From Candidatus Eiseniibacteriota bacterium (GTDB lineage Bacteria; Eisenbacteria; RBG-16-71-46; CAIMUX01; VGJL01): 64,000 bases of DNA. The notes under the pieces are model-generated. The model searched no databases. It was not told the origin of the DNA and was given only the letters and a program-made list of their open reading frames with translations. Shown here piece after piece: positions 1-64,000 of this stretch; position 1 is the stretch's first letter, and each line of letters begins with the position of its first letter. A program made the position numbers and the translations under genes. Location: contig JBHGAY010000002.1 of NCBI GenBank assembly GCA_041946735.1, forward strand, positions 1 through 64,000, in the 5' to 3' direction.

Positions 1-254
1 CACAATCCCTCGCAATCGTCAAGCCTCCACACGAAAAAAGTGCAGAAAATGTTCGGACCGATGCGCGCGGGCGGTTCGCGACGGCCGCGACTCGATCGAC
101 GGACCGGCGCGCGGCCGGATCTCGACGGCGCGCGCGCCGATCGACGGACCGATTGCCCGGTCATTGATGCACCATCCAAACTGCCGGCGGCCGCCCCCTC
201 GTCGAGAGGACGGCCGCCGTCTGTCAGCAGGCGATGTTCCGGACCGCTTCGGCG

Positions 255-3107
255 TTACCGGATCACCGCCACCTGTCGCACCTGCGTGATGTCCGGCGTC
301 TCGAGCCTGAGGAAGTAGATCCCCGAGGAGATCTTCGCGCCCGCATCGTCGAGCGGGGCGAAGCGGATCGTGTGCTCCCCCGCCGCCGCCGGGCCGTCGA
401 AGAGCGTGCGCACGCGCCGTCCGCCGATGTCGTAGAGATCGAGCCGCACCGACGGCGCCGCGGCCGCGAGCCGGAAGCTGACCGAGGAGCCGCTACGAAT
501 CGGATTGGGACGGAACGGCCCGAGACCGCTCGGAAGCGTGGCCTCTTCTTCCGCGACGCCCGCTGCCGGCGGCCGGACGATCGTGACCTGGATGTCGTCG
601 ACCGCGGCCTCGATCAGCGAGCCGGGGGCGACATCGTCGGCGACGAAGCGAAACTGGATCGTCCCGGTGAGCGGAACGACCGAACCGACGTCGAAGGCCT
701 GCTCGGTCCAGCTGTTGGCGCTCTCCACCGTGTGCTCGAGATGGACCCAGTTCGTCCCATCGGCGGTGACGTCGACGTCCCAGTAGTCGAGGCCGGGGCT
801 GTTGCCGAGGTTGTTCGTGTACCACCGCCAGTAGCGGATGTCCGCAGATGCCGCGCCGGACACGTCGAAGACGGGAGAGAGAAGCGTCGTCTTGCCGCCA
901 TCGACGTCAGCCTCGCCCGCCGCGCCCCCGACCGATCCGTTGCCTGTCACGAAGCAGATATGGCCGGGATCGGTCGTGTGATCGTTCTCCGGCTGGCATG
1001 GACTGCCGTTGTACGTCGTTCCGACCGGGTCGGCCTGCACCCAGATCCCGCTCGTGGCGGCATCGCCCGGAGCGCCGATCGTCCAGCCCCAGTCGAGCTC
1101 GACGTCGTCCAACCATGGGCCGACGCTGAAGAGCAGGTCGAGCGGAACCTCGTAGGCACCGCTGTAGCCGTGCAGGGTGAGATCGAGGTGCGCGGTATAG
1201 ACCGGCGGGCAGTCCGCGGAGACCGTGACCTCGAAGCCGCTGGCGAGCGCGTTCAGGCCCGGCGGAATCATGCCGACGTGGTGCGGACCGCCGTCGGTCG
1301 TGATGTACCCCTCCCCCTCGAGCGTCGCCCACATGGCCGGTGACGAAGCGCTTCCGACGTTCTCGATCTTGACGATGACGCCCATCGTCTCGCCGGGATC
1401 CGCGATCCCGTCGTTGTCCCCGTGCTGGTCATGGATCGCCTGCACCGACAGACGGTACGACGGAGCGGTGGCCGCGAGCGCCAGCGGCAGGATGCCGGGA
1501 TCCTCGGTGACCTGGAGGGTGAGCAGCAGCGGCTCCCCATCGGGAACGTCGTTCGCGACCTGGAACACGAACGGCTGCGCGTTCGAAACGGTCTGCTCCG
1601 AAGGGATCGACCCGAAGAGGCGCTGGCTCGCCGTCACCGTAACGTACGGCGACTCCGTGGCGAGGGTGCCCCACACATTGACCGCGTCGGTCAACCCCAT
1701 GTTGTGGAGGGCGACCGTCAGCTCGATCGTCTCGCCATAGTCGATCTCACCGTCGCCGTCGCCGTGCGACGCGCCGACGTTGTCGTCGTTGACCGTCGTG
1801 TGATCGACCGCGAGGTAGACCCCTTCGAGGTTGCCGAAGAGGTTCAGCATGTCGCCCAGCCCTTCCGGCGTGCTGCTGTACTGCGGGGTCTCCTGCTCGT
1901 GGTCGTTCGCCTGCGCGTAGAGGAACGCCTCGTGGATCGACACCATGTTGTCGTTGTTCGTGTCGGCGTCGACAGGCTGGCCGGCCGGGGTCTCCCAGCC
2001 GACCGCCGAGGTCCAGTGATAGACGAAGGTGTCGTAGGTGTAGTCGGGTCCCATCGCCCAGGAGTACTCGTCCCAATTCGCGGCCGTGGCGATGACGCGC
2101 CCGTCCGCGGTCAGGTCGTCGACCATCCCGCCGCTGAAGCACTGCTCGAACGTGCAGATGATCGTCTGGCAGGGAAGCGCCGCGATGTAGGCGGCCATCT
2201 GGTCGTCGCGCAGCTCTTCGTAGTTCCAGAGGTTCAGGTAGCAGTCATGGCCGGACTCCTGGCCGCCGTGGTCCGTCGTGAAGATGAAGAGCTGATCGGA
2301 AGCGGTCAACGTCGCCGCCAGCTCGCCGAAGACCTGACCGACGAACTGCAGCGTCGCCGGGTACTCGGTGTCGGCGTCCCCGTCGCCATCGAGATCGACC
2401 GGCGAGTTCGTCCCGTTGGAGCGGTCGACCGCCGGGTTGGTTCCATCCGACATGCAGACGCGAATGTGATCGTCCGCGTAGCCGTAGTAATCGACCAGCG
2501 TGCGGTAGATGAACGATATGTCGTTCCAGTAGCGGATGTGGTTGTTCCCCGGATCCGCGCCGCCGCTGATCAGGAAGGCCCAGGCCTGTCCGCGGTCGCC
2601 GCCGGGCTTCGGAAGGCTTCGAAGCCTTTCGCTGAACCGCTCGAGCGCCGCCTCGGACACGCCGTCCGGCGGATTGTCCCGCCCGTTCGTGATCTCCGTG
2701 AGCCTCGCGAGGCTTCTCGGCGGGGTCATCGCGTCGAAGCGCTGCACCGTCCCGCTCGCGCTCTCGACGAAGAAGTAGGAGCAGGGATGCTCGTAGTTCG
2801 CTCCGGGAACGAGGTCGACGAAGACGAACCAGCCGGCGGCCGGAGCGGTGAACACGTCCTTGTGCCACGTGGCGATCGTCTCGCCGGGCGGCAGCATCTC
2901 GGAATCGACGAAGAGCCGGACCCCGTCCAGAGATCCGCCGAGCTGGGTGCGCGTGACGATCGAGACGGCGTCGTCTCGATCGACTGGAGGCGCCGCGCTG
3001 GCGATCGTCGCGGGCAGGAGGACGAAGGTGAACAGGCCCAGAAGCAGAGACGCCAGCCCGAGGATCGGAAGGTGCGGCGTCCGGAACGGCACGGAACTCC
3101 CACGCAT
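255..3107 (-). CDS. Secreted clan CD (C13/legumain-like) cysteine peptidase with Ig-like repeats and C-terminal FlgD-Ig-like domain
   Basis: ATG at 3107 with GGGGGAG RBS; signal peptide; TTDHGG and FEQCFSGG His/Cys dyad; C-terminal PNP...LYDIGGRRVR...SGIYFLRL. Confidence 0.8.
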   Translation of the reverse strand: MRGSSVPFRTPHLPILGLASLLLGLFTFVLLPATIASAAPPVDRDDAVSIVTRTQLGGSLDGVRLFVDSEMLPPGETIATWHKDVFTAPAAGWFVFVDLVPGANYEHPCSYFFVESASGTVQRFDAMTPPRSLARLTEITNGRDNPPDGVSEAALERFSERLRSLPKPGGDRGQAWAFLISGGADPGNNHIRYWNDISFIYRTLVDYYGYADDHIRVCMSDGTNPAVDRSNGTNSPVDLDGDGDADTEYPATLQFVGQVFGELAATLTASDQLFIFTTDHGGQESGHDCYLNLWNYEELRDDQMAAYIAALPCQTIICTFEQCFSGGMVDDLTADGRVIATAANWDEYSWAMGPDYTYDTFVYHWTSAVGWETPAGQPVDADTNNDNMVSIHEAFLYAQANDHEQETPQYSSTPEGLGDMLNLFGNLEGVYLAVDHTTVNDDNVGASHGDGDGEIDYGETIELTVALHNMGLTDAVNVWGTLATESPYVTVTASQRLFGSIPSEQTVSNAQPFVFQVANDVPDGEPLLLTLQVTEDPGILPLALAATAPSYRLSVQAIHDQHGDNDGIADPGETMGVIVKIENVGSASSPAMWATLEGEGYITTDGGPHHVGMIPPGLNALASGFEVTVSADCPPVYTAHLDLTLHGYSGAYEVPLDLLFSVGPWLDDVELDWGWTIGAPGDAATSGIWVQADPVGTTYNGSPCQPENDHTTDPGHICFVTGNGSVGGAAGEADVDGGKTTLLSPVFDVSGAASADIRYWRWYTNNLGNSPGLDYWDVDVTADGTNWVHLEHTVESANSWTEQAFDVGSVVPLTGTIQFRFVADDVAPGSLIEAAVDDIQVTIVRPPAAGVAEEEATLPSGLGPFRPNPIRSGSSVSFRLAAAAPSVRLDLYDIGGRRVRTLFDGPAAAGEHTIRFAPLDDAGAKISSGIYFLRLETPDITQVRQVAVIR

Positions 3108-3281
3108 CGAATCTGCTCCCCCTTCTTGAGTCGCGCCACGGAGGGCTGACGCTCCCCGTGGCCGCGAGCAGGATGTCGCGTTGGTCAGGACGGACCGGAA
3201 GATGGTCAGAACGGACCGGTACAAGGATAGCACCGTTCATCCGTTCGAGAAAGCGGCGGTCTTGGGAATGGGCGGCGATCT

Positions 3282-3797
3282 CTACGAGGCGCTCTCGGCT
3301 CCCGGCTTGTGGCCGCGCTCGCGCGTCCGCTCGATCATCGTCCGTCGAAAGCCGAGGCGTTCGAAGAGGCGGTCGGCCTCGGCATTCTTCGCCGCAGTCC
3401 AGAGCAGCACGCGCGGAGCTCCCAGATCCTCGAGCCTGCGGACCGTTTCCTCGACCAGGCGCGTGGCGATGCCTCGACGGCGGACACCCTCGTCGACGAC
3501 GACGTCATGGACGAAGCCGGCGGCGTCGCGCAGCTCCTTCCAGGAAAGCGGCTCCATCTCTCCATACGCGTATCCGAGGATCTCTCCTTCGCGCTCCGCA
3601 ACGATCAGGACGACCCCGCGCTTGCCGATCCGCGTGCCGAGGAACCAGGCGTAGCCCTGCTCGAGGTCACCTTCGGGGGCGAGGAAGCGGTCGGGATCGA
3701 AGCGGTGATGCAGGCGGACCAGCTCGGCGCCGAGACGGCCGACGGCCGGAAGGTCCCGCTTGGTCGCGGGGCGGATGGTGATGTCTTCGCGCAGCAT
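3282..3797 (-). CDS. GNAT family N-acetyltransferase
   Basis: IRPAT start, VVVDEGVRRRGIA acetyl-CoA motif, N-A-x-x-LFERLGF; start trimmed to ATG 3797. Confidence 0.85.
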   Translation of the reverse strand: MLREDITIRPATKRDLPAVGRLGAELVRLHHRFDPDRFLAPEGDLEQGYAWFLGTRIGKRGVVLIVAEREGEILGYAYGEMEPLSWKELRDAAGFVHDVVVDEGVRRRGIATRLVEETVRRLEDLGAPRVLLWTAAKNAEADRLFERLGFRRTMIERTRERGHKPGAESAS

Positions 3798-3826
3798 CGC
3801 GAGCGCTAGGATACACCCGGATGCAG

Positions 3827-6151
3827 TCAGAACGAGGTCCCGACCTCCAGTGCCACGTCGATTCCGGGATTCAGCGCAAACGCCTTGTACCGGCTCAGGA
3901 AGTCCCGATAGCGGCGATTCGTCGCGTTGCGCACGCGCAGACTCGCGTCCCATTCCCGCGAGAGGAACGCACGGCTGACGGATGCGCCGCCGTTCAGGAG
4001 CGCGTAGCCACCCGTGACGACCTCGTTGGCAGCCGCGTCGCGCGCCTTCTTGTCCGCGACCATCTCGACCTCGAGCTCGATCTGCAGCCGATCGGCCCAC
4101 GAGAGTCCGCCGGTCGCCAGGCGCGCGCCAACGGCGCCGCGCATCGGAGGGATCGATGGGAGCGGAGCGTCGCTCGCCTCCTCCTCGCCCTTCACGTAGT
4201 CGATTCGGCCGTGCAGCCAGAAGGGGCCGGAGACGCGCGTATCGAGAGCAGCGTCGACGCCGAGCAGCACCGCATCCACCTGCCTGTACTTCCAGACCTG
4301 CAGTCCGTTGATCTCCTCGCTCGTCGGGCTGAGGACGATGAAGTCGTCCACGGCGTTGCGATAGACGGAGATTTCGCCTCGTCGCTCGGGCTGCTCCAGA
4401 CGAATCGACCCGTCGAGATCCAGGCTCGTCTCCTGCCGGAGCCGATGATTCGCGAAGAGGAATCGCGCCTCGGCGAGCAGCGGACCACCCCCGTACAGCT
4501 CGAAGAAGGTCGGCGCGCGCCACGCGCGCCCGACGTTCCCCGCCGCTGCGACCGCATGGGGCAGGCGCAGCACGATCCCACCGTTCGCCGTGATCTCGTG
4601 GAAGGACCGGTCGACGTCGAGGGAGTTCGCGGCCGGGTCCTTCTCCCGCGTGAAGCTGCGCGCCTCCGTGCGCGCCCCGCCGAGCAGACTCAGCCTCCCG
4701 AAGCGCGCTTCCTCGTAGAGAAATACCGCGCCCGACTGCGTCGTCAGATCCGGCACGAGCGGGATCGGGCCGCGCGAGTCGTTCGACTGCAGCTCACCGC
4801 TGGCGCCGATCGTCCCGCCCACGCCGGAGCCCAAATCATGATGCGCGAGGAGATCGAGCGTTCCGGTCTTCAGGAGGAGATGGAACGCCTCCTGCTCCGA
4901 TCTGGATGCGACCGGCAGCGACGGCATGGTCGCCGGGCGGAGGCGGGGGAAGTCCCGCAGACCACCACCCCCCACCTCGTCCGACAGCTCGATCAGCTCG
5001 TGCCGCTCGAGCTGCGCCTTCGCCTCCAGGCGCACCGGCCCTACGGGGAACTCGGACTCGAGCTGCAAGCGATCGTCGGATAGCTTGCGCTCCGGCCCCC
5101 CCTCCTCGCCCTCTCCTTCCTGACCGCCGCTCGGAGGCCCGCCCGCCTCGAGCAGCTTGAACTCGCCTCCGTAGCGAACATAGCGCAGTGTCGCGCCCCC
5201 ACGCGGCCCATGCCATCCGACCGCGGCATCTCCGGTGAACGCACCGAACCCCGTGTTCTCCAGCTCTCCCTCCGGAGTGTGCAACGCCTCGGCGAGGCGG
5301 CCGGCGCCGGAGAGCCGCCAGCCGATCGCGCCGCGCGCCCCCTCGAGCCTCAGCTTCGCGCCGGCCTCGCGGCTGTTGCTCGCGAAGTACGCCGCGGCGA
5401 GACCCCGCTGCATGCTCCTGCCGGGCCCGGTCCGCATCAGAGCAGGAGGAACGGCGTTGACCACTCCCCCGAGCGCCTCGGATCCGTACAGCACGCTCAT
5501 CGGCCCGCGGATCACTTCGATCCGCTCGGCGCTCGCGGGATCGATCGAAGGGCCGTCCTCGTCGCTCCATGAGTAGTCCTCGAGCCGATGCCCGTTGTCG
5601 AGGACGAGCACCCGCGGGCCGGTCAGGCCGCGGATCATCGGCTTGCCGATCTGCCCGCCCGTCGAAACGGTGCGAACACCCGGGATCTGCTCCAGGGCAT
5701 GCGAGACCGAGATGCTCGTTTCCCGCTCGAGATCGCTTCCGCTCAGGAAGGAGATCGGTAGCGGGGAATCGAGGACCGGCCGCGGCATGCGAGCGGCGGT
5801 CACATCGATCGGCTCGAACGCGTAAGGGGTCGGGGAGAGAACGACGTCCCGCGTCGCCGGTCCCGGCAAGGCCAGCTCGAGCGCGACCGGCGCGAACCCG
5901 ACTCGCTGGAAGAGGACCGTGTAGCGGCCCGCCGGAACGCGGTCGAACGAGTAGGAGCCGTCAGCCGTGGTCTGGGTGCGGCGCGCCAGTTCCGTGAGCG
6001 TCACTTGGACGCCGTCGATCGGCCGGCCGGCGGTGTCGGTGACCTTGCCCTCCAGCTGGACCGAGTCCGCGAACGCGCCAGCCGGAAGCACGAGCGGAAG
6101 CACCAGGAGGAGGAAGAGAAGAGTCGCTTCGAATGCCGGACGAGATTTCAC
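3827..6151 (-). CDS. TonB-dependent receptor with N-terminal carboxypeptidase-regulatory-like domain
   Basis: GTG at 6151 after AGGAGG; signal peptide; plug motifs KPMIRGL and RIEVIRGPMSVLYGSEALGGVVN; terminal Phe. Confidence 0.9.
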   Translation of the reverse strand: MKSRPAFEATLLFLLLVLPLVLPAGAFADSVQLEGKVTDTAGRPIDGVQVTLTELARRTQTTADGSYSFDRVPAGRYTVLFQRVGFAPVALELALPGPATRDVVLSPTPYAFEPIDVTAARMPRPVLDSPLPISFLSGSDLERETSISVSHALEQIPGVRTVSTGGQIGKPMIRGLTGPRVLVLDNGHRLEDYSWSDEDGPSIDPASAERIEVIRGPMSVLYGSEALGGVVNAVPPALMRTGPGRSMQRGLAAAYFASNSREAGAKLRLEGARGAIGWRLSGAGRLAEALHTPEGELENTGFGAFTGDAAVGWHGPRGGATLRYVRYGGEFKLLEAGGPPSGGQEGEGEEGGPERKLSDDRLQLESEFPVGPVRLEAKAQLERHELIELSDEVGGGGLRDFPRLRPATMPSLPVASRSEQEAFHLLLKTGTLDLLAHHDLGSGVGGTIGASGELQSNDSRGPIPLVPDLTTQSGAVFLYEEARFGRLSLLGGARTEARSFTREKDPAANSLDVDRSFHEITANGGIVLRLPHAVAAAGNVGRAWRAPTFFELYGGGPLLAEARFLFANHRLRQETSLDLDGSIRLEQPERRGEISVYRNAVDDFIVLSPTSEEINGLQVWKYRQVDAVLLGVDAALDTRVSGPFWLHGRIDYVKGEEEASDAPLPSIPPMRGAVGARLATGGLSWADRLQIELEVEMVADKKARDAAANEVVTGGYALLNGGASVSRAFLSREWDASLRVRNATNRRYRDFLSRYKAFALNPGIDVALEVGTSF

Positions 6152-6369
6152 GGGGCCCTCCTGCATGCAGACCGCGCAAGACGCGGGTGAAGCAGCTGTT
6201 TCGCTCTCGGTCGAAGAGTAGAGGGCCGAGTGCCCGAGCGGAAAGAGAGAGGCGGAACGTCCGGCCCAGGGGTCGAGCGTCCCGCCTTGATTGCCTTCGT
6301 CCCCTTCGTTGCCTTCGTCCCGCCTTCGTCGAACCGGCCACGGCGGGCGTCGAGCGGAAGGGGGCGGCT

Positions 6370-7110
6370 CTACACCCGTTCCGCCCGCTCGCTCTTCAGC
6401 GCTTCCTCGGCGCGCCGGGCCGTGATGAGAGGCTCGGGGAGTCGCATGCCACGATAGAGCAGCGCCGCGAGGACCGCGCCGATCAAGGGAGCCACGATGA
6501 AGAGCCAGAGTTGACCGAGCGCCCACCCGCCGACGAAGATGGCCGGCCCGATGCTGCGCGCAGGATTCACGGACGTGTTCGTGACCGGGATGCCGATCAG
6601 GTGGATCAGCGTCAGGACGAGCCCGATCGGAATGCCCGCGAACCCGGCCGGCGCCGTGATGTCTGTAGCGCCGAGCACCGTGATCAGAAGCAGCGCCGTC
6701 AGCACCACCTCGGCGAGGAACGCGGCGCCGAGCGCATATCCGGTCGGGGAATGCTCACCGTACCCATTCGCCGCGAATCCCGCAGTCGAGGGATCGTAGC
6801 CGCCCGGGAGCCCCTTGGCGATGATCAGCAGGATCGCGGCAGCGAGAATGCCGCCGAGGATCTGCGCGACGATGTAGCCGAGCGCGAAGCGCGGCTGGAA
6901 CTTCTTCGCCGCCAGCAGCCCGACCGTCACGGCGGGATTGATGTGACATCCGGAGATCGGGCCGATCGCATAGACCATCGTGAGAAGGGTGAGCCCGAAC
7001 GCGAGCGCGACCCCGAGGAAGCCGATCTTGTCCCCGGCGAGAACAGCGCTCCCGCAACCGCCGAACACCAGGACGAACGTGCCCACGAGTTCTGCCAGAT
7101 ACCGTTTCAT
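6370..7110 (-). CDS. aqpZ: Aquaporin Z
   Basis: [11 protein letters not shown] and [12 protein letters not shown] motifs, ANGYGEHSP loop; ATG 7110 with AAGGAG RBS. Confidence 0.95.
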
Positions 7111-7393
7111 CACCGCTCCTTTCGGGAAAGCCGTCTTCGCCACCCGTCACGCCGCGGACATTTCGGAGCGGAAGCTGGTTGCGAGTCGGAGCGTGCGGGC
7201 TCTCGCCGATCCCTACCGCGTGTCGCGCGATCGGGCGCGCATCGCGCGACGCCGCGGAGAGGCGGCGAAATGAAGTTAGAGCGGTCCGAGGTGCCGCGAA
7301 ACAGCAGAATTCGGTCGGAACTCGATCGGAATTCGGTCGAGGAGATGGGAGGAAACGAGATCCGGCAGCGGGAAGCGGTCTCTCTTTCTCCAG

Positions 7394-8200
7394 CTACGGC
7401 CCGGATCGCGTCGAGGAGCCGTGGCGCATCCAGAGGTTCGGATCCTGGTAGATGCCGCGGTCCGCTTCCCGGTCGATCTCGACCGGCTGCAACGCGCCCG
7501 GGACGCAATACGCTCCGCTCCCCGGAAAGGCGAGGCCCGTCCATCGCTCCCAGTCCGCGACCGTGCCCCGCACCTCGAGCGTCGCAGGCGCGACTCCGAG
7601 GGTCTGCGCGCCCAGAGAGCGATGGACCCGGATCCACGGGTCGAACGGCGCTCCGTCAGGCCGCCGCCACTCGGCGTAACGATCCAGCGGGATCAGAGGA
7701 AAGCGGTCCTTCCAGATCGGACGCACGGGAGCGATCAGCGACGGAAGGCCGAGCGTACCGGCATGACCGCGCATCGCCTCGACGAGCATGCGGCTCAGTC
7801 CCCTCCCGCGAGCGGACGGGTCGACCATGGCGGCAACCGCGCAAAGAGCCCCGGCCGGGCGTGCGGCATGCGCGCCGCCCTCATCCACCTGCTCACGGTC
7901 CACCTGCTCACGGTCCACCTGGTCACGGTCGAGCGCTCGCTGCACGCACTCCTCGATGGTCCGCGGAAGATCGCCGACCGTGCCGTCCCACGCGATCGGC
8001 ACCGTGTGCCCTGCAGCGACGAGCCGGCCGCCGTCCCGATCGAGAAACAGGATCTGGTGGCCGGCGAGCCGCCCGAAGAGCTCGCGCCAGCCGCGGATCG
8101 TTGCGTGGAGCAGAAACGGCGGCCAGACGCGCTCGCTCAAGCGCTCGATCGCGCTCGCGAGATCCGGACGATCCGACAGGTATGTCCCCTCGATCTCCAT
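7394..8200 (-). CDS. GNAT-like N-acetyltransferase
   Basis: VDPSARGRGLS motif, APVRP...DPWIRVH signature; contains an in-frame 15-bp repeat (QVDRE x3); start uncertain. Confidence 0.7.
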   Translation of the reverse strand: MEIEGTYLSDRPDLASAIERLSERVWPPFLLHATIRGWRELFGRLAGHQILFLDRDGGRLVAAGHTVPIAWDGTVGDLPRTIEECVQRALDRDQVDREQVDREQVDEGGAHAARPAGALCAVAAMVDPSARGRGLSRMLVEAMRGHAGTLGLPSLIAPVRPIWKDRFPLIPLDRYAEWRRPDGAPFDPWIRVHRSLGAQTLGVAPATLEVRGTVADWERWTGLAFPGSGAYCVPGALQPVEIDREADRGIYQDPNLWMRHGSSTRSGP

Positions 8201-8584
8201 CTCGACGAATGGATACTCTCGGGACGCGACGCGGGCAACCGCGGCTTTGCCGCCCCTTTGCGATCCGCTATCCTCGCGGCATGAGTCATTTCGAGGACGG
8301 TGGCTGCTCGCGCGGGATGCGGCGCGAAGCCGCCCGGGCCGGGCCAGGGCCCGGGCCCCTACCGTCCGGCGTTCCGAGATGGGGAGGCAGTGCCGCCGCG
8401 CGTGAACGGTAAAGGATCCGTCGAATCGCGCCGGGAACTCCGGGCGCAATCACCGGCCGGCGGCGCACGCGCGAAGGGCGTGAAGCCGGAACGTTCCCGT
8501 CAATCGGCTCGAGACGTCTCGTCGCCGGCCATCCCGTCTACCATCCCTTCCGCCATCTCTTCCTCGGGCCGGGAGCTTCTCCGG

Positions 8585-10228
8585 ATGAAGCTCGTTCTCG
8601 CGGCGCTCGTGGTCGCCGTCTTCGCTCCCATCCTCGCGAACGGCTTCACCTGGTGGGACGACGACGTCACGATCCATCAGAACCCGCGCATGAATCCTCC
8701 GACCCTCGAGGGGGTGGCCTGGTACTGGGGCCATGCGGAGCAAGCGATCTACATCCCGCTTACGCAAACAGTGTGGGGCATTCTCGCGGCGGTCGCGCGG
8801 CGTCCCGGCGGAGCGGACGAGGCGGGAATCGCGCTGGCTCCCTGGGTCTTCCATGCGGCGAGCCTCCTCGCGCACCTGGCCACCGCTCTCGCCGTCTTCG
8901 CCCTCTTGCGGCGCTTCACGGCCCGCGCACTCACGGCCCTGGCCGGCGCCGCGCTCTTCGCTCTCCATCCGGTGCAGGTCGAAGCGGTGGCGTGGGCGTC
9001 GGGACTGAAGGACGTCCTCTGCGGCCTCTTCACGATCCTCGCCCTGTGGCAGTACGCGCTCTTCGCCGGCGCTTCGGACAGGGATCCCGCAGCGCCGCTC
9101 TCGAAGCGCTCTTTCCACTATGGGATGGCTCTGCTCGCGTTCCTCGCTGCCTGCTTCTCGAAGCCGACCGGAATGATCGTTCCGGTCCTCGCGGCGATTC
9201 TCGACCTCTGGCTGATTCGGCGGCCGGCCGCGCGGGTCGCTCGCTCCCTGGCCCCCTGGCTCGTCGTCTCCGCCGTCTTCGCGATCGTGGCGCGGGTCGT
9301 CCAGCCGGGGACGGGACTGCCACCGGTGCCGGTCTGGGTCCGTCCTCTGATCGCCGGAGACGCGCTCTCGTTCTACCTGTTCAAGCTCCTCTGGCCTGTC
9401 GCGCTCGCGGTGGACTACGGGATGCGTCCGGAGCTGAGGATCGGCTGGACCCCCTGGATCTATCTCGCCTGGCTGCTTCCGCTCGCGATCGGCTACGTCG
9501 CCTGGAGGCATCGCAGGCGCGACCCGCGCCCGTGGTCCGCGGCGCTGCTGTTCGCGGGCGCGCTGCTGCCGGTCCTGGGATTCGTCCGGTTCAAGTTCCA
9601 GCTCTACTCGACCACCGCCGACCACTACCTCTACCCGGCAATGCTCGGGCCTGCGCTGGCGCTCGCCTGGCTCCTCGACCACCGCCAGGCGCAGCGCCGG
9701 TGGATCCTCGCGGCCTGCGCGATCGTGCTCGCTGCGTTCGGCGCGCGGAGCTTCACGCAGGCGGCGCACTGGCGCGACGACATCGCGCTCTGGCAGCAAG
9801 CGCTCCGGGTGAACCCGCGCAGCTTCATCGCCGAAGCGAAGCTGGGGGACCTCGAGTGGAAGCGCGAGCGCGTCGACCGGGCGGGCGAACATTGGCAGGC
9901 AGCGGCGCGGCTCAATCCCGATTTGTACAAGATCCACGAGGCGCTCACCGTCTACTACGCGAGGATCGGGCGGATGGAGCTGGCGGAGGAGGAGGCGCGC
10001 AAGACGATGCAGGTCCTCCAGCGAAAGACGCCGGATCAGATCGGCGGGGAAGCGTGGCTGCTTGTCATGCTGGGCGACGTGTGGATGGGCCGGGGCCAGC
10101 CGCAGAGGGCGCAGGAGCGTTACGAGGAGGCTCGGAGAATGGATGCCTCCCTCCCGGGGATCGACCGGAAGATCGAGCAGGCGGCACGAGCGGCGGCGGA
10201 GCGCCCACCCGACGGCTCTCGTCCCTAG
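8585..10228 (+). CDS. TMTC-like (GT-C fold) multi-pass membrane protein with C-terminal TPR repeats
   Basis: WWDD motif, ALFALHPVQVEAVAW, SKP, ADHYLY, followed by TPR helices. Confidence 0.8.
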   Translation: MKLVLAALVVAVFAPILANGFTWWDDDVTIHQNPRMNPPTLEGVAWYWGHAEQAIYIPLTQTVWGILAAVARRPGGADEAGIALAPWVFHAASLLAHLATALAVFALLRRFTARALTALAGAALFALHPVQVEAVAWASGLKDVLCGLFTILALWQYALFAGASDRDPAAPLSKRSFHYGMALLAFLAACFSKPTGMIVPVLAAILDLWLIRRPAARVARSLAPWLVVSAVFAIVARVVQPGTGLPPVPVWVRPLIAGDALSFYLFKLLWPVALAVDYGMRPELRIGWTPWIYLAWLLPLAIGYVAWRHRRRDPRPWSAALLFAGALLPVLGFVRFKFQLYSTTADHYLYPAMLGPALALAWLLDHRQAQRRWILAACAIVLAAFGARSFTQAAHWRDDIALWQQALRVNPRSFIAEAKLGDLEWKRERVDRAGEHWQAAARLNPDLYKIHEALTVYYARIGRMELAEEEARKTMQVLQRKTPDQIGGEAWLLVMLGDVWMGRGQPQRAQERYEEARRMDASLPGIDRKIEQAARAAAERPPDGSRP

Positions 10229-10371
10229 GTCGGCAAGCCGCGTCTATCTGATTCCATACTCCACGAGCCCCGCGCGAAGCTTCCGAGCAAACACGCGGCC
10301 TCGCTCCTCGAATCGTTCACGGTCCGGCCCTCCCGTCCGTCCTGCCCCTCATTCCTCTCATGCCCCATCGA

Positions 10372-11766
10372 TCAAGCATCTCTCCCGATCCTGCGCATCG
10401 CCGCCAGCGCCCGCCGGCGCGCCGCGTCATGGTCGACGATCCGCGCCGGCCGGGGCTCCGCCGCCGCCCAGCGCCTCACGTAGGCGCCATCGGGATCGAA
10501 CCTCGCCTCCTGGAGGGCCGGGTTCAGGATGCGGAAGTACGGGGCCGCGTCCGCGCCGCAGCCGGCCGACCATTGCCAGCCGAGCGTGTTGTTCGCGAGA
10601 TCCGCGTCGACGAGGGTGTCCCAGAACCAGCGCGCGCCCTCCCGCCAGTCGATCAACAGGTCCTTCACGAGGAACGAGGCGACGATCATGCGGGCGCGGT
10701 TGTGCATCCAGCCGCTCGACCAGAGCTGGCGCATTCCGGCATCGACGATGCCGTATCCCGTCTCGCCCCGCTGCCACGCGCGCAGCGCCCGGCGGTCCTT
10801 GCGCCACGGGAACGCGCGGAACTCCTCGCGCAACGGCCGTTCCGCGGTGCGCGGAAAGTGGTGGAGCAGGTGGTAGGCGAACTCGCGCCATCCGAGCTGG
10901 CGCAGATAAGCCTCCGCCGCCGCGATCGTTCCCGGAGTACGGTCGCGCGCCGCCCGCGCCTCGATCGCACGCACGATCTGGCGAGGTCCGATCTCGCCGA
11001 AGTGCAGATGGGGCGAAAGGCGCGAAACGCCTTCACGATCGGGACGATCTCGCTGCGCCGGATAGGCGGCGAGGGAGACGCGAAGGAACCGCCTCAGCCG
11101 TTCCGCTGCCCCCTTCTCGCCCGGCTGCCACTGCTCGCGGATCCCGGCGGCCCAATCGACGACCGGCAGAAGCCCGAGCGAGTCGAGATCGACGCTCGTA
11201 GGCCATCTTTCCGGTGAGCGGAGCCTTCGGGGAGCGGGAATCGGCACGGCGGGAGGGACCTCCGCCGCGAGGCATGCGCGCCAGAACGGGGTGAACACCT
11301 GGAACGGTCCGCCGGAGCGGGTGCGGATCGTCCACGGCTCGTGAAGAAGAGACGCGTTGAAGCTCCGAGCCTGGACTCCGTCCGCCGACAGGCTCTTCTC
11401 GACGTCGGCGTCACGCCTCCGCGATGCCGGTTCGTAGCGGCGGCTCCAGTGGACCGCATCGGCCCCCGTTTCGCCGGCGAGAGCGCGCAGGACTTCCGCG
11501 CTCCTCCCCGTCCGCACAACCAGCCGCGAACCGATGGCAGAAAGCGACGCGGCGAGGCTCCCAAGCGAGCCGTGGAGCCACCAGCGCGAGGCCGCCCCCG
11601 GCGGCCAGGCTCCCTCTTCCTCCGGCGCCCAGACGTAGACGGGGATGACCGGCCCCCCCCGCGCGGCCGCGGCGGCGAGCGCAGGGTGGTCCTGCAGGCG
11701 GAGGTCCTGCCGGAACCAGACGAGCGTGGGTTTCGGAAGCGGCGCGGCGGGCGGCGGCATCGTCAT
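10372..11766 (-). CDS. phrB: Deoxyribodipyrimidine photolyase
   Basis: WFRQDLRLQDHPAL, SRLSPHLHFGEI, GWMHNRARMIVASFL, N-x-LGWQWSAG. Confidence 0.95.
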   Translation of the reverse strand: MTMPPPAAPLPKPTLVWFRQDLRLQDHPALAAAAARGGPVIPVYVWAPEEEGAWPPGAASRWWLHGSLGSLAASLSAIGSRLVVRTGRSAEVLRALAGETGADAVHWSRRYEPASRRRDADVEKSLSADGVQARSFNASLLHEPWTIRTRSGGPFQVFTPFWRACLAAEVPPAVPIPAPRRLRSPERWPTSVDLDSLGLLPVVDWAAGIREQWQPGEKGAAERLRRFLRVSLAAYPAQRDRPDREGVSRLSPHLHFGEIGPRQIVRAIEARAARDRTPGTIAAAEAYLRQLGWREFAYHLLHHFPRTAERPLREEFRAFPWRKDRRALRAWQRGETGYGIVDAGMRQLWSSGWMHNRARMIVASFLVKDLLIDWREGARWFWDTLVDADLANNTLGWQWSAGCGADAAPYFRILNPALQEARFDPDGAYVRRWAAAEPRPARIVDHDAARRRALAAMRRIGRDA

Positions 11767-11892
11767 GGGATGGGAGTAGCCTTCGCCGGCCGCCGCGTCA
11801 ACAGCTTGCAGGCCGCAGCTTGTCGCCTGCCGGCCGCCAGGCGGCCTAAGTGTGTGCCGGCCGGAAGCCGCGGCCGAAGCGTGCCGGCAACT

Positions 11893-12774
11893 CTACTTCG
11901 TCTCGGTCGGCTTGCTGTGATGCTCGATCTTCAGCAGCGCACTCTCGTAGTTGAACGCCACCGCCGGATGCCCTTCCGGGAACGGCCCCCCGTGGCATTG
12001 CATGCACACCTGCTCCGTTGGAAGGACCAGGCCCTTCTCCAGCGCCGCCGGCCGGCTCTTCATGACCGCCATTGGCCGGTACTCACTCCCCGGACCGTGG
12101 CAAGCCTCGCACTGCACGTTCACCATCTTGTCGGGCGTGACTCCCGCCGCGAGAGCCTTGCCGAAGCCGGTCGTGTGGCAGCGGAGGCAGACCTCGTTCT
12201 TCTGATTCTCCGCGCCCAGCGCCTCGAACGCCTGCGCGTGCGGGCTCGCGAGCCACACCTCGTAGATGGAGCCCTTCGACGCTCCCTTGTGGCAGATCGC
12301 GCAGGCCTGAACCCCGACGTACTTGAAGTTCCCTGCAGGGGCCGCGGCCGGGGCAGGAGTAGTGGCCTCGGTCGGTTTCTCCGTCGTCTCCGGCGGGCTC
12401 TCGGGGCTTGGACTGGACGGCTCCGCCGCCTGGCTCGGCGTGCCGCCCGGAGCCGTCTCGCGTGTTTCCGCATCTCCCCCGGAGCCCCGGTTGTCCTGCC
12501 CGTCCTGCTTGCCCTGCATGCCCTGGGAAGTCGCGGCAGGCGGCGTCGTCTGCGGCGCCGCCTCCCGTTCGGCCGCCTCCACCGCCTCGCGCTGCGCCTC
12601 CGCCGCCGTCTGGGAAGTGTCGGTCGAGGCCGCTCGCGTCCCGTTCTCGCTCCCGGACCGGTTCCCGCAGCCTGGGATCGCCGCGAACGAGATCAGGAGG
12701 AATGCCAGAGAGAAGAGACCGCAGAAGAGGAAGAAGAGGATTCCGCGTTCGCTCGCAAGGGATCGGTTCCGCAT
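11893..12774 (-). CDS. Tetraheme c-type cytochrome (c554-like), probable lipoprotein with low-complexity linker
   Basis: Four CxxCH motifs (CAICH, CLRCH, CEACH, CMQCH), YVG and CEACHGPGS signature; hydrophobic N-terminus ending IPGC; AGGAGG RBS. Confidence 0.85.
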   Translation of the reverse strand: MRNRSLASERGILFFLFCGLFSLAFLLISFAAIPGCGNRSGSENGTRAASTDTSQTAAEAQREAVEAAEREAAPQTTPPAATSQGMQGKQDGQDNRGSGGDAETRETAPGGTPSQAAEPSSPSPESPPETTEKPTEATTPAPAAAPAGNFKYVGVQACAICHKGASKGSIYEVWLASPHAQAFEALGAENQKNEVCLRCHTTGFGKALAAGVTPDKMVNVQCEACHGPGSEYRPMAVMKSRPAALEKGLVLPTEQVCMQCHGGPFPEGHPAVAFNYESALLKIEHHSKPTETK

Positions 12775-13151
12775 CGCGCTCACCTCCTGGGATCGGTCGC
12801 TCGAGATTTGTTCGCTCGCGATCGAGTTGCGGACGCTCGCAAGATCCGCCATGGCCCCGCCTACTCTGACGCTGGCGAGACGCGCTGGGGTTGTCAATCC
12901 TCTCCCGCGCCGAACATTCGTCGCATGCCGGCGACCAGGGCGCGCGCCCGAACACACCCGGCACGAAGACCGCCGGGTCGAACGCCATGCACGAATGGCA
13001 GACTCTCGCCGTGAATTCCGTATGGATCGAGTCGGGTCGGCCGGTTCCAGGCGCCGGAACGTCCCAGCGGCGCACATCGCGTCCGCTTCCGAACGCACGA
13101 ACAACCTAAGGAGTGCCGAGAGTGTCGAGAGTCATGCATCGACGAGTATGG

Positions 13152-15380
13152 ATGCGATCCCGAAGGATTGCCCGGATCACCCTCCGTGCCCTTTTCCTGA
13201 CACCTTTCGCAGTCGGCCTCGCGACGCTCGCAGCCTCTGCCGCGGAGTACGAGTTCTCATGGAGGCTACCGACGCCGCAGGGAAATGCGATCTGCGGAAC
13301 GGACTTCGAGAGCGAGACGACCGGCTATGCCGTCGGGCCGCGAGGCACCGTACTCGTCACGGCCGACGCCGGGGTCACATGGACGCCGCGCGACCTCTTC
13401 CCCGACTTCGACGCCGATCTCCAGGACGTGCTCGTCCTCGGAGCCGGGCACCTGCTCGCGGCCGGCGCACCTCCCGGCATCTTCGAGTCGACCGACGCCG
13501 GAATCTCCTGGTCGCCCGTCGTCAATCCGTCCACCGGGACCTTGAACGATCTCGAGGTCGTCAGCGGGTCGATCCTCAGCGCCGTGGGCTCCGGCGGCGA
13601 GGTGATCCGATCCACCGACTCCGGCACGACATGGGCGCTTCTTCCTTCGCCGGGATCGGAAGATCTGAACGAGCAGCTCTGGCTCGATCCGGCGAACGGC
13701 TACGTGTTGGGCAAGTTCCTCGCGCGCCGCACGACGGACGGCGGCCAGACGTGGGCGCCGCTCGACGGCGTCACGGAGTTCACATCGTTCAACGAGGCAT
13801 GGTCCACCGACCCCGCCCACATCACGATCCTGAACGACTTCGAGATCTGGAGAACGACGAACGGCGGCGTGACGTGGACCGGCAACCCCGTCGGTCCCCT
13901 CACCTACATGGGCAACACGGTCGTGCTCGGCCCTCTCCACTACCTCGTCGCCACCAACCTGGAGGGGGCATTCGTCTGGGAGACGACCGACGGCGGCGAC
14001 ACTTGGACGGAGCGGCTCTTCGGAAGCATGGGCGGCTTCCTCGACTTCGATCGTCTGAGCGACGGCACCTTGATCCTGCCCTCGAGCGACGGCGACATCT
14101 ACCGCTCCACCGACGATGGACAGACGTGGACGAACGCGACCCACATCGCGGCGGGCCCGGAGCGCGGCGCGATCGGAGCGGTCGCGGTAGGACCCGGCGG
14201 ATCGGGCGCGGCCGGCACCACCGGCTCTCCTCCCACATACTGGTTCCGCACGATCGACGGAGGATCGAGCTGGCAGGCGGATCCGCAGGGCCCCGCGATC
14301 GCCGCAGCAGCGGGCATCGGATACTGGGACGTATCGCGCGCCGTTGCGGCGGGCGACTCCGGACGCATGTGGCGCACGACCGACGGAGGCGCCTCCTGGT
14401 CGCCGGTCGATCTGGCCGGCGCCCCGGCGGGCGGGCGTGCCGGCGATCTCGCGCTTCCGGCTCCCGGAGTCGCCTTCGTCCCGGTCATGAACGACAACGA
14501 GTCGAAGGTGTACCGGACGACGGACCATGGGGAGACGTGGCAGCCGCGAAGTGCCGGAATCCTGGCAACGAGCGGGCTTCGCGCGATCTCCTTCCTGAAC
14601 GCCAGCGCGGGTTTCACGGGAGGCTATCTGGGGAGCGCGCCGGTCTTGTACAAGACGACCGATGGCGGAGGATCGTGGAGCGGTGTGGGCACGACGGGCC
14701 TTCCGAGCTGGCTGAACGACATGCACTGGAGCGACAGCCAGACAGGATTCGTGACGCTCCACACCGGCTCGCCGGGCATCTACAGGACGACCAACGGCGG
14801 CGGGCTCTGGACGAATGTGTGGCCGTTCGCCGTGCACCGCATCGCGTTCTCGCCCGATGGCGTGCACGGGGCGGCCACGCAGCTCGAGTTCTTCCCGAAT
14901 GGCACGCTCGCCGTCACCGAGGATGGCGGCGCGACGTGGGAGAGCCTGGCGCTGCCCGCAACGACATCCGGGACCTGCATCACTGCCACGGAAGAAGGCT
15001 TCTGGGTCGGCGGCTACGGCAACTGCATCCTGGAGATGACGCGGATCGATCCGGCGTCGTCCGATGATCTGCCGCCGGCGCCCGGAGACGAATCGCGAAT
15101 CGCGGTGCGCGCGCGCCCGTCCATCGGCGACCGTTTCGAAATCGAGTACCGGGCAGCCGGAGCGGGTTCCGTCGACCTCTCTGTCTATGACGTGCTCGGG
15201 CGGCGCGTGGCGGCGTTGGTGAGCGCAGGCGCCGCGGATTCCGGCATCGATGCATCCTCCCGGACCGTCTCGTGGAATGGCCTGGCGAGCGATGGACGGC
15301 CGGCATCGCCGGGCATCTACTTCGTGCGGTTCGAGGCTGGCGGCGAAGTCCGCGCCGTGAAGATCGTCGTGCGGCGGTGA
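13152..15380 (+). CDS. Secreted YCF48-like/BNR-repeat beta-propeller protein with FlgD-Ig-like C-terminus
   Basis: Many T-T-D-G-G-x-T-W (Asp-box) repeats; signal peptide; VYDVLGRRVA...SPGIYFVR tail. Confidence 0.85.
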   Translation: MRSRRIARITLRALFLTPFAVGLATLAASAAEYEFSWRLPTPQGNAICGTDFESETTGYAVGPRGTVLVTADAGVTWTPRDLFPDFDADLQDVLVLGAGHLLAAGAPPGIFESTDAGISWSPVVNPSTGTLNDLEVVSGSILSAVGSGGEVIRSTDSGTTWALLPSPGSEDLNEQLWLDPANGYVLGKFLARRTTDGGQTWAPLDGVTEFTSFNEAWSTDPAHITILNDFEIWRTTNGGVTWTGNPVGPLTYMGNTVVLGPLHYLVATNLEGAFVWETTDGGDTWTERLFGSMGGFLDFDRLSDGTLILPSSDGDIYRSTDDGQTWTNATHIAAGPERGAIGAVAVGPGGSGAAGTTGSPPTYWFRTIDGGSSWQADPQGPAIAAAAGIGYWDVSRAVAAGDSGRMWRTTDGGASWSPVDLAGAPAGGRAGDLALPAPGVAFVPVMNDNESKVYRTTDHGETWQPRSAGILATSGLRAISFLNASAGFTGGYLGSAPVLYKTTDGGGSWSGVGTTGLPSWLNDMHWSDSQTGFVTLHTGSPGIYRTTNGGGLWTNVWPFAVHRIAFSPDGVHGAATQLEFFPNGTLAVTEDGGATWESLALPATTSGTCITATEEGFWVGGYGNCILEMTRIDPASSDDLPPAPGDESRIAVRARPSIGDRFEIEYRAAGAGSVDLSVYDVLGRRVAALVSAGAADSGIDASSRTVSWNGLASDGRPASPGIYFVRFEAGGEVRAVKIVVRR

Positions 15381-15417
15381 TCGGACGGCGCACGCGCCCC
15401 GGCCGCCGGTTCCAGTG

Positions 15418-18400
15418 TCATTCGTCCCAGGCGAGGCCGAGGGGCTCCAGCGCCGCCTGCATCCCCTCGAGATCCCAGACGAGGATCTCGCGCCCGGGCG
15501 TCATCGCGGCGAGAAGGCGTGCGTCGTCGGAGAAGGCGAGATCCAGGATCGCCGCGTAGCTCGGGTTCGGAAGCGTGGCCAGGGTGTGCCCGTCGGGCAC
15601 CGACACGAGCTCGACCTGGAACCGATTCGGCGTGAGGGCGAGAACGTGGCCGTCCGGCCGGAACGCGGCGAGCCCTGCAAGATCGCTCGTCTGAGGAGTG
15701 AGCGCGAATCGAGCCGCCTCTTGCCAAGTGCCAAGATCGAGAAGGCGTGCCTCGACCGCGCTCGTGACCAGCAGGTGCCTGCCGTCCGGAGCGAAGAGGC
15801 CGCGCACATGCGGGCCGGGGAAGGTAAGGATGGCGTCTCCCGTCTGCGCGTCGAGGAGGCGGGATTCGCCCCCCTTCCAGCTTCCGAGGAACAGCCATCG
15901 GCCATCGGCGCTCATGCAGGAGGTCACGAGCCCTCCGAAGCCGGGGTAGGAGCGCAGGACTGCGCCGGGCGTCGCGCCGGTATCGAGCAGGATGACCCGG
16001 CCTCCTCGCTCGACCACGGAGAGAACGGAGCCATCCGGCCCCCGGTCCACGTCCATCGCCTCCTCGCCCCGCCAGAGATGCGAGGGGGCGGCGAGCACGA
16101 GATCCTGAGCGCGCGAGAGATCGTGCTTCCATGCGAGAAGGCCGCGGGGCGAGAGGGCGACGAGCAGCCCGTGATCGGGAAGCAGGACGGCGGAGCGGGA
16201 TGGTTCGTCCGAGAGCACGGCGCTGTTCCCCGTTGTCAAATTCCAGAGGCGGACGCCCCCGCGGACCGACGCCGAGACGAGATGGCGGCCGTCCGGCAGG
16301 AACGAGGCATGGCCGACTACCCCCGATTCCACCGGAGAGCGGAGCACGCGCATGCCGTAACCGGGCGAGAAGCTGTAGACGGCCAGCGTGCCGGATGCGT
16401 CCTGCAGCGCGATCCGATCCGCAATTCCAGCGAGGGAGCGGCCGTACAGGGGATCGAGAAGCTCGGAGGCCGAGGACAGGTCCCAGAACCGGACCGTGGC
16501 GTCCCACCCCGCCGTGCAGAGAACGCGGTCCCCGACGAACCCGACGTCGACGATCGCCGACTGATGCCCGGTCAGGAGGATCGGTTCTGCATCGCGACGC
16601 GGCGGCTCCAAATTCCGAGGTGGCAGTGATGGAACTGGAGCGGTGCCCGACCCGAGGCGGAACACTCGCGCCTGGAAGTCGCTGCAGCCTGCTGCGAGCT
16701 GCTCGCCGTCCGGGCTGAACGCGAGCGCGTAAGGGATCCCCCCGGGATCGAGCACTCTTGCGATCCGTCCCGTCTGGAGATCCCAGATCTCGATCCCGCT
16801 CGACGACAGGCTCGATGAGGCCAAGCATCTTCCGGACGGATCCGCCGCGAGGCGAAACGGCGGCGCGGCGCCGCGCAAGGTCCGGAGAAGCGCCCCGCTC
16901 TCCTGCGAGTAGCAGCGGATCGTTCCGTCTGCAAAGCCGACGGCGATCCACGGAATCGCCGACTCGAGGGACGAGAACGCGACGATGCTGGACACCCGGC
17001 CCGTTGCGCGAGATCCGCGGCCGAGGATCTCGCTCACCCTGTCCCCCGGGATCGTCTCGTGGATGCGGAGGATCGGCCGGCTGCGCGCGATGTCCCAGAG
17101 CCAGAGCGCCTCCTCGCCCTGGCGGTCGTATCGCACCGCCAAACGAAACCCCTCGGGCGAGAAGCGGACGTTGGTGGGCTGGAATCCCTCGGGGCCGACG
17201 AGCCGGGCGAGGTCAGCACCATCCGGGAACGCACGCACAGCGACGCTTCCATCCTCCATCAGGATCCCGCAGCGCTCGATCCGTTCGAGTCCCTGGCAGA
17301 AGACTCGGCCATGCCCGGCGTCGAGCCTCCCTTCGAGGCGCAGATCGGGGAGCGCCATCGCCGCCAGCGCCTCGTTGCGGATCGCGAGGCTTGGCCGGCG
17401 CGCGGCCGCGCGCGCCAGCACGTCCATGCTCTCGAAGCGGCGGCCGACTGCGCGGCTCGATCGGAGCGCGCGCGCCTGCGCTTCATAGGAGTCGAGGAGC
17501 CGGTCGGCGGCCAGCGAACGTGCCCTTTCGGCCGAGGCGTAAAGCATCCAGGCGACGGCCGAGGAGGCGAGGAGGACAGCGATCCCGAGCGTCGCGATCA
17601 CAACCGGCAGCCGGTGGCGCCGGACCTGGGTACGGAGCACATACCATCGGCTGTCTCTCTTGGCCTCGATCGGCTCCCCGGCGAGATAGCGCTGGAGGTC
17701 CCGGGCAAGATCTTCCGGGGAGGAGTACCGGCGCGCCGGATCCTTCTCGAGACACTTCGCGAGCATCGTCTCGATCTCCGAACCGAGCTCCGGCCGGAGC
17801 TTCGTCACGGGGGCGGGAAGCTCGTTCGCGATGCGGCGCGCCGCCTCGACGATCGGCAGCTCCTGCACGTCGAGAGGAAGCCGGCCCGTCAGGAGTTCGT
17901 AGAGCATCACGCCGAGCGCGTAGACATCGGAGCGCGTGTCGGCGTCGGAGGAACCGCCCGAGAGCTGGAGCTGCTCGGGGCTCATGTAGGCGAGAGTCCC
18001 CAGCACCTCGCCTGTCGCGGTTCGCTCCTCCAGATCGAGCGGGTCCCCCTCGAGCCCGATGGCGCGCGAGACGCCGAAGTCGAGGACCTTGGGATTCCCT
18101 TGCTCGTCGACGAGCACGTTCGGCGGCTTCAGATCTCGATGGACGATCCCCTTGCGGTGCGCGTGCTGCACCGCGTCGCAGATCCGCACGAAAAGCCGCA
18201 GGACGTCACGGGGAGGCAGGCGGCGGTCGCGAACGTGAACGTGGAGAGGATCGCCGCGGATGAACTCCATGACGATGTACGGGACCTGGGAGCGAAGCAC
18301 GCCGGTCCCCAGCTCCTCCATCCCCGCCTCGTAGACGTGGGCGATGCCGGGGTGCTGGAGCCTTGCCAGCAGCTCGCTCTCCGTCCGGAAGCGGCGCAGC

Positions 18401-18768
18401 CGCCGCTCGGGATGCAGACCAGGCCGGATGAGCTTGATGGCGACGGTGCGGCGCGGCGCCTCCTGCTCCGCTTCGTAGACGACGCCCATTCCGCCTTCGC
18501 CGATCTTCCGCAGGATGCGGTACCGGCCGATCCTCTCGGGCTCCTGGCCCTCGAGACAGTCGAACCGGCTCGCCCGCAGCTGCTGGGGCAGCGGGAACGC
18601 CTCGAGGCTCGTCGCCTCGCCGTAGTGAAAGAGAAGCGACTCGAGTTCCTCACGGACGGCGGAATCGGCGGCGTGCGCGTCCAGGAAGCCTGCCCGCTCT
18701 TCCTCGGAACGATCGAGGAGTTGCTGGAACAGCTCCTCGACCCTCTTCCGTTGGTCCTCCGCCGCCAT
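15418..18768 (-). CDS. Hanks-type Ser/Thr protein kinase with transmembrane helix and WD40 repeats
   Basis: IGEGGMGVVY, VAIK, HRDLKPPN, DFG, GTLAYMSPEQ motifs; TM segment; GH...WD repeats. Confidence 0.95.
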   Translation of the reverse strand: MAAEDQRKRVEELFQQLLDRSEEERAGFLDAHAADSAVREELESLLFHYGEATSLEAFPLPQQLRASRFDCLEGQEPERIGRYRILRKIGEGGMGVVYEAEQEAPRRTVAIKLIRPGLHPERRLRRFRTESELLARLQHPGIAHVYEAGMEELGTGVLRSQVPYIVMEFIRGDPLHVHVRDRRLPPRDVLRLFVRICDAVQHAHRKGIVHRDLKPPNVLVDEQGNPKVLDFGVSRAIGLEGDPLDLEERTATGEVLGTLAYMSPEQLQLSGGSSDADTRSDVYALGVMLYELLTGRLPLDVQELPIVEAARRIANELPAPVTKLRPELGSEIETMLAKCLEKDPARRYSSPEDLARDLQRYLAGEPIEAKRDSRWYVLRTQVRRHRLPVVIATLGIAVLLASSAVAWMLYASAERARSLAADRLLDSYEAQARALRSSRAVGRRFESMDVLARAAARRPSLAIRNEALAAMALPDLRLEGRLDAGHGRVFCQGLERIERCGILMEDGSVAVRAFPDGADLARLVGPEGFQPTNVRFSPEGFRLAVRYDRQGEEALWLWDIARSRPILRIHETIPGDRVSEILGRGSRATGRVSSIVAFSSLESAIPWIAVGFADGTIRCYSQESGALLRTLRGAAPPFRLAADPSGRCLASSSLSSSGIEIWDLQTGRIARVLDPGGIPYALAFSPDGEQLAAGCSDFQARVFRLGSGTAPVPSLPPRNLEPPRRDAEPILLTGHQSAIVDVGFVGDRVLCTAGWDATVRFWDLSSASELLDPLYGRSLAGIADRIALQDASGTLAVYSFSPGYGMRVLRSPVESGVVGHASFLPDGRHLVSASVRGGVRLWNLTTGNSAVLSDEPSRSAVLLPDHGLLVALSPRGLLAWKHDLSRAQDLVLAAPSHLWRGEEAMDVDRGPDGSVLSVVERGGRVILLDTGATPGAVLRSYPGFGGLVTSCMSADGRWLFLGSWKGGESRLLDAQTGDAILTFPGPHVRGLFAPDGRHLLVTSAVEARLLDLGTWQEAARFALTPQTSDLAGLAAFRPDGHVLALTPNRFQVELVSVPDGHTLATLPNPSYAAILDLAFSDDARLLAAMTPGREILVWDLEGMQAALEPLGLAWDE

Positions 18769-18788
18769 GGAGCCGCCCCCCCGATCTC

Positions 18789-19346
18789 TCAGGAGAGCGC
18801 GTCGCGCGAAGCCTGGATCTCCCGATGCAGCCACGCCCGCAGGTAACGCCATTCGCGGTCGATCGTGCGGACCGACAGGCCGAGCGCCGCTGCCACCTCC
18901 TCGCGGTCCAGCCCTCCGAAGGAGCGCAGGAGCGCGATCTCCGCCTTCCGCGGATCCTCCTTCTCCAGGCGCTCCAGCGCGCGATTCAAGGCGAGCACGT
19001 CCTCCTCGGGGGGATCGATCGCGAGATCGACTTCGTCGGCATCCACCCGGCGCATCTCCCCGCCGTGCTTGCGGGCCGCCTTTCGCCTCGCCTGATCGAC
19101 CAGGATCTGGCGCATCGCCTGGGAGGCCGCGCCGAAGAAGTGGCCGCGGCTATCCCACAAGCGGCCGTGACCATCCGGCCCAGTCACGAGTCTCATGTAC
19201 GCTTCGTGCACGAGGGCGGTCGGCTGCAGCGTGTTTCCGCGCGGGATGCGGGCCATGCGCGCCGCGGCGAGCCGGCGCATCTCGTCGTAGAGGACGGTGA
19301 CCAACTCGGCTCCGTCCATCCTTCCGGCAGACGCTTCTTCGGTCAT
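18789..19346 (-). CDS. ECF RNA polymerase sigma factor (TIGR02999-like, kinase-associated)
   Basis: TLQPTALVHEAYMRL, HFFGAASQAMRQILVD, sigma4 HTH with TIDREW; directly upstream of the kinase. Confidence 0.9.
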   Translation of the reverse strand: MTEEASAGRMDGAELVTVLYDEMRRLAAARMARIPRGNTLQPTALVHEAYMRLVTGPDGHGRLWDSRGHFFGAASQAMRQILVDQARRKAARKHGGEMRRVDADEVDLAIDPPEEDVLALNRALERLEKEDPRKAEIALLRSFGGLDREEVAAALGLSVRTIDREWRYLRAWLHREIQASRDALS

Positions 19347-19558
19347 ACGGTCGCATCCTCCTGTGAATGGGAACGCGGGATTCTAGCGGTCCGACCGTGA
19401 ATCGAGAAGCTCAGCCGTCGCCGCTGGCTGTCGCCCCCGGGGGTCCTAGCCGGGCGGTCGAAGCCGGGCGGTCGCGCTGGAGGTCGAGACGATCGCGCGG
19501 CGCGCTACCGCGGGTCGCCGGCTCGCTCCAGGGCCCTCGGTCGCGCGCCGCCTCCTGC

Positions 19559-22327
19559 TCAGTCGATTCTCACCACACGAACCGTCCGTGTGGCGCCCGG
19601 CGTCCAGAGTCGTACCCAGTAGGCGCCGCTCGGGACGCGCCGGCCGGCGTCGTCTCGTCCGTCCCAAACGACTTCGTGCCACCCGGTCGCCGACGGAACG
19701 GTCCGCAGCTCGCGGACGACGCGGCCTTGCGGATCGTGGATCGAGAGCCGGCTGGTGAGGGTGGCGGGGATCATGTAGCGGATGCGGGTTCCGGCGCTCG
19801 CCGGATTGGGAGTGACGAGGATCCCGGCCGCCGCCTCACGCGCCGGATCGCTCGCGCCGCTCGTGGCCCGGAAGTCGAAGCGGAACGCCGGGCTGTACAT
19901 TCCGCGCACCTCGGCGTCCTTGGCGAACGCACGCCAGTAGTACGTGCCGCTGGGGAGAGGCGGATCGACCTGCCAGGAGGTCGCTCCCTCGCCGGAGGCA
20001 ACCTCGTCGACGGAGGCGACGAGGTCCGTGAAAGCGGCGTCCGCGTACACGCGGAAGCCGTACGTCAATGGATCGCCTTCCGGATCCTCCGCGTTGCCGA
20101 CCGTCAACGTGACCGTCGAGACGACCATTCCGCCGTCGGGAGGATCGAGCGGAGTCGGCGGCCCGGGCTGCTGATTCGCGCTGCCGACACTGTAGAGGGT
20201 GAAGTCGTCGATCCCTCCTTCGATCGTGTCCACCGCCGTCATCCGGTCCGAGACCTGGATGCGGAAGCGCACCTGGTTCGTGATTGGAATCAACTGCGCC
20301 AGATTCACGACCAGGTTCTGCCATATCGCTGCCGATGCAACGTCCCCGAGATGGAGGAGGTTCACCCAGGTCCCCCCCGCGTTCGGCGAGACGTCGATGC
20401 GGAAGAAGTCTCCGCCGCCCGGATCGTCCCCCGCGTCTCGCTGGCCGTGGAAGTAGTTCATCGACAGCCTCACGTCCGGGCAACCGCTCAAGTCGAAGTC
20501 CGGGGACCGGATGGCGGCGATCCCGACGTCGACGTCCTGGACGCTCTCCAGTCCGTTGGGATTCTGAGCGGTGACGAGGGCATAGACCCCGTCGCCCGGA
20601 GTCGCGTCGTCTTCGGGCTGGAACGTGGTTCCCACAGGGTCGATCCGATCGAAAGCGCCGGTCAGCGCGTTGTCGGTGACGTCACGCGACCAGTCGGACC
20701 CCGCCTCGAAGTCGTTCGAGTAGACGACCGGCAGCTCGCCGATCTCGAATGTGAAAGGAACCTCTACATGGATGCCGCCCGGAGCATCCGCGACGACGAC
20801 GAAGGTGACGACTCGGCCGGCGGGGCAGTCCGGCTCGACCTCGATGCGGAACGGGTCGGCCGCGTTGTCCCAGCTCCCACCCCCCGGAAGCGTTCCGATC
20901 GCATCGTCGGCATGAAGCAGGGCGATGTACGGGTCGTCGCAGGTCAACCGGAGCGTCACTCCCGGAACGTCGTCGCGGCCGTCATTGCGGACAGCCGCGA
21001 CGAGATCGATCGTGTCGCCCGGATCCAGATGGCCGTCCCCGCCCGATACCGTCAGGTCCGCCACGGTGACGAATCCGCCCGCGATCGCCGTCGTGTAGAG
21101 GATCGAGTACAGATTCTCCTGGAGCAGGCCCTCACGTTCGCTCTCGAGGGGCCAGAAGCCTGAGCCGCCGATCTCCGTGGAGAAGGAGAAGATCCTCGCG
21201 TGCTCGGACTCGTCTCCATACATCCAGTCGATCGATCCGCCGCTCACGATGTACAGGATCTCTCCCGGCTGGCCGACCAGGTAGCCGTTGTCTCGGGACA
21301 TTTCGGCGCCGATCCGCCGCAGCCACGGGTCGTCGGGGGTGTGGGCCAGCGTGTAGCCCCAGGGGAGCAGCTGCATTCCCACGACCGAGTGCCAGGAGTT
21401 GTGCGTGGCGAAGTGGTGCGAGTTGACGAGATTCATGATCGCCTGGTTCTCGGGCTCGCTGCCGGGCGAGGGTCCGCGATAGCCGTCGGAGCACGGATCG
21501 CCGTCGGATCCCTGCCCTCCCCAGAAGAACGGATAGTTCCGGTTGTTGTCGACGCCGTAGCAGCCACCCCCGTTGACGCGCCGGTTCTTCCTCCACATCC
21601 CGCCTCCGTCGGGGTTCGTCAGCTCGTTGTAGACGAAGCCGTCCGGATTGACGATCGGGACGAACCACACCTGCCGGTTGTCGACCAGGAAGGTGCAGAG
21701 GGGATCGGTGCCGTAGTTCTCGCACAGATAGCGCGCGAAGTAGAGACAGACCTCGACCGTCATGATCTCGCGCGCGTGATGGACGCCGTCGTACAGCACG
21801 TCCGGTTCGTCGTCCTCCTCGATGCCCGGATTGTCCGAGACCTTGATCGCCCAGACATTCCGCCCTTCGCTGGTCGTGCCCAGCGAGATCGGCTCCGTCG
21901 TCAGGTTGGGATACTGGGAGTGCAGAAGGGTCAGCTCGTCGATCGTCTCCTGGTAGGTGTGCCACACGCCGTAGTCGCCGTCGCGGCCCTGCCGCGATCG
22001 GTAATAGGACTCCAGATCGTGATGGATCACCTCCAGCTTCCAGCCGTTCCGGAGCAGCGCGTCCGTGATCGAGGGGCGGGAGAGGACCTCCACCTGGCGC
22101 TCGTCCCCTCTGTCCATCAGCTGGATGTCGGGATCCGAAAGGAGCTGCTGCAGCGTGCGGTCGGGCGGCGCCAGGAAGACACGGATCTGCTGGTAGGCCT
22201 CTTCGGCGGCCGCAGGGGTCGCGAATCCCAGCATGAGGGCGAGTGCGAGGGCGAGTGCGAGGGCGAGGACTTGAATACAGCCGAGGGCGGAAACGGATGG
22301 TCGGAGCGACGAGAAGCTGCGGCGCAT
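19559..22327 (-). CDS. Secreted M14 zinc carboxypeptidase (carboxypeptidase T-like) with accessory domains and FlgD-Ig-like C-terminus
   Basis: HHARE zinc motif, NPDG, WRKNR, GVDNNRNY, HS; ATG 22327 after GAGGAGG. Confidence 0.9.
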   Translation of the reverse strand: MRRSFSSLRPSVSALGCIQVLALALALALALMLGFATPAAAEEAYQQIRVFLAPPDRTLQQLLSDPDIQLMDRGDERQVEVLSRPSITDALLRNGWKLEVIHHDLESYYRSRQGRDGDYGVWHTYQETIDELTLLHSQYPNLTTEPISLGTTSEGRNVWAIKVSDNPGIEEDDEPDVLYDGVHHAREIMTVEVCLYFARYLCENYGTDPLCTFLVDNRQVWFVPIVNPDGFVYNELTNPDGGGMWRKNRRVNGGGCYGVDNNRNYPFFWGGQGSDGDPCSDGYRGPSPGSEPENQAIMNLVNSHHFATHNSWHSVVGMQLLPWGYTLAHTPDDPWLRRIGAEMSRDNGYLVGQPGEILYIVSGGSIDWMYGDESEHARIFSFSTEIGGSGFWPLESEREGLLQENLYSILYTTAIAGGFVTVADLTVSGGDGHLDPGDTIDLVAAVRNDGRDDVPGVTLRLTCDDPYIALLHADDAIGTLPGGGSWDNAADPFRIEVEPDCPAGRVVTFVVVADAPGGIHVEVPFTFEIGELPVVYSNDFEAGSDWSRDVTDNALTGAFDRIDPVGTTFQPEDDATPGDGVYALVTAQNPNGLESVQDVDVGIAAIRSPDFDLSGCPDVRLSMNYFHGQRDAGDDPGGGDFFRIDVSPNAGGTWVNLLHLGDVASAAIWQNLVVNLAQLIPITNQVRFRIQVSDRMTAVDTIEGGIDDFTLYSVGSANQQPGPPTPLDPPDGGMVVSTVTLTVGNAEDPEGDPLTYGFRVYADAAFTDLVASVDEVASGEGATSWQVDPPLPSGTYYWRAFAKDAEVRGMYSPAFRFDFRATSGASDPAREAAAGILVTPNPASAGTRIRYMIPATLTSRLSIHDPQGRVVRELRTVPSATGWHEVVWDGRDDAGRRVPSGAYWVRLWTPGATRTVRVVRID

Positions 22328-22918
22328 GACGTCCTCCTCGAGGTGAGCCCGGTCGGACGACTCCACCAACCCCGACGACGAATTGTAGAGACTCTCAGCG
22401 CCGATCTCCAAGAATGCCCGGCGTCCGGGATAGCGGCTGTTTTTCTCCATCCCGGCCAGGGCCTGAGAAGATGCGAAGCGCGAACCTCGAGGAATCGCAT
22501 GCATCGACGGTCGTGCCGTCCTTGACCTCTCCAACCACGCACGCATAGAATCCGCTCGCGCGCATTTCAGGCTCCCATGTGAAGGCTTCTTTCCTGTCGT
22601 GGTCCTGGATGCTCGGAGTCCTCGGATCGTTGACTGGGCGGGCGATGGCCGACCCGTCGCACGGACGAGTCGGCGAGGCGCCGGACGAGACGCTTCGCCG
22701 GCGCTACCCATCTCGACCTCGAAGACTCCAATCAGCGAAGCCAGACATCTCGAGAAGACCGGGCCGCGGGAACGAACGGTTTCGCTTCCGGGAGCCGGAC
22801 GGGGACAGCGAGGAATGAGAAACCGGCCGGTGGACTTGCGCCGTGGAAGCCGCGATGTCGCCGCGACTCGCGGGACGAAGCGCTTGCCCGATTCTGACAT
22901 GCGCCCGCCGAGCACGTC

Positions 22919-24913
22919 GTGAGCGCGGTCTTCTGCTTCTTGCTCCTCCTGACGCCGTCCCTCGCGATCCTCTGCGTCGCCGGGACGGTGGGCCTCCACT
23001 CCCGGCTGATGGCGACGGTGAGCTGGGTCCTGGGGCCCGTGGCGTGGGCTTACCTGGCCATCGCATTGCGCGCGCTCGGGCTCGCCCCTGACGCGTCGAG
23101 GATCGCCGCGCTCGTGTTCTGCCTGGCCGGCATCGCGATCGCCGCTTCCCTCTCACGGTGCCGGTCGGCTGCGCGGAACGCGATCTTCCGAGCCGGTAGC
23201 CTGCGCCGCGTTCTGCCCTTCGCGATCCCCCTTCTGCCGCTCCTGATCTTCGTCGCCGCGAAGGGCGGAGCGATGTACGCATGGGACTCGCAATACCACG
23301 CCCGCCTCGCAACCTATCTGGAGCGCGCGACGATCCCTCCGGGCAACCCGTTTCTCGCCGGCAGCGGCTTGGCCTATCCGTGGCATTACGACTTCCTGGT
23401 GGGCCTCCTCGCTCGGACCTCGGGGCTCTCCCCTTACGAGGTCTTTCCGATCGTGAACCTTCACGCACTGATCGGCCTCGTTCTTGCCATCTCGCTCTGC
23501 ATGCGATCGGTCGGCAGATCGTCCCGCATGGCATGGATTCCCGTGTTCCTGGCGATCTGGGCGCCCAACGCGCTGGGATGGCTCGTATTCGTCGCCCGCC
23601 TGCTCACGGGTCGCGCGGCCGGGGCGACCGCGATCGGCGAAGCGGCTTCGAACTTCGATGTGGTCCTCTCCCAGATGGCTCCCGGCTACGCAAGGTTCCT
23701 CGCCTTTCCGGCTCACAAGTTCCTGGAGGGGACGCCGTTCTGCGTGATCCTGCCGTTCCCGTTCCTTCTGATCGCGATCGGGAGTCGGATGTTCCGCGAA
23801 GGCGAGACCCGGGATGGCGCGGCACTGCCACCTCCGTTCTTGTCGATCCTCGCCGTCTCGCTCCTGATCGCCGCGTGGATCCACCTGCACTTCATGAGCG
23901 CGCTTCTCCTCTTGCCGGCCCTCGGGATCGCCGCGTGGATCGGCGCCGGGTGGCCGAAGCCCGTCTCTCGGGCGCCTGCCGGAGGGAGGGAGGCCCGGCG
24001 GATCCTCGTGATCTCCTACGCGGTGGGGCTCGCCGCGAGCGCTCCGTATCTCTGGGTGACGCTCGGCAAGAGCGTCGGAGGAGGCGGCTGGCGCCTGCTC
24101 GGCTTCGGACCGAGGGCCGAGAACCTCCTCGGTCTGGCCGTCGTCGGCCTTCCCTATCTCGCCGCCGCTGCCCTCGCCACCCGGATCGCCCGCTCCCACG
24201 CATCGTCGCCTTCCGGATCGATCCGACGGAACGGAACGGCATGGCTTCTGCTTTGCGCCGCGGCACTCGCAACCGTGGGAGCGATCCTTGCCCTGACGGA
24301 CCACAACGAGGAGAAGGTCCTCATCCCGGCCGCGATGCTGGCGCCCTTGGTCGCCTGGCCGGCGATCGAGAAGGGTCTGAAGGCGGCCTCCGCTCTCGTC
24401 CGGACGCTCACGTGGTCCTTCGTCGGGTCGAGTGTCTTCGGCGTGTTCGTTCTCGTCGCCTTTGCCTGCGCCTGGGATCCGCGACCCCAGTATCGCGACG
24501 ATGGGGCAGTCGCGCGCGCGATCGAACGAGCCGTTCCCTCCTCGGCCGTCCTCGTCAGCGACGTTTTCGCTCCCATGCCGCAGACGAGAGCGGCGTACCT
24601 GCTGTTCCCGGAGCTGCAGGGGCTGTGGGGACACGTCGCCGAGCTGCGGGAACGCCAAGGAGTCATAGAAGCCTTGAAGGGAAGCTCCTTGCGGAGGCCG
24701 CTGGGCCTGGGGGTGACGAGAAGCGGCCGATGGCCCGAGCCGGTCGCGTTCTCGATGGAAGGGGCGCTGGCGGAACTGAGGCAGCTTCCCGGAGGGGCCG
24801 TCCTCGTCGCGCCGGCGGGCAAGTGGAAGGTGATGCGCGAGGTCGATCGTGCCGGGAGCCTCCAGCGCTTGGAGACGCCGGAATGGGACGTGATCGTCAT
24901 TCCCCCTCAGTGA
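22919..24913 (+). CDS. Multi-pass membrane protein, possibly GT-C-like glycosyltransferase
   Basis: Many hydrophobic helices; luminal WDSQYH...IPPGNPFLAG...YPWHY segment; function inferred only. Confidence 0.5.
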   Translation: MSAVFCFLLLLTPSLAILCVAGTVGLHSRLMATVSWVLGPVAWAYLAIALRALGLAPDASRIAALVFCLAGIAIAASLSRCRSAARNAIFRAGSLRRVLPFAIPLLPLLIFVAAKGGAMYAWDSQYHARLATYLERATIPPGNPFLAGSGLAYPWHYDFLVGLLARTSGLSPYEVFPIVNLHALIGLVLAISLCMRSVGRSSRMAWIPVFLAIWAPNALGWLVFVARLLTGRAAGATAIGEAASNFDVVLSQMAPGYARFLAFPAHKFLEGTPFCVILPFPFLLIAIGSRMFREGETRDGAALPPPFLSILAVSLLIAAWIHLHFMSALLLLPALGIAAWIGAGWPKPVSRAPAGGREARRILVISYAVGLAASAPYLWVTLGKSVGGGGWRLLGFGPRAENLLGLAVVGLPYLAAAALATRIARSHASSPSGSIRRNGTAWLLLCAAALATVGAILALTDHNEEKVLIPAAMLAPLVAWPAIEKGLKAASALVRTLTWSFVGSSVFGVFVLVAFACAWDPRPQYRDDGAVARAIERAVPSSAVLVSDVFAPMPQTRAAYLLFPELQGLWGHVAELRERQGVIEALKGSSLRRPLGLGVTRSGRWPEPVAFSMEGALAELRQLPGGAVLVAPAGKWKVMREVDRAGSLQRLETPEWDVIVIPPQ

Positions 24914-26535
24914 GGCCCGGGAAGAATCCGATCCGCCGCCGCGGACCGGGGGGAGCACGGGGATTGCCGACGAGACATTGCAGGCCGTCGTCCGGGTGGT
25001 GGCTGTCGTGCGGGATCTTGATCGCGCTGGCAGCGCTCACGATCGCGTCGCCACGGCTGTTCCCGTTCAACATGGACGAGTTCGGCCATCTCGCGCCGGT
25101 CGGTTGGTACGCGTATCCGCTCAACGAGACGCTCAACGACTTCCGGGAAGGGTCCCACCTCTATGACATGCGTCTGCCCTTCACGAACGTCTACCTTCCC
25201 TTGCGGACGTATCCGTACATTGGAAACCTGTCCTTCCTCCCCTACCTGCCGTTCTGGCTTTTGATCCGCGACCCGGTCTCCGCACGGATCCAGGGAGTGG
25301 TCTTCTTCTCCATCGCCATCCTGCTCCTCGCGCGGTTGGCTCGGGCCCGGTACGAGACCGCTCTCCTGGCCGCCCTGGTCTTTCCGATGTTCTTCTTCTC
25401 CTTCATGCTCGATACCGGACCGACCGGGCTGATGCTGATCCTGCTCTCCGGGACGTTTCTGTCGCTGCGGCGTGTGCTCGAGCACGGGACGCCGGCGAAA
25501 CCCGAGGACGCGACGCCGCCCCGCCACGACGCGCATCCCTACCTCTTCGGCGCCTTGGCCGGCATCCTCGCCTTCCTTGGCTGCTTCTTGAAGCTGGTCT
25601 TCTTCTGGTTCGCATTTCCGATCGCGGTGTTCGCTCTGATCCTCGGATGGAGGAGCCTCGCGCGCAGCGCCCGGACACGCAAAGCCATCGTCCTCGCGAT
25701 GGCCGTCTTCGCCGTGCTCACGGGCGTTCTGCTGCTCTCCCGGACGAGAACCGGCGCGTTTTACTACCACGAGTTCGGAAAGCAGGTAGACCAGTCGGCG
25801 GCGACAACGATCGAGACGGCGGCCAGGATGTCGGCCTTCTTCTCCGATGGCACCACCTTCGCGACCCGGCACCTCCACATTCCGCGGAGCTTCTACGACG
25901 TCTTCCCTCTCCTGCTCGCAGCCGCCCTGATCGCTCGGGCCCTCCTTTGGCGCAAGGATCGTGGAGCGGTCCTGCTCGCTGCCGGCCTCGGCATCCCCGT
26001 CTTCGCGATCATGTGCGCGTCCCCCAAGGCCTGCCATCCGCATCATGCCGTCCTGGCGATGTTCTTTCTCGTCTGGGGATGCGCGATCGCGATGCGCGAC
26101 CTGGCCGGGCGGCCGAAGGCGGCTCTCTTCGTCGCGATCCTCCTCTACTGGGGCGCGCTGGGATTGCGCCTGCCGCGCGCGGAGATCGACCCGTTGGCCG
26201 ACTTCGACAAGGACCGCCTGCTCGAGACGATCCGCTCCGAGCGGCTCGACGCAGGCGCGGTCCAGATCCACGTCGGATGGGGGACGTACTACATCAGCAA
26301 TCTCTTCGGCAGCCGGGACCAGGCGGTCGTCTACCTCGACTACGACCGCGGGATTCCGGAGCGATCGGAGCTCGAGATCGTGAAGGCGAAGGCGGAGGGC
26401 TTGGGCCGCGGGATCCTCGCCGTCACCGACGACCCGGCGACCTTCCTCGAATCCGACTGCGTCCACGAGGTGCTCGGTCCGCCGTTGCGGCAGACGATCA
26501 TGGGACATTGGGGCGCGATCCGCTATGTCCGCTGA
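24910..26535 (+). CDS. Multi-pass membrane protein, possibly GT-C-like glycosyltransferase
   Basis: GTG overlapping upstream TGA; NMDEF acidic motif after first TM, PYIG; many TM helices; start uncertain. Confidence 0.5.
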   Translation: MRPGKNPIRRRGPGGARGLPTRHCRPSSGWWLSCGILIALAALTIASPRLFPFNMDEFGHLAPVGWYAYPLNETLNDFREGSHLYDMRLPFTNVYLPLRTYPYIGNLSFLPYLPFWLLIRDPVSARIQGVVFFSIAILLLARLARARYETALLAALVFPMFFFSFMLDTGPTGLMLILLSGTFLSLRRVLEHGTPAKPEDATPPRHDAHPYLFGALAGILAFLGCFLKLVFFWFAFPIAVFALILGWRSLARSARTRKAIVLAMAVFAVLTGVLLLSRTRTGAFYYHEFGKQVDQSAATTIETAARMSAFFSDGTTFATRHLHIPRSFYDVFPLLLAAALIARALLWRKDRGAVLLAAGLGIPVFAIMCASPKACHPHHAVLAMFFLVWGCAIAMRDLAGRPKAALFVAILLYWGALGLRLPRAEIDPLADFDKDRLLETIRSERLDAGAVQIHVGWGTYYISNLFGSRDQAVVYLDYDRGIPERSELEIVKAKAEGLGRGILAVTDDPATFLESDCVHEVLGPPLRQTIMGHWGAIRYVR

Positions 26536-26719
26536 TCGCCCGACACCGCCGTCCCCCGCTTTCATCACGCGTCCTTTGCACCTGCGGTGGGCCAATGATC
26601 CGTGTGGCGAGGGCGATCGTGTTCGGCTAGGATCCCAGACGGTCGAAATCGTTCCCGTGCATGCGGGGCCGCGCCGCGCTCTCGGCCCGGGGCTCCGCGC
26701 TTCTCACGAGGAGGAACCC

Positions 26720-28777
26720 ATGGGCCGAACGGTTCGTCCGCCCGCTTGCGCCGTCCACCTTCTTCTTCCACTGATGCTGATTTGTCTCCTTCCCACTTCC
26801 GCCCGCTCGCTCCAGACGTTCAAGGACTGGATCCCGGTGCCGCGGGAGCAATGGACGATCGCCGAGAGCGACAGCCCGGCGGTCCATCACGCCGTCATGC
26901 TCTACGACGGCCACCGGATCGACGAGTCGGACCGCTCCGGACTCACCACATACAGTCGCTACTTCCGGGTCCGCGTCCTCGACTCCAAAGGCGTGGACGA
27001 TTTCCTGACCGTCGAGATCCCGTTCGAGAAGGGATGGAAGATCCAAGGGCTGCATGCCCGCACGGTCAAGCCGACCGGCGAGACGATCGAGGTCGGCGAG
27101 AAGGAGATCTACGACAAGACGGTGTTCGCGATCGGCAAGAGAAGGTCGAAGGCGAAGGCGTTCGCTTTCAAAGGGGTCGAGCCGGGCGACATCGTGGAGG
27201 CTTTCTTCACGCTGCGCTACGACGAGATCATGCCGATGCGGATCCAGCTCCGCCATCGGGTCCACGTGGTGGAGTCCTCGCTCCGTTGGTACTACTTCCC
27301 GCAGCCGAACCGGGCGGCGCTCGTCGACGCCACCGAGGAGGAGCTGGACAGCTACAGCTACGCCCCCGCGTACGTGATCCCAAACGGGAAGGCGTTTCAC
27401 GCGGCGGTCCAGGAGTTCGGCGACCCGAAGGATCCCGAAGGGCTCGAGGTCTCCTTCCACGACCTGCCCGCGCTTCCCGACGAGACGCTCATGCCTCCGT
27501 CGGCCGTGCTTGCCGTCTGGTTCGCCGGCCACTATCAGTTCCCGCGGCGCGAGGCGAAGAAGCCGTACTGGGAAGACGTGGCCAAGCTCTGGGGCAAGTC
27601 GACGGTCGACTTCCTGCGCCGGCAGTCCCAGCTCGCCTCCTGGATGCAGGACATCCTCGACCGTCCTCGCTCGCTCGAGGACGATCTGCGCCTATGCTGC
27701 GAGCGAATCCATCGCGACATCGCAAACTCCGACCTGCTCGAGGACAGCGAGCTGCCGGAGGACCTGCCCGAGAACGACACGATCGACGATCTGTTGAAGG
27801 AGCGGATCGGCGACGGCCTGCAGATCGACTACCTCCTCGTCGCGATGCTGGAGAAGCTCGGCTACGACGCTTCGCTCTTCTACAGCCGGAACGTCGAGGA
27901 CGGCCTCTTCATCCCGGAGCTGAAGTCGGCGCATCAGTTCAACACGACCGGCGTCGCGTTCAAGGAGGCCGGCGGCGAGGTACGGTACTGCCAGCCGCAG
28001 TTCGCGACGAGCAGCGTCGAGGCGCTGCCGTGGCAGATCTGCGATACGAAGGCGATGATCGAGGACCGGACCCGGAAGAACGAGTTCGGCCCCTTCCCGA
28101 CCTTGAACGATCTACCGGCGTCGGAATCGTCCGGCAACGAGATGGAGCTTCGCATGCGGCTGCGACCAACCGCGGACGGGAAGTTGGCGGGGCAGCTGCG
28201 CGCCGAGTGGAGCCTTCGCAACGACCCCTACTTCGTCCAGTGGATCGGCCACGTCGCGCATCGCAGCGCGAAGGAGGCGCACGAGATTCTGCGGGAGCGC
28301 GCGCTCCGATCCGGCCTGAGCTGGACCGCGTACGGGGAGTCGCTCTCGGTCGGCGCCGACCGCATCGCCTACGCGTGCAGCCTGGAGGTGGATGGATTGA
28401 TCGAGACGGCGGGAGACATGCGGCTCGTGCACGTCGGCGCGCTGCGCGCCGACGACTTCTCTCTCCCCGAGTCGGACCGATCGACGAACATCCACTTCCA
28501 CCATCCGATGCGATACGGCTCGCACGTGGAGATCCTCCTGGACGACGGGGCCCAGGTGACGACGGAGCCGCCGGCGCTCGAAGTCCTGGAGAGCTTCGCC
28601 GAGTTCCGCGCGACCGGCGCGCGCTCGGGCAGCTCCGTCCTTCTGCACCGCGACCTCCGGATCCCTCATTCGATGTACCGGAGCACCGCGGGACCGGCCT
28701 TCCAGCAGTTCTTCCGCAGGATCTACGAAGCGACCGAGCAGCCGCTCGTGCTCTCCGCCGCAAGGGAGCAGGGATGA
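26720..28777 (+). CDS. DUF3857/transglutaminase-like protein lacking the catalytic Cys
   Basis: ATG after GAGGAGG; signal peptide; ARTVKPTG, AFKGVEPGDIVE; GDGLQIDY at the usual GDCKD position. Confidence 0.7.
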   Translation: MGRTVRPPACAVHLLLPLMLICLLPTSARSLQTFKDWIPVPREQWTIAESDSPAVHHAVMLYDGHRIDESDRSGLTTYSRYFRVRVLDSKGVDDFLTVEIPFEKGWKIQGLHARTVKPTGETIEVGEKEIYDKTVFAIGKRRSKAKAFAFKGVEPGDIVEAFFTLRYDEIMPMRIQLRHRVHVVESSLRWYYFPQPNRAALVDATEEELDSYSYAPAYVIPNGKAFHAAVQEFGDPKDPEGLEVSFHDLPALPDETLMPPSAVLAVWFAGHYQFPRREAKKPYWEDVAKLWGKSTVDFLRRQSQLASWMQDILDRPRSLEDDLRLCCERIHRDIANSDLLEDSELPEDLPENDTIDDLLKERIGDGLQIDYLLVAMLEKLGYDASLFYSRNVEDGLFIPELKSAHQFNTTGVAFKEAGGEVRYCQPQFATSSVEALPWQICDTKAMIEDRTRKNEFGPFPTLNDLPASESSGNEMELRMRLRPTADGKLAGQLRAEWSLRNDPYFVQWIGHVAHRSAKEAHEILRERALRSGLSWTAYGESLSVGADRIAYACSLEVDGLIETAGDMRLVHVGALRADDFSLPESDRSTNIHFHHPMRYGSHVEILLDDGAQVTTEPPALEVLESFAEFRATGARSGSSVLLHRDLRIPHSMYRSTAGPAFQQFFRRIYEATEQPLVLSAAREQG

Positions 28778-30756
28778 AGCCCCGCGGCCGGCATGCAGCG
28801 CAGCGGCGGCGCAGGCTCTCGGCAGCGTTGGCCGTGGCGATCCTCCTGATTCTCCCGGCGCGGGCGGCGACCGCGTCGGATCTGCCGAAGTGGGCGTCTG
28901 CGAGCGTCGCCGCATCCCGGGAAGCGACCGACGCGGCGCTCCAGGTCTTCCCCGATGCCGAGACGGTCCAGATCCTCTGGAGCGAGGAGATGGAGGTGGA
29001 CCGGGAGAACTGCCGCTCGATCGTCCTGCGCGAGGTCTACCAGGTCCGCCAGGGGAGCGGAGGGGACATCGGCCAGATCGCCTTCTCGGAATCGGACGAC
29101 ACGCGCCTCCAGTCGATCCGGATCTGGCGCAAGGACGCGAGCGGAAGGGTCGAGGAGTTCCACAAACCGGCGGTGAGCCAGGAAGGGGGCGAGCTGTACA
29201 GCGACGACAAGAAGTATGTCGTCGGAGCGACGGGCATCGGCGCAGGGGCGACGGTCGCCCGGGAGGTGGTCTATCGCAGCGCGCGTCGCGACGTGTGGGT
29301 CGACGACCTGCCGGCGCATCAGGACTTCCCGGTCTTGCGATGGGAGTACCGCCTTCGCCTTCCCGCGGGCTGGCAGGCGCAAGCGTTCTGGAGCGACTAC
29401 GACTCGGCGACGCTGACTCCGGCGCCGCCTCCGGCGCTCGACGAAGAGTGCAGGGTCTGGACCCGGGAGCGTATCGGCGTCGCGACCGAGGAAGAGCCGT
29501 TCGCCCCGACCGACTCGCGCCTCGCCCCGGTGTTTCTCGTGCGCTACGGCCCGGCCGCAGAACTTCCGATGGACGCCTGGCCGGAGATCGCCGACTGGTA
29601 CGCGGCCTACAGCGTCACCGGCCTCGAGGGGCGCGAGTCGTTGCGCGAGGAGGTTGCGCATCGGATCGAGGGAGCTACGACGCGCGAGGAGCGGATCGCG
29701 AGGGTCGCGGAGTTCGTCCGGGCGTCGGTCCGCTATGTCCAGATCTACCTGGGCGACGGCGGCTACCGCCCGCACCCGGCCGCGGCCGTCTTCCGGAACC
29801 GCTTCGGCGACTGCAAGGACATGGCGCACCTGGCTGTCGCGATGCTCGACCTTGCGGGAGTCCGGGCGTTTCCCGTGCTCGCACAGACGTGGTCGCGCAA
29901 CCGGGTGTGGCGCGAGTTCCCCTCCCAGGGATTCGACCACTGCATCGTCGCGATCGAGTCCGAGGGTCCGGCTGCCGAGAGCGGATACCTCTTCTTCGAT
30001 CCGACCGCCAAGTGCGTCCCGGTCGGGCGGCTCCCGACCGGGCTCGATGGGAGCGCAGCGCTCGTGATCGACGGCAAGCCCGACGGCCGCCTGATCGAGC
30101 TGCCGGCGATGAACGCACCGGAAAACGGCACGGCGACGCGCGGCGTGATCGCGCTGGAGCCCGGACTGGGGGCGGTGGCGACGATCGAGCAGATCCGCTT
30201 CGGACATGCGGCGCACGACACGCGCGACGCGCTCCGGGACGATACGGCGGAGGAGCGGGAGCAATGGGTGGCCCGGGGACTGCGCGACTCCTTTGCCGGG
30301 GCGAAGATCCTCTCGCTCGACTATCCCGATCTCGACAGGATCTCCGACACGCTCACGATCCGGTTCACGGCGCGAATCCCGCAAGCGGGCCGTCCGGCCT
30401 CCGGCCTGCTCCTGCTGCAGCCGGACTTCCTGACCGCCCGCGCGGCGCTGCTCTTTCCGAGGAAGGAACGAAGCCGCCCGGTCTCCTTCGCGTCGCTCGA
30501 GCGCGCCGAGACGGCGCTCGAGATCCGCTTGCCGGAGGAGTGGACGGCGGAGTCGATCCCGGCGCCCGCGCGCTTCGAGAACCAGGTGGGCAGCTACCAA
30601 CGGAGCTACGAGGTGGAAGACGGCGTCGTGCGGCTGCGTCGCGTGGAGGAGCTGCGCAGCCGCACGGTCCCGGCGTCGCGCTACTCGCTCGTCCAGGACT
30701 GGGACCGTGCGATCGTCGAAGGGGACCGCCAGCGCCTCGCCCTGCGAATGCGCTGA
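28774..30756 (+). CDS. DUF3857 and transglutaminase domain protein
   Basis: ATGA overlap with upstream gene; VRYV, FGDCKDMA, FDHCI, FFDPT catalytic triad motifs. Confidence 0.85.
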   Translation: MKPRGRHAAQRRRRLSAALAVAILLILPARAATASDLPKWASASVAASREATDAALQVFPDAETVQILWSEEMEVDRENCRSIVLREVYQVRQGSGGDIGQIAFSESDDTRLQSIRIWRKDASGRVEEFHKPAVSQEGGELYSDDKKYVVGATGIGAGATVAREVVYRSARRDVWVDDLPAHQDFPVLRWEYRLRLPAGWQAQAFWSDYDSATLTPAPPPALDEECRVWTRERIGVATEEEPFAPTDSRLAPVFLVRYGPAAELPMDAWPEIADWYAAYSVTGLEGRESLREEVAHRIEGATTREERIARVAEFVRASVRYVQIYLGDGGYRPHPAAAVFRNRFGDCKDMAHLAVAMLDLAGVRAFPVLAQTWSRNRVWREFPSQGFDHCIVAIESEGPAAESGYLFFDPTAKCVPVGRLPTGLDGSAALVIDGKPDGRLIELPAMNAPENGTATRGVIALEPGLGAVATIEQIRFGHAAHDTRDALRDDTAEEREQWVARGLRDSFAGAKILSLDYPDLDRISDTLTIRFTARIPQAGRPASGLLLLQPDFLTARAALLFPRKERSRPVSFASLERAETALEIRLPEEWTAESIPAPARFENQVGSYQRSYEVEDGVVRLRRVEELRSRTVPASRYSLVQDWDRAIVEGDRQRLALRMR

Positions 30757-30922
30757 CGCGCCGCTGCCCGTTTCCCCTTCCTGGTGTCGCGCTAGAGATT
30801 CGGGCGCCGGGGGACGGCGGGGGGCCCGGCCGCCTCGCGCCCGCTTGGCCACGCCGGCCACCGACCCGCGCGTCCTGCCTGCCAACCGCGCGCACCTCGC
30901 CCGCCCCGCCGCCCCGCGCGGA

Positions 30923-30951
30923 TTGACACAAAGTTCTGCCGGGCATAGCCT
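30923..30951 (+). promoter_or_regulatory. Sigma70-type promoter for the cit cluster
   Basis: TTGACA-N17-TAGCCT, about 165 bp upstream of citC. Confidence 0.7.
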
Positions 30952-31116
30952 TCTGATTGGTGTTGGGAGAGACGACGGGAGGGCCGGCGAGTTCACTCGG
31001 CCGGCGGGATCGTCCACGGGTTGCCCCTTTCCGATCGCCCGCGAGGTTCCGATGATGTCCCGGATGATGCGCTACGCCGGCCGCGCGGCTGCCGCCGCCG
31101 ACGCGTCGGGTCGCCG

Positions 31117-32190
31117 ATGACCGGCGCGGTACGACTCCGCGCCCCTCGGGAGATCGCCGAGGCGCGCGAGCTGATCGAGGCGGACGGGCTCCAGTTCGAG
31201 AACGACGCCGACGACATGGTCGGCGTCTACGACGGGGACCGGCTGATCGCGACCGCTTCGCGAGCCGGTTACGTGTTCAAGATGTTCGCGATCGACCCGG
31301 GCTACCGCGGCGGCGAGGCGTTCGGCGAGCTGATCACGGAACTCCTGCGGAGCGGTCGCGCGGCGGGACATTCCTCGTTCTTCGTCTACACCCGCCCCGA
31401 GCATGCCCAGAGCTTCGAGGCGGCCAACTTCCGGCTGCTCGTCGCGCATGGCCCGGTCGCCCTGCTCGAATACGGCGGCGGGCTGGAGGCCTATCTCGAC
31501 GCGCACTCGCGATGGCAGGCTCCCGCTGCGGGCTCTTGCGGGTCGGTCGTCGTCAACGCGAACCCGTTCACGCTGGGTCACCTCCATCTCGTCGAGCGCG
31601 CGGCCGCGCGCACCGGCGCGCTCTACCTCTTCGTCGTCCGCGAGGACCGGTCGGTGTTTCCGTTCGCAATCCGCGAGAGGCTCGTCCGCGCAGGAACCTC
31701 GCATCTGCCCAACGTCCGCGTGCTCGACACCTCGCGCTACTCGATCAGCGCCGCCACGTTCCCTTCCTACTTCCTGAAGAAGGTGGACGCCGTGGCGCTC
31801 GCGCAGATGCAGATCGACCTGCGGCTGTTCGCTTCTCGCATCGCGCCGTACTTCTCGATTCGATCGCGTTTCGTGGGAGAGGAGCCGTACTGCGCGACGA
31901 CGGCGGCCTACAACCGCGCGATGGCCGAGGTGCTGCCGGAGTACGGGATCGATCTCGTCGTGATTCCGAGGAAAGAGCATGCCGGAGCGGCGATCAGCGC
32001 GACGCGCGTTCGCGAAGCGATGGCCGCCGGCGTGCCACAGACGATCGAGGCCTGCGTGCCTCCTTCGACCTATCAATTCCTGCGATCCGCGGAGGGAGAA
32101 GCGATCGCCGCCCGGCTCCGTGAGCGGTCGCGTCATGAGAGCACCGAAAGGACCGAGAGGACCGAGAGGTCCGAGAGGACCGAATCATGA
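31117..32190 (+). CDS. citC: [Citrate (pro-3S)-lyase] ligase
   Basis: N-terminal GNAT-like part; VVNANPFTLGH, YSISAATFPSYFLK, RFVGEEPYC, ISATRVR. Confidence 0.93.
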   Translation: MTGAVRLRAPREIAEARELIEADGLQFENDADDMVGVYDGDRLIATASRAGYVFKMFAIDPGYRGGEAFGELITELLRSGRAAGHSSFFVYTRPEHAQSFEAANFRLLVAHGPVALLEYGGGLEAYLDAHSRWQAPAAGSCGSVVVNANPFTLGHLHLVERAAARTGALYLFVVREDRSVFPFAIRERLVRAGTSHLPNVRVLDTSRYSISAATFPSYFLKKVDAVALAQMQIDLRLFASRIAPYFSIRSRFVGEEPYCATTAAYNRAMAEVLPEYGIDLVVIPRKEHAGAAISATRVREAMAAGVPQTIEACVPPSTYQFLRSAEGEAIAARLRERSRHESTERTERTERSERTES

Positions 32191-32450
32191 AGATCCGACG
32201 AAAGGCGAGCGCCGGGACGATGCAATCGAGCGACCTGACGGTGGTCGTCGAGCCGGCCGAGCGGCTGACGATCGAGATCGAGTCGACGGTGAAGAAGCAG
32301 TTCGAGGAGCTGATCCGAGAGAGGATCCAGAGCGTCCTCGACCGGCTCGGCGTCGCATCGGGTTCGATCAAGGTATCGGACCGCGGCGCCCTGGACTATG
32401 CGATCGAAGCGCGCGTCGAGGCGGCCCTGCGGCGCGCCGGGGAGGAATAG
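32187..32450 (+). CDS. citD: Citrate lyase acyl carrier protein (gamma subunit)
   Basis: AGTMQSSD (prosthetic-group Ser), STVKKQF, DRGALD. Confidence 0.95.
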   Translation: MKIRRKASAGTMQSSDLTVVVEPAERLTIEIESTVKKQFEELIRERIQSVLDRLGVASGSIKVSDRGALDYAIEARVEAALRRAGEE

Positions 32451-32452
32451 AG

Positions 32453-32923
32453 ATGGAGCAGTTCTGGTACAGGGAGTGCCGGTCCGGGCGCCGGTTCATC
32501 ATCAAGATCCTGCCCGGAGCGGATCTGCTCGAGCAGCTCCTGTGGTTCGCGCGCACGGTCGGTCTGAAGCACGCGGTGATGCTCTCCGCGATCGGCTCGG
32601 TCCGGAACGTGCAGTTCAGCGACATCCAGGCGGGCGCCTGCCTCCCGATCACCGCGCCTCGCATGCCGGTCCACGTCGTCGAAGGACCGCTCGACCTCCT
32701 CGGAATCGAAGGGAATCTCGCCCCCAACGAGGAGGGGCGCGTCGAGCCGCACCTGCACATCTCCGGCTCGAAATCCTCGGGAGAGGTGATCGGCGGCCAC
32801 CTGATGAAGGCGGAGGTCTTCGCGACCTGCGAGATGGTCGTCGCGGAGTACATCGTCGAGGGAGTCGAGCGGCATCGCTCGAGCGAGGGCGGGATCGACA
32901 CTCTCTACTTCGAGGAGCGGTAG
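32453..32923 (+). CDS. PPC/DUF296 domain protein
   Basis: SAIGS, GNL, HLHI and GGHL metal-binding motifs, TCEM. Confidence 0.85.
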   Translation: MEQFWYRECRSGRRFIIKILPGADLLEQLLWFARTVGLKHAVMLSAIGSVRNVQFSDIQAGACLPITAPRMPVHVVEGPLDLLGIEGNLAPNEEGRVEPHLHISGSKSSGEVIGGHLMKAEVFATCEMVVAEYIVEGVERHRSSEGGIDTLYFEER

Positions 32924-32925
32924 CG

Positions 32926-33849
32926 ATGGACGCGCCTTGGAAGCTCCGCCGCTCCCTCCTCTACGTCCCGGGAAACATGCCCGGGATGCTGCAGAACATT
33001 CCGGTGTTCGACGCGGACGGCGTCATGATCGATCTCGAGGACGCGGTTCCGCTCAACGAGAAGGACGCCGCCCGCATCCTCGCCCGAAGCTTCCTCAAGA
33101 TGTACGTCGACCGCCGCCAGGAAGTGTTCGTCCGGATCAACGGGCTCGACACCAAGTACGGCCTGGACGATCTCCACGAGGTCCTGCCGGCGCTTCCCGA
33201 TGGGATTCGCCTCCCGAAGGCCGACCGTCCCGAGGTGGTCGAGCGCCTCGACACCATCCTGACCGAGTCCGAGGAGCGGCTGCGCCTGCCGATCGGTCAC
33301 TTCAAAATCATTCCTTCGATCGAGAGCGCGATCGGGATCTTGAACTGCGTGCGGACCGCGGAGTCGTCGAAGCGGATCGTCGCCCTCGCCTTCGGCGCGG
33401 AGGACTACACAGCCTCGATGGAGATCCACCGCACGAAGACCGGCGAGGAGCTGTTCAACGCGCGCACGCGGATCGTCTGGGCGGCGAAGGCGGCAGGCAT
33501 TCAAGCGATCGATTCGATCTTCTCGGACGTGAACGACATGGACGGGCTCCGCGCGGAGACGGAGCTGATCAAGCGTCTCGGCTTCACGGGCAAGTCGCTC
33601 GTCAATCCGCGCCAGATCGAGGTGATCCACGAGGTGTTCCGCCCGAAGCCGGAGGAGATCGAGGACGCGCTCGAGGTGATCGAGGCGATCAAGAGAGCGC
33701 GCGAGATGGGAACCGGAGTGATCTCGGTCCGAGGAAAGATGGTCGACGCGCCGGTCGTGAAGCGCGCGGCGCGAATCCTCAGGACCGCCATCGCTTTCGG
33801 AATGATCGAGTACGAGCTGACTGACGAGGTGATCCTTGGCCAAGAATAG
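32926..33849 (+). CDS. citE: Citrate lyase beta subunit (citryl-ACP lyase)
   Basis: RRSLLYVPGN, DLEDAV, FGAEDY, GK-x-x-NPRQI, GKMVDAPV. Confidence 0.95.
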   Translation: MDAPWKLRRSLLYVPGNMPGMLQNIPVFDADGVMIDLEDAVPLNEKDAARILARSFLKMYVDRRQEVFVRINGLDTKYGLDDLHEVLPALPDGIRLPKADRPEVVERLDTILTESEERLRLPIGHFKIIPSIESAIGILNCVRTAESSKRIVALAFGAEDYTASMEIHRTKTGEELFNARTRIVWAAKAAGIQAIDSIFSDVNDMDGLRAETELIKRLGFTGKSLVNPRQIEVIHEVFRPKPEEIEDALEVIEAIKRAREMGTGVISVRGKMVDAPVVKRAARILRTAIAFGMIEYELTDEVILGQE

Positions 33850-35374
33850 CCTCGGGCGAGACATTCCCGACACCTGGCACGGCAAGAAGCTGATCCCCTA
33901 CACCGATCCCTGGTCGCTGATGCCCGACGTAGACCGCGGCACGCGCCCGCTCGTCCGGAGGAACCCGGGCGAGAGCAAGGTGCTTCCCGATCTGCGCGCG
34001 GCGATCGAGAAGTGCGGCCTGCAGGACGGAATGACGATCGCGACCCACCATCACCTGCGCAACGGCGACCTGTTGCTGAACCTCCTCGTGCAGGAGATCG
34101 AGGCGATGGGGATCCGGGACATCACGATCGCTTCGAGCTCCGTGCACCAGGTGCACGCGGAGATCATCCCGCAGATCCGCAAGGGGGTGGTGACGAAGTT
34201 CGAGACGGGGGTCAACGGGCTGATCGGAGAAATGGTCAGCAAGGGGGAGCTGGACTGCCCGATCGTCGTGCGAAGCCACGGGGGCCGCGCGCGGTCGCTC
34301 GTGACGAGCGAAGTGCCGGTCGACGTGGCATTCATCGCGGCCCCGTGCTGCGACGAGACCGGGAACCTGAACGGGGTGAGCGGTCCTTCCGCCTGCGGGA
34401 GCCTCGGCTACGCCTTCACCGACGCCCGCTACGCGAAGAAGGTGGTCGCGGTCACCGACAACCTCGTCCCCTATCCCGCCGCGCCCGTCAGCATCTCGCA
34501 GAGCGACGTGGACTACGTGGTCGCGATCGAGTCGCTCGGGGATCCGAAGAAGATCGTCTCGACGACGACGCGCGTCACGCGCGACCCGGCCGGGCTGCTG
34601 ATCGCGCGCTACGCCGCGGAGGTGATCGAGGCGTCCGGCTTGCTGAAGGACGGCTTCTCGTTCCAGACCGGCGCCGGAGGCACCTCGCTCGCCGTCGCCG
34701 AAGCGGTGAAGCGGAAGATGCTCGCCAACAAGATCCGCGGAAGCTTCGGTTGCGGCGGGATCACCGGCTACTTCGTCGACATGCTCGAGGAGGGGTACTT
34801 CCAGACGCTGTTCGACGTGCAGTGCTTCGACCTCCGGGCGGTCGAGTCGATCGGCCGCAATCTCCGGCACCGCGAGATCTCCGCCGATCTCTACGCGAAT
34901 CCCTTCAATCGCGGGTCGGTGGTCAACATGCTCGACGTCGTGATCCTCGGGGCAACCGAGGTCGACGTGAACTTCAACGTCAACGTGAACACCGAGTCGA
35001 ACGGCTACCTGCTGCACAATACCGGCGGGCACAGCGACACGGCGGCGGGCGCGAAGCTCGCGATCGTCGTGGCTCCTTCGATCCGCGGCCGGCTGCCGAT
35101 CATCCGTGACGAGCTGACGACGATCACGTCCCCCGGCGAGACGATCGACGTCGTGGTGACGGAGCGAGGGATCGCCGTCGCGGACCGCCACCAGGAGCTG
35201 AAGCAGGAGCTTCAGAAGCGCCGCCTGCCGGTGAAGGAGATCCGGGCTCTCCACAAGGAGATCTGCGACCTGACCGGCCGGCCCCGTCCCGTCGAGTTCA
35301 CCGACGAGGTGGTGGCGCTGATCGAGTACCGGGACGGATCGATCATCGACGCCGTGCGGCGGGTCAAGGAATGA
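33836..35374 (+). CDS. citF: Citrate lyase alpha subunit (citrate CoA-transferase)
   Basis: TTG start after GAGGTG; DGMTI-x-x-HHHLRNGD, RSHGGR, FSFQTGAGG, GGHSDTAAGA. Confidence 0.96.
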   Translation: MAKNSLGRDIPDTWHGKKLIPYTDPWSLMPDVDRGTRPLVRRNPGESKVLPDLRAAIEKCGLQDGMTIATHHHLRNGDLLLNLLVQEIEAMGIRDITIASSSVHQVHAEIIPQIRKGVVTKFETGVNGLIGEMVSKGELDCPIVVRSHGGRARSLVTSEVPVDVAFIAAPCCDETGNLNGVSGPSACGSLGYAFTDARYAKKVVAVTDNLVPYPAAPVSISQSDVDYVVAIESLGDPKKIVSTTTRVTRDPAGLLIARYAAEVIEASGLLKDGFSFQTGAGGTSLAVAEAVKRKMLANKIRGSFGCGGITGYFVDMLEEGYFQTLFDVQCFDLRAVESIGRNLRHREISADLYANPFNRGSVVNMLDVVILGATEVDVNFNVNVNTESNGYLLHNTGGHSDTAAGAKLAIVVAPSIRGRLPIIRDELTTITSPGETIDVVVTERGIAVADRHQELKQELQKRRLPVKEIRALHKEICDLTGRPRPVEFTDEVVALIEYRDGSIIDAVRRVKE

Positions 35375-35417
35375 CGGCAGCCGTGTCGCGCAGCGGGTGC
35401 TCGAGAAGGATCGAGGA

Positions 35418-35927
35418 ATGACCGTCTCGCGAAGCGATCTCCTCGCGGCGCGTGAGGAGCAGGAGTCGCGCATCCGGCTCCTGGTGGCACGGTCCTGCGA
35501 CGGCTCGACGTCGCTGGTCTACATCACGACGAACGTCCCGGGACCGGAGAAGGACCGCCAGGAGCTGGGCGGACTGATGGCGCAGGCAGTGCAACGGCTC
35601 CTCGAGCGGTTCGACGGTGGGAGAGCGGTCGACACGGGCCGGGGACCGCTCGGCCCCTACGCGGCTGTCGCGTGTCCGGGCGATCCGTCGCTCGTGAAGC
35701 GGGCGGCCGTCGAGATCGAAGGAACGCTCCCGGGCGGGAGGCTCCTCGACCTCGACGTCTATGATCGCAAGGGGCGCGCGCTCGATCGTACCGCGCTCGC
35801 GCTGCCGCAGCGCTCGTGCCTCGTGTGCCGCGAACCGGCACGCGAGTGCATCCGGGCCGGCAGGCATTCTCCCGAGCAGCTCGAGGAAGCGGTCCGTGAA
35901 CTCCTCGCTCGTTTCCGATCCCTCTAG
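35418..35927 (+). CDS. citX: Apo-citrate lyase phosphoribosyl-dephospho-CoA transferase
   Basis: LLAARE, NVPGPEK, GRLLDLDV, RSCLVC...CIR. Confidence 0.9.
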   Translation: MTVSRSDLLAAREEQESRIRLLVARSCDGSTSLVYITTNVPGPEKDRQELGGLMAQAVQRLLERFDGGRAVDTGRGPLGPYAAVACPGDPSLVKRAAVEIEGTLPGGRLLDLDVYDRKGRALDRTALALPQRSCLVCREPARECIRAGRHSPEQLEEAVRELLARFRSL

Positions 35928-36696
35928 GTCGGCTCGCAGGTTGGCTCGCGCCCTCGTGGAAGGGGCGCGCCGCGAGTTGGACCTGACCCCCAAGCCCGGT
36001 CTCGTCGATCGCTGGGACAACGGTTCCCATCCGGACCTGAGCTACGAGCAGATGCAGCGCTCCATCGATCTGCTGCCCGTCTACTTCGAAGAGTTGCTCG
36101 CGATCGGCGGAGCGAGCGACCTTGCGGCGGCGATCCGAGCGGGGCAGGCCGCGGAGGCTCGGATGCTCCGGGCGACCGGCGGAACGAACACGCACAAGGG
36201 GTACATCTTCCTGAGCGGACTGACGCTGCTCGCGGGGTCGCGGGACTTCCACATCTCTTCTCTCCCTGTCTCCGCGATCCTCCGGCCCGCGATCGCTCGC
36301 ATCGCGCATGCGTTCTTCGAGACGGCCGACCCGCGCCGCGGAGAAGAGGGCGGGATTCGATCGGAAGCGCTCGCGGGTCTCCCCTGCGTCTTCGAGATCG
36401 GTTTGCCCGCGTATGAGGAGAGGCTGCGCCGCAACGCAGACGAGACGGTCGCGGCGTTCGAGCTCATGGGGCGCCTCATGATCCACCTGGATGACACGAC
36501 GGCAAGGCGTCGCTGCGGCCCCGAGGGGAACGCGATCCTGCGCGCGGACGGCGCGCGCCTGCTCGAGATCGTGGACGCGGGCGTCGATCCGCGCCCCTTC
36601 CTGGTCGAGCGCAACGAGGAGTACCGGAGGATGCGCCTGACGATGGGCGGCGTCGCCGACTGCATGGCGATCTGCTTCGCTCTCCATCGCATGTAG
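35896..36696 (+). CDS. citG: Triphosphoribosyl-dephospho-CoA synthase
   Basis: LTPKPGLVD, ATGGTNTHKG, DDTT, GGVAD; GTG start approximate. Confidence 0.9.
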   Translation: MNSSLVSDPSRSARRLARALVEGARRELDLTPKPGLVDRWDNGSHPDLSYEQMQRSIDLLPVYFEELLAIGGASDLAAAIRAGQAAEARMLRATGGTNTHKGYIFLSGLTLLAGSRDFHISSLPVSAILRPAIARIAHAFFETADPRRGEEGGIRSEALAGLPCVFEIGLPAYEERLRRNADETVAAFELMGRLMIHLDDTTARRRCGPEGNAILRADGARLLEIVDAGVDPRPFLVERNEEYRRMRLTMGGVADCMAICFALHRM

Positions 36697-36741
36697 ACAT
36701 ACAGCGAGCAGCGCCCGCCGCGCGGGCCCGCCGGCGACGGC

Positions 36742-36760
36742 GAGGCGGCGGGAATCGAAC
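36742..36760. repeat. Distal att core (duplicate of the tmRNA 3' end)
   Basis: Identical to 41842-41860. Confidence 0.9.
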
Positions 36761-37083
36761 TCGAATTCGGGCGAAAACCTAACTTGGTGACGCTGCGCGA
36801 CTTCGGACGCAACGGATTCGAGGATGAAGAGTTACCGCCGCCTTCGCACTTCCCCTTGGTCCCCTCGGGTCCCCCGCAATCCCCCCTGGTCGTGGAGGTA
36901 TTCTGGAGGCGTCGGGGCAGGTTCCCGCTGCCTCGGCGGGCAGAAGCCCCTCACGGCCTGCAGCACTTCTTCTTGTGGTGAGCAAGCGCCGATCTCTGCT
37001 GGTCCGTGCCTCAGTGGCCAGACATGAATCCAGGCAACGGCCTCCCCTATCCCGACCTGGTCTCCAATCTGTCCAGAAGGAAT

Positions 37084-38061
37084 CTAGGAGGTTGGTGGAC
37101 CTCCCCACTCGACACCTCGCTCGGTAGCGAGTGGCTGCTCCCGGAGGGGTCGGTCGATCGCGATGGCGTCGATCGCTTCCGTGAAGGCGTCCTGCGCGGC
37201 CAGCACGAGCGAAGAGACGTAATCCAGGGCATGCCGCGCGTCGGGTATGTGCTCTTGCTCCGTCTTCCCCGTGTTGATGTTGACGTGCCATGACCCGTCC
37301 GCGGTCGTGACGATCCCTAGACGAGCGTAGAGGCGCTGGAACCGGCCCGTCTCTGCCATCGAGATTCCCAAGGAGGCAAGTGCCACCTCGGCCCGGAGCT
37401 TCTCAATGGCTTGGCCAAGAGTCAGGGCAACCTTGCCCTCCTTCGCTTGCCACCCCGTGATTTGACGCATCGACCAGTTGTCCTCGTTCGTGCTCTGCCG
37501 GAGTGCATAGGCGACGGACTCGAACGCGATCTTCATCGCCACTAGGGTGACGAACGCGTGCCCCTGATCAAGGACGTACGCGGCATCGGCGATGAGCTGC
37601 CGCAGGTGCGGGTTTCTGATCGCATCGGAGAGCGCGTATGTGGCAAACACAAAGCCGTACACCTTGTCGAAGGTGGTTGCCATGAAGGTTTCGACCGGAG
37701 AGACAAAACGCAGCGCTTCCGTCGGGTCCGGGACGTGAGCGTGATGCTGAACGAGGTTCCGGACCCGGTGGAGCCGATCGAGTTCTTGGTAGTGCGGGAG
37801 GCCAGCCAGGCCGACCTGCTTTGCGAGCTTGGAGGCCTCCGTCCAGAGGGAGGACCGCTTTCGGTCGTCTGGCAGTGCCACTTGGGACTCGTGCGGAATG
37901 TCGATCACGTACAGATTGAGGGCCTGCTCGACGGCCAAATCGAGAAACAGGACGCCTCGCATTGCCGCCGATGGCTCTCCGACGCCTGCGGCCTTCTTCC
38001 CCTCAGTGAAGAAGCCATGGGTCAGAAGGAGCAGTCGCGGATTCGTTGGGGCATGCGGCAC
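37084..38061 (-). CDS. Hypothetical protein with N-terminal HEPN-like domain
   Basis: GTG 38061 with GGGAGG RBS; helical N-terminal region with DLAVE and R-N-x-x-x-H motif (RNLVQH, 37744-37761). Confidence 0.6.
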   Translation of the reverse strand: MPHAPTNPRLLLLTHGFFTEGKKAAGVGEPSAAMRGVLFLDLAVEQALNLYVIDIPHESQVALPDDRKRSSLWTEASKLAKQVGLAGLPHYQELDRLHRVRNLVQHHAHVPDPTEALRFVSPVETFMATTFDKVYGFVFATYALSDAIRNPHLRQLIADAAYVLDQGHAFVTLVAMKIAFESVAYALRQSTNEDNWSMRQITGWQAKEGKVALTLGQAIEKLRAEVALASLGISMAETGRFQRLYARLGIVTTADGSWHVNINTGKTEQEHIPDARHALDYVSSLVLAAQDAFTEAIDAIAIDRPLREQPLATERGVEWGGPPTS

Positions 38062-38398
38062 CGTGTCATCCTCCCGGGACGGAGGATAACGCGATGCCAC
38101 GTGAACCTCCACCGGAGGCTCGACCGCATGGTCGCCCTTCAAAGCCCTCACTCACACCCAGAATTCGCGCAGGCGCGCGGGAGCGGGGTCACTCGGGCCT
38201 CGGTCTCGCCAGCGCCTTCCCAAGCCCTCTGGCCCTCCAATCACGCCACCCGCTGGCCTCATTTTTTGTTCCGCTGGCACAAGCAGTGCTAACATAGCTC
38301 GGCAGTGGACGAGTCTCGCGTTTGCAGACTCGTCCCGGAGCGCAAGTAGCTAGTGACAGTCGAGGAGGTGTCCCACGAGCCAGACGTTTGCGACTCTG

Positions 38399-39373
38399 AT
38401 GCGACGCCTATCTCATGCGGGCTTCAAGAGGGAGTTCGCGGCCACGGCCATCCTTCCGGACTGGTGGGAGGAGGCGTGCGCTCAAGACCCCGATCTTCTG
38501 CCGGATTTGGAGACACGGGTTGCCCGTTTCCTCGGGATACCGGTCTCCACGGTCCGCGACCCAGACGCACAGCTAGTGGCACCTTCCTATCCGCGGGCGC
38601 AACTTCGCCGGGTCCGGGACATCAATCGGGACCGGCTTGCACCCGCCATCCATTCGGCGACGAGGATCGCTGAAGCCGTCGTCCGCTCGCTCCGTCCTGG
38701 TGTGCCCGCTCCTGAGGATCCCGCGCCCGACGCCCTCGTATGGCGGCAGAGGATCGTCCCCCGCGGGCCAGTGACTCTCGACCACATCCTCGGCGATCTT
38801 TGGGGACACGGCATCCCCGTTGTCGCGATCGAAAGGCTTCCGTCGCCCGCGTTTCAGGGAGCCGCATTCGTCGTTCACGGACGACCCGTAATTGTCGTCG
38901 TGCACAAGCATGACGAGCCCGGGCGCGTCGCCCATCTCGTCACCCATGAAGGCGGCCACATTGCGCAGGGTGATTGCCAGGAGGGCCAGCCGGTTGTCGA
39001 CGAGGAAGACGAGGTGCCCGACAATGATGAGATCGAGGCGAAGGCGGATCGCTATGCCCGGCGCGTTCTCGTGGGAGCCGATACCGTTCCCTCGGTCCAA
39101 GGCGGAGATTTCAAACAGCTCGCGACCGAAGCGCTCGCGATTGAGCGGTCGACGGGCGCGGATGCCAGCGCCGTCATCTTCGCCTGGGCGGCACAAACCG
39201 GCGACTATGCAGCCGCGTCGATGGCCGTGAGGGCACTCTATCGCGGATCTGGAGCACGGCGTCGGCTCCAGGAGCATCTCGAAAAGAACGTCGACGCCGA
39301 ACGCGCATCGGAGAGCGATCGCGCTCTGCTCCGCTGCGTGCTCGGTCACATGGCCGATGCTGCTGCTGGTTGA
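38399..39373 (+). CDS. ImmA/IrrE family metallo-endopeptidase
   Basis: HEGGH (HExxH, 38945-38959) preceded by GRPVIVV and followed by E-x-x-ADRYA. Confidence 0.85.
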   Translation: MRRLSHAGFKREFAATAILPDWWEEACAQDPDLLPDLETRVARFLGIPVSTVRDPDAQLVAPSYPRAQLRRVRDINRDRLAPAIHSATRIAEAVVRSLRPGVPAPEDPAPDALVWRQRIVPRGPVTLDHILGDLWGHGIPVVAIERLPSPAFQGAAFVVHGRPVIVVVHKHDEPGRVAHLVTHEGGHIAQGDCQEGQPVVDEEDEVPDNDEIEAKADRYARRVLVGADTVPSVQGGDFKQLATEALAIERSTGADASAVIFAWAAQTGDYAAASMAVRALYRGSGARRRLQEHLEKNVDAERASESDRALLRCVLGHMADAAAG

Positions 39374-39968
39374 CACCGACGCCTTCTGCAAACTGGGGAT
39401 CGCCGGTCTGCTCGGTGATGTGCCGGGGCTCTTCGACTTAGGTTTCACAGACTGCCGGCGGCTCCCGGCCCTGCTGTACATGCTTCGCCGGGGACGCCTG
39501 CCGAAGCTCTACGGCGCCGAGGCGTGTGAGGCGCTTCTCTCCGCCGTCGAGAGAGTCGCCGGCCTTTCGCCGCCGAGTGACGCCTGGCTCGACCGCTTGG
39601 CCCATATCCCCGCGATCGATCCCGGCGAGGCTCTCCTCTTCGCCTCCGCGGCCGAATCGGGCCATCTTGTCCTGTCAGGTGACAAGCGGGCACTGGAAGC
39701 GGTCAAGGACGTGCCGGGTTTCGCGGAGGCGCTCTCCGGCCGCATCGTGGTCCTCGAAGCAGCGCTTTTGGGACTCTGCGAGCGCCACGGCGCAGAGGTC
39801 ATCCGCGGCCGGGTTGCGCCGCTCCTCGCATCGGACATGATGGTCGAGGTGTGCTTTTCCCCGGGAAATCCGGACCCGCCAGGGGCCCTCCTGTCCTACT
39901 TCACGGCACTCGCAAGGGAAGTCGCGCCCTTGGCGTTGTGGGATCCTCGCCCGGGAGGTAGAGCATGA
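39357..39968 (+). CDS. PIN-like domain nuclease
   Basis: LLVDTD, IDPGEA, LSGDKRA acidic motifs; overlaps the upstream gene by 17 bp. Confidence 0.75.
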   Translation: MLLLVDTDAFCKLGIAGLLGDVPGLFDLGFTDCRRLPALLYMLRRGRLPKLYGAEACEALLSAVERVAGLSPPSDAWLDRLAHIPAIDPGEALLFASAAESGHLVLSGDKRALEAVKDVPGFAEALSGRIVVLEAALLGLCERHGAEVIRGRVAPLLASDMMVEVCFSPGNPDPPGALLSYFTALAREVAPLALWDPRPGGRA

Positions 39969-41026
39969 GCTTCGGACCCGACCACTACGTCCCCGTCCTC
40001 AAGATCAAGCGCGGCGAGAAGGCGGCACTTCGGCTCCTGGCGCCGTCGTTTTGGCCGCGGATCACGCCGCTCCTCGAGATCGTGGAGCGTCGGTCGGAGA
40101 GGTCGCCAGATGAGCATCTGGAGACCGCTTTCAAGGGCCTTGCCGAGAGTGTGGGCGCATATCCCTACTTCTTCCTCGATTTGCGTGAGCTTGCCCCGGA
40201 CGGCGCCGCGGTCGCGGCCAAGGTCTTCGGGCGGGCGGCAGATGCCGGCATGGCATTCATCCCGGTCACCGGCATCTCGCGCGGCGCGGACCTGGACGCC
40301 GCGAAGGCCCACCGCTCAGGTGGCCTTGCGCTCCGGCTCACGCGCGAGGAATTCGAACGCGGAGATCTCGCGACAAAGCTCAACCGCTTCATGACGACGC
40401 ACGGTCTTGCGCACGAGGAGACGGACCTCATCGTCGATCTCGGCCCGGTCGATGACATGATCGCCCCGGGCGTCATGGCCTTCGCGGAAGCCTTCCTCGC
40501 CGACGTGCCGGAGCATCTCCGGTGGAGGAGCTTCACGATCTCCTCCTGCGCGTTTCCTCGGGGAATGGGCGGCCTCGAGCGCCACTCGTACGACTTCGTT
40601 GACAGGATCGATTGGATTGCGTGGCGCGACTGTCTTCTTGCGAGGAGGGAGGACATCCCACGGCTCCCGACATTTAGCGACGGCGCCATCCAGCACCCGG
40701 CGGGTGTGGAGGGTTTCAATCCCGCAATTATGCAGGCGTCTGCTTCCGTGCGGTACACGCTCGCTGAGAAGTGGCTCAGGATCAAGGGGCAGGGGCTCCG
40801 CACGAAGTCCGGCAGCTTGCAGTTTCCAAGTCTCGCGACCCGTCTCGTGTACGGCGACCTTCGCGGGCACTACGCAGGCCAAGACCATTGCGAGGGCTGC
40901 CGGCTCATTAAGCTCGCGGCGGACGGCGCGCCAAAGCTCGGCTCCCTTGAAGCCTGGCGACGGTTAGGAACCGTGCATCACATCGCGGTTGTCATACAGG
41001 GGCTTGGGCTGCCGCCCGGGCCTTGA
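39965..41026 (+). CDS. Beta family protein (P4 beta / sce7725-like)
   Basis: YVPVLK-x-K-x-GE, ITPLLEI, TFSD-x-AIQHP, SVRYT, W-x-x-x-G-x-x-HHI; ATGA overlap with the PIN gene. Confidence 0.85.
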   Translation: MSFGPDHYVPVLKIKRGEKAALRLLAPSFWPRITPLLEIVERRSERSPDEHLETAFKGLAESVGAYPYFFLDLRELAPDGAAVAAKVFGRAADAGMAFIPVTGISRGADLDAAKAHRSGGLALRLTREEFERGDLATKLNRFMTTHGLAHEETDLIVDLGPVDDMIAPGVMAFAEAFLADVPEHLRWRSFTISSCAFPRGMGGLERHSYDFVDRIDWIAWRDCLLARREDIPRLPTFSDGAIQHPAGVEGFNPAIMQASASVRYTLAEKWLRIKGQGLRTKSGSLQFPSLATRLVYGDLRGHYAGQDHCEGCRLIKLAADGAPKLGSLEAWRRLGTVHHIAVVIQGLGLPPGP

Positions 41027-41621
41027 GGGAAACGCAGACGGTCGCCGCGATCTCGTTCAGGTCGAGAACTTCGCAGAGCCTGTCCCACACGAGGGAGCGC
41101 GGCTTCGCGCGCGCTCCGCGCGCAGCACCCCTGGAGTCCAGCAGTTCCAGCGCCTCATCGCGCCACAAGAGCTCGACGAGGGTGCGCGGGTCCCGCGCCG
41201 GGTTTCTGCGTCCGCGGCGGACCGTGCAGAACCGCGGGCCTGTCAGTCTTTGCTCGATACGGAGGACTCCCCACCAAGGCGGTACCAGTTCCATCGCTCC
41301 CGTGAGGTGCCGCGCTGCGACAACAAGCGTCATGCGTTCGAACACCCGGCTATACACTTCGGCCTGTAGACGGAGCCGGCGGAGGGAATCACGGTCGGAC
41401 TTGATCTCGAACCCATGAAGAAGCCCGTTCACGACCGCGAGGTCAATGCGGACTTGGCCCCGGCAGAGACCGAGTTCCTCGAGCATGACGGTGCCCGCCT
41501 CCCGTGCGTGCTTCGCACCGAGATAGGTGCGAAGCGCTTGGCGGATCTCAGGGTCTCCGCATCTCTCCAAATGGTCGTTCGTGGCTACGCCCTCCACGGC
41601 TGATGATTGAAGCACATCCAA
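40992..41621 (-). CDS. sce7726 family protein (PD-(D/E)xK nuclease-like)
   Basis: DPEIR, EELGL, RIDLAVVNG, GFEIKSDRDSL-x-RL-x-x-Q, WWGV, LLWRDE. Confidence 0.85.
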   Translation of the reverse strand: MDVLQSSAVEGVATNDHLERCGDPEIRQALRTYLGAKHAREAGTVMLEELGLCRGQVRIDLAVVNGLLHGFEIKSDRDSLRRLRLQAEVYSRVFERMTLVVAARHLTGAMELVPPWWGVLRIEQRLTGPRFCTVRRGRRNPARDPRTLVELLWRDEALELLDSRGAARGARAKPRSLVWDRLCEVLDLNEIAATVCVSLKARAAAQAPV

Positions 41622-41651
41622 CTCTGGAATGTCTCCATCGTCCTAGTTCCA

Positions 41652-41674
41652 TGGAGGCGGCGGGAAAGAACCCG
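41652..41674. repeat. Internal degenerate att core (third copy of the tmRNA 3' end)
   Basis: TGGAGGCGGCGGGAA (15 bp exact) then AGAACCCG, versus TCGAACCCG in tmRNA. Confidence 0.8.
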
Positions 41675-41839
41675 AGGGCCCGCAGACGCCTAGCTAGACT
41701 ACAAGGAGATCCCTAGCGCGCAGTCATGTCGGCAGTTACCAATCTGCGGCTTTGCCGCGGCGTCGCGCTGGAACGTGGAGAGATGTTGGAGACAAGCACG
41801 GACTAGGCTGCAAGCCATTTCAGTTACATGAGTTATAAG

Positions 41840-42180
41840 TGGAGGCGGCGGGAATCGAACCCGCGTCCGAAAGGAGATCCGAAAGGACATCTACGTGTGT
41901 GTTCGGTCGTTTGATTCTCGTCCCTCGGGCTCCGGCCGACAGGATCCGTTCGGGACCAGCCTCTGAATGTTTCGCCGCGCTAACGAGGCTCTCACGCGAC
42001 TAGACCGCTGTAACGTCGTCTCTCTGCGACCCAGCGGACGCAATCACAGGAGACGTGGCTACCTAAGCAGCCAGTGCCAATTCAGTGTTGGCAGTTGGTT
42101 TTTGCCACAGGATTTACGAGGCCGTGGCGGCTCGACACGCAGTCCTGACTTCCCTCCCCCCGTCGAAACCAGGCGCCCCC
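41840..42180 (-). ncRNA. ssrA: tmRNA, tag reading frame ANTELALAA*
   Basis: 5' GGGGGCG pairs with 3' CGCCTCCA including the G3-U wobble; T-arm GGTTCGATTCC; tag ORF GCCAACACTGAATTGGCACTGGCTGCTTAG. Confidence 0.95.
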
Positions 42181-42230
42181 GGTTTACTTGCGTCTGCCTT
42201 GGTTCGTGGCTCGGTCCGTTGCTCGGAGGG

Positions 42231-42306
<76 letters not shown>

Positions 42307-42333
42307 AGTGCTCTGTGGGAACACCACCTGGGC

Positions 42334-42362
42334 AGCATAGATCCCGTTCGTTCGACGGTCAA
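42334..42362 (-). promoter_or_regulatory. Sigma70-type promoter for tRNA-Lys/ssrA
   Basis: TTGACC-N17-TATGCT on the minus strand. Confidence 0.7.
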
Positions 42363-42477
42363 GTCACCCGGATATTCCGAGACGAGGTCGTGCGAGCCCA
42401 GGCCGCGACCCGCGGCCGCGCCGCCTGCCGACGCCGGATCCCCATGACGGCTCGGCGGACCGCGCCGAGCCCCGCGA

Positions 42478-42972
42478 TCAGAACGGGAGGTCGCTGTCGT
42501 CGTCTCCCCCGACGGGGCCCGGGTCCTCGTCGCCTGGGTACTCGTCGACGCCGGAAGCGCCGCCGCGCGCGACCGCTCCGGCTCCCGCCCCCGCTCCTGC
42601 TCCGGCATAGCCGCCGGCGGAACCGCCCGGGCCGCCTTCGCCGCCCCGGCCTCCGAGCATCATGATGTTTTGAGCGACGATCTCGGTCGAGTAGCGGGTC
42701 TGTCCTTGCTGGTCCTGCCACTGGCGGGTCTGGATGCGCCCCTCCACGTAGACCTGCCTACCCTTCCGCAGATACTCGCCCACGATCTCTCCCAGCCGCG
42801 CCCAGGCGACCACCCGATGCCACTCCGTCTTCTCTTGCCGCGCCTCGCCCGTCCCCCAGATCTCGGTCGTCGCTAGCCGGAAGTTCGCGACGGTCTGCCC
42901 GCCCTGGGTCTTGCGCACCTCGGGATCCGCCCCGAGATTGCCGATCAGGATGACCTTGTTGATGCTCCGCAT
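42478..42972 (-). CDS. ssb: Single-stranded DNA-binding protein
   Basis: [22 protein letters not shown], Gly-rich linker, DDDSDLPF tail. Confidence 0.97.
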
Positions 42973-43092
42973 GCCTCTTCCTTCCCCGGCCTGGGCTTGC
43001 TGCTGCCCGGCCCGAACCGCTTCCCCAAACCGCACTTGTCAGCCAACGTCCGCCTACCGTACGATCCGTCCTGCGCCCTCGGCCAGGCATTT

Positions 43093-43166
<74 letters not shown>

Positions 43167-43190
43167 CAGACGGTCCCATCGAAGAATCGT

Positions 43191-43264
43191 GGTGGATGTA
43201 GCTCAGCTGGTAGAGCACTGGATTGTGGTTCCAGGTGTCGTGGGTTCGAAACCCATCATCCACC
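43191..43264 (+). tRNA. tRNA-His(GTG)
   Basis: G-1, anticodon loop TTGTGGT, C discriminator. Confidence 0.96.
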
Positions 43265-43445
43265 CATCTCCTTTCTCTCCGTGTCCGGGGGCGCCGGCGC
43301 GCTGGCGTCTCCGGCATCTGGTCCCGGCCCGATCGGCCGCTCCTCGATCCGCGCGGGTCGGGTGGCCCAGCGTGACCGTGAACGTGACCATGACGGCGGC
43401 CGTGGCCGTCCCGGCCGATTCGCTCCTCTACGTCGCATCGCGTGC

Positions 43446-43522
43446 GCGCCCGTAGCTCAGTCGGATAGAGCAGCGGATTTCTAATCCGCGGGTCGGGGGT
43501 TCGATCCCCTCCGGGCGCGCCA
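43446..43522 (+). tRNA. tRNA-Arg(TCT)
   Basis: Cloverleaf, anticodon loop TTTCTAA, encoded CCA. Confidence 0.96.
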
Positions 43523-43574
43523 CTGCTTCCACTCACTCCCCTCGGCGGCTGGACCGAATCCGCGCCACGGACCC

Positions 43575-44273
43575 TCAAAGCGAGAAGCGTTCCACCAGCA
43601 GTGCCCGCAGGCGCCGCATCGCCTGCCCGCGATGGCTGACTCGGTCCTTCTCCTCGAGACTCATCTCCGCGAAGGTTCTCTGCGCGCCCTCCGGCAGGAA
43701 GACCGGGTCGTAGCCGAATCCGCCCTGGCCGCGCCGCTCGGTCGTGATCTCCCCCGGGCAGATCCCCTCGACGAGCACCTCGATGCCACCCGGCTCCACG
43801 AGCGCGATCACGCAACGAAACCGGGCCGTCCGCGCGCCCGTCTGAACGCTCTCCATCCGCTTCAGGAGCTCTGCGACGTTCTCAGCGTAGCTCGCTCTCG
43901 GCCCGGCGAAACGGCTACTGAAGACACCCGGGGCGCCTCCGAGCGCGTCGGCCTCGAGGCCCGTGTCGTCGGCGACCGCCGCGATCCCCGTCGCCTCGCA
44001 CAGCTCGCGCGCTTTCTTCAAGGCGTTCTCCTCGAGCGTCGCTCCGTCCTCGACCGTCTCCGGCACCGCGGGATAGTCGGCGCGCGTCCGGATCTCGACG
44101 TCCAGCCCGACCAAGGCAAGCCGCATCTCGGTCACCTTGTCGGGATTGCCGGTGGCGAGGACGATCCGCGCGGCGGGCCGGCCGCGGGCACCCGCGCCTC
44201 CGCTGCTGGCGCCGCCGCCAGCGCCGCCGCGGCCGGCGCCACCGCCCCCGCCGTCCGGCCCGCTCGGCCTCAC
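43575..44273 (-). CDS. rdgB: XTP/dITP diphosphatase (non-canonical purine NTP pyrophosphatase)
   Basis: LATGNPDK, ADDTGL, APGVFSSR, GFGYDPVF, SHRG; GTG overlaps the rph stop; Gly-rich N-terminal extension. Confidence 0.93.
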   Translation of the reverse strand: MRPSGPDGGGGGAGRGGAGGGASSGGAGARGRPAARIVLATGNPDKVTEMRLALVGLDVEIRTRADYPAVPETVEDGATLEENALKKARELCEATGIAAVADDTGLEADALGGAPGVFSSRFAGPRASYAENVAELLKRMESVQTGARTARFRCVIALVEPGGIEVLVEGICPGEITTERRGQGGFGYDPVFLPEGAQRTFAEMSLEEKDRVSHRGQAMRRLRALLVERFSL

Positions 44274-45031
44274 GTGGACAGCAACGGGCGGGCGGTCCGC
44301 GGAGGGAGCGCCAACGCCCGTTCCTGGGCGCGGAACATGCGCGACAAGCCGGCGCGCGAGAGCCGCAGCATCGGCCGGATCTCCGACTCCTCGAACGGAT
44401 CCCCCTCGGCGGCTCCCTGGATCTCGACCAGCCGGCCGTCCGAGGTCGCGACGACGTTCAGATCGACCTGCGCCGCCGAATCCTCGTGATGGTCGAGGTC
44501 GAGCATCCTGCGTCCTCCCACGATCCCCACGCTCACTGCGGCGACGCGCGAGCGGATCGGGCTGCGCGCGATCTTCCCGGACGCGAGAAGCGACTCGACC
44601 GCGTCGGCGAGAGCCACCCACCCGCCGGTGATCGAGGCCACCCGGGTGCCGCCGTCCGCCTCGAGGACGTCGCAGTCGATCGTCCAGGTCCGGTCGCCGA
44701 GAAGGGAAAGATCGACGGCAGCGCGCAGGGAGCGGCCGATCAGGCGCTGGATCTCGAAGGTCCGGCCTGACGTGCGGCCGCGCGCCACCCGCTCCGGGAC
44801 GGAGCGCGGCAGCATCCCGTACTCGGCGGTGATCCAGCCATGCCCCCGGCCGCGCAGCCATGGCGGGACCCGGTCCTCCACCGTGACCGCGCACAGCACC
44901 TGCGTCCCGCCGAGCCCGATCCAGGCGGAGCCTTCCGCGTGCCGGAGGACGCCCCGCCGGATGCGTACGGGGCGCAGCCGCGCGACCGTGCGGCCGTCCT
45001 CACGAAGATCGCCTTCCCGTTCCGCCGACAT
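44270..45031 (-). CDS. rph: Ribonuclease PH
   Basis: AEGS, WITAEYGMLP, EIQRLIGRSLR, DCDVLEADGGTR. Confidence 0.96.
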   Translation of the reverse strand: MSAEREGDLREDGRTVARLRPVRIRRGVLRHAEGSAWIGLGGTQVLCAVTVEDRVPPWLRGRGHGWITAEYGMLPRSVPERVARGRTSGRTFEIQRLIGRSLRAAVDLSLLGDRTWTIDCDVLEADGGTRVASITGGWVALADAVESLLASGKIARSPIRSRVAAVSVGIVGGRRMLDLDHHEDSAAQVDLNVVATSDGRLVEIQGAAEGDPFEESEIRPMLRLSRAGLSRMFRAQERALALPPRTARPLLST

Positions 45032-45123
45032 GGGGACCTCCTCTCGTCGTTGGCTACCCGGCCCCGCGCGACCACCGGACGCCGGAAGGTCCCGCCGAGG
45101 ACCGGGCGCCTCATCCAGCGCGT

Positions 45124-46020
45124 CTAGCGCTCGTACCAGGGAATGTCGGACTGCTCGATCCAGTGAAGATTCTCGATCGGCTCCCCGAGGAACCGCTCGC
45201 CGATCTGCTGGAAGCGAAGCGGGACGTCGCTCAGGTAGAAAGTGCGCTCCCCCGCTCCCTTCGCCTGCCGCGCCAGGCCGAGCGACTCGAGCTTTTCGCG
45301 GACGTCGTGCACCGTCGCCTCCGCAGTATCCACGAGATCGATCTGTGGCCCGAGCGCTTCCCCGATCACCTCGCGCAGGAGCGGATAGTGCGTGCAGCCG
45401 AGCACCACCGTGTCGACCCCGCTCCTTCGAATCGGCTCCAGATACGACCGGGCGATCCCGAGCGGGATCTCCCCATCGACCCAACCTTCCTCGGCGAGCG
45501 GGACGAAGAGCGGGCAGGCGGCGGCCTCGACCGCGCAGCTCGCGTCGATCTCGGCGATCGCCTTTTCGTATGCGCGCGACCCGACCGTCCCGGTCGTGCC
45601 GATGACGCCGATCCTGCGCGAGCGGCTGCGCTGGACGGCCGCGCGCGCGCCCGGGAGGATCACGCCGATCATCGGGATTTCGAAGCGGCGCTCGAGGGCC
45701 GGCAAGGCGACCGCGCTCGCCGTGTTGCAGGCGACGACGAGGAACTTGATGCCGCGACGGACCAGGAAGCGGGTGTTCTCGATCGAGAAGCGAGTGACCG
45801 TCTCGACCGACTTGCCGCCATACGGCACCCGGGCCGAATCGCCGAAGTAGAGGACGTGCTCGGCGGGAAGTTGCGAGAGGATCTCGCGCACGACCGTGAG
45901 CCCGCCGATTCCCGAGTCGAAGACGCCGATCGGCCTCTCCCTCGCTTCTTCTGGCGTAGCGGGAGGCGGAACCGGAGGCGGAACGGGAGGGGGAACGGGA
46001 GGCGGGACGGGAACGGTCAT
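45124..46020 (-). CDS. murI: Glutamate racemase
   Basis: FDSGIGGLTV, VACNTAS, LGCTHYP; (VPPP)n N-terminal repeat. Confidence 0.97.
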   Translation of the reverse strand: MTVPVPPPVPPPVPPPVPPPATPEEARERPIGVFDSGIGGLTVVREILSQLPAEHVLYFGDSARVPYGGKSVETVTRFSIENTRFLVRRGIKFLVVACNTASAVALPALERRFEIPMIGVILPGARAAVQRSRSRRIGVIGTTGTVGSRAYEKAIAEIDASCAVEAAACPLFVPLAEEGWVDGEIPLGIARSYLEPIRRSGVDTVVLGCTHYPLLREVIGEALGPQIDLVDTAEATVHDVREKLESLGLARQAKGAGERTFYLSDVPLRFQQIGERFLGEPIENLHWIEQSDIPWYER

Positions 46021-46066
46021 GAGAGATCTCCCTTTTCCGGCGAGCCGGAGACACGCCGCGCGCCGC

Positions 46067-46732
46067 TCATGATCCGGCCTCCGCCTCAGCCTCCGCCTCC
46101 GGGGAGAGCCCCAAAGTGGCGAGATCGAGCGGCAGGTCGATCGGGATCGATCCGGGCGCGCGCTCGACGATCTTGCCGTCGACGAGGATCTGCACGGCGC
46201 GGATTCCCGGGACGTTCTCGATGAGCGAGCGCACGAGCGACGCGATCGAGACCCACTCGAGCCCGTCGCCGCGCGGCCAGCGAGCCAGCGCGTCGCTCGA
46301 GAGGTCGAGATAGCCGGTGCCGTCGGGCATCAGGAAGAAGGACTTCACGCGCGCGCGCGACGACCAGCCGCTGATCCCTTGGGACGATCCGGCGAGCACC
46401 TCTCGCGCGACCGCCTCGCCAAGTCGCTCCCGCCCGCCGGGATCCGGCACGGCCCTCTCCTCGCGTACGAGGCCGATCTGGTCGGGCGCTCCAAAGTAGA
46501 GGCCGAGGATCCGGACCGGCGCGCCCGCTTCGGTCGTTCCCGCGCCGACGTCGCGAGGATTGAGCGCCACCGTCCCCAGCCCGCGGTACACCACGATCGC
46601 GGCGACCACGAGCGCGATGATGAGGAGCCCCCAGAGGATGCGTCCCCTCGTCAGCCTGCCCTCGCCCGTGACGCCCGGCACTCGCCGACGCCGGCGCGTC
46701 ACTGCAGGTCTCCTCACGGCGGGCCCGCTCAC
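46067..46732 (-). CDS. GerMN domain protein
   Basis: N-terminal TM, LYF, YLDLS, SLVRSL-x-EN, VQILVDG; typical position upstream of murI. Confidence 0.8.
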   Translation of the reverse strand: MSGPAVRRPAVTRRRRRVPGVTGEGRLTRGRILWGLLIIALVVAAIVVYRGLGTVALNPRDVGAGTTEAGAPVRILGLYFGAPDQIGLVREERAVPDPGGRERLGEAVAREVLAGSSQGISGWSSRARVKSFFLMPDGTGYLDLSSDALARWPRGDGLEWVSIASLVRSLIENVPGIRAVQILVDGKIVERAPGSIPIDLPLDLATLGLSPEAEAEAEAGS

Positions 46733-48399
46733 GGCAGATCTCCTTCGGGATGCTGACGTGGCGCGCCGTTACCCGCCGGGAGCCCGCGCGACGGCGCCGG
46801 GAACTCCTCGGTCGAGATCGACGCGAGCGCTTCGCCTACGCCGAAGGCGATCGCCTGCGCAAGTCCGGCCCGCTGCCCGGGATCGAGCAGCCGCCCGAGC
46901 GAGAACGGATCCCGCACGAACGCCGGATAGATGGTGAGCGCAGGCATCGTGAACCCCTCCATCCAGCGCGAAGGACGGCTTCCGAGCTGGACTTTCCCCT
47001 GTCCCAGGAAGGTCTCCAGGTGCGCGAAGAGCGTGCGGGCGAGGCGGTCGCTCTCCCCCCGCGAGAGGATCGGCGCCTCGCTCCAGAGCAGCGGCCGCGG
47101 AGCGACCGCATAGGTCCGGCCGGGGGTCTCGTCAAGCAGCTCCCACTTCAGGCGCGGGGCAGGCGTCCAGATCTGGATCTGGTCCGGCGCGTGCTCGTAG
47201 TTGTCGAGCCGCAGCGCGATCACGCATCGCGCCTCGAGCATCGCCGCGTTCGACGCGTCCGACCCGGGGTCGATCGCCTGCATGAATGAGGCCGGCTGGC
47301 CGAGCGTGTCCGCAAGGATGCGGACGACACGATCGGCGAGATCGAGAAGGGCATAGCCTCCCTCGGCAGGATCGCTCGCCCGGTCGATCAGGCAGGTGAG
47401 CAGGATCGGTCCGCGCCGCAGACCGAAGCCGTCGGCAGCGAGGGGGCGCAGGGGACGGAACGATCCTCGATCGACCTCCTGCTGCGACTCCGTGACCTCG
47501 AGCTCCCACGCTTGCTCGTGATCGTCGTAACGGCTCGAGACGCCGACCGCTGTAGGTCCGACGTCGAGCGCGATGCGCGTCCCGTTGGCCCATCCCTCGA
47601 CCTCGCGGATCGACAGGATCGACCGCGGTCCGGCGATCGCGAGGCTTTCGGGGTGCGGCGAGATCCCGTCGAGGATGACCTCCAGGCCGCTTCCTGCCGC
47701 CCACAGGATCGAGCTCCGCCGCGGAGCCGGTCCCGAGATGCGAAGCACGCCTCGATGGCCCACCTCGGCGAGCCGCAGCTCCCGGAAGTGCGGGCTCGGC
47801 CCTCCCCACACGAAACGCCCCTCGGAGGGAGCCCAGGAGGCGGGGCGCAGATCGGACCAGTCGCGCGAGAGAAGCGCGAGTAGATCGACCGGCATGAGGA
47901 CCCCGGGGCCGCCGTAGGAAACCGGCGCGTCCAGCTGCGCGGCGCGCACCCCGCGGAGAAGGACCGGGCTGTCGAGGACGAAGCCGATCCGGGTGGTGTC
48001 GACCTGCACCCAGCCTCGATAGCTGTAGGGATCCCAGGAGTAGGGAAGACCGAGAGCGCGCGCCAGCGAGGCGAGCGGCACGAACTCCACGCCGTCGCGC
48101 TCGTAGCGAGGCACCGGCTGCGCCGGGCGCCCGTCGCCGGGGACGATCAGCAGCTCGCTCGAGCGGGAGAGCGTCGGGTCGGCGAGCGTGGAAGGAGCCG
48201 GTGACTCCTCACGCGGTTCCCCCTGCGCATGCGCGGCACGTCCGATTGGAAACCGTTCACCGGGCGCCACGCCGGAGAGAAGGGCGAGCAGCACGAGCAG
48301 CCCGGGCAGGACGATCAGCGCCAGCCTGGCGAGCAGCGCGCGCCGGGCGAGCAGCGCTAACGGTGAGAGACGACCTCCCCCCGGTCCTGTCCTAGGCAT
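46729..48399 (-). CDS. N-acetylmuramoyl-L-alanine amidase-like protein, apparently lacking zinc ligands
   Basis: N-terminal TM, FVPL-x-x-LA and MPVDLL N-terminal-domain motifs; amidase_3-like C-terminus (MPALTI...LAQAIAFGV); syntenic with GerMN-murI-rph. Confidence 0.55.
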
Positions 48400-48880
48400 C
48401 ACGCTCCCCTCGCCGCGCCCTCTGCATCTCCCTCTCCGCATCCCGCTTCGCCAGGTCCTCTCTACGATCGTGCAAACGCTTGCCGCGCACCAGACCCAGC
48501 TCCACCTTGAGATGCCGTCCCTTGAAGTAGAGCGAGAGCGGGATCACCGTCAATCCCTTCTCCTGCGTCTGCTGCTGAATCTTGAGGATCTGCCGAGTAT
48601 GGAGAAGGAGCTTCCGGGGCCGGAGCGGATCGTGGTTGAAGCGGTTGCCCTGCTCGTAGGGGCTGATGTGCATCTGGAGCAGGAAGACCTCGCCGTGCTC
48701 GACCTGCGCGTACGCGTCGCCGAGATTCACCTTCCCCGCCCGGACGCTCTTCACCTCCGTGCCGCGCAACGCGATGCCGGCCTCGATCGTATCGAGGACG
48801 TGATACTCGTGCCGCGCCTTGCGGTTGACGGCAACGGTCTTCTTGTCCTCGCCGGCCGGGGCCGATCGGGGGGACGGCAT
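48392..48880 (-). CDS. smpB: SsrA-binding protein
   Basis: [38 protein letters not shown]. Confidence 0.97.
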
Positions 48881-49064
48881 GGGGGGACCTCCGCTTGACT
48901 CGCCCGTAACGAGCGCATAGCATAACACCTTGGCCGGTCGACGGTGACCGCGGTTTGCCGCGGCCGGCGGCGCTTCGCGGCACGGCTCGAATCGAAAAGC
49001 CGCGGGCGGCGGTTGTGGCGGCTGCGGCGGCGCCGGGTCGACAGGTCCATGCGGACAGGTTCAC

Positions 49065-49148
49065 GCGGAAGTGGCGGAACTGGTAGACGCGCTGGGTTCA
49101 GGGTCCAGTGAGGGTTCCCTCGTAGGGGTTCAACTCCCCTCTTCCGCA
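49065..49148 (+). tRNA. tRNA-Leu(CAG)
   Basis: Cloverleaf with long variable arm, anticodon loop TTCAGGG. Confidence 0.95.
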
Positions 49149-49219
49149 AGACGAGATCGGCGGGCGAGCCAGCAGGGCGCGCCCGCCTTTTTCGTTCGTC
49201 TCCGCGAGCGTGAGGATCG

Positions 49220-52200
49220 TCAGCGGGCCGCCTCCGCGGCCTCCGCCATCCGCTCCTTCTCGTACTCGTAGGTCCGCCGGACCAGCGGGTCGGACTCGTC
49301 CTGCATCCGAAGATCCACGAACGCGACGGTCGGCTCGTCGCCGAGGCGCAACAGCCCGCGCACAGCGGCCGCCCGGTCGGCGGAGCGCTCCATTTCCCCC
49401 GCGGGGCGCTCGAGCCCATTCATCAGGATTTCGCGCACGCGCGCCCGAGCCCGCATCGCTTCCGCCGTCCCCGGCTTCGGCAGCTCGGCGGCGATCTCCG
49501 CGAGCGTCCGCAGCGCGACAGGACGGTCGGCGGCGCCGCTCTCGAACGCGCCCGCGACCGGTCCGACCGCCGCCGCCCCAAACCCCCGCAGCGCCGACGA
49601 CGACGCCGACCGCACCGTCAGCAGGGGATCGCCGAGCCGCGCCGCGAGCGCCGGAATCGACGTCGTATCGCGCAGCGCGGCGAGCGCCCCGATCGCCGCG
49701 AGCCTCCGCCGTTCGATCGGGTCGGCGAGGTAGGGCCGGATCGTCGGCGCTGCGGCCGGGTCGCCGATCCGCCCGAGCGCCTGGATGACGCGAGGGGCGT
49801 GCTCGCGCGCGCTCGCCTCGTTGCGCAGCAGGCGCGCGAGCGGCTCGCGCGCCTCGCGACGCTTCAGCTCGCCGAGGAGCGCGATCACATTGCGCTGCAC
49901 CGGGAGGCGCGGATCGTCCAGCCGCGGCAGGATGCGGGCGGCGAAGGAGTCGGGGAACGCCTGTCCCAGCTCCACGAGCGCGCGGTACTCGAGCCCCGAC
50001 TCGTCCCCCATCCGCTCGCTCGTCGCGTAGCGCACCGCCTCGATCCCTTTCGCGAGGAGCGCCTTTCGCGCCCGCCGGACCTTCTCCCGCGCGCTGCCGA
50101 CCTCCCAGAGCGAGGCGGTGTCGAACAGCTCTTTCACCGAGCGGAGCGAGTCCTCCCGGGTCAGGACCGGCTCGGGGATAGCTTCGGCCGGCAACACGAC
50201 GTCGCGGTCCAGATCGATCCCGACCGCGTAGAGGTCGGAGGACCAGGCGGCCGCGTCGGCTCCGGCCGCTCCGCGCGGGTAGGTGTCCTTCCCCTCGAGG
50301 TCGAGGAAGATCGCGGCGCCGGCGAAGCCGCGCGCCCAGTTGCCGGCTCCCTGGCCGAAGCCGGATGTCGCGTAGAGGTCGTCGCCGAGCCGGTCGAGGA
50401 AGAGGCCGACGGAGTTCGTGAGCGTGACCCCCTGGCCGCCGTCGACCAGGTAGTCGTCGTTGCCGCTGTCGTCGATCAGCATCCCGACGGAGAGATCGTG
50501 GCCGGTGCCTTGCGTGACGCCGAAGCGGGCGATGTAGGCGTCGTCCCCGCCGCGGTCGCGCAGCGAGCCGACGGCGAGGTGGATCCCGGCGCCTTGCGAG
50601 TATTGCGTGGCGATGTAGCGGTCGTTTCCGGCGCGGTCCTCGAGCAGCCCGATCGAATACCAGTAGGCGGCCCCTTGCGAGTAGACCTCGGCGTCATAGA
50701 AGTCGTTCCCCTCGTCGTCGATCAGGACTCCGATACCGCCGGCGGCGCGCGGCCGGAAGCCGATCGAGAAGCCTTGCGAGAGCGCCTGGAAGTCGTCGGG
50801 CAGGAGAGGACGGTGGAGCGCCCAGCCCCCCGCGCGGTAGGTGTCGCTCCCGGCACGGTCGTAGAGGAGCCCCGCGCCGAAGGTCGAGGCGAAGCCTTGC
50901 GACTGGCGGGCGGCACGGTAGGCGTCGTTCTCGTCATAGCGAACCGGGACGGCGCCGGTGCCGGGGACTCCGACGATCCCGCGCTCGTAGGCGAGGTCGG
51001 GCTCCGGCTTCGGCGCGGGCGGAGGCACGGCGGAGGCGTCGGAGACGAGCGCGCCGATCCCGAAGGCCCCGGCGCCCTGCGATAGATTGCGTCCCTCGAA
51101 GGAGTCGACGCCTCCGCCGTCATAGAGGATCCCGGTGCCGAAGAAGCCGGCGCCGCAGGAGCCGTCGGCGCCGCGATACTGGTCGTCGCCGGCGAGGTCG
51201 ATCAATGCGGCGACGCCGAAGATCGCGCTTCCGATCGCATAGGGACGGTCCGACGCGTCGTACACATCGTCACCGGAAGCGTCGACGACGAGGGAGAACG
51301 GGCGCGTCAAGCCGCCGAGGGCCGAGGCGACGCGCCCGCGGTAGACGTCGTCGCCGCCGACGTCGATCAGGAAGGCGATCCTCGCGAGGGCCTCGGGCTC
51401 GTAGATGTTCGTTCCCGGGCCTCCGACGACGAGAGGGCCCAGGGGGGTGTCGACGGATGTGATCACCCCGCCTTTCATGTGTCGGATCATGTGTCGGAAT
51501 GGCGAAGTAGCGTCGAAGCGTTGAAGACGAGGGTGATCTTCCTGTTCCTCCGCCGCCTGCTCCACGACACGAACGGCGACCGCCACGAACGCGTCGAGCG
51601 CCTCGCGGGACGCCTCGGCGAGAGCGCCGCGATCGACGCTCGTCGCGATCGTCAATAGCCGGTCGGCCGTGATCGTGATCGACGTGTCGGCCGCGGCACC
51701 GACCTCGAAGTGCAGCTTCCCCTTCCCGTTCCGATCGGGCGAGTCGGGATCCTCCCAGTCGGCCCAGATAACGGGCGCGAGGACGAGAACCTGCTCGCGC
51801 TCGGCCGGCGTCAGGCGCGCGAAGGCACGCTCCAGCTTCGCCGCTGCGGCGCCCAGCCGAGCCATCTCGGGTTCGAGCGCCGTGCTATCGATGACGACCG
51901 GCCAGGTCTTGATGGTCTCCGCAGCGGCCAGTCCCTCCCGCAGCCGCTGCCAGGACCCAGTCGCCTGCAGCGCCCCGGCCGCGCTCCCCCGTCCCGGCGC
52001 GGCCTCGATCAGCCCATGCAACTCGGTCGACAACGCGGCGGCGTCGCCGCTCGCTCCTCGCAGTCCCGCGAACACCTCGTCCTGCCATCCCGGCAGGCGC
52101 AACGGATCGCCGAGCAGCTGCTCCACGATCGCGAACCGGAAGGTGTCATCGGGGGCGTAGAGCTTGTCGAAGCCCAGCTCCACCGGCCGCACGTCGAGGA

Positions 52201-52327
52201 TCTCGAGCGCCCGGCCGAGCGTGGCTGACGAGAGCGAATCGAGGCCGTCGACCTGAAGCGGCGCGGCGCAGAGAACGAGCGGCGACAAGAGCAGGCAGAA
52301 CAGAACGACGATCGCACGAGACGGCAT
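49220..52327 (-). CDS. Secreted protein with D-x-x-G-x-D-x-Y repeats and C-terminal HEAT repeats
   Basis: Signal peptide; repeated L-x-D-x-x-G-x-D-x-Y / SQG-x-G units; ALG-x-x-x-D HEAT/PBS-lyase-like repeats. Confidence 0.7.
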   Translation of the reverse strand: MPSRAIVVLFCLLLSPLVLCAAPLQVDGLDSLSSATLGRALEILDVRPVELGFDKLYAPDDTFRFAIVEQLLGDPLRLPGWQDEVFAGLRGASGDAAALSTELHGLIEAAPGRGSAAGALQATGSWQRLREGLAAAETIKTWPVVIDSTALEPEMARLGAAAAKLERAFARLTPAEREQVLVLAPVIWADWEDPDSPDRNGKGKLHFEVGAAADTSITITADRLLTIATSVDRGALAEASREALDAFVAVAVRVVEQAAEEQEDHPRLQRFDATSPFRHMIRHMKGGVITSVDTPLGPLVVGGPGTNIYEPEALARIAFLIDVGGDDVYRGRVASALGGLTRPFSLVVDASGDDVYDASDRPYAIGSAIFGVAALIDLAGDDQYRGADGSCGAGFFGTGILYDGGGVDSFEGRNLSQGAGAFGIGALVSDASAVPPPAPKPEPDLAYERGIVGVPGTGAVPVRYDENDAYRAARQSQGFASTFGAGLLYDRAGSDTYRAGGWALHRPLLPDDFQALSQGFSIGFRPRAAGGIGVLIDDEGNDFYDAEVYSQGAAYWYSIGLLEDRAGNDRYIATQYSQGAGIHLAVGSLRDRGGDDAYIARFGVTQGTGHDLSVGMLIDDSGNDDYLVDGGQGVTLTNSVGLFLDRLGDDLYATSGFGQGAGNWARGFAGAAIFLDLEGKDTYPRGAAGADAAAWSSDLYAVGIDLDRDVVLPAEAIPEPVLTREDSLRSVKELFDTASLWEVGSAREKVRRARKALLAKGIEAVRYATSERMGDESGLEYRALVELGQAFPDSFAARILPRLDDPRLPVQRNVIALLGELKRREAREPLARLLRNEASAREHAPRVIQALGRIGDPAAAPTIRPYLADPIERRRLAAIGALAALRDTTSIPALAARLGDPLLTVRSASSSALRGFGAAAVGPVAGAFESGAADRPVALRTLAEIAAELPKPGTAEAMRARARVREILMNGLERPAGEMERSADRAAAVRGLLRLGDEPTVAFVDLRMQDESDPLVRRTYEYEKERMAEAAEAAR

Positions 52328-52504
52328 GGCGACTCCTTGCAGGCAAGGCGGCCAAGGGCGGGCGCTCCGATCGGACCGGACCATTCCCGCCCATCGACGT
52401 CGCCTTCGACGCCGACCGGAGCGATCGTAGGTCCGGGTGCGGGATGCGGCAAGAAGCGCCCGCGGGGCAGTGGTCCGCCGCCGCGCAACCGGCTACGATG
52501 CCGT

Positions 52505-54013
52505 ATGCCTTCCGGCGAAGCGACAGAGCCCGATTCCGCATCGCGGTCGCAGTCGCGGCTGCAACCGCAACCGCAGCCGCAGTCCCACGCGCAGCCGCAA
52601 CCGCAGCCGCAGCCCCACGCGCAACCGCAGCCGCCCGCGCAGCCGCACGTCGAGCTTCCCCTGCGCACGGTGGTCCACACCTGGTGGCCGCTTGCCGCGA
52701 GCTGGCTCTTGATGGGTCTCGAGCTGCCGCTCGTCTCGGCGATCCTCGCGCGCCTGCCGGACCCGAAGATCAGCCTCGCGGCCTATGGCGGTGTCGTGTT
52801 CCCGCTCTCGATGATCGTCGAGGCGCCGATCATCATGCTCCTCTCCGCCTCGACCGCCCTGAGCAAGGACGAAGCGTCCTACCGGCTGATCCATCGCTTC
52901 ATGATGCGGATGGGCGCGGCGCTGACCGTCCTGCATCTCGCGATCGTCGCGACCCCTCTCTTCGACGTGATCATCGTGGGACTGCTCCACGCCCCCGAGG
53001 AGATCCGCCATCCTGCCCGCATCGGCCTCTGGATCATGCTGCCGTGGACCTGGTCGATCGCCTACCGCCGGATGCAGCAGGGGGTGCTGATCCGCTTCGG
53101 TCGCTCGCGCTACGTCGGCGCCGGGACGATCGTGCGCCTCGGCTCGAACGCGCTGGTCCTCGCCGCCGGCTACGCGATCCACACGCTCCCCGGGATCGTG
53201 GTCGGCGCAAGCGCCGTCGCGACCGGCGTCGTCGCCGAGGCGGTCTTCTCGGGGATCGCGGTGCGTCCGGTGCTGCGACATCGGCTCCCCGCCGAGCCGC
53301 CGCAGGCCGTCCCGCTGACGTTCGGGACGTTCCTGCACTTCTACGTGCCACTCGCGATGACGCCGCTGATCGTCATGTTGAACGGGCCGATCGGCAGCGC
53401 CGCGATCGGACGAATGCCGCGCACGCTCGACTCGCTCGCCGTATGGCCGGTGATCAACGGGCTTGGCTTCCTCTTCCGGAGCGTCGGGGTCGCATTCAAC
53501 GAGGTCGTCGTCGCGCTGCTCGATTTTCCGGGGGCCGCCCGCGCGCTGCGTCGCTTCGCCTTCTTGCTCGCGACGGCGACCTCCCTGCTGCTTCTCCTGA
53601 TCCTCGCGACGCCCGCCGCCGCCTTCTACTTCCGCACCGTCACCTCGCTCTCCGAAACGCTCAGCGATCTCGCGCGCTCCTCCGCGTGGCTGATCCTGAT
53701 CGGCCCCGCGCTCGGCGTGCTGCAGAGCTGGCACCAGGGGACGCTCGTCCATGCGCGCCTCACGCGCGCCGTCACCGAGTCGGTCGTCGTCTTCCTGCTG
53801 ACGAGCGCAACGGTCCTCGCGATCGGGATCGCCCACGGGCGCCTGCCCGGGATCTACGTCGCCCTCGCCGGGACGATGAGCGGCAACGCCGCGCAGGTGG
53901 CGTGGCTCGCCTGGCGGAGCCGGCCGATTCGCCACGCCTTGGGCCACGGCGCGGAGACGGCGAGCCGCCCCCGCGCCGCGCAGGCAGGGACCGGTGGGGT
54001 TGGCGGCAACTGA
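52505..54013 (+). CDS. Multi-pass membrane protein, ANKH/MATE-like transporter
   Basis: Two related halves (WWPLAAS / FYVPLAMT; AILARL / AAIGRM), about 12 TM helices; N-terminal (PQ)n repeat; start uncertain. Confidence 0.55.
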   Translation: MPSGEATEPDSASRSQSRLQPQPQPQSHAQPQPQPQPHAQPQPPAQPHVELPLRTVVHTWWPLAASWLLMGLELPLVSAILARLPDPKISLAAYGGVVFPLSMIVEAPIIMLLSASTALSKDEASYRLIHRFMMRMGAALTVLHLAIVATPLFDVIIVGLLHAPEEIRHPARIGLWIMLPWTWSIAYRRMQQGVLIRFGRSRYVGAGTIVRLGSNALVLAAGYAIHTLPGIVVGASAVATGVVAEAVFSGIAVRPVLRHRLPAEPPQAVPLTFGTFLHFYVPLAMTPLIVMLNGPIGSAAIGRMPRTLDSLAVWPVINGLGFLFRSVGVAFNEVVVALLDFPGAARALRRFAFLLATATSLLLLLILATPAAAFYFRTVTSLSETLSDLARSSAWLILIGPALGVLQSWHQGTLVHARLTRAVTESVVVFLLTSATVLAIGIAHGRLPGIYVALAGTMSGNAAQVAWLAWRSRPIRHALGHGAETASRPRAAQAGTGGVGGN

Positions 54014-54043
54014 TCGTTGCGACCCTCCGGTCCCCCCACCTCC

Positions 54044-55969
54044 TCAGTGAAGAAGCAGGATGCGCGCGCTCGGCCCTGACCCGGTCGCGGGTCGGACGAG
54101 ATAGACGCCCGCGACGACCAGCCGGCCCCGATCGTCCCGGCCATCCCAGATCGCCTCGATCGACGCGCCTGCGGCCTCGCTTCGCGCCGCGCCGGCGAGC
54201 CGCCGCACCTGCCGTCCCGTCGCATCGAAGACGGCGAGCGCGGTCGACGCCCCACTCGGATTGCCGGGGAGGGAGGCATCGATCCGCGTCTCGCCGATCA
54301 TCGGATTCGGAAACGCCCGGATCGAGGCGGGGCCGCCGAGCGAGCCGTGGGCAGGCTCCTCGACGCCGGCGCCGGGGCGGGCTTCGTCGATGCGATGGCG
54401 CTGCCCGGTCGGTTGTCCGGGAAGGTCCTGCACGATGCCGGTGCCGCCCGATCCCGGCCACACGATCCGCACGTCGACCGTCGCCGCGCCGCCCGGGATG
54501 CCGAAGTGCGCATCGATGGCGTCCTGGGCGCTGAAACCCCCGTGCGCCTCGATCTCCCGCATTCCGATCCGGAACGCGGGATCGCCGATGTGGCCCGCCC
54601 GATAGACGGTCACGCGCGCGCCGATGCCGTCGCGGTTGGAGTAGCCGGATCCCTGGTCATGGCGGTGTCCGACGAGGTGGAACGAGATCCAGCCCTCGCT
54701 CGCAGGATCGAGGTCGTTGAGGTAGAGGTAGTTCGTGCCCGGGCTGTGCTCGTTGCCGGCCGCGAGGTCCAAGTCCCCGTCGCCGTCGGCGTCCGCCCAG
54801 ACGACGGCATCGGTGCTGCCCATCCCGAAGGCCGGGACTTCGGTGAAGTGGCCGGTTCCATCGTTGACGTAGAGATAGTTCTGATCGGCGGAGGTGAAGT
54901 CCCCGTTGCCGACGGCGACGTCGAGGTCGCCGTCGCCGTCTGCATCACCCCAGGACAGCGTGTTGGTGTCGCGCGCTCCGAACTCGGGGCGGCCGGTGAA
55001 TGTGCCATCCCCGTTGTTCACGTAGAGGGAGCTCGGGCCGAGATTCCAGTTGCCGACGGCGAGGTCGAGATCGCCGTCGTTGTCGGCATCGCCCCAGTCC
55101 ATCGATGCGGTGTCGAGGGCGCCGAACTCCGGGCGGCCGGTGAACGTGCCGTCCCCATTGTTCACGTAGAGGAAGTTCTGCTCGACGTATCCGAAGCCGC
55201 CGTTGCCCACGGCCACGTCGGGATCGCCATCGCCGTCGAAGTCGCCCCACACGAGCGTGCAGGTCTGGCCCGCTCCGAACTCCGGCCGCTCCGTGAAGGT
55301 GCCGTCGCCATTGTCGACGTAGAGGTAGTTCTGCTCGGCCACTCCGAGGATGCCGTTGGCGACGGCGAGGTCGAGATCTCCGTCCAGGTCGAAGTCCGCC
55401 CAGGCGGTCGAGATCGTGCGCCTCGTTCCGAATTCGTTGCGCTGCGTCCAGGTGCCGTCGCCGTTGTTCACGTAGAGATAGTTCTGCTGGTTGTTCCCGC
55501 GCCCGACAGCGATGTCCTCGTCGCCGTCGGCGTCGAAGTCCGCCCACGCGACGGCGAAGGTGGCTCCGCTGCCGAAAGGCGACGACTCCGTGTAGGTCCC
55601 GTCGGGATTGCGCAGGTACAGATGGTTCGTCTGCTGGTACCGGCCGACCGCCATGTCGAGGTCGCCGTCACCGTCGGCATCCGCCCAGGCGAGGGCGATC
55701 GTCGCACCGCCGCCGAAGGCGAGAGACTCGACGAAGGAGGCCCGCGCGGCCGGCGCGGCGAGCGCGAGGGCGAGTACGAGGGCGAGTACGAAGGCGAGCG
55801 CGAGGGCGCACCCCGAAAGGAGCGTGAGCCTCGACAGGAATTCGCGGCGGAGATTGCGATGGAGATGGAAACGGAGATCGAGCGGGCGGCCGAGCGAGGG
55901 AAGAAGCCGGCGGTCGAGCGACGGGCCGAGCTGCCGGCCGCCTTCGTGAAGCGAGAGGGAACGGATCAT
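54044..55969 (-). CDS. FG-GAP repeat (CRTAC1/ASPIC-UnbV-like) secreted protein with FlgD-Ig-like C-terminus
   Basis: Seven W-x-D-x-D-x-DGD-x-D repeats; NRDGIGARV...HFG ASPIC/UnbV-like domain; AFPNP...WDGRDD tail. Confidence 0.88.
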   Translation of the reverse strand: MIRSLSLHEGGRQLGPSLDRRLLPSLGRPLDLRFHLHRNLRREFLSRLTLLSGCALALAFVLALVLALALAAPAARASFVESLAFGGGATIALAWADADGDGDLDMAVGRYQQTNHLYLRNPDGTYTESSPFGSGATFAVAWADFDADGDEDIAVGRGNNQQNYLYVNNGDGTWTQRNEFGTRRTISTAWADFDLDGDLDLAVANGILGVAEQNYLYVDNGDGTFTERPEFGAGQTCTLVWGDFDGDGDPDVAVGNGGFGYVEQNFLYVNNGDGTFTGRPEFGALDTASMDWGDADNDGDLDLAVGNWNLGPSSLYVNNGDGTFTGRPEFGARDTNTLSWGDADGDGDLDVAVGNGDFTSADQNYLYVNDGTGHFTEVPAFGMGSTDAVVWADADGDGDLDLAAGNEHSPGTNYLYLNDLDPASEGWISFHLVGHRHDQGSGYSNRDGIGARVTVYRAGHIGDPAFRIGMREIEAHGGFSAQDAIDAHFGIPGGAATVDVRIVWPGSGGTGIVQDLPGQPTGQRHRIDEARPGAGVEEPAHGSLGGPASIRAFPNPMIGETRIDASLPGNPSGASTALAVFDATGRQVRRLAGAARSEAAGASIEAIWDGRDDRGRLVVAGVYLVRPATGSGPSARILLLH

Positions 55970-56051
55970 GAGCCTGCCTCCATCGGGTTCGCGGGGGACG
56001 GACGGAGCCGTCCCGGTCCTTCTGTTTCTGGATGTCCAGAATGCGTTTCTA

Positions 56052-56080
56052 AAAATATCAAGAGGCACGAGGCGATGCAA
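56052..56080 (-). promoter_or_regulatory. Sigma70-type promoter for the FG-GAP gene, in an AT-rich divergent intergenic region
   Basis: TTGCAT-N17-TATTTT with extended -10 TG on the minus strand. Confidence 0.5.
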
Positions 56081-56278
56081 GCGTGTTCTTGCAAAATGCT
56101 GTTTTAAATCGGCTTGACTCGCAACAACTTTGGGGCGGTAAGATCCTTTCTAGAAATGAAACGTCGGAGATCTCGACGCCGGTTCCCGGCGCTGCTAGGT
56201 TGCAGCGGGACGGGCCACGGCGGCGCTCGTGAGGAGCCGCCCCGCAGAACAGATCCCGGCGCCGAGGGAGGAGCACCG

Positions 56279-57964
56279 ATGGCAGGCGCGAAGAAACGAA
56301 GGAGCGACGTGAAGCGGCAACCGCAGCCGCCCGCGAGGCTGCCCGCGGAGTACCGCGAGGTTTGGCTCGCCCTCCACGACGCCCAGCGGTCCTCTCCATC
56401 GCGGCAAGCTCTTGCCCGACGGCTCGGGATTTCTACCGCCACGCTGCAGCGCTTGCTCGTGCGCGGCGATGTCCCTCCCTTCCCTTCGACGCGAAGCGTG
56501 CGCGTTCGCCGCGCTTGGGCGCGCACGCTCGGACGGCTCGCGATGCGCCTCGGGCACGATCCGGCCGCCTGGATCGAGAAGGTCGGCATCCCGGCGGGCG
56601 ACGCGCAGCCCGCCCTGGCCCGCCTCTCGTCGCGAAGAGCAGCGGCCCACGCGGCCCAGGCAGAGACAACCGCTGCGCAGGCGCGCCCGGTTCCGCTCCC
56701 GCCCGGCGCAACCATCGCAGCCGCCATCCTTCGCCGAGGTATCTCCGCCTCGGTGCCGGGCGCGGCGGCGATCGACGAGTTCCTCGAAGCCTTCCTCCGC
56801 CGGCTGCTCGGCGCCGCCGACCCGTCGTCGACCGTCGAGATCCATCGAGTCACCGAAAGCGAGGCGCGCGAGAACCTTCTTGGCTCTGCCTCCGCGGCGG
56901 CGATTCTCTGCGGCGTCGTTCCGCGCGCCGAGATCGCCCGCGCCGGAGGCTGGATGCTGCGAATCCCCGGGATCCGGCTCACGAGCGGCGCTCTCCGTCT
57001 CGCCGATCGTTCCAAGCCGGCGGCGGCGGTCGCTCCTGCCTCGCTTCGGGAGGCGCTCGCCTCGCGCGCGAGCGAGTCTCCGCTCTTCCTCGTCGCCGGC
57101 TCCGGACCCGCGCGCGCGTTCCTCGCCGGAGCGGCGGGCATTCCCGAGGAGCGGATCCTCGTGAGGCAAGCGGCCGAAGATCCGGCAGGACTGGCGGACG
57201 CCTTGCTCCGCGAGAGCGAGAGGCGCCCCGAACGGGCCGTGGTGCTCTTCGGCGAGAGGATCGCGGTTTCGGCGACTCGCGAGGCGCTGCTCCGCCAGCC
57301 CGGCCTTCCGGACTCGATCGAGATCGTCGATCTCGCAAAGAGGATCGACGAAGCGCCGCATTTCCCGCTCGCCATCGCCGTGCGTTGGGAGGACGCCGCG
57401 CTCGCGCGGCTCTTGCGCCAGGCCCGCGATCTCGATCTCTTCGGCGCCGGCGCCTACGAGACCGGGCGGCTCTACGGGCGCTTGATCGGCCGCGCGGCCG
57501 TAGTCGCCGATCCTCCGCTTCGCCTGCTGCGCTTCGATCGAGCGGGAGCGAGATTCCGTGACGGATTCCGCGCGGGACTCGCCGCATCGCTCGACCACAG
57601 CGGCCGCCTCGACGTCGCGCTCTCCTCGCGGCTCGCCCCTTCCGCGTGGATTGCGGGCGCCGTCGCCGTCCCGACGGCATCCTCGACGTCCGAAGGACAG
57701 AGCGCCGGCGAGCAAGGGGGAATCCGCAGGCTCGCCCACTGCCAGTCGTGCGCCGCCTCTCTCCGGGAGGAGCACAACCAGGGACCGTCCGATCGGTACT
57801 GCCGCTGGTGTTCCGACGAAGCGGGCAGGCTGCGCCCGCGCGCGGAGGTGACTCGAATTCTCGCGGGGTGGCTGCAGCATTGGCAGGAAGGACTCAGCGC
57901 GGATCAGGCTTTGCGCCGCGCGGAGTCCTACATGAAGCTCATGCCGGCGTGGAGCGAGAACTGA
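56279..57964 (+). CDS. Hypothetical protein with N-terminal HTH and C-terminal zinc-ribbon domain
   Basis: ATG after GGAGGAG; SRQALARRLGISTATLQRL HTH; CQSC...YCRWC and MPAW at the C-terminus. Confidence 0.6.
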   Translation: MAGAKKRRSDVKRQPQPPARLPAEYREVWLALHDAQRSSPSRQALARRLGISTATLQRLLVRGDVPPFPSTRSVRVRRAWARTLGRLAMRLGHDPAAWIEKVGIPAGDAQPALARLSSRRAAAHAAQAETTAAQARPVPLPPGATIAAAILRRGISASVPGAAAIDEFLEAFLRRLLGAADPSSTVEIHRVTESEARENLLGSASAAAILCGVVPRAEIARAGGWMLRIPGIRLTSGALRLADRSKPAAAVAPASLREALASRASESPLFLVAGSGPARAFLAGAAGIPEERILVRQAAEDPAGLADALLRESERRPERAVVLFGERIAVSATREALLRQPGLPDSIEIVDLAKRIDEAPHFPLAIAVRWEDAALARLLRQARDLDLFGAGAYETGRLYGRLIGRAAVVADPPLRLLRFDRAGARFRDGFRAGLAASLDHSGRLDVALSSRLAPSAWIAGAVAVPTASSTSEGQSAGEQGGIRRLAHCQSCAASLREEHNQGPSDRYCRWCSDEAGRLRPRAEVTRILAGWLQHWQEGLSADQALRRAESYMKLMPAWSEN

Positions 57965-58067
57965 GGGCCGTCTCGTCCCGGGCGGGCTCGGCGCCCGCTC
58001 GGGACGAGAATGGCTTCTCGGTCGGCTCCAGGGGGAGCGGTTGCACGCGCCCGCCCGGCGCGATAGA

Positions 58068-58691
58068 TCAGCGGTACAGGGCCCGCATCCGTCCCCAGGT
58101 CGTCGCTTCGATCGCAACCGGCATCTCCCCGTTCGCCGTGCCCGGCGTGGGCGCCAGCCCGTTGCCGAGCGGCGGGGTGGTCCCGGTGTACGGATTCAAA
58201 GCGTCGAACATTTCCCAGGTCAGCGCGCCGTCAGGCCGTCGCCCGCTCGACCGATCGTCCTCGGCCTCGTAGTTGTTGTAGGCATAGGAATCGACGAGGA
58301 GCGTGTCGGCGCCGATCGCCTGTCGAAGCTGCACCGTGTCGCCTTCGTTTCCGAGACGCAGCCCGTAGATGTCGAGGCCGTGACTCTGCTGGTAGGCGAC
58401 CGCAGTGCTTCCGTAGACGATCCGATGCGCGCCGGCGGCCATCGACCCCTCGAAGCCGAAGACGATCGACCCGTCCGCATCTCCCAGGAAGTAGCCGGCC
58501 AAGTCGAGGTCGCCCGGTCCCGGATTCCAGATCTCGACCCACTCGTCGTCTCGACTGGACAGCGCGCCACTGCCGTCCCAGTCGATGGCGGGGTCGGCGA
58601 GGATCTCGTTCAGGACCGGGCCGCAGCTTCCCGAAGCGGCGGAAGAGGCGAGGGCGATGCAGACGATCGCCCCCATCCAGAGAACACGCAT
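58068..58691 (-). CDS. Secreted lamin-tail domain protein
   Basis: LNEILADP, DEWVEIWN, DLAGY, PTPG; C-terminal TTWGRMRALYR. Confidence 0.85.
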   Translation of the reverse strand: MRVLWMGAIVCIALASSAASGSCGPVLNEILADPAIDWDGSGALSSRDDEWVEIWNPGPGDLDLAGYFLGDADGSIVFGFEGSMAAGAHRIVYGSTAVAYQQSHGLDIYGLRLGNEGDTVQLRQAIGADTLLVDSYAYNNYEAEDDRSSGRRPDGALTWEMFDALNPYTGTTPPLGNGLAPTPGTANGEMPVAIEATTWGRMRALYR

Positions 58692-58844
58692 GCTTCCTCC
58701 TCGGCGCCGCGACGGTTCGCGGCGCCTGCGTGCCGAGCGCCTCCATGGCGCGGGCGAGGAAGCGGAGGAAGCAAGAGGCGAGCCGCCGGAGGACGAGGGA
58801 GGCCAGGAGGGCTGGGCGGCGCGCGGCGGCGAAGCAGCGCGGAA

Positions 58845-58938
58845 GGACTGAGAGTCCTGTAACGGATCGAGAGTCCTATGCGGATCGAGAGTCCTAACGG
58901 ACCGAGAGTGCTGCAAAGGATCGGGAGCGCGTAGCGGA
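58845..58938. repeat. Five degenerate 17-19-bp tandem repeats (consensus GGATCGAGAGTCCT)
   Basis: Directly visible in the arcC-lamin-tail intergenic region. Confidence 0.75.
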
Positions 58939-58960
58939 AGCGAACGCGAACCGAGCGTCT

Positions 58961-59920
58961 CTACGCGCGCACGCGCTCCCCGCTCGCGGTGATCCACGTT
59001 CCCGCGCGGCCGGCGAGCGAGTCGTGCAGCGTCGCGGGGTTCGTGATACAGATCTCGCGGCCGCCGGAGCGCAGGAACCAGATCGCCGCCGCGATCTTCG
59101 GCCCCATGCTGCCGGGCGGGAACTGCCCCTGCTTCAAGTAGCGCTCCGCGTCCTCGACGCTCATCCGCTCGATCCACCGCTGCTCCGGCTTACCGAAGTC
59201 GATGGCGACGCGCTCGACGGCCGTGACGATGATGAGCGACCGCGCGCCCAGCTCGAGCGCGAGCACGACGGAAGCGAGATCCTTGTCGATCACCGCTTCC
59301 ACACCTGCGAGCGTTCCGTCGGGGCGCTCGATGACCGGAATCCCCCCGCCGCCCGCTGCGATCACCACGTGACCCGACTCGTGGAGCTTGCGAATCAGCG
59401 GCAGCTCGACGATGCGGCGCGGCATCGGCGAGGGGACGACACGTCGCCAGCCCCGTCCCGCGTCCTGGACCATCCGCCATCCCTTCGACGCCTGGAGCTC
59501 GCGGGCGCTCGCCTCGTCGTAGAACGGGCCGATCGGCTTCGTCGGGTGCTGGAATCCCGGATCGGTCTCGTCGACGACCGTCTGCGTGATGATCGTCGCG
59601 ACCTCGCGCGAGATGGAAGCTTCGCGAAGGAGGTTCTGAAGGGTCTGCTGCATCATGTAGCCGAGTCCGCCCTGGGAATCGGCGCCGCAAACGTCGAGCG
59701 GCATCGGAGGGATCTCTTGGCGGACCGCTTCGTTGCGGATCAGGATGTTCCCGACGATCGGGCCGTTGCCGTGCGTGAACACCACGGGGCGCTCGCGCAC
59801 CAGGTCGATCGTCTGCCGCATCGTCTCCCGCGTGATCCGGAACTGCTCCTCGATCGTCCCGGCCTTCCCGACCGGCAGGATCGCATTGCCTCCCAGGGAG
59901 ACGACGACCGATGACTCCAT
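58961..59920 (-). CDS. arcC: Carbamate kinase
   Basis: SLGGNA, THGNGP, PTKPIGPFY, RRVVPSP, GGGGIPV, AVIDKD, GSMGPK. Confidence 0.96.
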   Translation of the reverse strand: MESSVVVSLGGNAILPVGKAGTIEEQFRITRETMRQTIDLVRERPVVFTHGNGPIVGNILIRNEAVRQEIPPMPLDVCGADSQGGLGYMMQQTLQNLLREASISREVATIITQTVVDETDPGFQHPTKPIGPFYDEASARELQASKGWRMVQDAGRGWRRVVPSPMPRRIVELPLIRKLHESGHVVIAAGGGGIPVIERPDGTLAGVEAVIDKDLASVVLALELGARSLIIVTAVERVAIDFGKPEQRWIERMSVEDAERYLKQGQFPPGSMGPKIAAAIWFLRSGGREICITNPATLHDSLAGRAGTWITASGERVRA

Positions 59921-60204
59921 CACTCCTCCCGGAAAATGTCCATCCTACCCGAAAGGGTAGGATGGCGTGGGAAGGGATCCGTTCGGATTCCGCGGAGGAA
60001 GCGGGCGGATCCACCCGCGTCCTCGCTTCTGAGATCGACCGCCTCCCGCCTGGTCTTTAGGTTTCGGTCGCGACGGCCGGCTTGGCCGGGCTCGCTGGGG
60101 CGCGAGGCGCCGCGCGGAACTGCTCCGGGACCCGCTCGGCGCAAAGCGCCTGCCGGCCGGATCCCTCGGGTCTTCCGGCCGGCAGGTACCGTTGCGCTCG
60201 GCTA

Positions 60205-61371
60205 CTACTTGGAAAGGCCGGAGATGTACTCCCCCATCCTTTGGAGCGCCTTCTGGATGTTCTCGACGGAGTTGGCGTAGGAGAGCCTCAGATAGCCCAT
60301 GCCGTAGGAGCCGAACGAGGTCCCCGAGAGGACGGCCACTCCGGCGGTGTCGAGCAGCTCCTTCGCGAGCTTCGGCGACTCCATCGGAACCTTCTTCACG
60401 TTCGGGAAAGCGTAGAAGGCTCCCTTCGGGGTCTTGCAGCTCACGCCGGGGATCTTGTTCAGGCCCGCAACGACGACGTCGCGACGGCGCCGGAACTCGG
60501 CGACCATTGAGGCGACCTCGTCCTGGGGACCGAGCACGGCCCGCATCCCGGCCCGCTGCACGAAGACGTTCGTGCAGGAGTTGGAGTTGGTCATCAGCCG
60601 GGTCACGTGCGCGGCGAGGTCCTTGTGCATGAGGCCGTACCCGAGCCGCCAGCCGGTCATCGCAAAGGTCTTCGAATGTCCGTCGAGGACGATGACGCGG
60701 TCCTTCATTCCGGGAATCTGCGCGAGCGAGATCGGCTCCCCCTCGTAGACCATCCGGTTGTAGACCTCGTCCGACAGCACCCAGATGTCGCGATTGCCGA
60801 TGATCTGCGCGATCCCCTCGAGGTCCTTCCGGGACAGCACGCCCCCGGTCGGGTTCTGCGGCGAGTTCAGGATCAGGAAGCGGGTCTTGTCGGTGACGAG
60901 CGAGCGCAGCTCGTCGAGGTCGATCGAGAAGTCCTTCTCCTCACGAAGAGGAAGGGGGACCGGCTTCGCGCCGATGAACTCGATGACCGACTCGTAGATC
61001 GGGAATCCGGGGTTCGGGTAGATGACCTCGTCCCCCTCGTCGACGCACGCGAGCAGAGAGAAGAAGATGATCGGCTTCGCGCCAGGCGTGACGACGACGT
61101 TCTCCGCGCTGTAGTCGAGGCCGCGGAACTCGCCGGCCTTCTTCGCCAGCGCTTCGCGCACCTCCATCAGTCCGGCCGAAGGACCGTAATGCGTGTACCC
61201 CTGGTCGAGCGCCTCCTTCGCCGCATCGCAGATGAAGCGAGGCGTTGCGAAGTCCGGCTCGCCGATTTCGAGGTGCACCACGTCCCGGCCCTGACGCTCG
61301 AGCTCCTTCGCTCGTGCCAGAACCTCGAAAGCGGTCTCGGTTCCCAGTCTCGACATCCTCTTCGCGAACAT
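60205..61371 (-). CDS. Class I PLP-dependent (aspartate-type) aminotransferase
   Basis: IGEPDF, NSPQNPTG, SDEVY, SKTFAMTGWRLG. Confidence 0.93.
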   Translation of the reverse strand: MFAKRMSRLGTETAFEVLARAKELERQGRDVVHLEIGEPDFATPRFICDAAKEALDQGYTHYGPSAGLMEVREALAKKAGEFRGLDYSAENVVVTPGAKPIIFFSLLACVDEGDEVIYPNPGFPIYESVIEFIGAKPVPLPLREEKDFSIDLDELRSLVTDKTRFLILNSPQNPTGGVLSRKDLEGIAQIIGNRDIWVLSDEVYNRMVYEGEPISLAQIPGMKDRVIVLDGHSKTFAMTGWRLGYGLMHKDLAAHVTRLMTNSNSCTNVFVQRAGMRAVLGPQDEVASMVAEFRRRRDVVVAGLNKIPGVSCKTPKGAFYAFPNVKKVPMESPKLAKELLDTAGVAVLSGTSFGSYGMGYLRLSYANSVENIQKALQRMGEYISGLSK

Positions 61372-61600
61372 GATCCGTCCTCCCTCCCGAGTCCCCTGGT
61401 CGTGCGCCGGATGACTCGCCCCTGTCCCCTCCCCGCGGCCCGCGCGCACATCGTGCCTGCCTAGGGGGAAACCGATCGCGATCGGCGCGCGAGGCCCCCG
61501 TTCGAGGAACCGCCCCGCTGCGCACCGCCCGATTCTAGCACGCGAGAAGTGGCCCGATCACGCGCCGCGGTGCGCCGGTGTGCCCCGGAAGGGAGCAAGT

Positions 61601-61690
61601 GACGCGAACGGCGCCAACGGCGCCAACGGCCCGCGGCCCCCGCACGGCGTGAACGGCGCGGACCACGCGAACGGCGCCAACGGCGCGACG
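61601..61690. repeat. Intergenic 9-bp tandem repeats (AACGGCGCC-like)
   Basis: Directly visible. Confidence 0.6.
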
Positions 61691-61772
61691 CGGGCACTGG
61701 ACCGGGCCAAATCCGGGGAGAGCCGGCGGGAAAGGCGCGGCGGCATCGAGCGAGGACCGGCGGCCAAGGGGG

Positions 61773-63290
61773 CTAGCGCCTCCGATCCAAACCGGCCCGG
61801 ACGTCCCAGGGCTCCCAGGCCGGACGTTCACGGCGGGCGAGCCGGGCGAGCGCCTTGGCAAGATCCGCGTCCTTCTTGAACTCGTCGAGGATGACCGAGT
61901 CGAGACGGGAACGGTAGACCCGCGCGTAACGGGTGACGAGCTCGGACTCGGGCGGCTCGAGTCCGTGGAGCGGACGCTGCGAGGAGGGCAGGTCGGTTTG
62001 CTCGCCCGTCTCTCCCGCGCGCCACAAGTCGACGATCTGCGACGCTCGCGCCCGGGTCCCCGGTTGTTCCCCAGCGCCGCGCGGCAGCCGAGTGCGAGCC
62101 CACCCCCGTCCTTCTCGAAACAGGAAGACGGACACCTCCCGAAGATCGCCTTCGCATAGCACGAATCCGAGCGTCGTGTCGCGCCTTGCGGGCAGGGGAC
62201 CGCCCGGATGCACCTCGACCTGCTTGTTGAACGGCGGCATCTCGCGCCGGATCGACTCCGATTCGAGGAGGAGAGCCTCGAGCTCCGAAGGAGCGGTCTC
62301 CCAGTCGAGAGAGCGGATCTCCTCGAGGAGCGCAGCCCGTCTCGCATGGTCGCGGCCGAGGGGACGGAAGTAGCTCATCACGCGGCGGCGCAGATCGCGC
62401 GACTTGCCGACGTAGAGCAGCCGGTCGTTCTCGCCGCGGAAGCGATAGATGCCGGGTCGCTGCGGCAGATCGGCCAGGGTCTCGCGATCGAAGCGGCATC
62501 GCGAGAGGTCGACCGGCACGTTCGCGGTCGACGCCTCGATCTCGTCCTGGATCCAGGAAAGCGGCTGATCGCCGCGTGCCGCGAGGAGGCGTTCCAGAGC
62601 GAGACGGCACTGATGCAGGCGCTCGCGGAGGAGCGACGACTCGTCGGACGCGAGGCTGGGATCCTCGACCGAAGCGGAAAGAACGTCGACCCCGGGAATG
62701 CGGCGGCGCCGCGCGCCGATCGTCGTGTCGCGGCTCGACGATCTTGGCGCCGCCGGCGCCCGAGGCGGCGGCGGGGACGGCGGCGGGCCGAGACGGAGAG
62801 CCGCGGTGAGGTCGAGGATCCGGTCGTGCAGGACCGGCAGGCCGAACCCCTGCTCCCACGCGTGGAGCTGCTTGCGCGTCGCGGCGGCGCTCGTGGTGCA
62901 GATCAGCCTCGACTCGAGCAGAGGGGCGCAGCCGGCCAGACCGGCGCCATCCCAGCGCGCCATACGGGCCTCGCCGTCCCTCCCGAATACCGGGTCGACC
63001 ACCTGCGCCCCCATCGCCGTCCTTCCCGGCTGCCCCGCCGCCTCGATCGTCTCGACGAGGAGCAAGGGATGCGAAAGGAGCGACGGGCCCGGCAGCGAAC
63101 GCGCGAGCCAGACGCCCGCGGCGTTCTCGCGGAAGCGGATATCGCCGGCGAGAATCGCGCGGACCAGCCGGTCGGTCCCGGCCGAGGGCGACTGGATCTT
63201 CAACACTTCGCGGGCGATCTCCTCGGAAGTCCACCCGCGGAAGGACGCGTGCATGAGCGCATAGAGCGAGTCTCGGAGGTCGCCTTTCAA
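61773..63290 (-). CDS. GIY-YIG (UvrC/Cho-like) nuclease domain protein with a degenerate N-terminal region
   Basis: TTG after GAGGAGG; LPQRPGIYRF...LLYVGKSRDLRRRV, SELEALLLE, PPFN. Confidence 0.75.
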   Translation of the reverse strand: MKGDLRDSLYALMHASFRGWTSEEIAREVLKIQSPSAGTDRLVRAILAGDIRFRENAAGVWLARSLPGPSLLSHPLLLVETIEAAGQPGRTAMGAQVVDPVFGRDGEARMARWDGAGLAGCAPLLESRLICTTSAAATRKQLHAWEQGFGLPVLHDRILDLTAALRLGPPPSPPPPRAPAAPRSSSRDTTIGARRRRIPGVDVLSASVEDPSLASDESSLLRERLHQCRLALERLLAARGDQPLSWIQDEIEASTANVPVDLSRCRFDRETLADLPQRPGIYRFRGENDRLLYVGKSRDLRRRVMSYFRPLGRDHARRAALLEEIRSLDWETAPSELEALLLESESIRREMPPFNKQVEVHPGGPLPARRDTTLGFVLCEGDLREVSVFLFREGRGWARTRLPRGAGEQPGTRARASQIVDLWRAGETGEQTDLPSSQRPLHGLEPPESELVTRYARVYRSRLDSVILDEFKKDADLAKALARLARRERPAWEPWDVRAGLDRRR

Positions 63291-63665
63291 CGAGGTCCTC
63301 CTCGTCCGCGCATGGGAGAAGATGCCGGGCGGTGGCGAACGCCGGTCCCGACGCAGGCTTTCTGGTTGCCGATCGTTCGCGCGGGGCGTACGGTCGGATT
63401 TCCTCCGAACGTCCGGGGCAGCTCGGACTTCGACTGTCGCGTCGGTTCCCACGCGCGCGGCTCGACTCGAAAGCGAAGCGGAGCGAGGGGGCACGCCTTC
63501 GGGTCGTGGCCACGGAGATTCGAGGAGTCGCGAGCGGCGGTCCGCCGGACTGAGGAGATAGCTCGCAAACGACGGGGGGTGAAGCGCGCACGCGCCGCCC
63601 CCCGATTCTTCGCTCTCCGTCCCCCCGTCCGGGCCTTCGACACTGCGCGGAACATCTCCGACAGG

Positions 63666-64000
63666 CTAAGGACCGCCTCGCTGCGCTGTCAATGCGACCG
63701 CGCGGCGCTCCGTGTCGTCGAGCCGCAGCGCGAGACGGATCTCCGTGGCCCCCGGCCGCAATCCTCTCCGCGTGCCCGGAGCGATCCGCTGAATCAGGCG
63801 GAGCGAGCCGGCGACCGGCCGGCGGCCGGCGTTGAAGTCGATCTCGAGCCTCGTCGCCGGGTCGTCCCCGCTCTGATCGTCACCGGTCGCGCCGATTCGA
63901 TGGGAGCGCGAGCGCGTGAAGTCCTGTCGCAGGAGAAGACGAAGATCGCCTTGGCGCCGCACCCCCCTCCATCCGACTTCCCATCCGAAGCTGCGCGAGG
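63666..64000 (-). CDS. Partial hypothetical protein (C-terminal end; runs off the window)
   Basis: Open frame ending at 63666; no recognisable motif. Confidence 0.3.
   Translation of the reverse strand, partial: SRSFGWEVGWRGVRRQGDLRLLLRQDFTRSRSHRIGATGDDQSGDDPATRLEIDFNAGRRPVAGSLRLIQRIAPGTRRGLRPGATEIRLALRLDDTERRAVALTAQRGGP

Follow-up and report, generated by a model that had tools for sequence, protein, structure and literature searches.

A four-gene Beta_protein (TIM-B) cassette with a predicted PIN effector in a tmRNA island of a Candidatus Eiseniibacteriota bacterium

The window, which is the whole 64,000-nt stretch of DNA analysed here, carries at positions 38399-41621 a unit of four genes encoding an ImmA/IrrE-like peptidase, a PIN-fold protein, a Beta/TIM-B protein and a convergent sce7726/cII nuclease. 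An earlier note, made from the sequence alone, had counted five genes by including a neighbouring HEPN gene. The cassette is most likely a protease-gated abortive-infection or toxin-antitoxin module in which PIN is the toxin, its role in defence being predicted; in this respect, the idea put forward in the earlier note stands. The probability of the complete best explanation, a horizontally acquired module of the TIM-B class with a PIN effector acting through the steps described below, is estimated at roughly 0.6.

The cassette was compared with 58 related loci from many phyla, collected via the PIN protein. In 57 of them, the PIN match is immediately preceded by a peptidase homologue, and all four genes are matched in 43. 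Each of the four genes is covered by at least 80% in 33 of the 58 loci, and their order and orientation are identical in all 33, which indicates that the arrangement is more than chance. In 15 of the 58 loci at least one cassette gene is missing; contig ends truncate some of these loci, and others are decayed. The decayed copies L054, L055 and L058 retain the peptidase gene, while their PIN gene is reduced to a stub. The translational coupling and the convergent overlap described in the earlier note also recur: the overlap of the peptidase and PIN genes is 17 nt in 26 of 34 loci, that of the PIN and Beta genes is 4 nt in 23 of 37 loci, and in all 33 loci compared the convergent Beta and nuclease genes overlap by 23 nt or more, the last count alone being independent of the choice of starts, which were picked by a script for the first two. 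No fifth conserved gene was found among 358 flanking ORFs, whose largest cluster covers five loci. The conserved neighbourhood for which the earlier note proposed a test is thus seen for the four genes, near full length in 33 loci, but not for the HEPN gene, a homologue of which accompanies the cassette in none of the 58.

Among 206 genomes of the host's phylum, only the host's own contains the cassette. In other loci, its defence and mobile neighbours include SNF2/ResIII, DUF1156, TIR, Mrr, HsdM, integrases, a transposase, PrimPol, RepA and a portal protein; housekeeping genes are also numerous. More distant peptidase-PIN dyads, lacking both Beta and the nuclease, were found in all nine viral-contig loci.

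In the window, the cassette and the HEPN gene are located in an island whose integration site is the 3' end of the tmRNA gene (41839-42180, minus strand; ARAGORN, tag ANTELALAA; Rfam RF00023, 181.9 bits). The left border of the island is formed by a degenerate repeat of the tmRNA 3' end on the distal side (36740-36763), identical to 41840-41863 in 21 of 24 bases. Apart from the tmRNA end itself, it is the sole sequence of the 64-kb window that matches with three mismatches or fewer, and none was obtained in 100 shuffles. A second, partial copy lies at 41652-41675, 164 nt from the tmRNA gene; it matches 41840-41854 in 15 of 15 bases, and the resemblance extends further with one indel. Flanking direct repeats of this kind are a feature of genomic islands integrated into tRNA or tmRNA genes, and the island recognised in the earlier note is borne out by them; its five ORFs lie between the tmRNA-end copies. 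Family searches of these five ORFs revealed no integrase match. Synteny is not preserved in 25 genomes of the order, so that no empty site could be located in relatives. The ORFs, the overlaps of 17, 4 and 35 nt and the motifs HEGGH, VDTD/PGE/GDK, D...EIK and RNLVQH are exactly as had been reported, and the motifs are conserved in relatives. At 38307-38335, 63 nt upstream of the peptidase start, two perfectly complementary 10-nt arms form an inverted repeat around a 9-nt spacer; only one of 35 other loci has a perfect inverted repeat with arms of 7 nt or more upstream of the peptidase gene, and this element is not conserved.

The first gene of the cassette (38399-39373, plus strand) encodes an ImmA/IrrE-like Zn-metallopeptidase of 324 aa with an HEGGH motif and a downstream glutamate, E213. 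The residues H183, E184, H187 and E213 are conserved in 46 peptidase sequences. The window protein taken alone scores 13.2 bits against Pfam Peptidase_M78, under the cut-off of 22, whereas 24 of 29 family members match this model at E ≤0.1 (best 2.4e-6), and two viral relatives reach 29.0 and 26.2 bits. PADLOC matches it to PD-Lambda-2_B (5e-8) and capP (2e-5); in the former match (PDLC03982, 5.1e-8), residues 134-230 align to positions 246-341 of the 402-position profile. A profile match to the CapP structure 7t5t (8.7e-4) was also obtained. The assignment to ImmA/IrrE-type peptidases made in the earlier note, weak for the window protein alone, is supported by the family and by this profile match, and HExxH with the downstream Glu agrees with membership. 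No HTH family match and no known antitoxin domain in the N-terminus were detected in any of the 29 family members.

The second gene (39357-39968, plus strand) encodes a 203-aa protein with a predicted PIN/VapC fold and a C-terminal helical extension. All 17 chains found by fold search with Z of at least 8, using its AF2 model (pLDDT 95), are VapC/PIN proteins, the best being 5x3t_B (Z 10.2, rmsd 3.3, 123 residues aligned). Conserved positions in 47 sequences are D6, D8, D88, E91, D109, E134 and D160; for D6, E91 (with D88), D109 and E134 the level is at least 97%. PF01850 matches only 3 of 55 members, and there is no match of the family to the DUF4411 model. The fold and the four conserved acidic positions place the protein among PIN/VapC-like nucleases, as had been proposed; nuclease activity is predicted.

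Complex modelling of protein pairs, suggested in the earlier note, predicts a complex of the peptidase and PIN proteins. The ipSAE values were 0.82, 0.80 and 0.82 in three runs, and 0.00 for the best of three controls; of 157 solved complexes, 116 reach the mark of the tool, as do 2 of 215 mismatched pairs, a calibration that holds only roughly here, since our own alignments were used. Between runs, 94% or more of the contacts are the same, and the pLDDT of the partners is at least 88. In the model, peptidase residues 20-53, including the invariant W22, W23, R40 and R43, are placed against PIN residues 85-93 and 111, which flank the conserved D88, E91 and D109. Thus, the conserved N-terminus of the peptidase is predicted to bind the active-site face of PIN.

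The third gene (39965-41026, plus strand) encodes an enzyme-like protein of 353 aa, whose assignment to the Beta family agrees with the earlier note: PF14350 is matched with 178.5 bits (cut-off 27; 3.4e-52) over positions 1-341 of 342, and PADLOC PD-Lambda-2_C (PDLC03983) with 2.8e-29 over 7-349 of 374. About 60 columns are conserved at the level of at least 97%, including H308-C309-x2-C312 and H338-H339. The identity with P4 Beta is only 18%. Similarity to the Sce7725 family (TM 0.64) and to TIM-barrel enzymes (TM 0.42-0.47) is seen in its Atlas model. Beta/TIM-B proteins are linked to deazaguanine transglycosylases in the text of a preprint (bioRxiv 10.64898/2026.10.19.760177); a search of the PDB with the Beta sequence profile revealed no relative of this kind. 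The window Beta is predicted to be a regulator or sensor. The fourth gene (40992-41621, minus strand) converges on Beta with a 35-nt 3' overlap and encodes a candidate PD-(D/E)xK nuclease of the sce7726/P4-cII family (209 aa). Its sce7726 identity, already given in the earlier note, is based on NF033832 (sce7726_fam; 156.2 bits, cut-off 70; 8.3e-46) and on the PADLOC cll model (9.7e-30). The D...(D/E)-x-K motif is represented by D60 and E72-I73-K74, which are at least 97% conserved in 38 sequences.

The earlier note did not recognise the combination as a named system. The parts do have named counterparts: peptidase and Beta match the PADLOC models PD-Lambda-2_B and _C, and the nuclease matches the "cll" of gop_beta_cll. 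Taken together, the cassette combines features of E. coli PD-lambda-2 (HigB, Xre-peptidase, Beta) and P4 gop-beta-cII (Gop, Beta, convergent cII). No full match to a described system was found, because no HigB-like component and no gop were detected and PIN is not named in the text of the TIM-B preprint. None of the five proteins matches PADLOC PD-Lambda-2_A or, at E ≤0.1, the PADLOC gop models, and hhalign of the PIN profile with P4 Gop gave a probability of 0.1, in agreement with the absence of gop stated in the earlier note.

PD-lambda-2 was shown experimentally to defend against lambda-vir by abortive infection, with Beta required (Vassallo et al. 2022, PMC9519451; PD-Lambda-2 in PADLOC and DefenseFinder). 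It shares with the window an operon containing an ImmA/IrrE-type peptidase, Beta and an RNase-type toxin fold; however, the gene in the HigB role here has a PIN/VapC fold, the order is peptidase, PIN, Beta instead of HigB, peptidase, Beta, and the Xre HTH of component B has no detectable counterpart in the window family. PD-lambda-2 is described in that paper as three components, with no cII-type gene named in its system description, whereas the window has one. The gop-beta-cII system (Rst_gop_beta_cll), reported to protect against lambda and P1 (Rousset et al. 2022, PMC9122126), has, according to the P4 annotation, the same layout of Beta with a same-strand gene immediately upstream and a convergent sce7726/cII gene downstream; in the Rac-SA53 prophage this gene overlaps Beta by 41 nt. 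P4 Gop, a protein of 133 aa for which the preprint predicts a 2TM architecture, is not homologous to PIN, the window adds a peptidase gene, and its nuclease is 209 aa compared with 264 aa in P4 cII. Three-component TA-like systems of a PIN-like protein, an HTH protein and a DUF955 peptidase were also described (Matelska et al. 2017, PMC5499597). As presented there, they share with the window a PIN-like gene that immediately follows a gene for an ImmA/IrrE-type peptidase with conserved HExxH; in the window, no HTH and no DUF4411 match were detected, and the dyad is joined to Beta and a cII-type nuclease.

The cassette fits the class of "TIM-B systems", defined computationally in the preprint of October 2026 (10.64898/2026.10.19.760177) as an effector, an optional metallopeptidase, TIM-B and a convergent overlapping REase. 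Its text proposes a model of proteolytic derepression for these systems. The common features are the Beta_protein/TIM-B core, the same-strand upstream effector, the metallopeptidase layer and the convergent overlapping REase of the P4-cII family. As effectors, the preprint text lists HigB, REase, Pol-beta, GNAT, sirtuin, RES, caspase, Gop, a second 2TM family and PAACC; PIN is not among them, although Figure 6B or the supplements of the preprint may show it. The peptidase is said there to be "often between effector and TIM-B", whereas in the window it precedes the effector. The cassette thus differs from this text in the PIN effector, the leading position of a peptidase with no detectable HTH, and the modelled placement of its conserved N-terminus on the PIN active-site face.

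The best explanation is as follows. The four genes would form a horizontally acquired Beta_protein (TIM-B) module related to P4 gop-beta-cII and PD-lambda-2, in which the PIN/VapC-like nuclease acts as the toxin and is co-produced with the metallopeptidase encoded upstream. The conserved N-terminal region of the latter would keep PIN inactive, so that the two proteins may represent a VapB-VapC-type pair whose antitoxin is fused to a protease. By analogy with PD-lambda-2, where Beta is needed for defence, the Beta/TIM-B enzyme would be a regulatory or sensing layer. Upon phage infection, the peptidase would remove the inhibitory segment, a self-cleavage that we purely infer, and the freed PIN would cut RNA and abort the infection. 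The convergent nuclease may be a second effector, with its expression opposed to that of the operon through transcriptional collision.

In a reversed assignment of roles, as in PD-lambda-2, the metallopeptidase would be the toxic component, and the PIN-fold protein, instead of being a nuclease toxin, would neutralise it or act as a sensor. According to PMC9519451, overexpressed PD-lambda-2B (the Xre-peptidase) is toxic and is rescued by the HigB-like PD-lambda-2A; the preprint text allows the metallopeptidase as "an alternative effector", and the predicted complex is compatible with either polarity. We regard this reversal as quite unlikely: the conservation of the PIN acidic residues speaks for a functional nuclease, the modelled interface lies over the active-site face of PIN in the manner of an antitoxin, and the loss of PIN with retention of the peptidase in decayed loci is the pattern expected if PIN is the toxin. 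The opposite polarity of PD-lambda-2 counts against the best explanation, as do the absence of a detectable HTH or antitoxin domain in the peptidase N-terminus, the sub-cut-off Pfam score, the housekeeping neighbours and the 15 incomplete loci.

A plain addiction module that stabilises its mobile elements and has no role in phage defence would share the TA-pair architecture, with its translational coupling and predicted tight complex. The occurrence of the cassette in integrative elements and prophage-like contexts, and the PIN stubs beside a retained peptidase gene in L054, L055 and L058, are in line with it. However, both experimentally tested relatives, as reported in the two papers, defend against phages, plain addiction would not readily account for the two additional conserved enzyme genes, and in the present island no integrase or replication gene remains that could be stabilised. 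Addiction alone is thus unlikely, and a protease-gated module with a PIN effector is preferred.

The HEPN gene (37084-38151, minus strand; 355 aa) is real, as was stated earlier. Across 63 family members, no column other than R114 and H119 of its RNLVQH motif is invariant, and in the AF2 model (pLDDT 91.5) residues ~16-150 align to 2hsb (Z 13.3, rmsd 2.6, 123 residues) and to the sacsin HEPN (Z 11.5); helical bundles can reach Z ~13 by chance in such a search, and the motif is the stronger argument. No match of the protein was found in Pfam, PADLOC, NCBIfam or PHROGs. The earlier note took the five genes together as a candidate defence system with PIN and/or HEPN as effectors; the rival reading considered here makes both of them effectors. 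The HEPN gene is indeed transcribed away from the operon, with 247 nt of intergenic sequence between them, the same tmRNA-end repeats surround both parts, and identical contigs with both parts exist in four further sequencing runs (X2-X5), although these look like the same strain and are not independent. Besides its absence from the 58 loci, only one of five cassette-bearing genomes searched has an HEPN-like gene, and on a different contig; the family is sporadic, being present in 7 of 401 genomes from a single phylum, and the seven loci have no neighbour in common. The co-occurrence data thus largely refute the five-gene system, which we consider very improbable, and the HEPN gene does not belong to the unit. 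It is a separate, sporadic solo gene, probably an independent HEPN RNase sharing the integrase-less island by chance. In the collection, a 338-aa form of the protein would start at 38100. Among its fold matches are AbiV (9bj5, Z 8.2) and HepS (9oik, Z 7.9), solo HEPN abortive-infection proteins with which it shares the single-gene organisation, the N-terminal HEPN fold, Rx4H and variable or mobile contexts. In contrast to them, it carries a C-terminal domain of ~180 residues behind the HEPN part.

The boundaries of the five ORFs in this region and their overlaps (17 nt, 4 nt and, for the convergent pair, 35 nt) are as the earlier note had them, and four of these ORFs make up the cassette at 38399–41621. 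The gene at 39965–41026 encodes a full-length Beta protein (PF14350, Beta_protein, 178.5 bits against a cut-off of 27), which also matches the PADLOC model PD-Lambda-2_C (2.8e-29). Its Atlas model resembles the Sce7725 family (TM 0.64) and, weakly, TIM-barrel enzymes (TM 0.42–0.47). A search of the PDB with the Beta sequence profile gave no meaningful match and none to a transglycosylase. A conserved cluster, H308-C309-x2-C312 ... H338-H339, is reminiscent of the zinc site of tRNA-guanine transglycosylases. The convergent gene (40992–41621) encodes a nuclease of the sce7726 family (NF033832, 156 bits, cut-off 70) similar to the 'cll' component of the PADLOC gop_beta_cll system (9.7e-30), and residues D60 and E72-I73-K74 are conserved among 38 sequences.

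The PIN-like protein (39357–39968, 203 aa) has no family match in Pfam, PADLOC or NCBIfam. Among 8000 candidates scored, 375 proteins were related to it at E up to 0.001, and the best 120 share 53–81% identity over the whole length, which by sequence comparison is a large and tightly conserved family; PF01850 was matched by 3 of 55 members. The AlphaFold2 model (pLDDT 95) can be superposed on VapC/PIN structures. PIN proteins account for all 17 chains at or above Z 8 in the fold search (top match 5x3t_B, Z 10.2, rmsd 3.3, 123 aligned residues), the top Foldseek match is PAE2754 (E 0.028), and residues D6, D8, D88, E91, D109, E134 and D160 are conserved among 47 sequences. No match to the PIN protein was detected in the plasmid collection, and in the phage collection only two records match Beta.

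The peptidase (38399–39373), taken alone, shows a weak Peptidase_M78 match of 13.2 bits, under the cut-off of 22; the same family is matched by 24 of 29 members of the peptidase family at E up to 0.1. The family profile aligns with the structure of CapP (8.7e-4), including the HExxH motif and the downstream glutamate, and H183, E184, H187 and E213 are conserved. None of the 29 members matches an HTH family. A sequence search of solved structures revealed no relatives of Beta, the sce7726 protein or the single peptidase.

A scan for the PIN family, with one genome per species, yielded 58 cassette loci in Acidobacteriota, Nitrospirota, Gemmatimonadota, Myxococcota, Chloroflexota, Planctomycetota, Proteobacteria and other phyla. 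In 57 of them the PIN match is immediately preceded by the peptidase gene, and all four genes were matched in 43. In 33 loci each gene is at least 80% covered by one alignment, and the order and orientation of the genes are the same in all 33; the other 25 loci are truncated at contig ends, carry frameshifts or have decayed. The cassette is a compact four-gene unit with about 55–60% identity across phyla. The peptidase and PIN genes overlap by 17 nt in 26 of 34 loci and the PIN and Beta genes by 4 nt in 23 of 37, the start codons in both counts being chosen by script. The convergent overlap between the Beta and nuclease genes is at least 23 nt in 33/33 loci (35 nt in 15, 44 nt in 10). A fifth conserved flanking gene was sought and rejected, the largest cluster among 358 flanking ORFs spanning five loci.

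A good number of the 138 scanned neighbours are defence or mobile genes, and many others are housekeeping genes. The former include SNF2/ResIII, DUF1156, DUF499 with HEPN_Swt1, TIR, Mrr, HsdM and UvrD, as well as integrases, a transposase, PrimPol, RepA and a portal protein. A tRNA gene is present in 12 of the 58 loci and a tmRNA gene in none. Several individual loci can be noted. Locus L019 (5644–8279) contains the peptidase, PIN and sce7726-type nuclease genes without Beta; very large ORFs, DUF1156-type ones among them, flank this locus. In locus L036 of a member of Longimicrobiales, a canonical gene fusing Xre-HTH to Peptidase_M78 (10666–11745) is found some 1.5 kb past the cassette. In the decayed cassettes L054 (5899–7199), L055, L058 and L052, the peptidase is kept together with only the first 32–51 PIN codons, without Beta or nuclease; the peptidase gene is intact in L054 and split in L052. 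No intact PIN gene without a peptidase was found among the cassette loci.

The earlier note had proposed a five-gene system including the divergent HEPN gene (37084–38151, minus strand). The conservation of the neighbourhood across genomes holds for the four cassette genes, and the HEPN gene drops out, a HEPN-like gene being present in 0/58 cassette loci. Three homologues of it were found by word search and 1095 cluster representatives by full HMM search, and the only invariant columns in 63 diverse family members are the R and H of RNxxQH. Residues ~16–150 of the model (pLDDT 91.5) align with HEPN proteins: 2hsb (Z 13.3, rmsd 2.6, 123 aligned), the sacsin HEPN domain (11.5) and a Shewanella HEPN toxin (11.3). 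Since helical bundles can reach such Z values by chance, the RNxxQH motif carries most of the weight in the assignment, which covers the N-terminal half of the protein. A homologue occurs in one of five cassette-bearing genomes, on a different contig, and in 7 of 401 genomes of that genome's phylum. No neighbour is common to these seven loci, which are surrounded by HNH with a ResIII–Mrr helicase, a serine recombinase, a TPR–GreAB-C–PIN protein, transposases and an AAA_13 ATPase. A metagenome scan gave seven loci, mostly short or distant, and neither the plasmid collection nor the viral contigs contained a relative. The gene therefore reads as a solo HEPN gene of variable regions. Of 206 genomes of the host's phylum, only the host's own was found to carry the PIN gene, and the same holds for the HEPN gene; therefore, both are imports.

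The complex of peptidase and PIN was predicted with ipSAE values of 0.82, 0.80 and 0.82, the best of three controls giving 0.00. Of the solved complexes, 116 of 157 reach the mark used for complex models, as do 2 of 215 mismatched pairs; these counts apply only approximately here, since alignments made for this analysis were used. At least 94% of contacts are common to the runs, with a partner pLDDT of 88 or more. In the predicted interface, peptidase residues 20–53 (with 92, 96 and 304–307), including the invariant W22, W23, R40 and R43, face PIN residues 36–48, 69–93 and 111, which flank D88, E91 and D109. The model supports binding of the peptidase to PIN and suggests that the peptidase N-terminus may act like a VapB-type antitoxin. 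In vapBC, the antitoxin gene comes first, and such a role would fit the cassette order, in which the peptidase is first.

Distant relatives of the two proteins (26–33% identity) are encoded together on viral contigs without Beta or nuclease in all nine loci. Peptidases from these contigs pass the Pfam M78 cut-off (29.0 and 26.2 bits). The dyad of the viral contig L101 (4511–6126; 324 + 213 aa) adjoins a Dam-type methyltransferase gene and a portal gene. In P4, gop and beta are on one strand and cII is convergent; in a Rac-type prophage, beta and cII overlap by 41 nt. Given the lone viral dyad and the P4 layout, the peptidase–PIN dyad has therefore joined beta/cII in the position that gop has in P4. 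The earlier note had recognised no gop gene, and rightly; a relationship between P4 Gop and the PIN family was examined and rejected.

Of the interpretation offered there, the idea of a PIN module gated by a protease, together with Beta and a cII-type nuclease, stands; the absence of any named relative does not, as the PADLOC matches to PD-Lambda-2_C and 'cll' indicate, and PD-lambda-2, gop-beta-cII and TIM-B systems are related. In higBA, HigB comes first. PD-lambda-2, as described in PMC9519451, consists of a HigB-like protein, an Xre-peptidase and a P4-Beta-like protein; its HigB-first order is the reverse of the cassette, in which the peptidase precedes PIN. It defends by abortive infection and requires Beta, and on overexpression the peptidase is toxic and HigB is not (PMC9519451). 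The gop-beta-cII system protects against lambda and P1 (PMC9122126) and is triggered by a phage gene (10.1101/2023.04.06.535777). A preprint renames Beta 'TIM-B', relates it by modelling to deazaguanine transglycosylases, lists effector partners with a frequent metallopeptidase and a convergent, overlapping REase, and proposes proteolytic derepression (10.64898/2026.10.19.760177). The TIM-B effectors that its text names do not include PIN (10.64898/2026.10.19.760177). PIN-like genes downstream of HTH-DUF955 peptidase genes are described as three-component TA-like systems by Matelska et al. 2017 (PMC5499597).

By analogy with these systems, the cassette probably serves defence. A more speculative reading, with roughly one chance in four, is that it is an undescribed three-layer gated suicide switch comprising a PIN toxin, an antitoxin built into a protease, TIM-B control and a nuclease fail-safe. 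A VapC-type PIN toxin would be neutralised by an antitoxin segment in the N-terminus of the ImmA/IrrE protease, which the TIM-B enzyme would hold off via a nucleobase-derived product or modification. Once a phage interferes with TIM-B, the protease-antitoxin would cleave itself and so release the toxin, and the antisense-coupled nuclease would be the fail-safe. If true, this would place TIM-B and ImmA/IrrE proteases in one defined and testable signalling chain.

Both Beta/TIM-B proteins and ImmA/IrrE peptidases are recurrent members of phage-defence loci. Here they are combined with a toxin fold that is well understood, the VapC-type PIN, and a confident, testable model places the peptidase N-terminus on the predicted active-site face of PIN. 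Because it is compact and strongly conserved and offers such a model, the cassette is a convenient handle on the cleavage target of the peptidase, the signal sensed by TIM-B and the reason for the constant overlap of the nuclease gene. Current PADLOC models detect it in parts only.

The peptidase start is preceded, at a distance of 63 nt, by a perfect 10-nt inverted repeat with a 9-nt spacer (38307–38335). This repeat was rejected as a conserved operator, a comparable repeat being present in only 1 of 35 related cassettes. No sigma-70-like promoter was found in this upstream region, and terminator-like sites are no commoner than in shuffled sequences.

The tmRNA gene (41839–42180, minus strand, ARAGORN) has a distal copy of its last 24 bases at 36740–36763 with three mismatches; this is the sole other match to the tmRNA end in the window, none being expected by chance. 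A second, partial copy of the 3' end starts at 41652 (within 41652–41839), 164 nt from the tmRNA gene, so there are three tmRNA-end copies at the site in all, and the partial one may be left over from an earlier or nested insertion. Since the copies flank the genes, the five ORFs take up a roughly 5-kb island at the tmRNA 3' end. Family-model searches of the five ORFs revealed no integrase. An empty tmRNA site was looked for in 25 genomes of the host's order. The gene left of the island was not found up to 1.5 kb from their tmRNA, gene order beside the tmRNA not being kept, so no empty site was recognised and it is the repeats that argue for insertion. Isolated tmRNA 3'-end copies (model positions 346–363) are present in several relatives from this order, for example genome G029 on contig C134 (57228–57244), located a few kb from their own tmRNA gene or away from it. 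Islands at the tmRNA end thus seem to be common in the order.

Contigs identical to the island (36760–41866), with no differing letters in the listed pieces, are present at low depth in four further public runs from different studies, from which the same strain seems to be widespread; none of the runs listed with this DNA is an RNA run. No island-less form was found among the contigs of these runs; a joint of 36763 to 42282 in one of them (X3), considered as such a form, looks like a tRNA of another organism. Just past the tmRNA there is a tRNA cluster (Lys, Pro, His, Arg; 42231–43522). The ORF at 42478–43035 (minus strand), with its acidic DDDSDLPF tail, looks from its translation like a putative single-strand DNA-binding protein.
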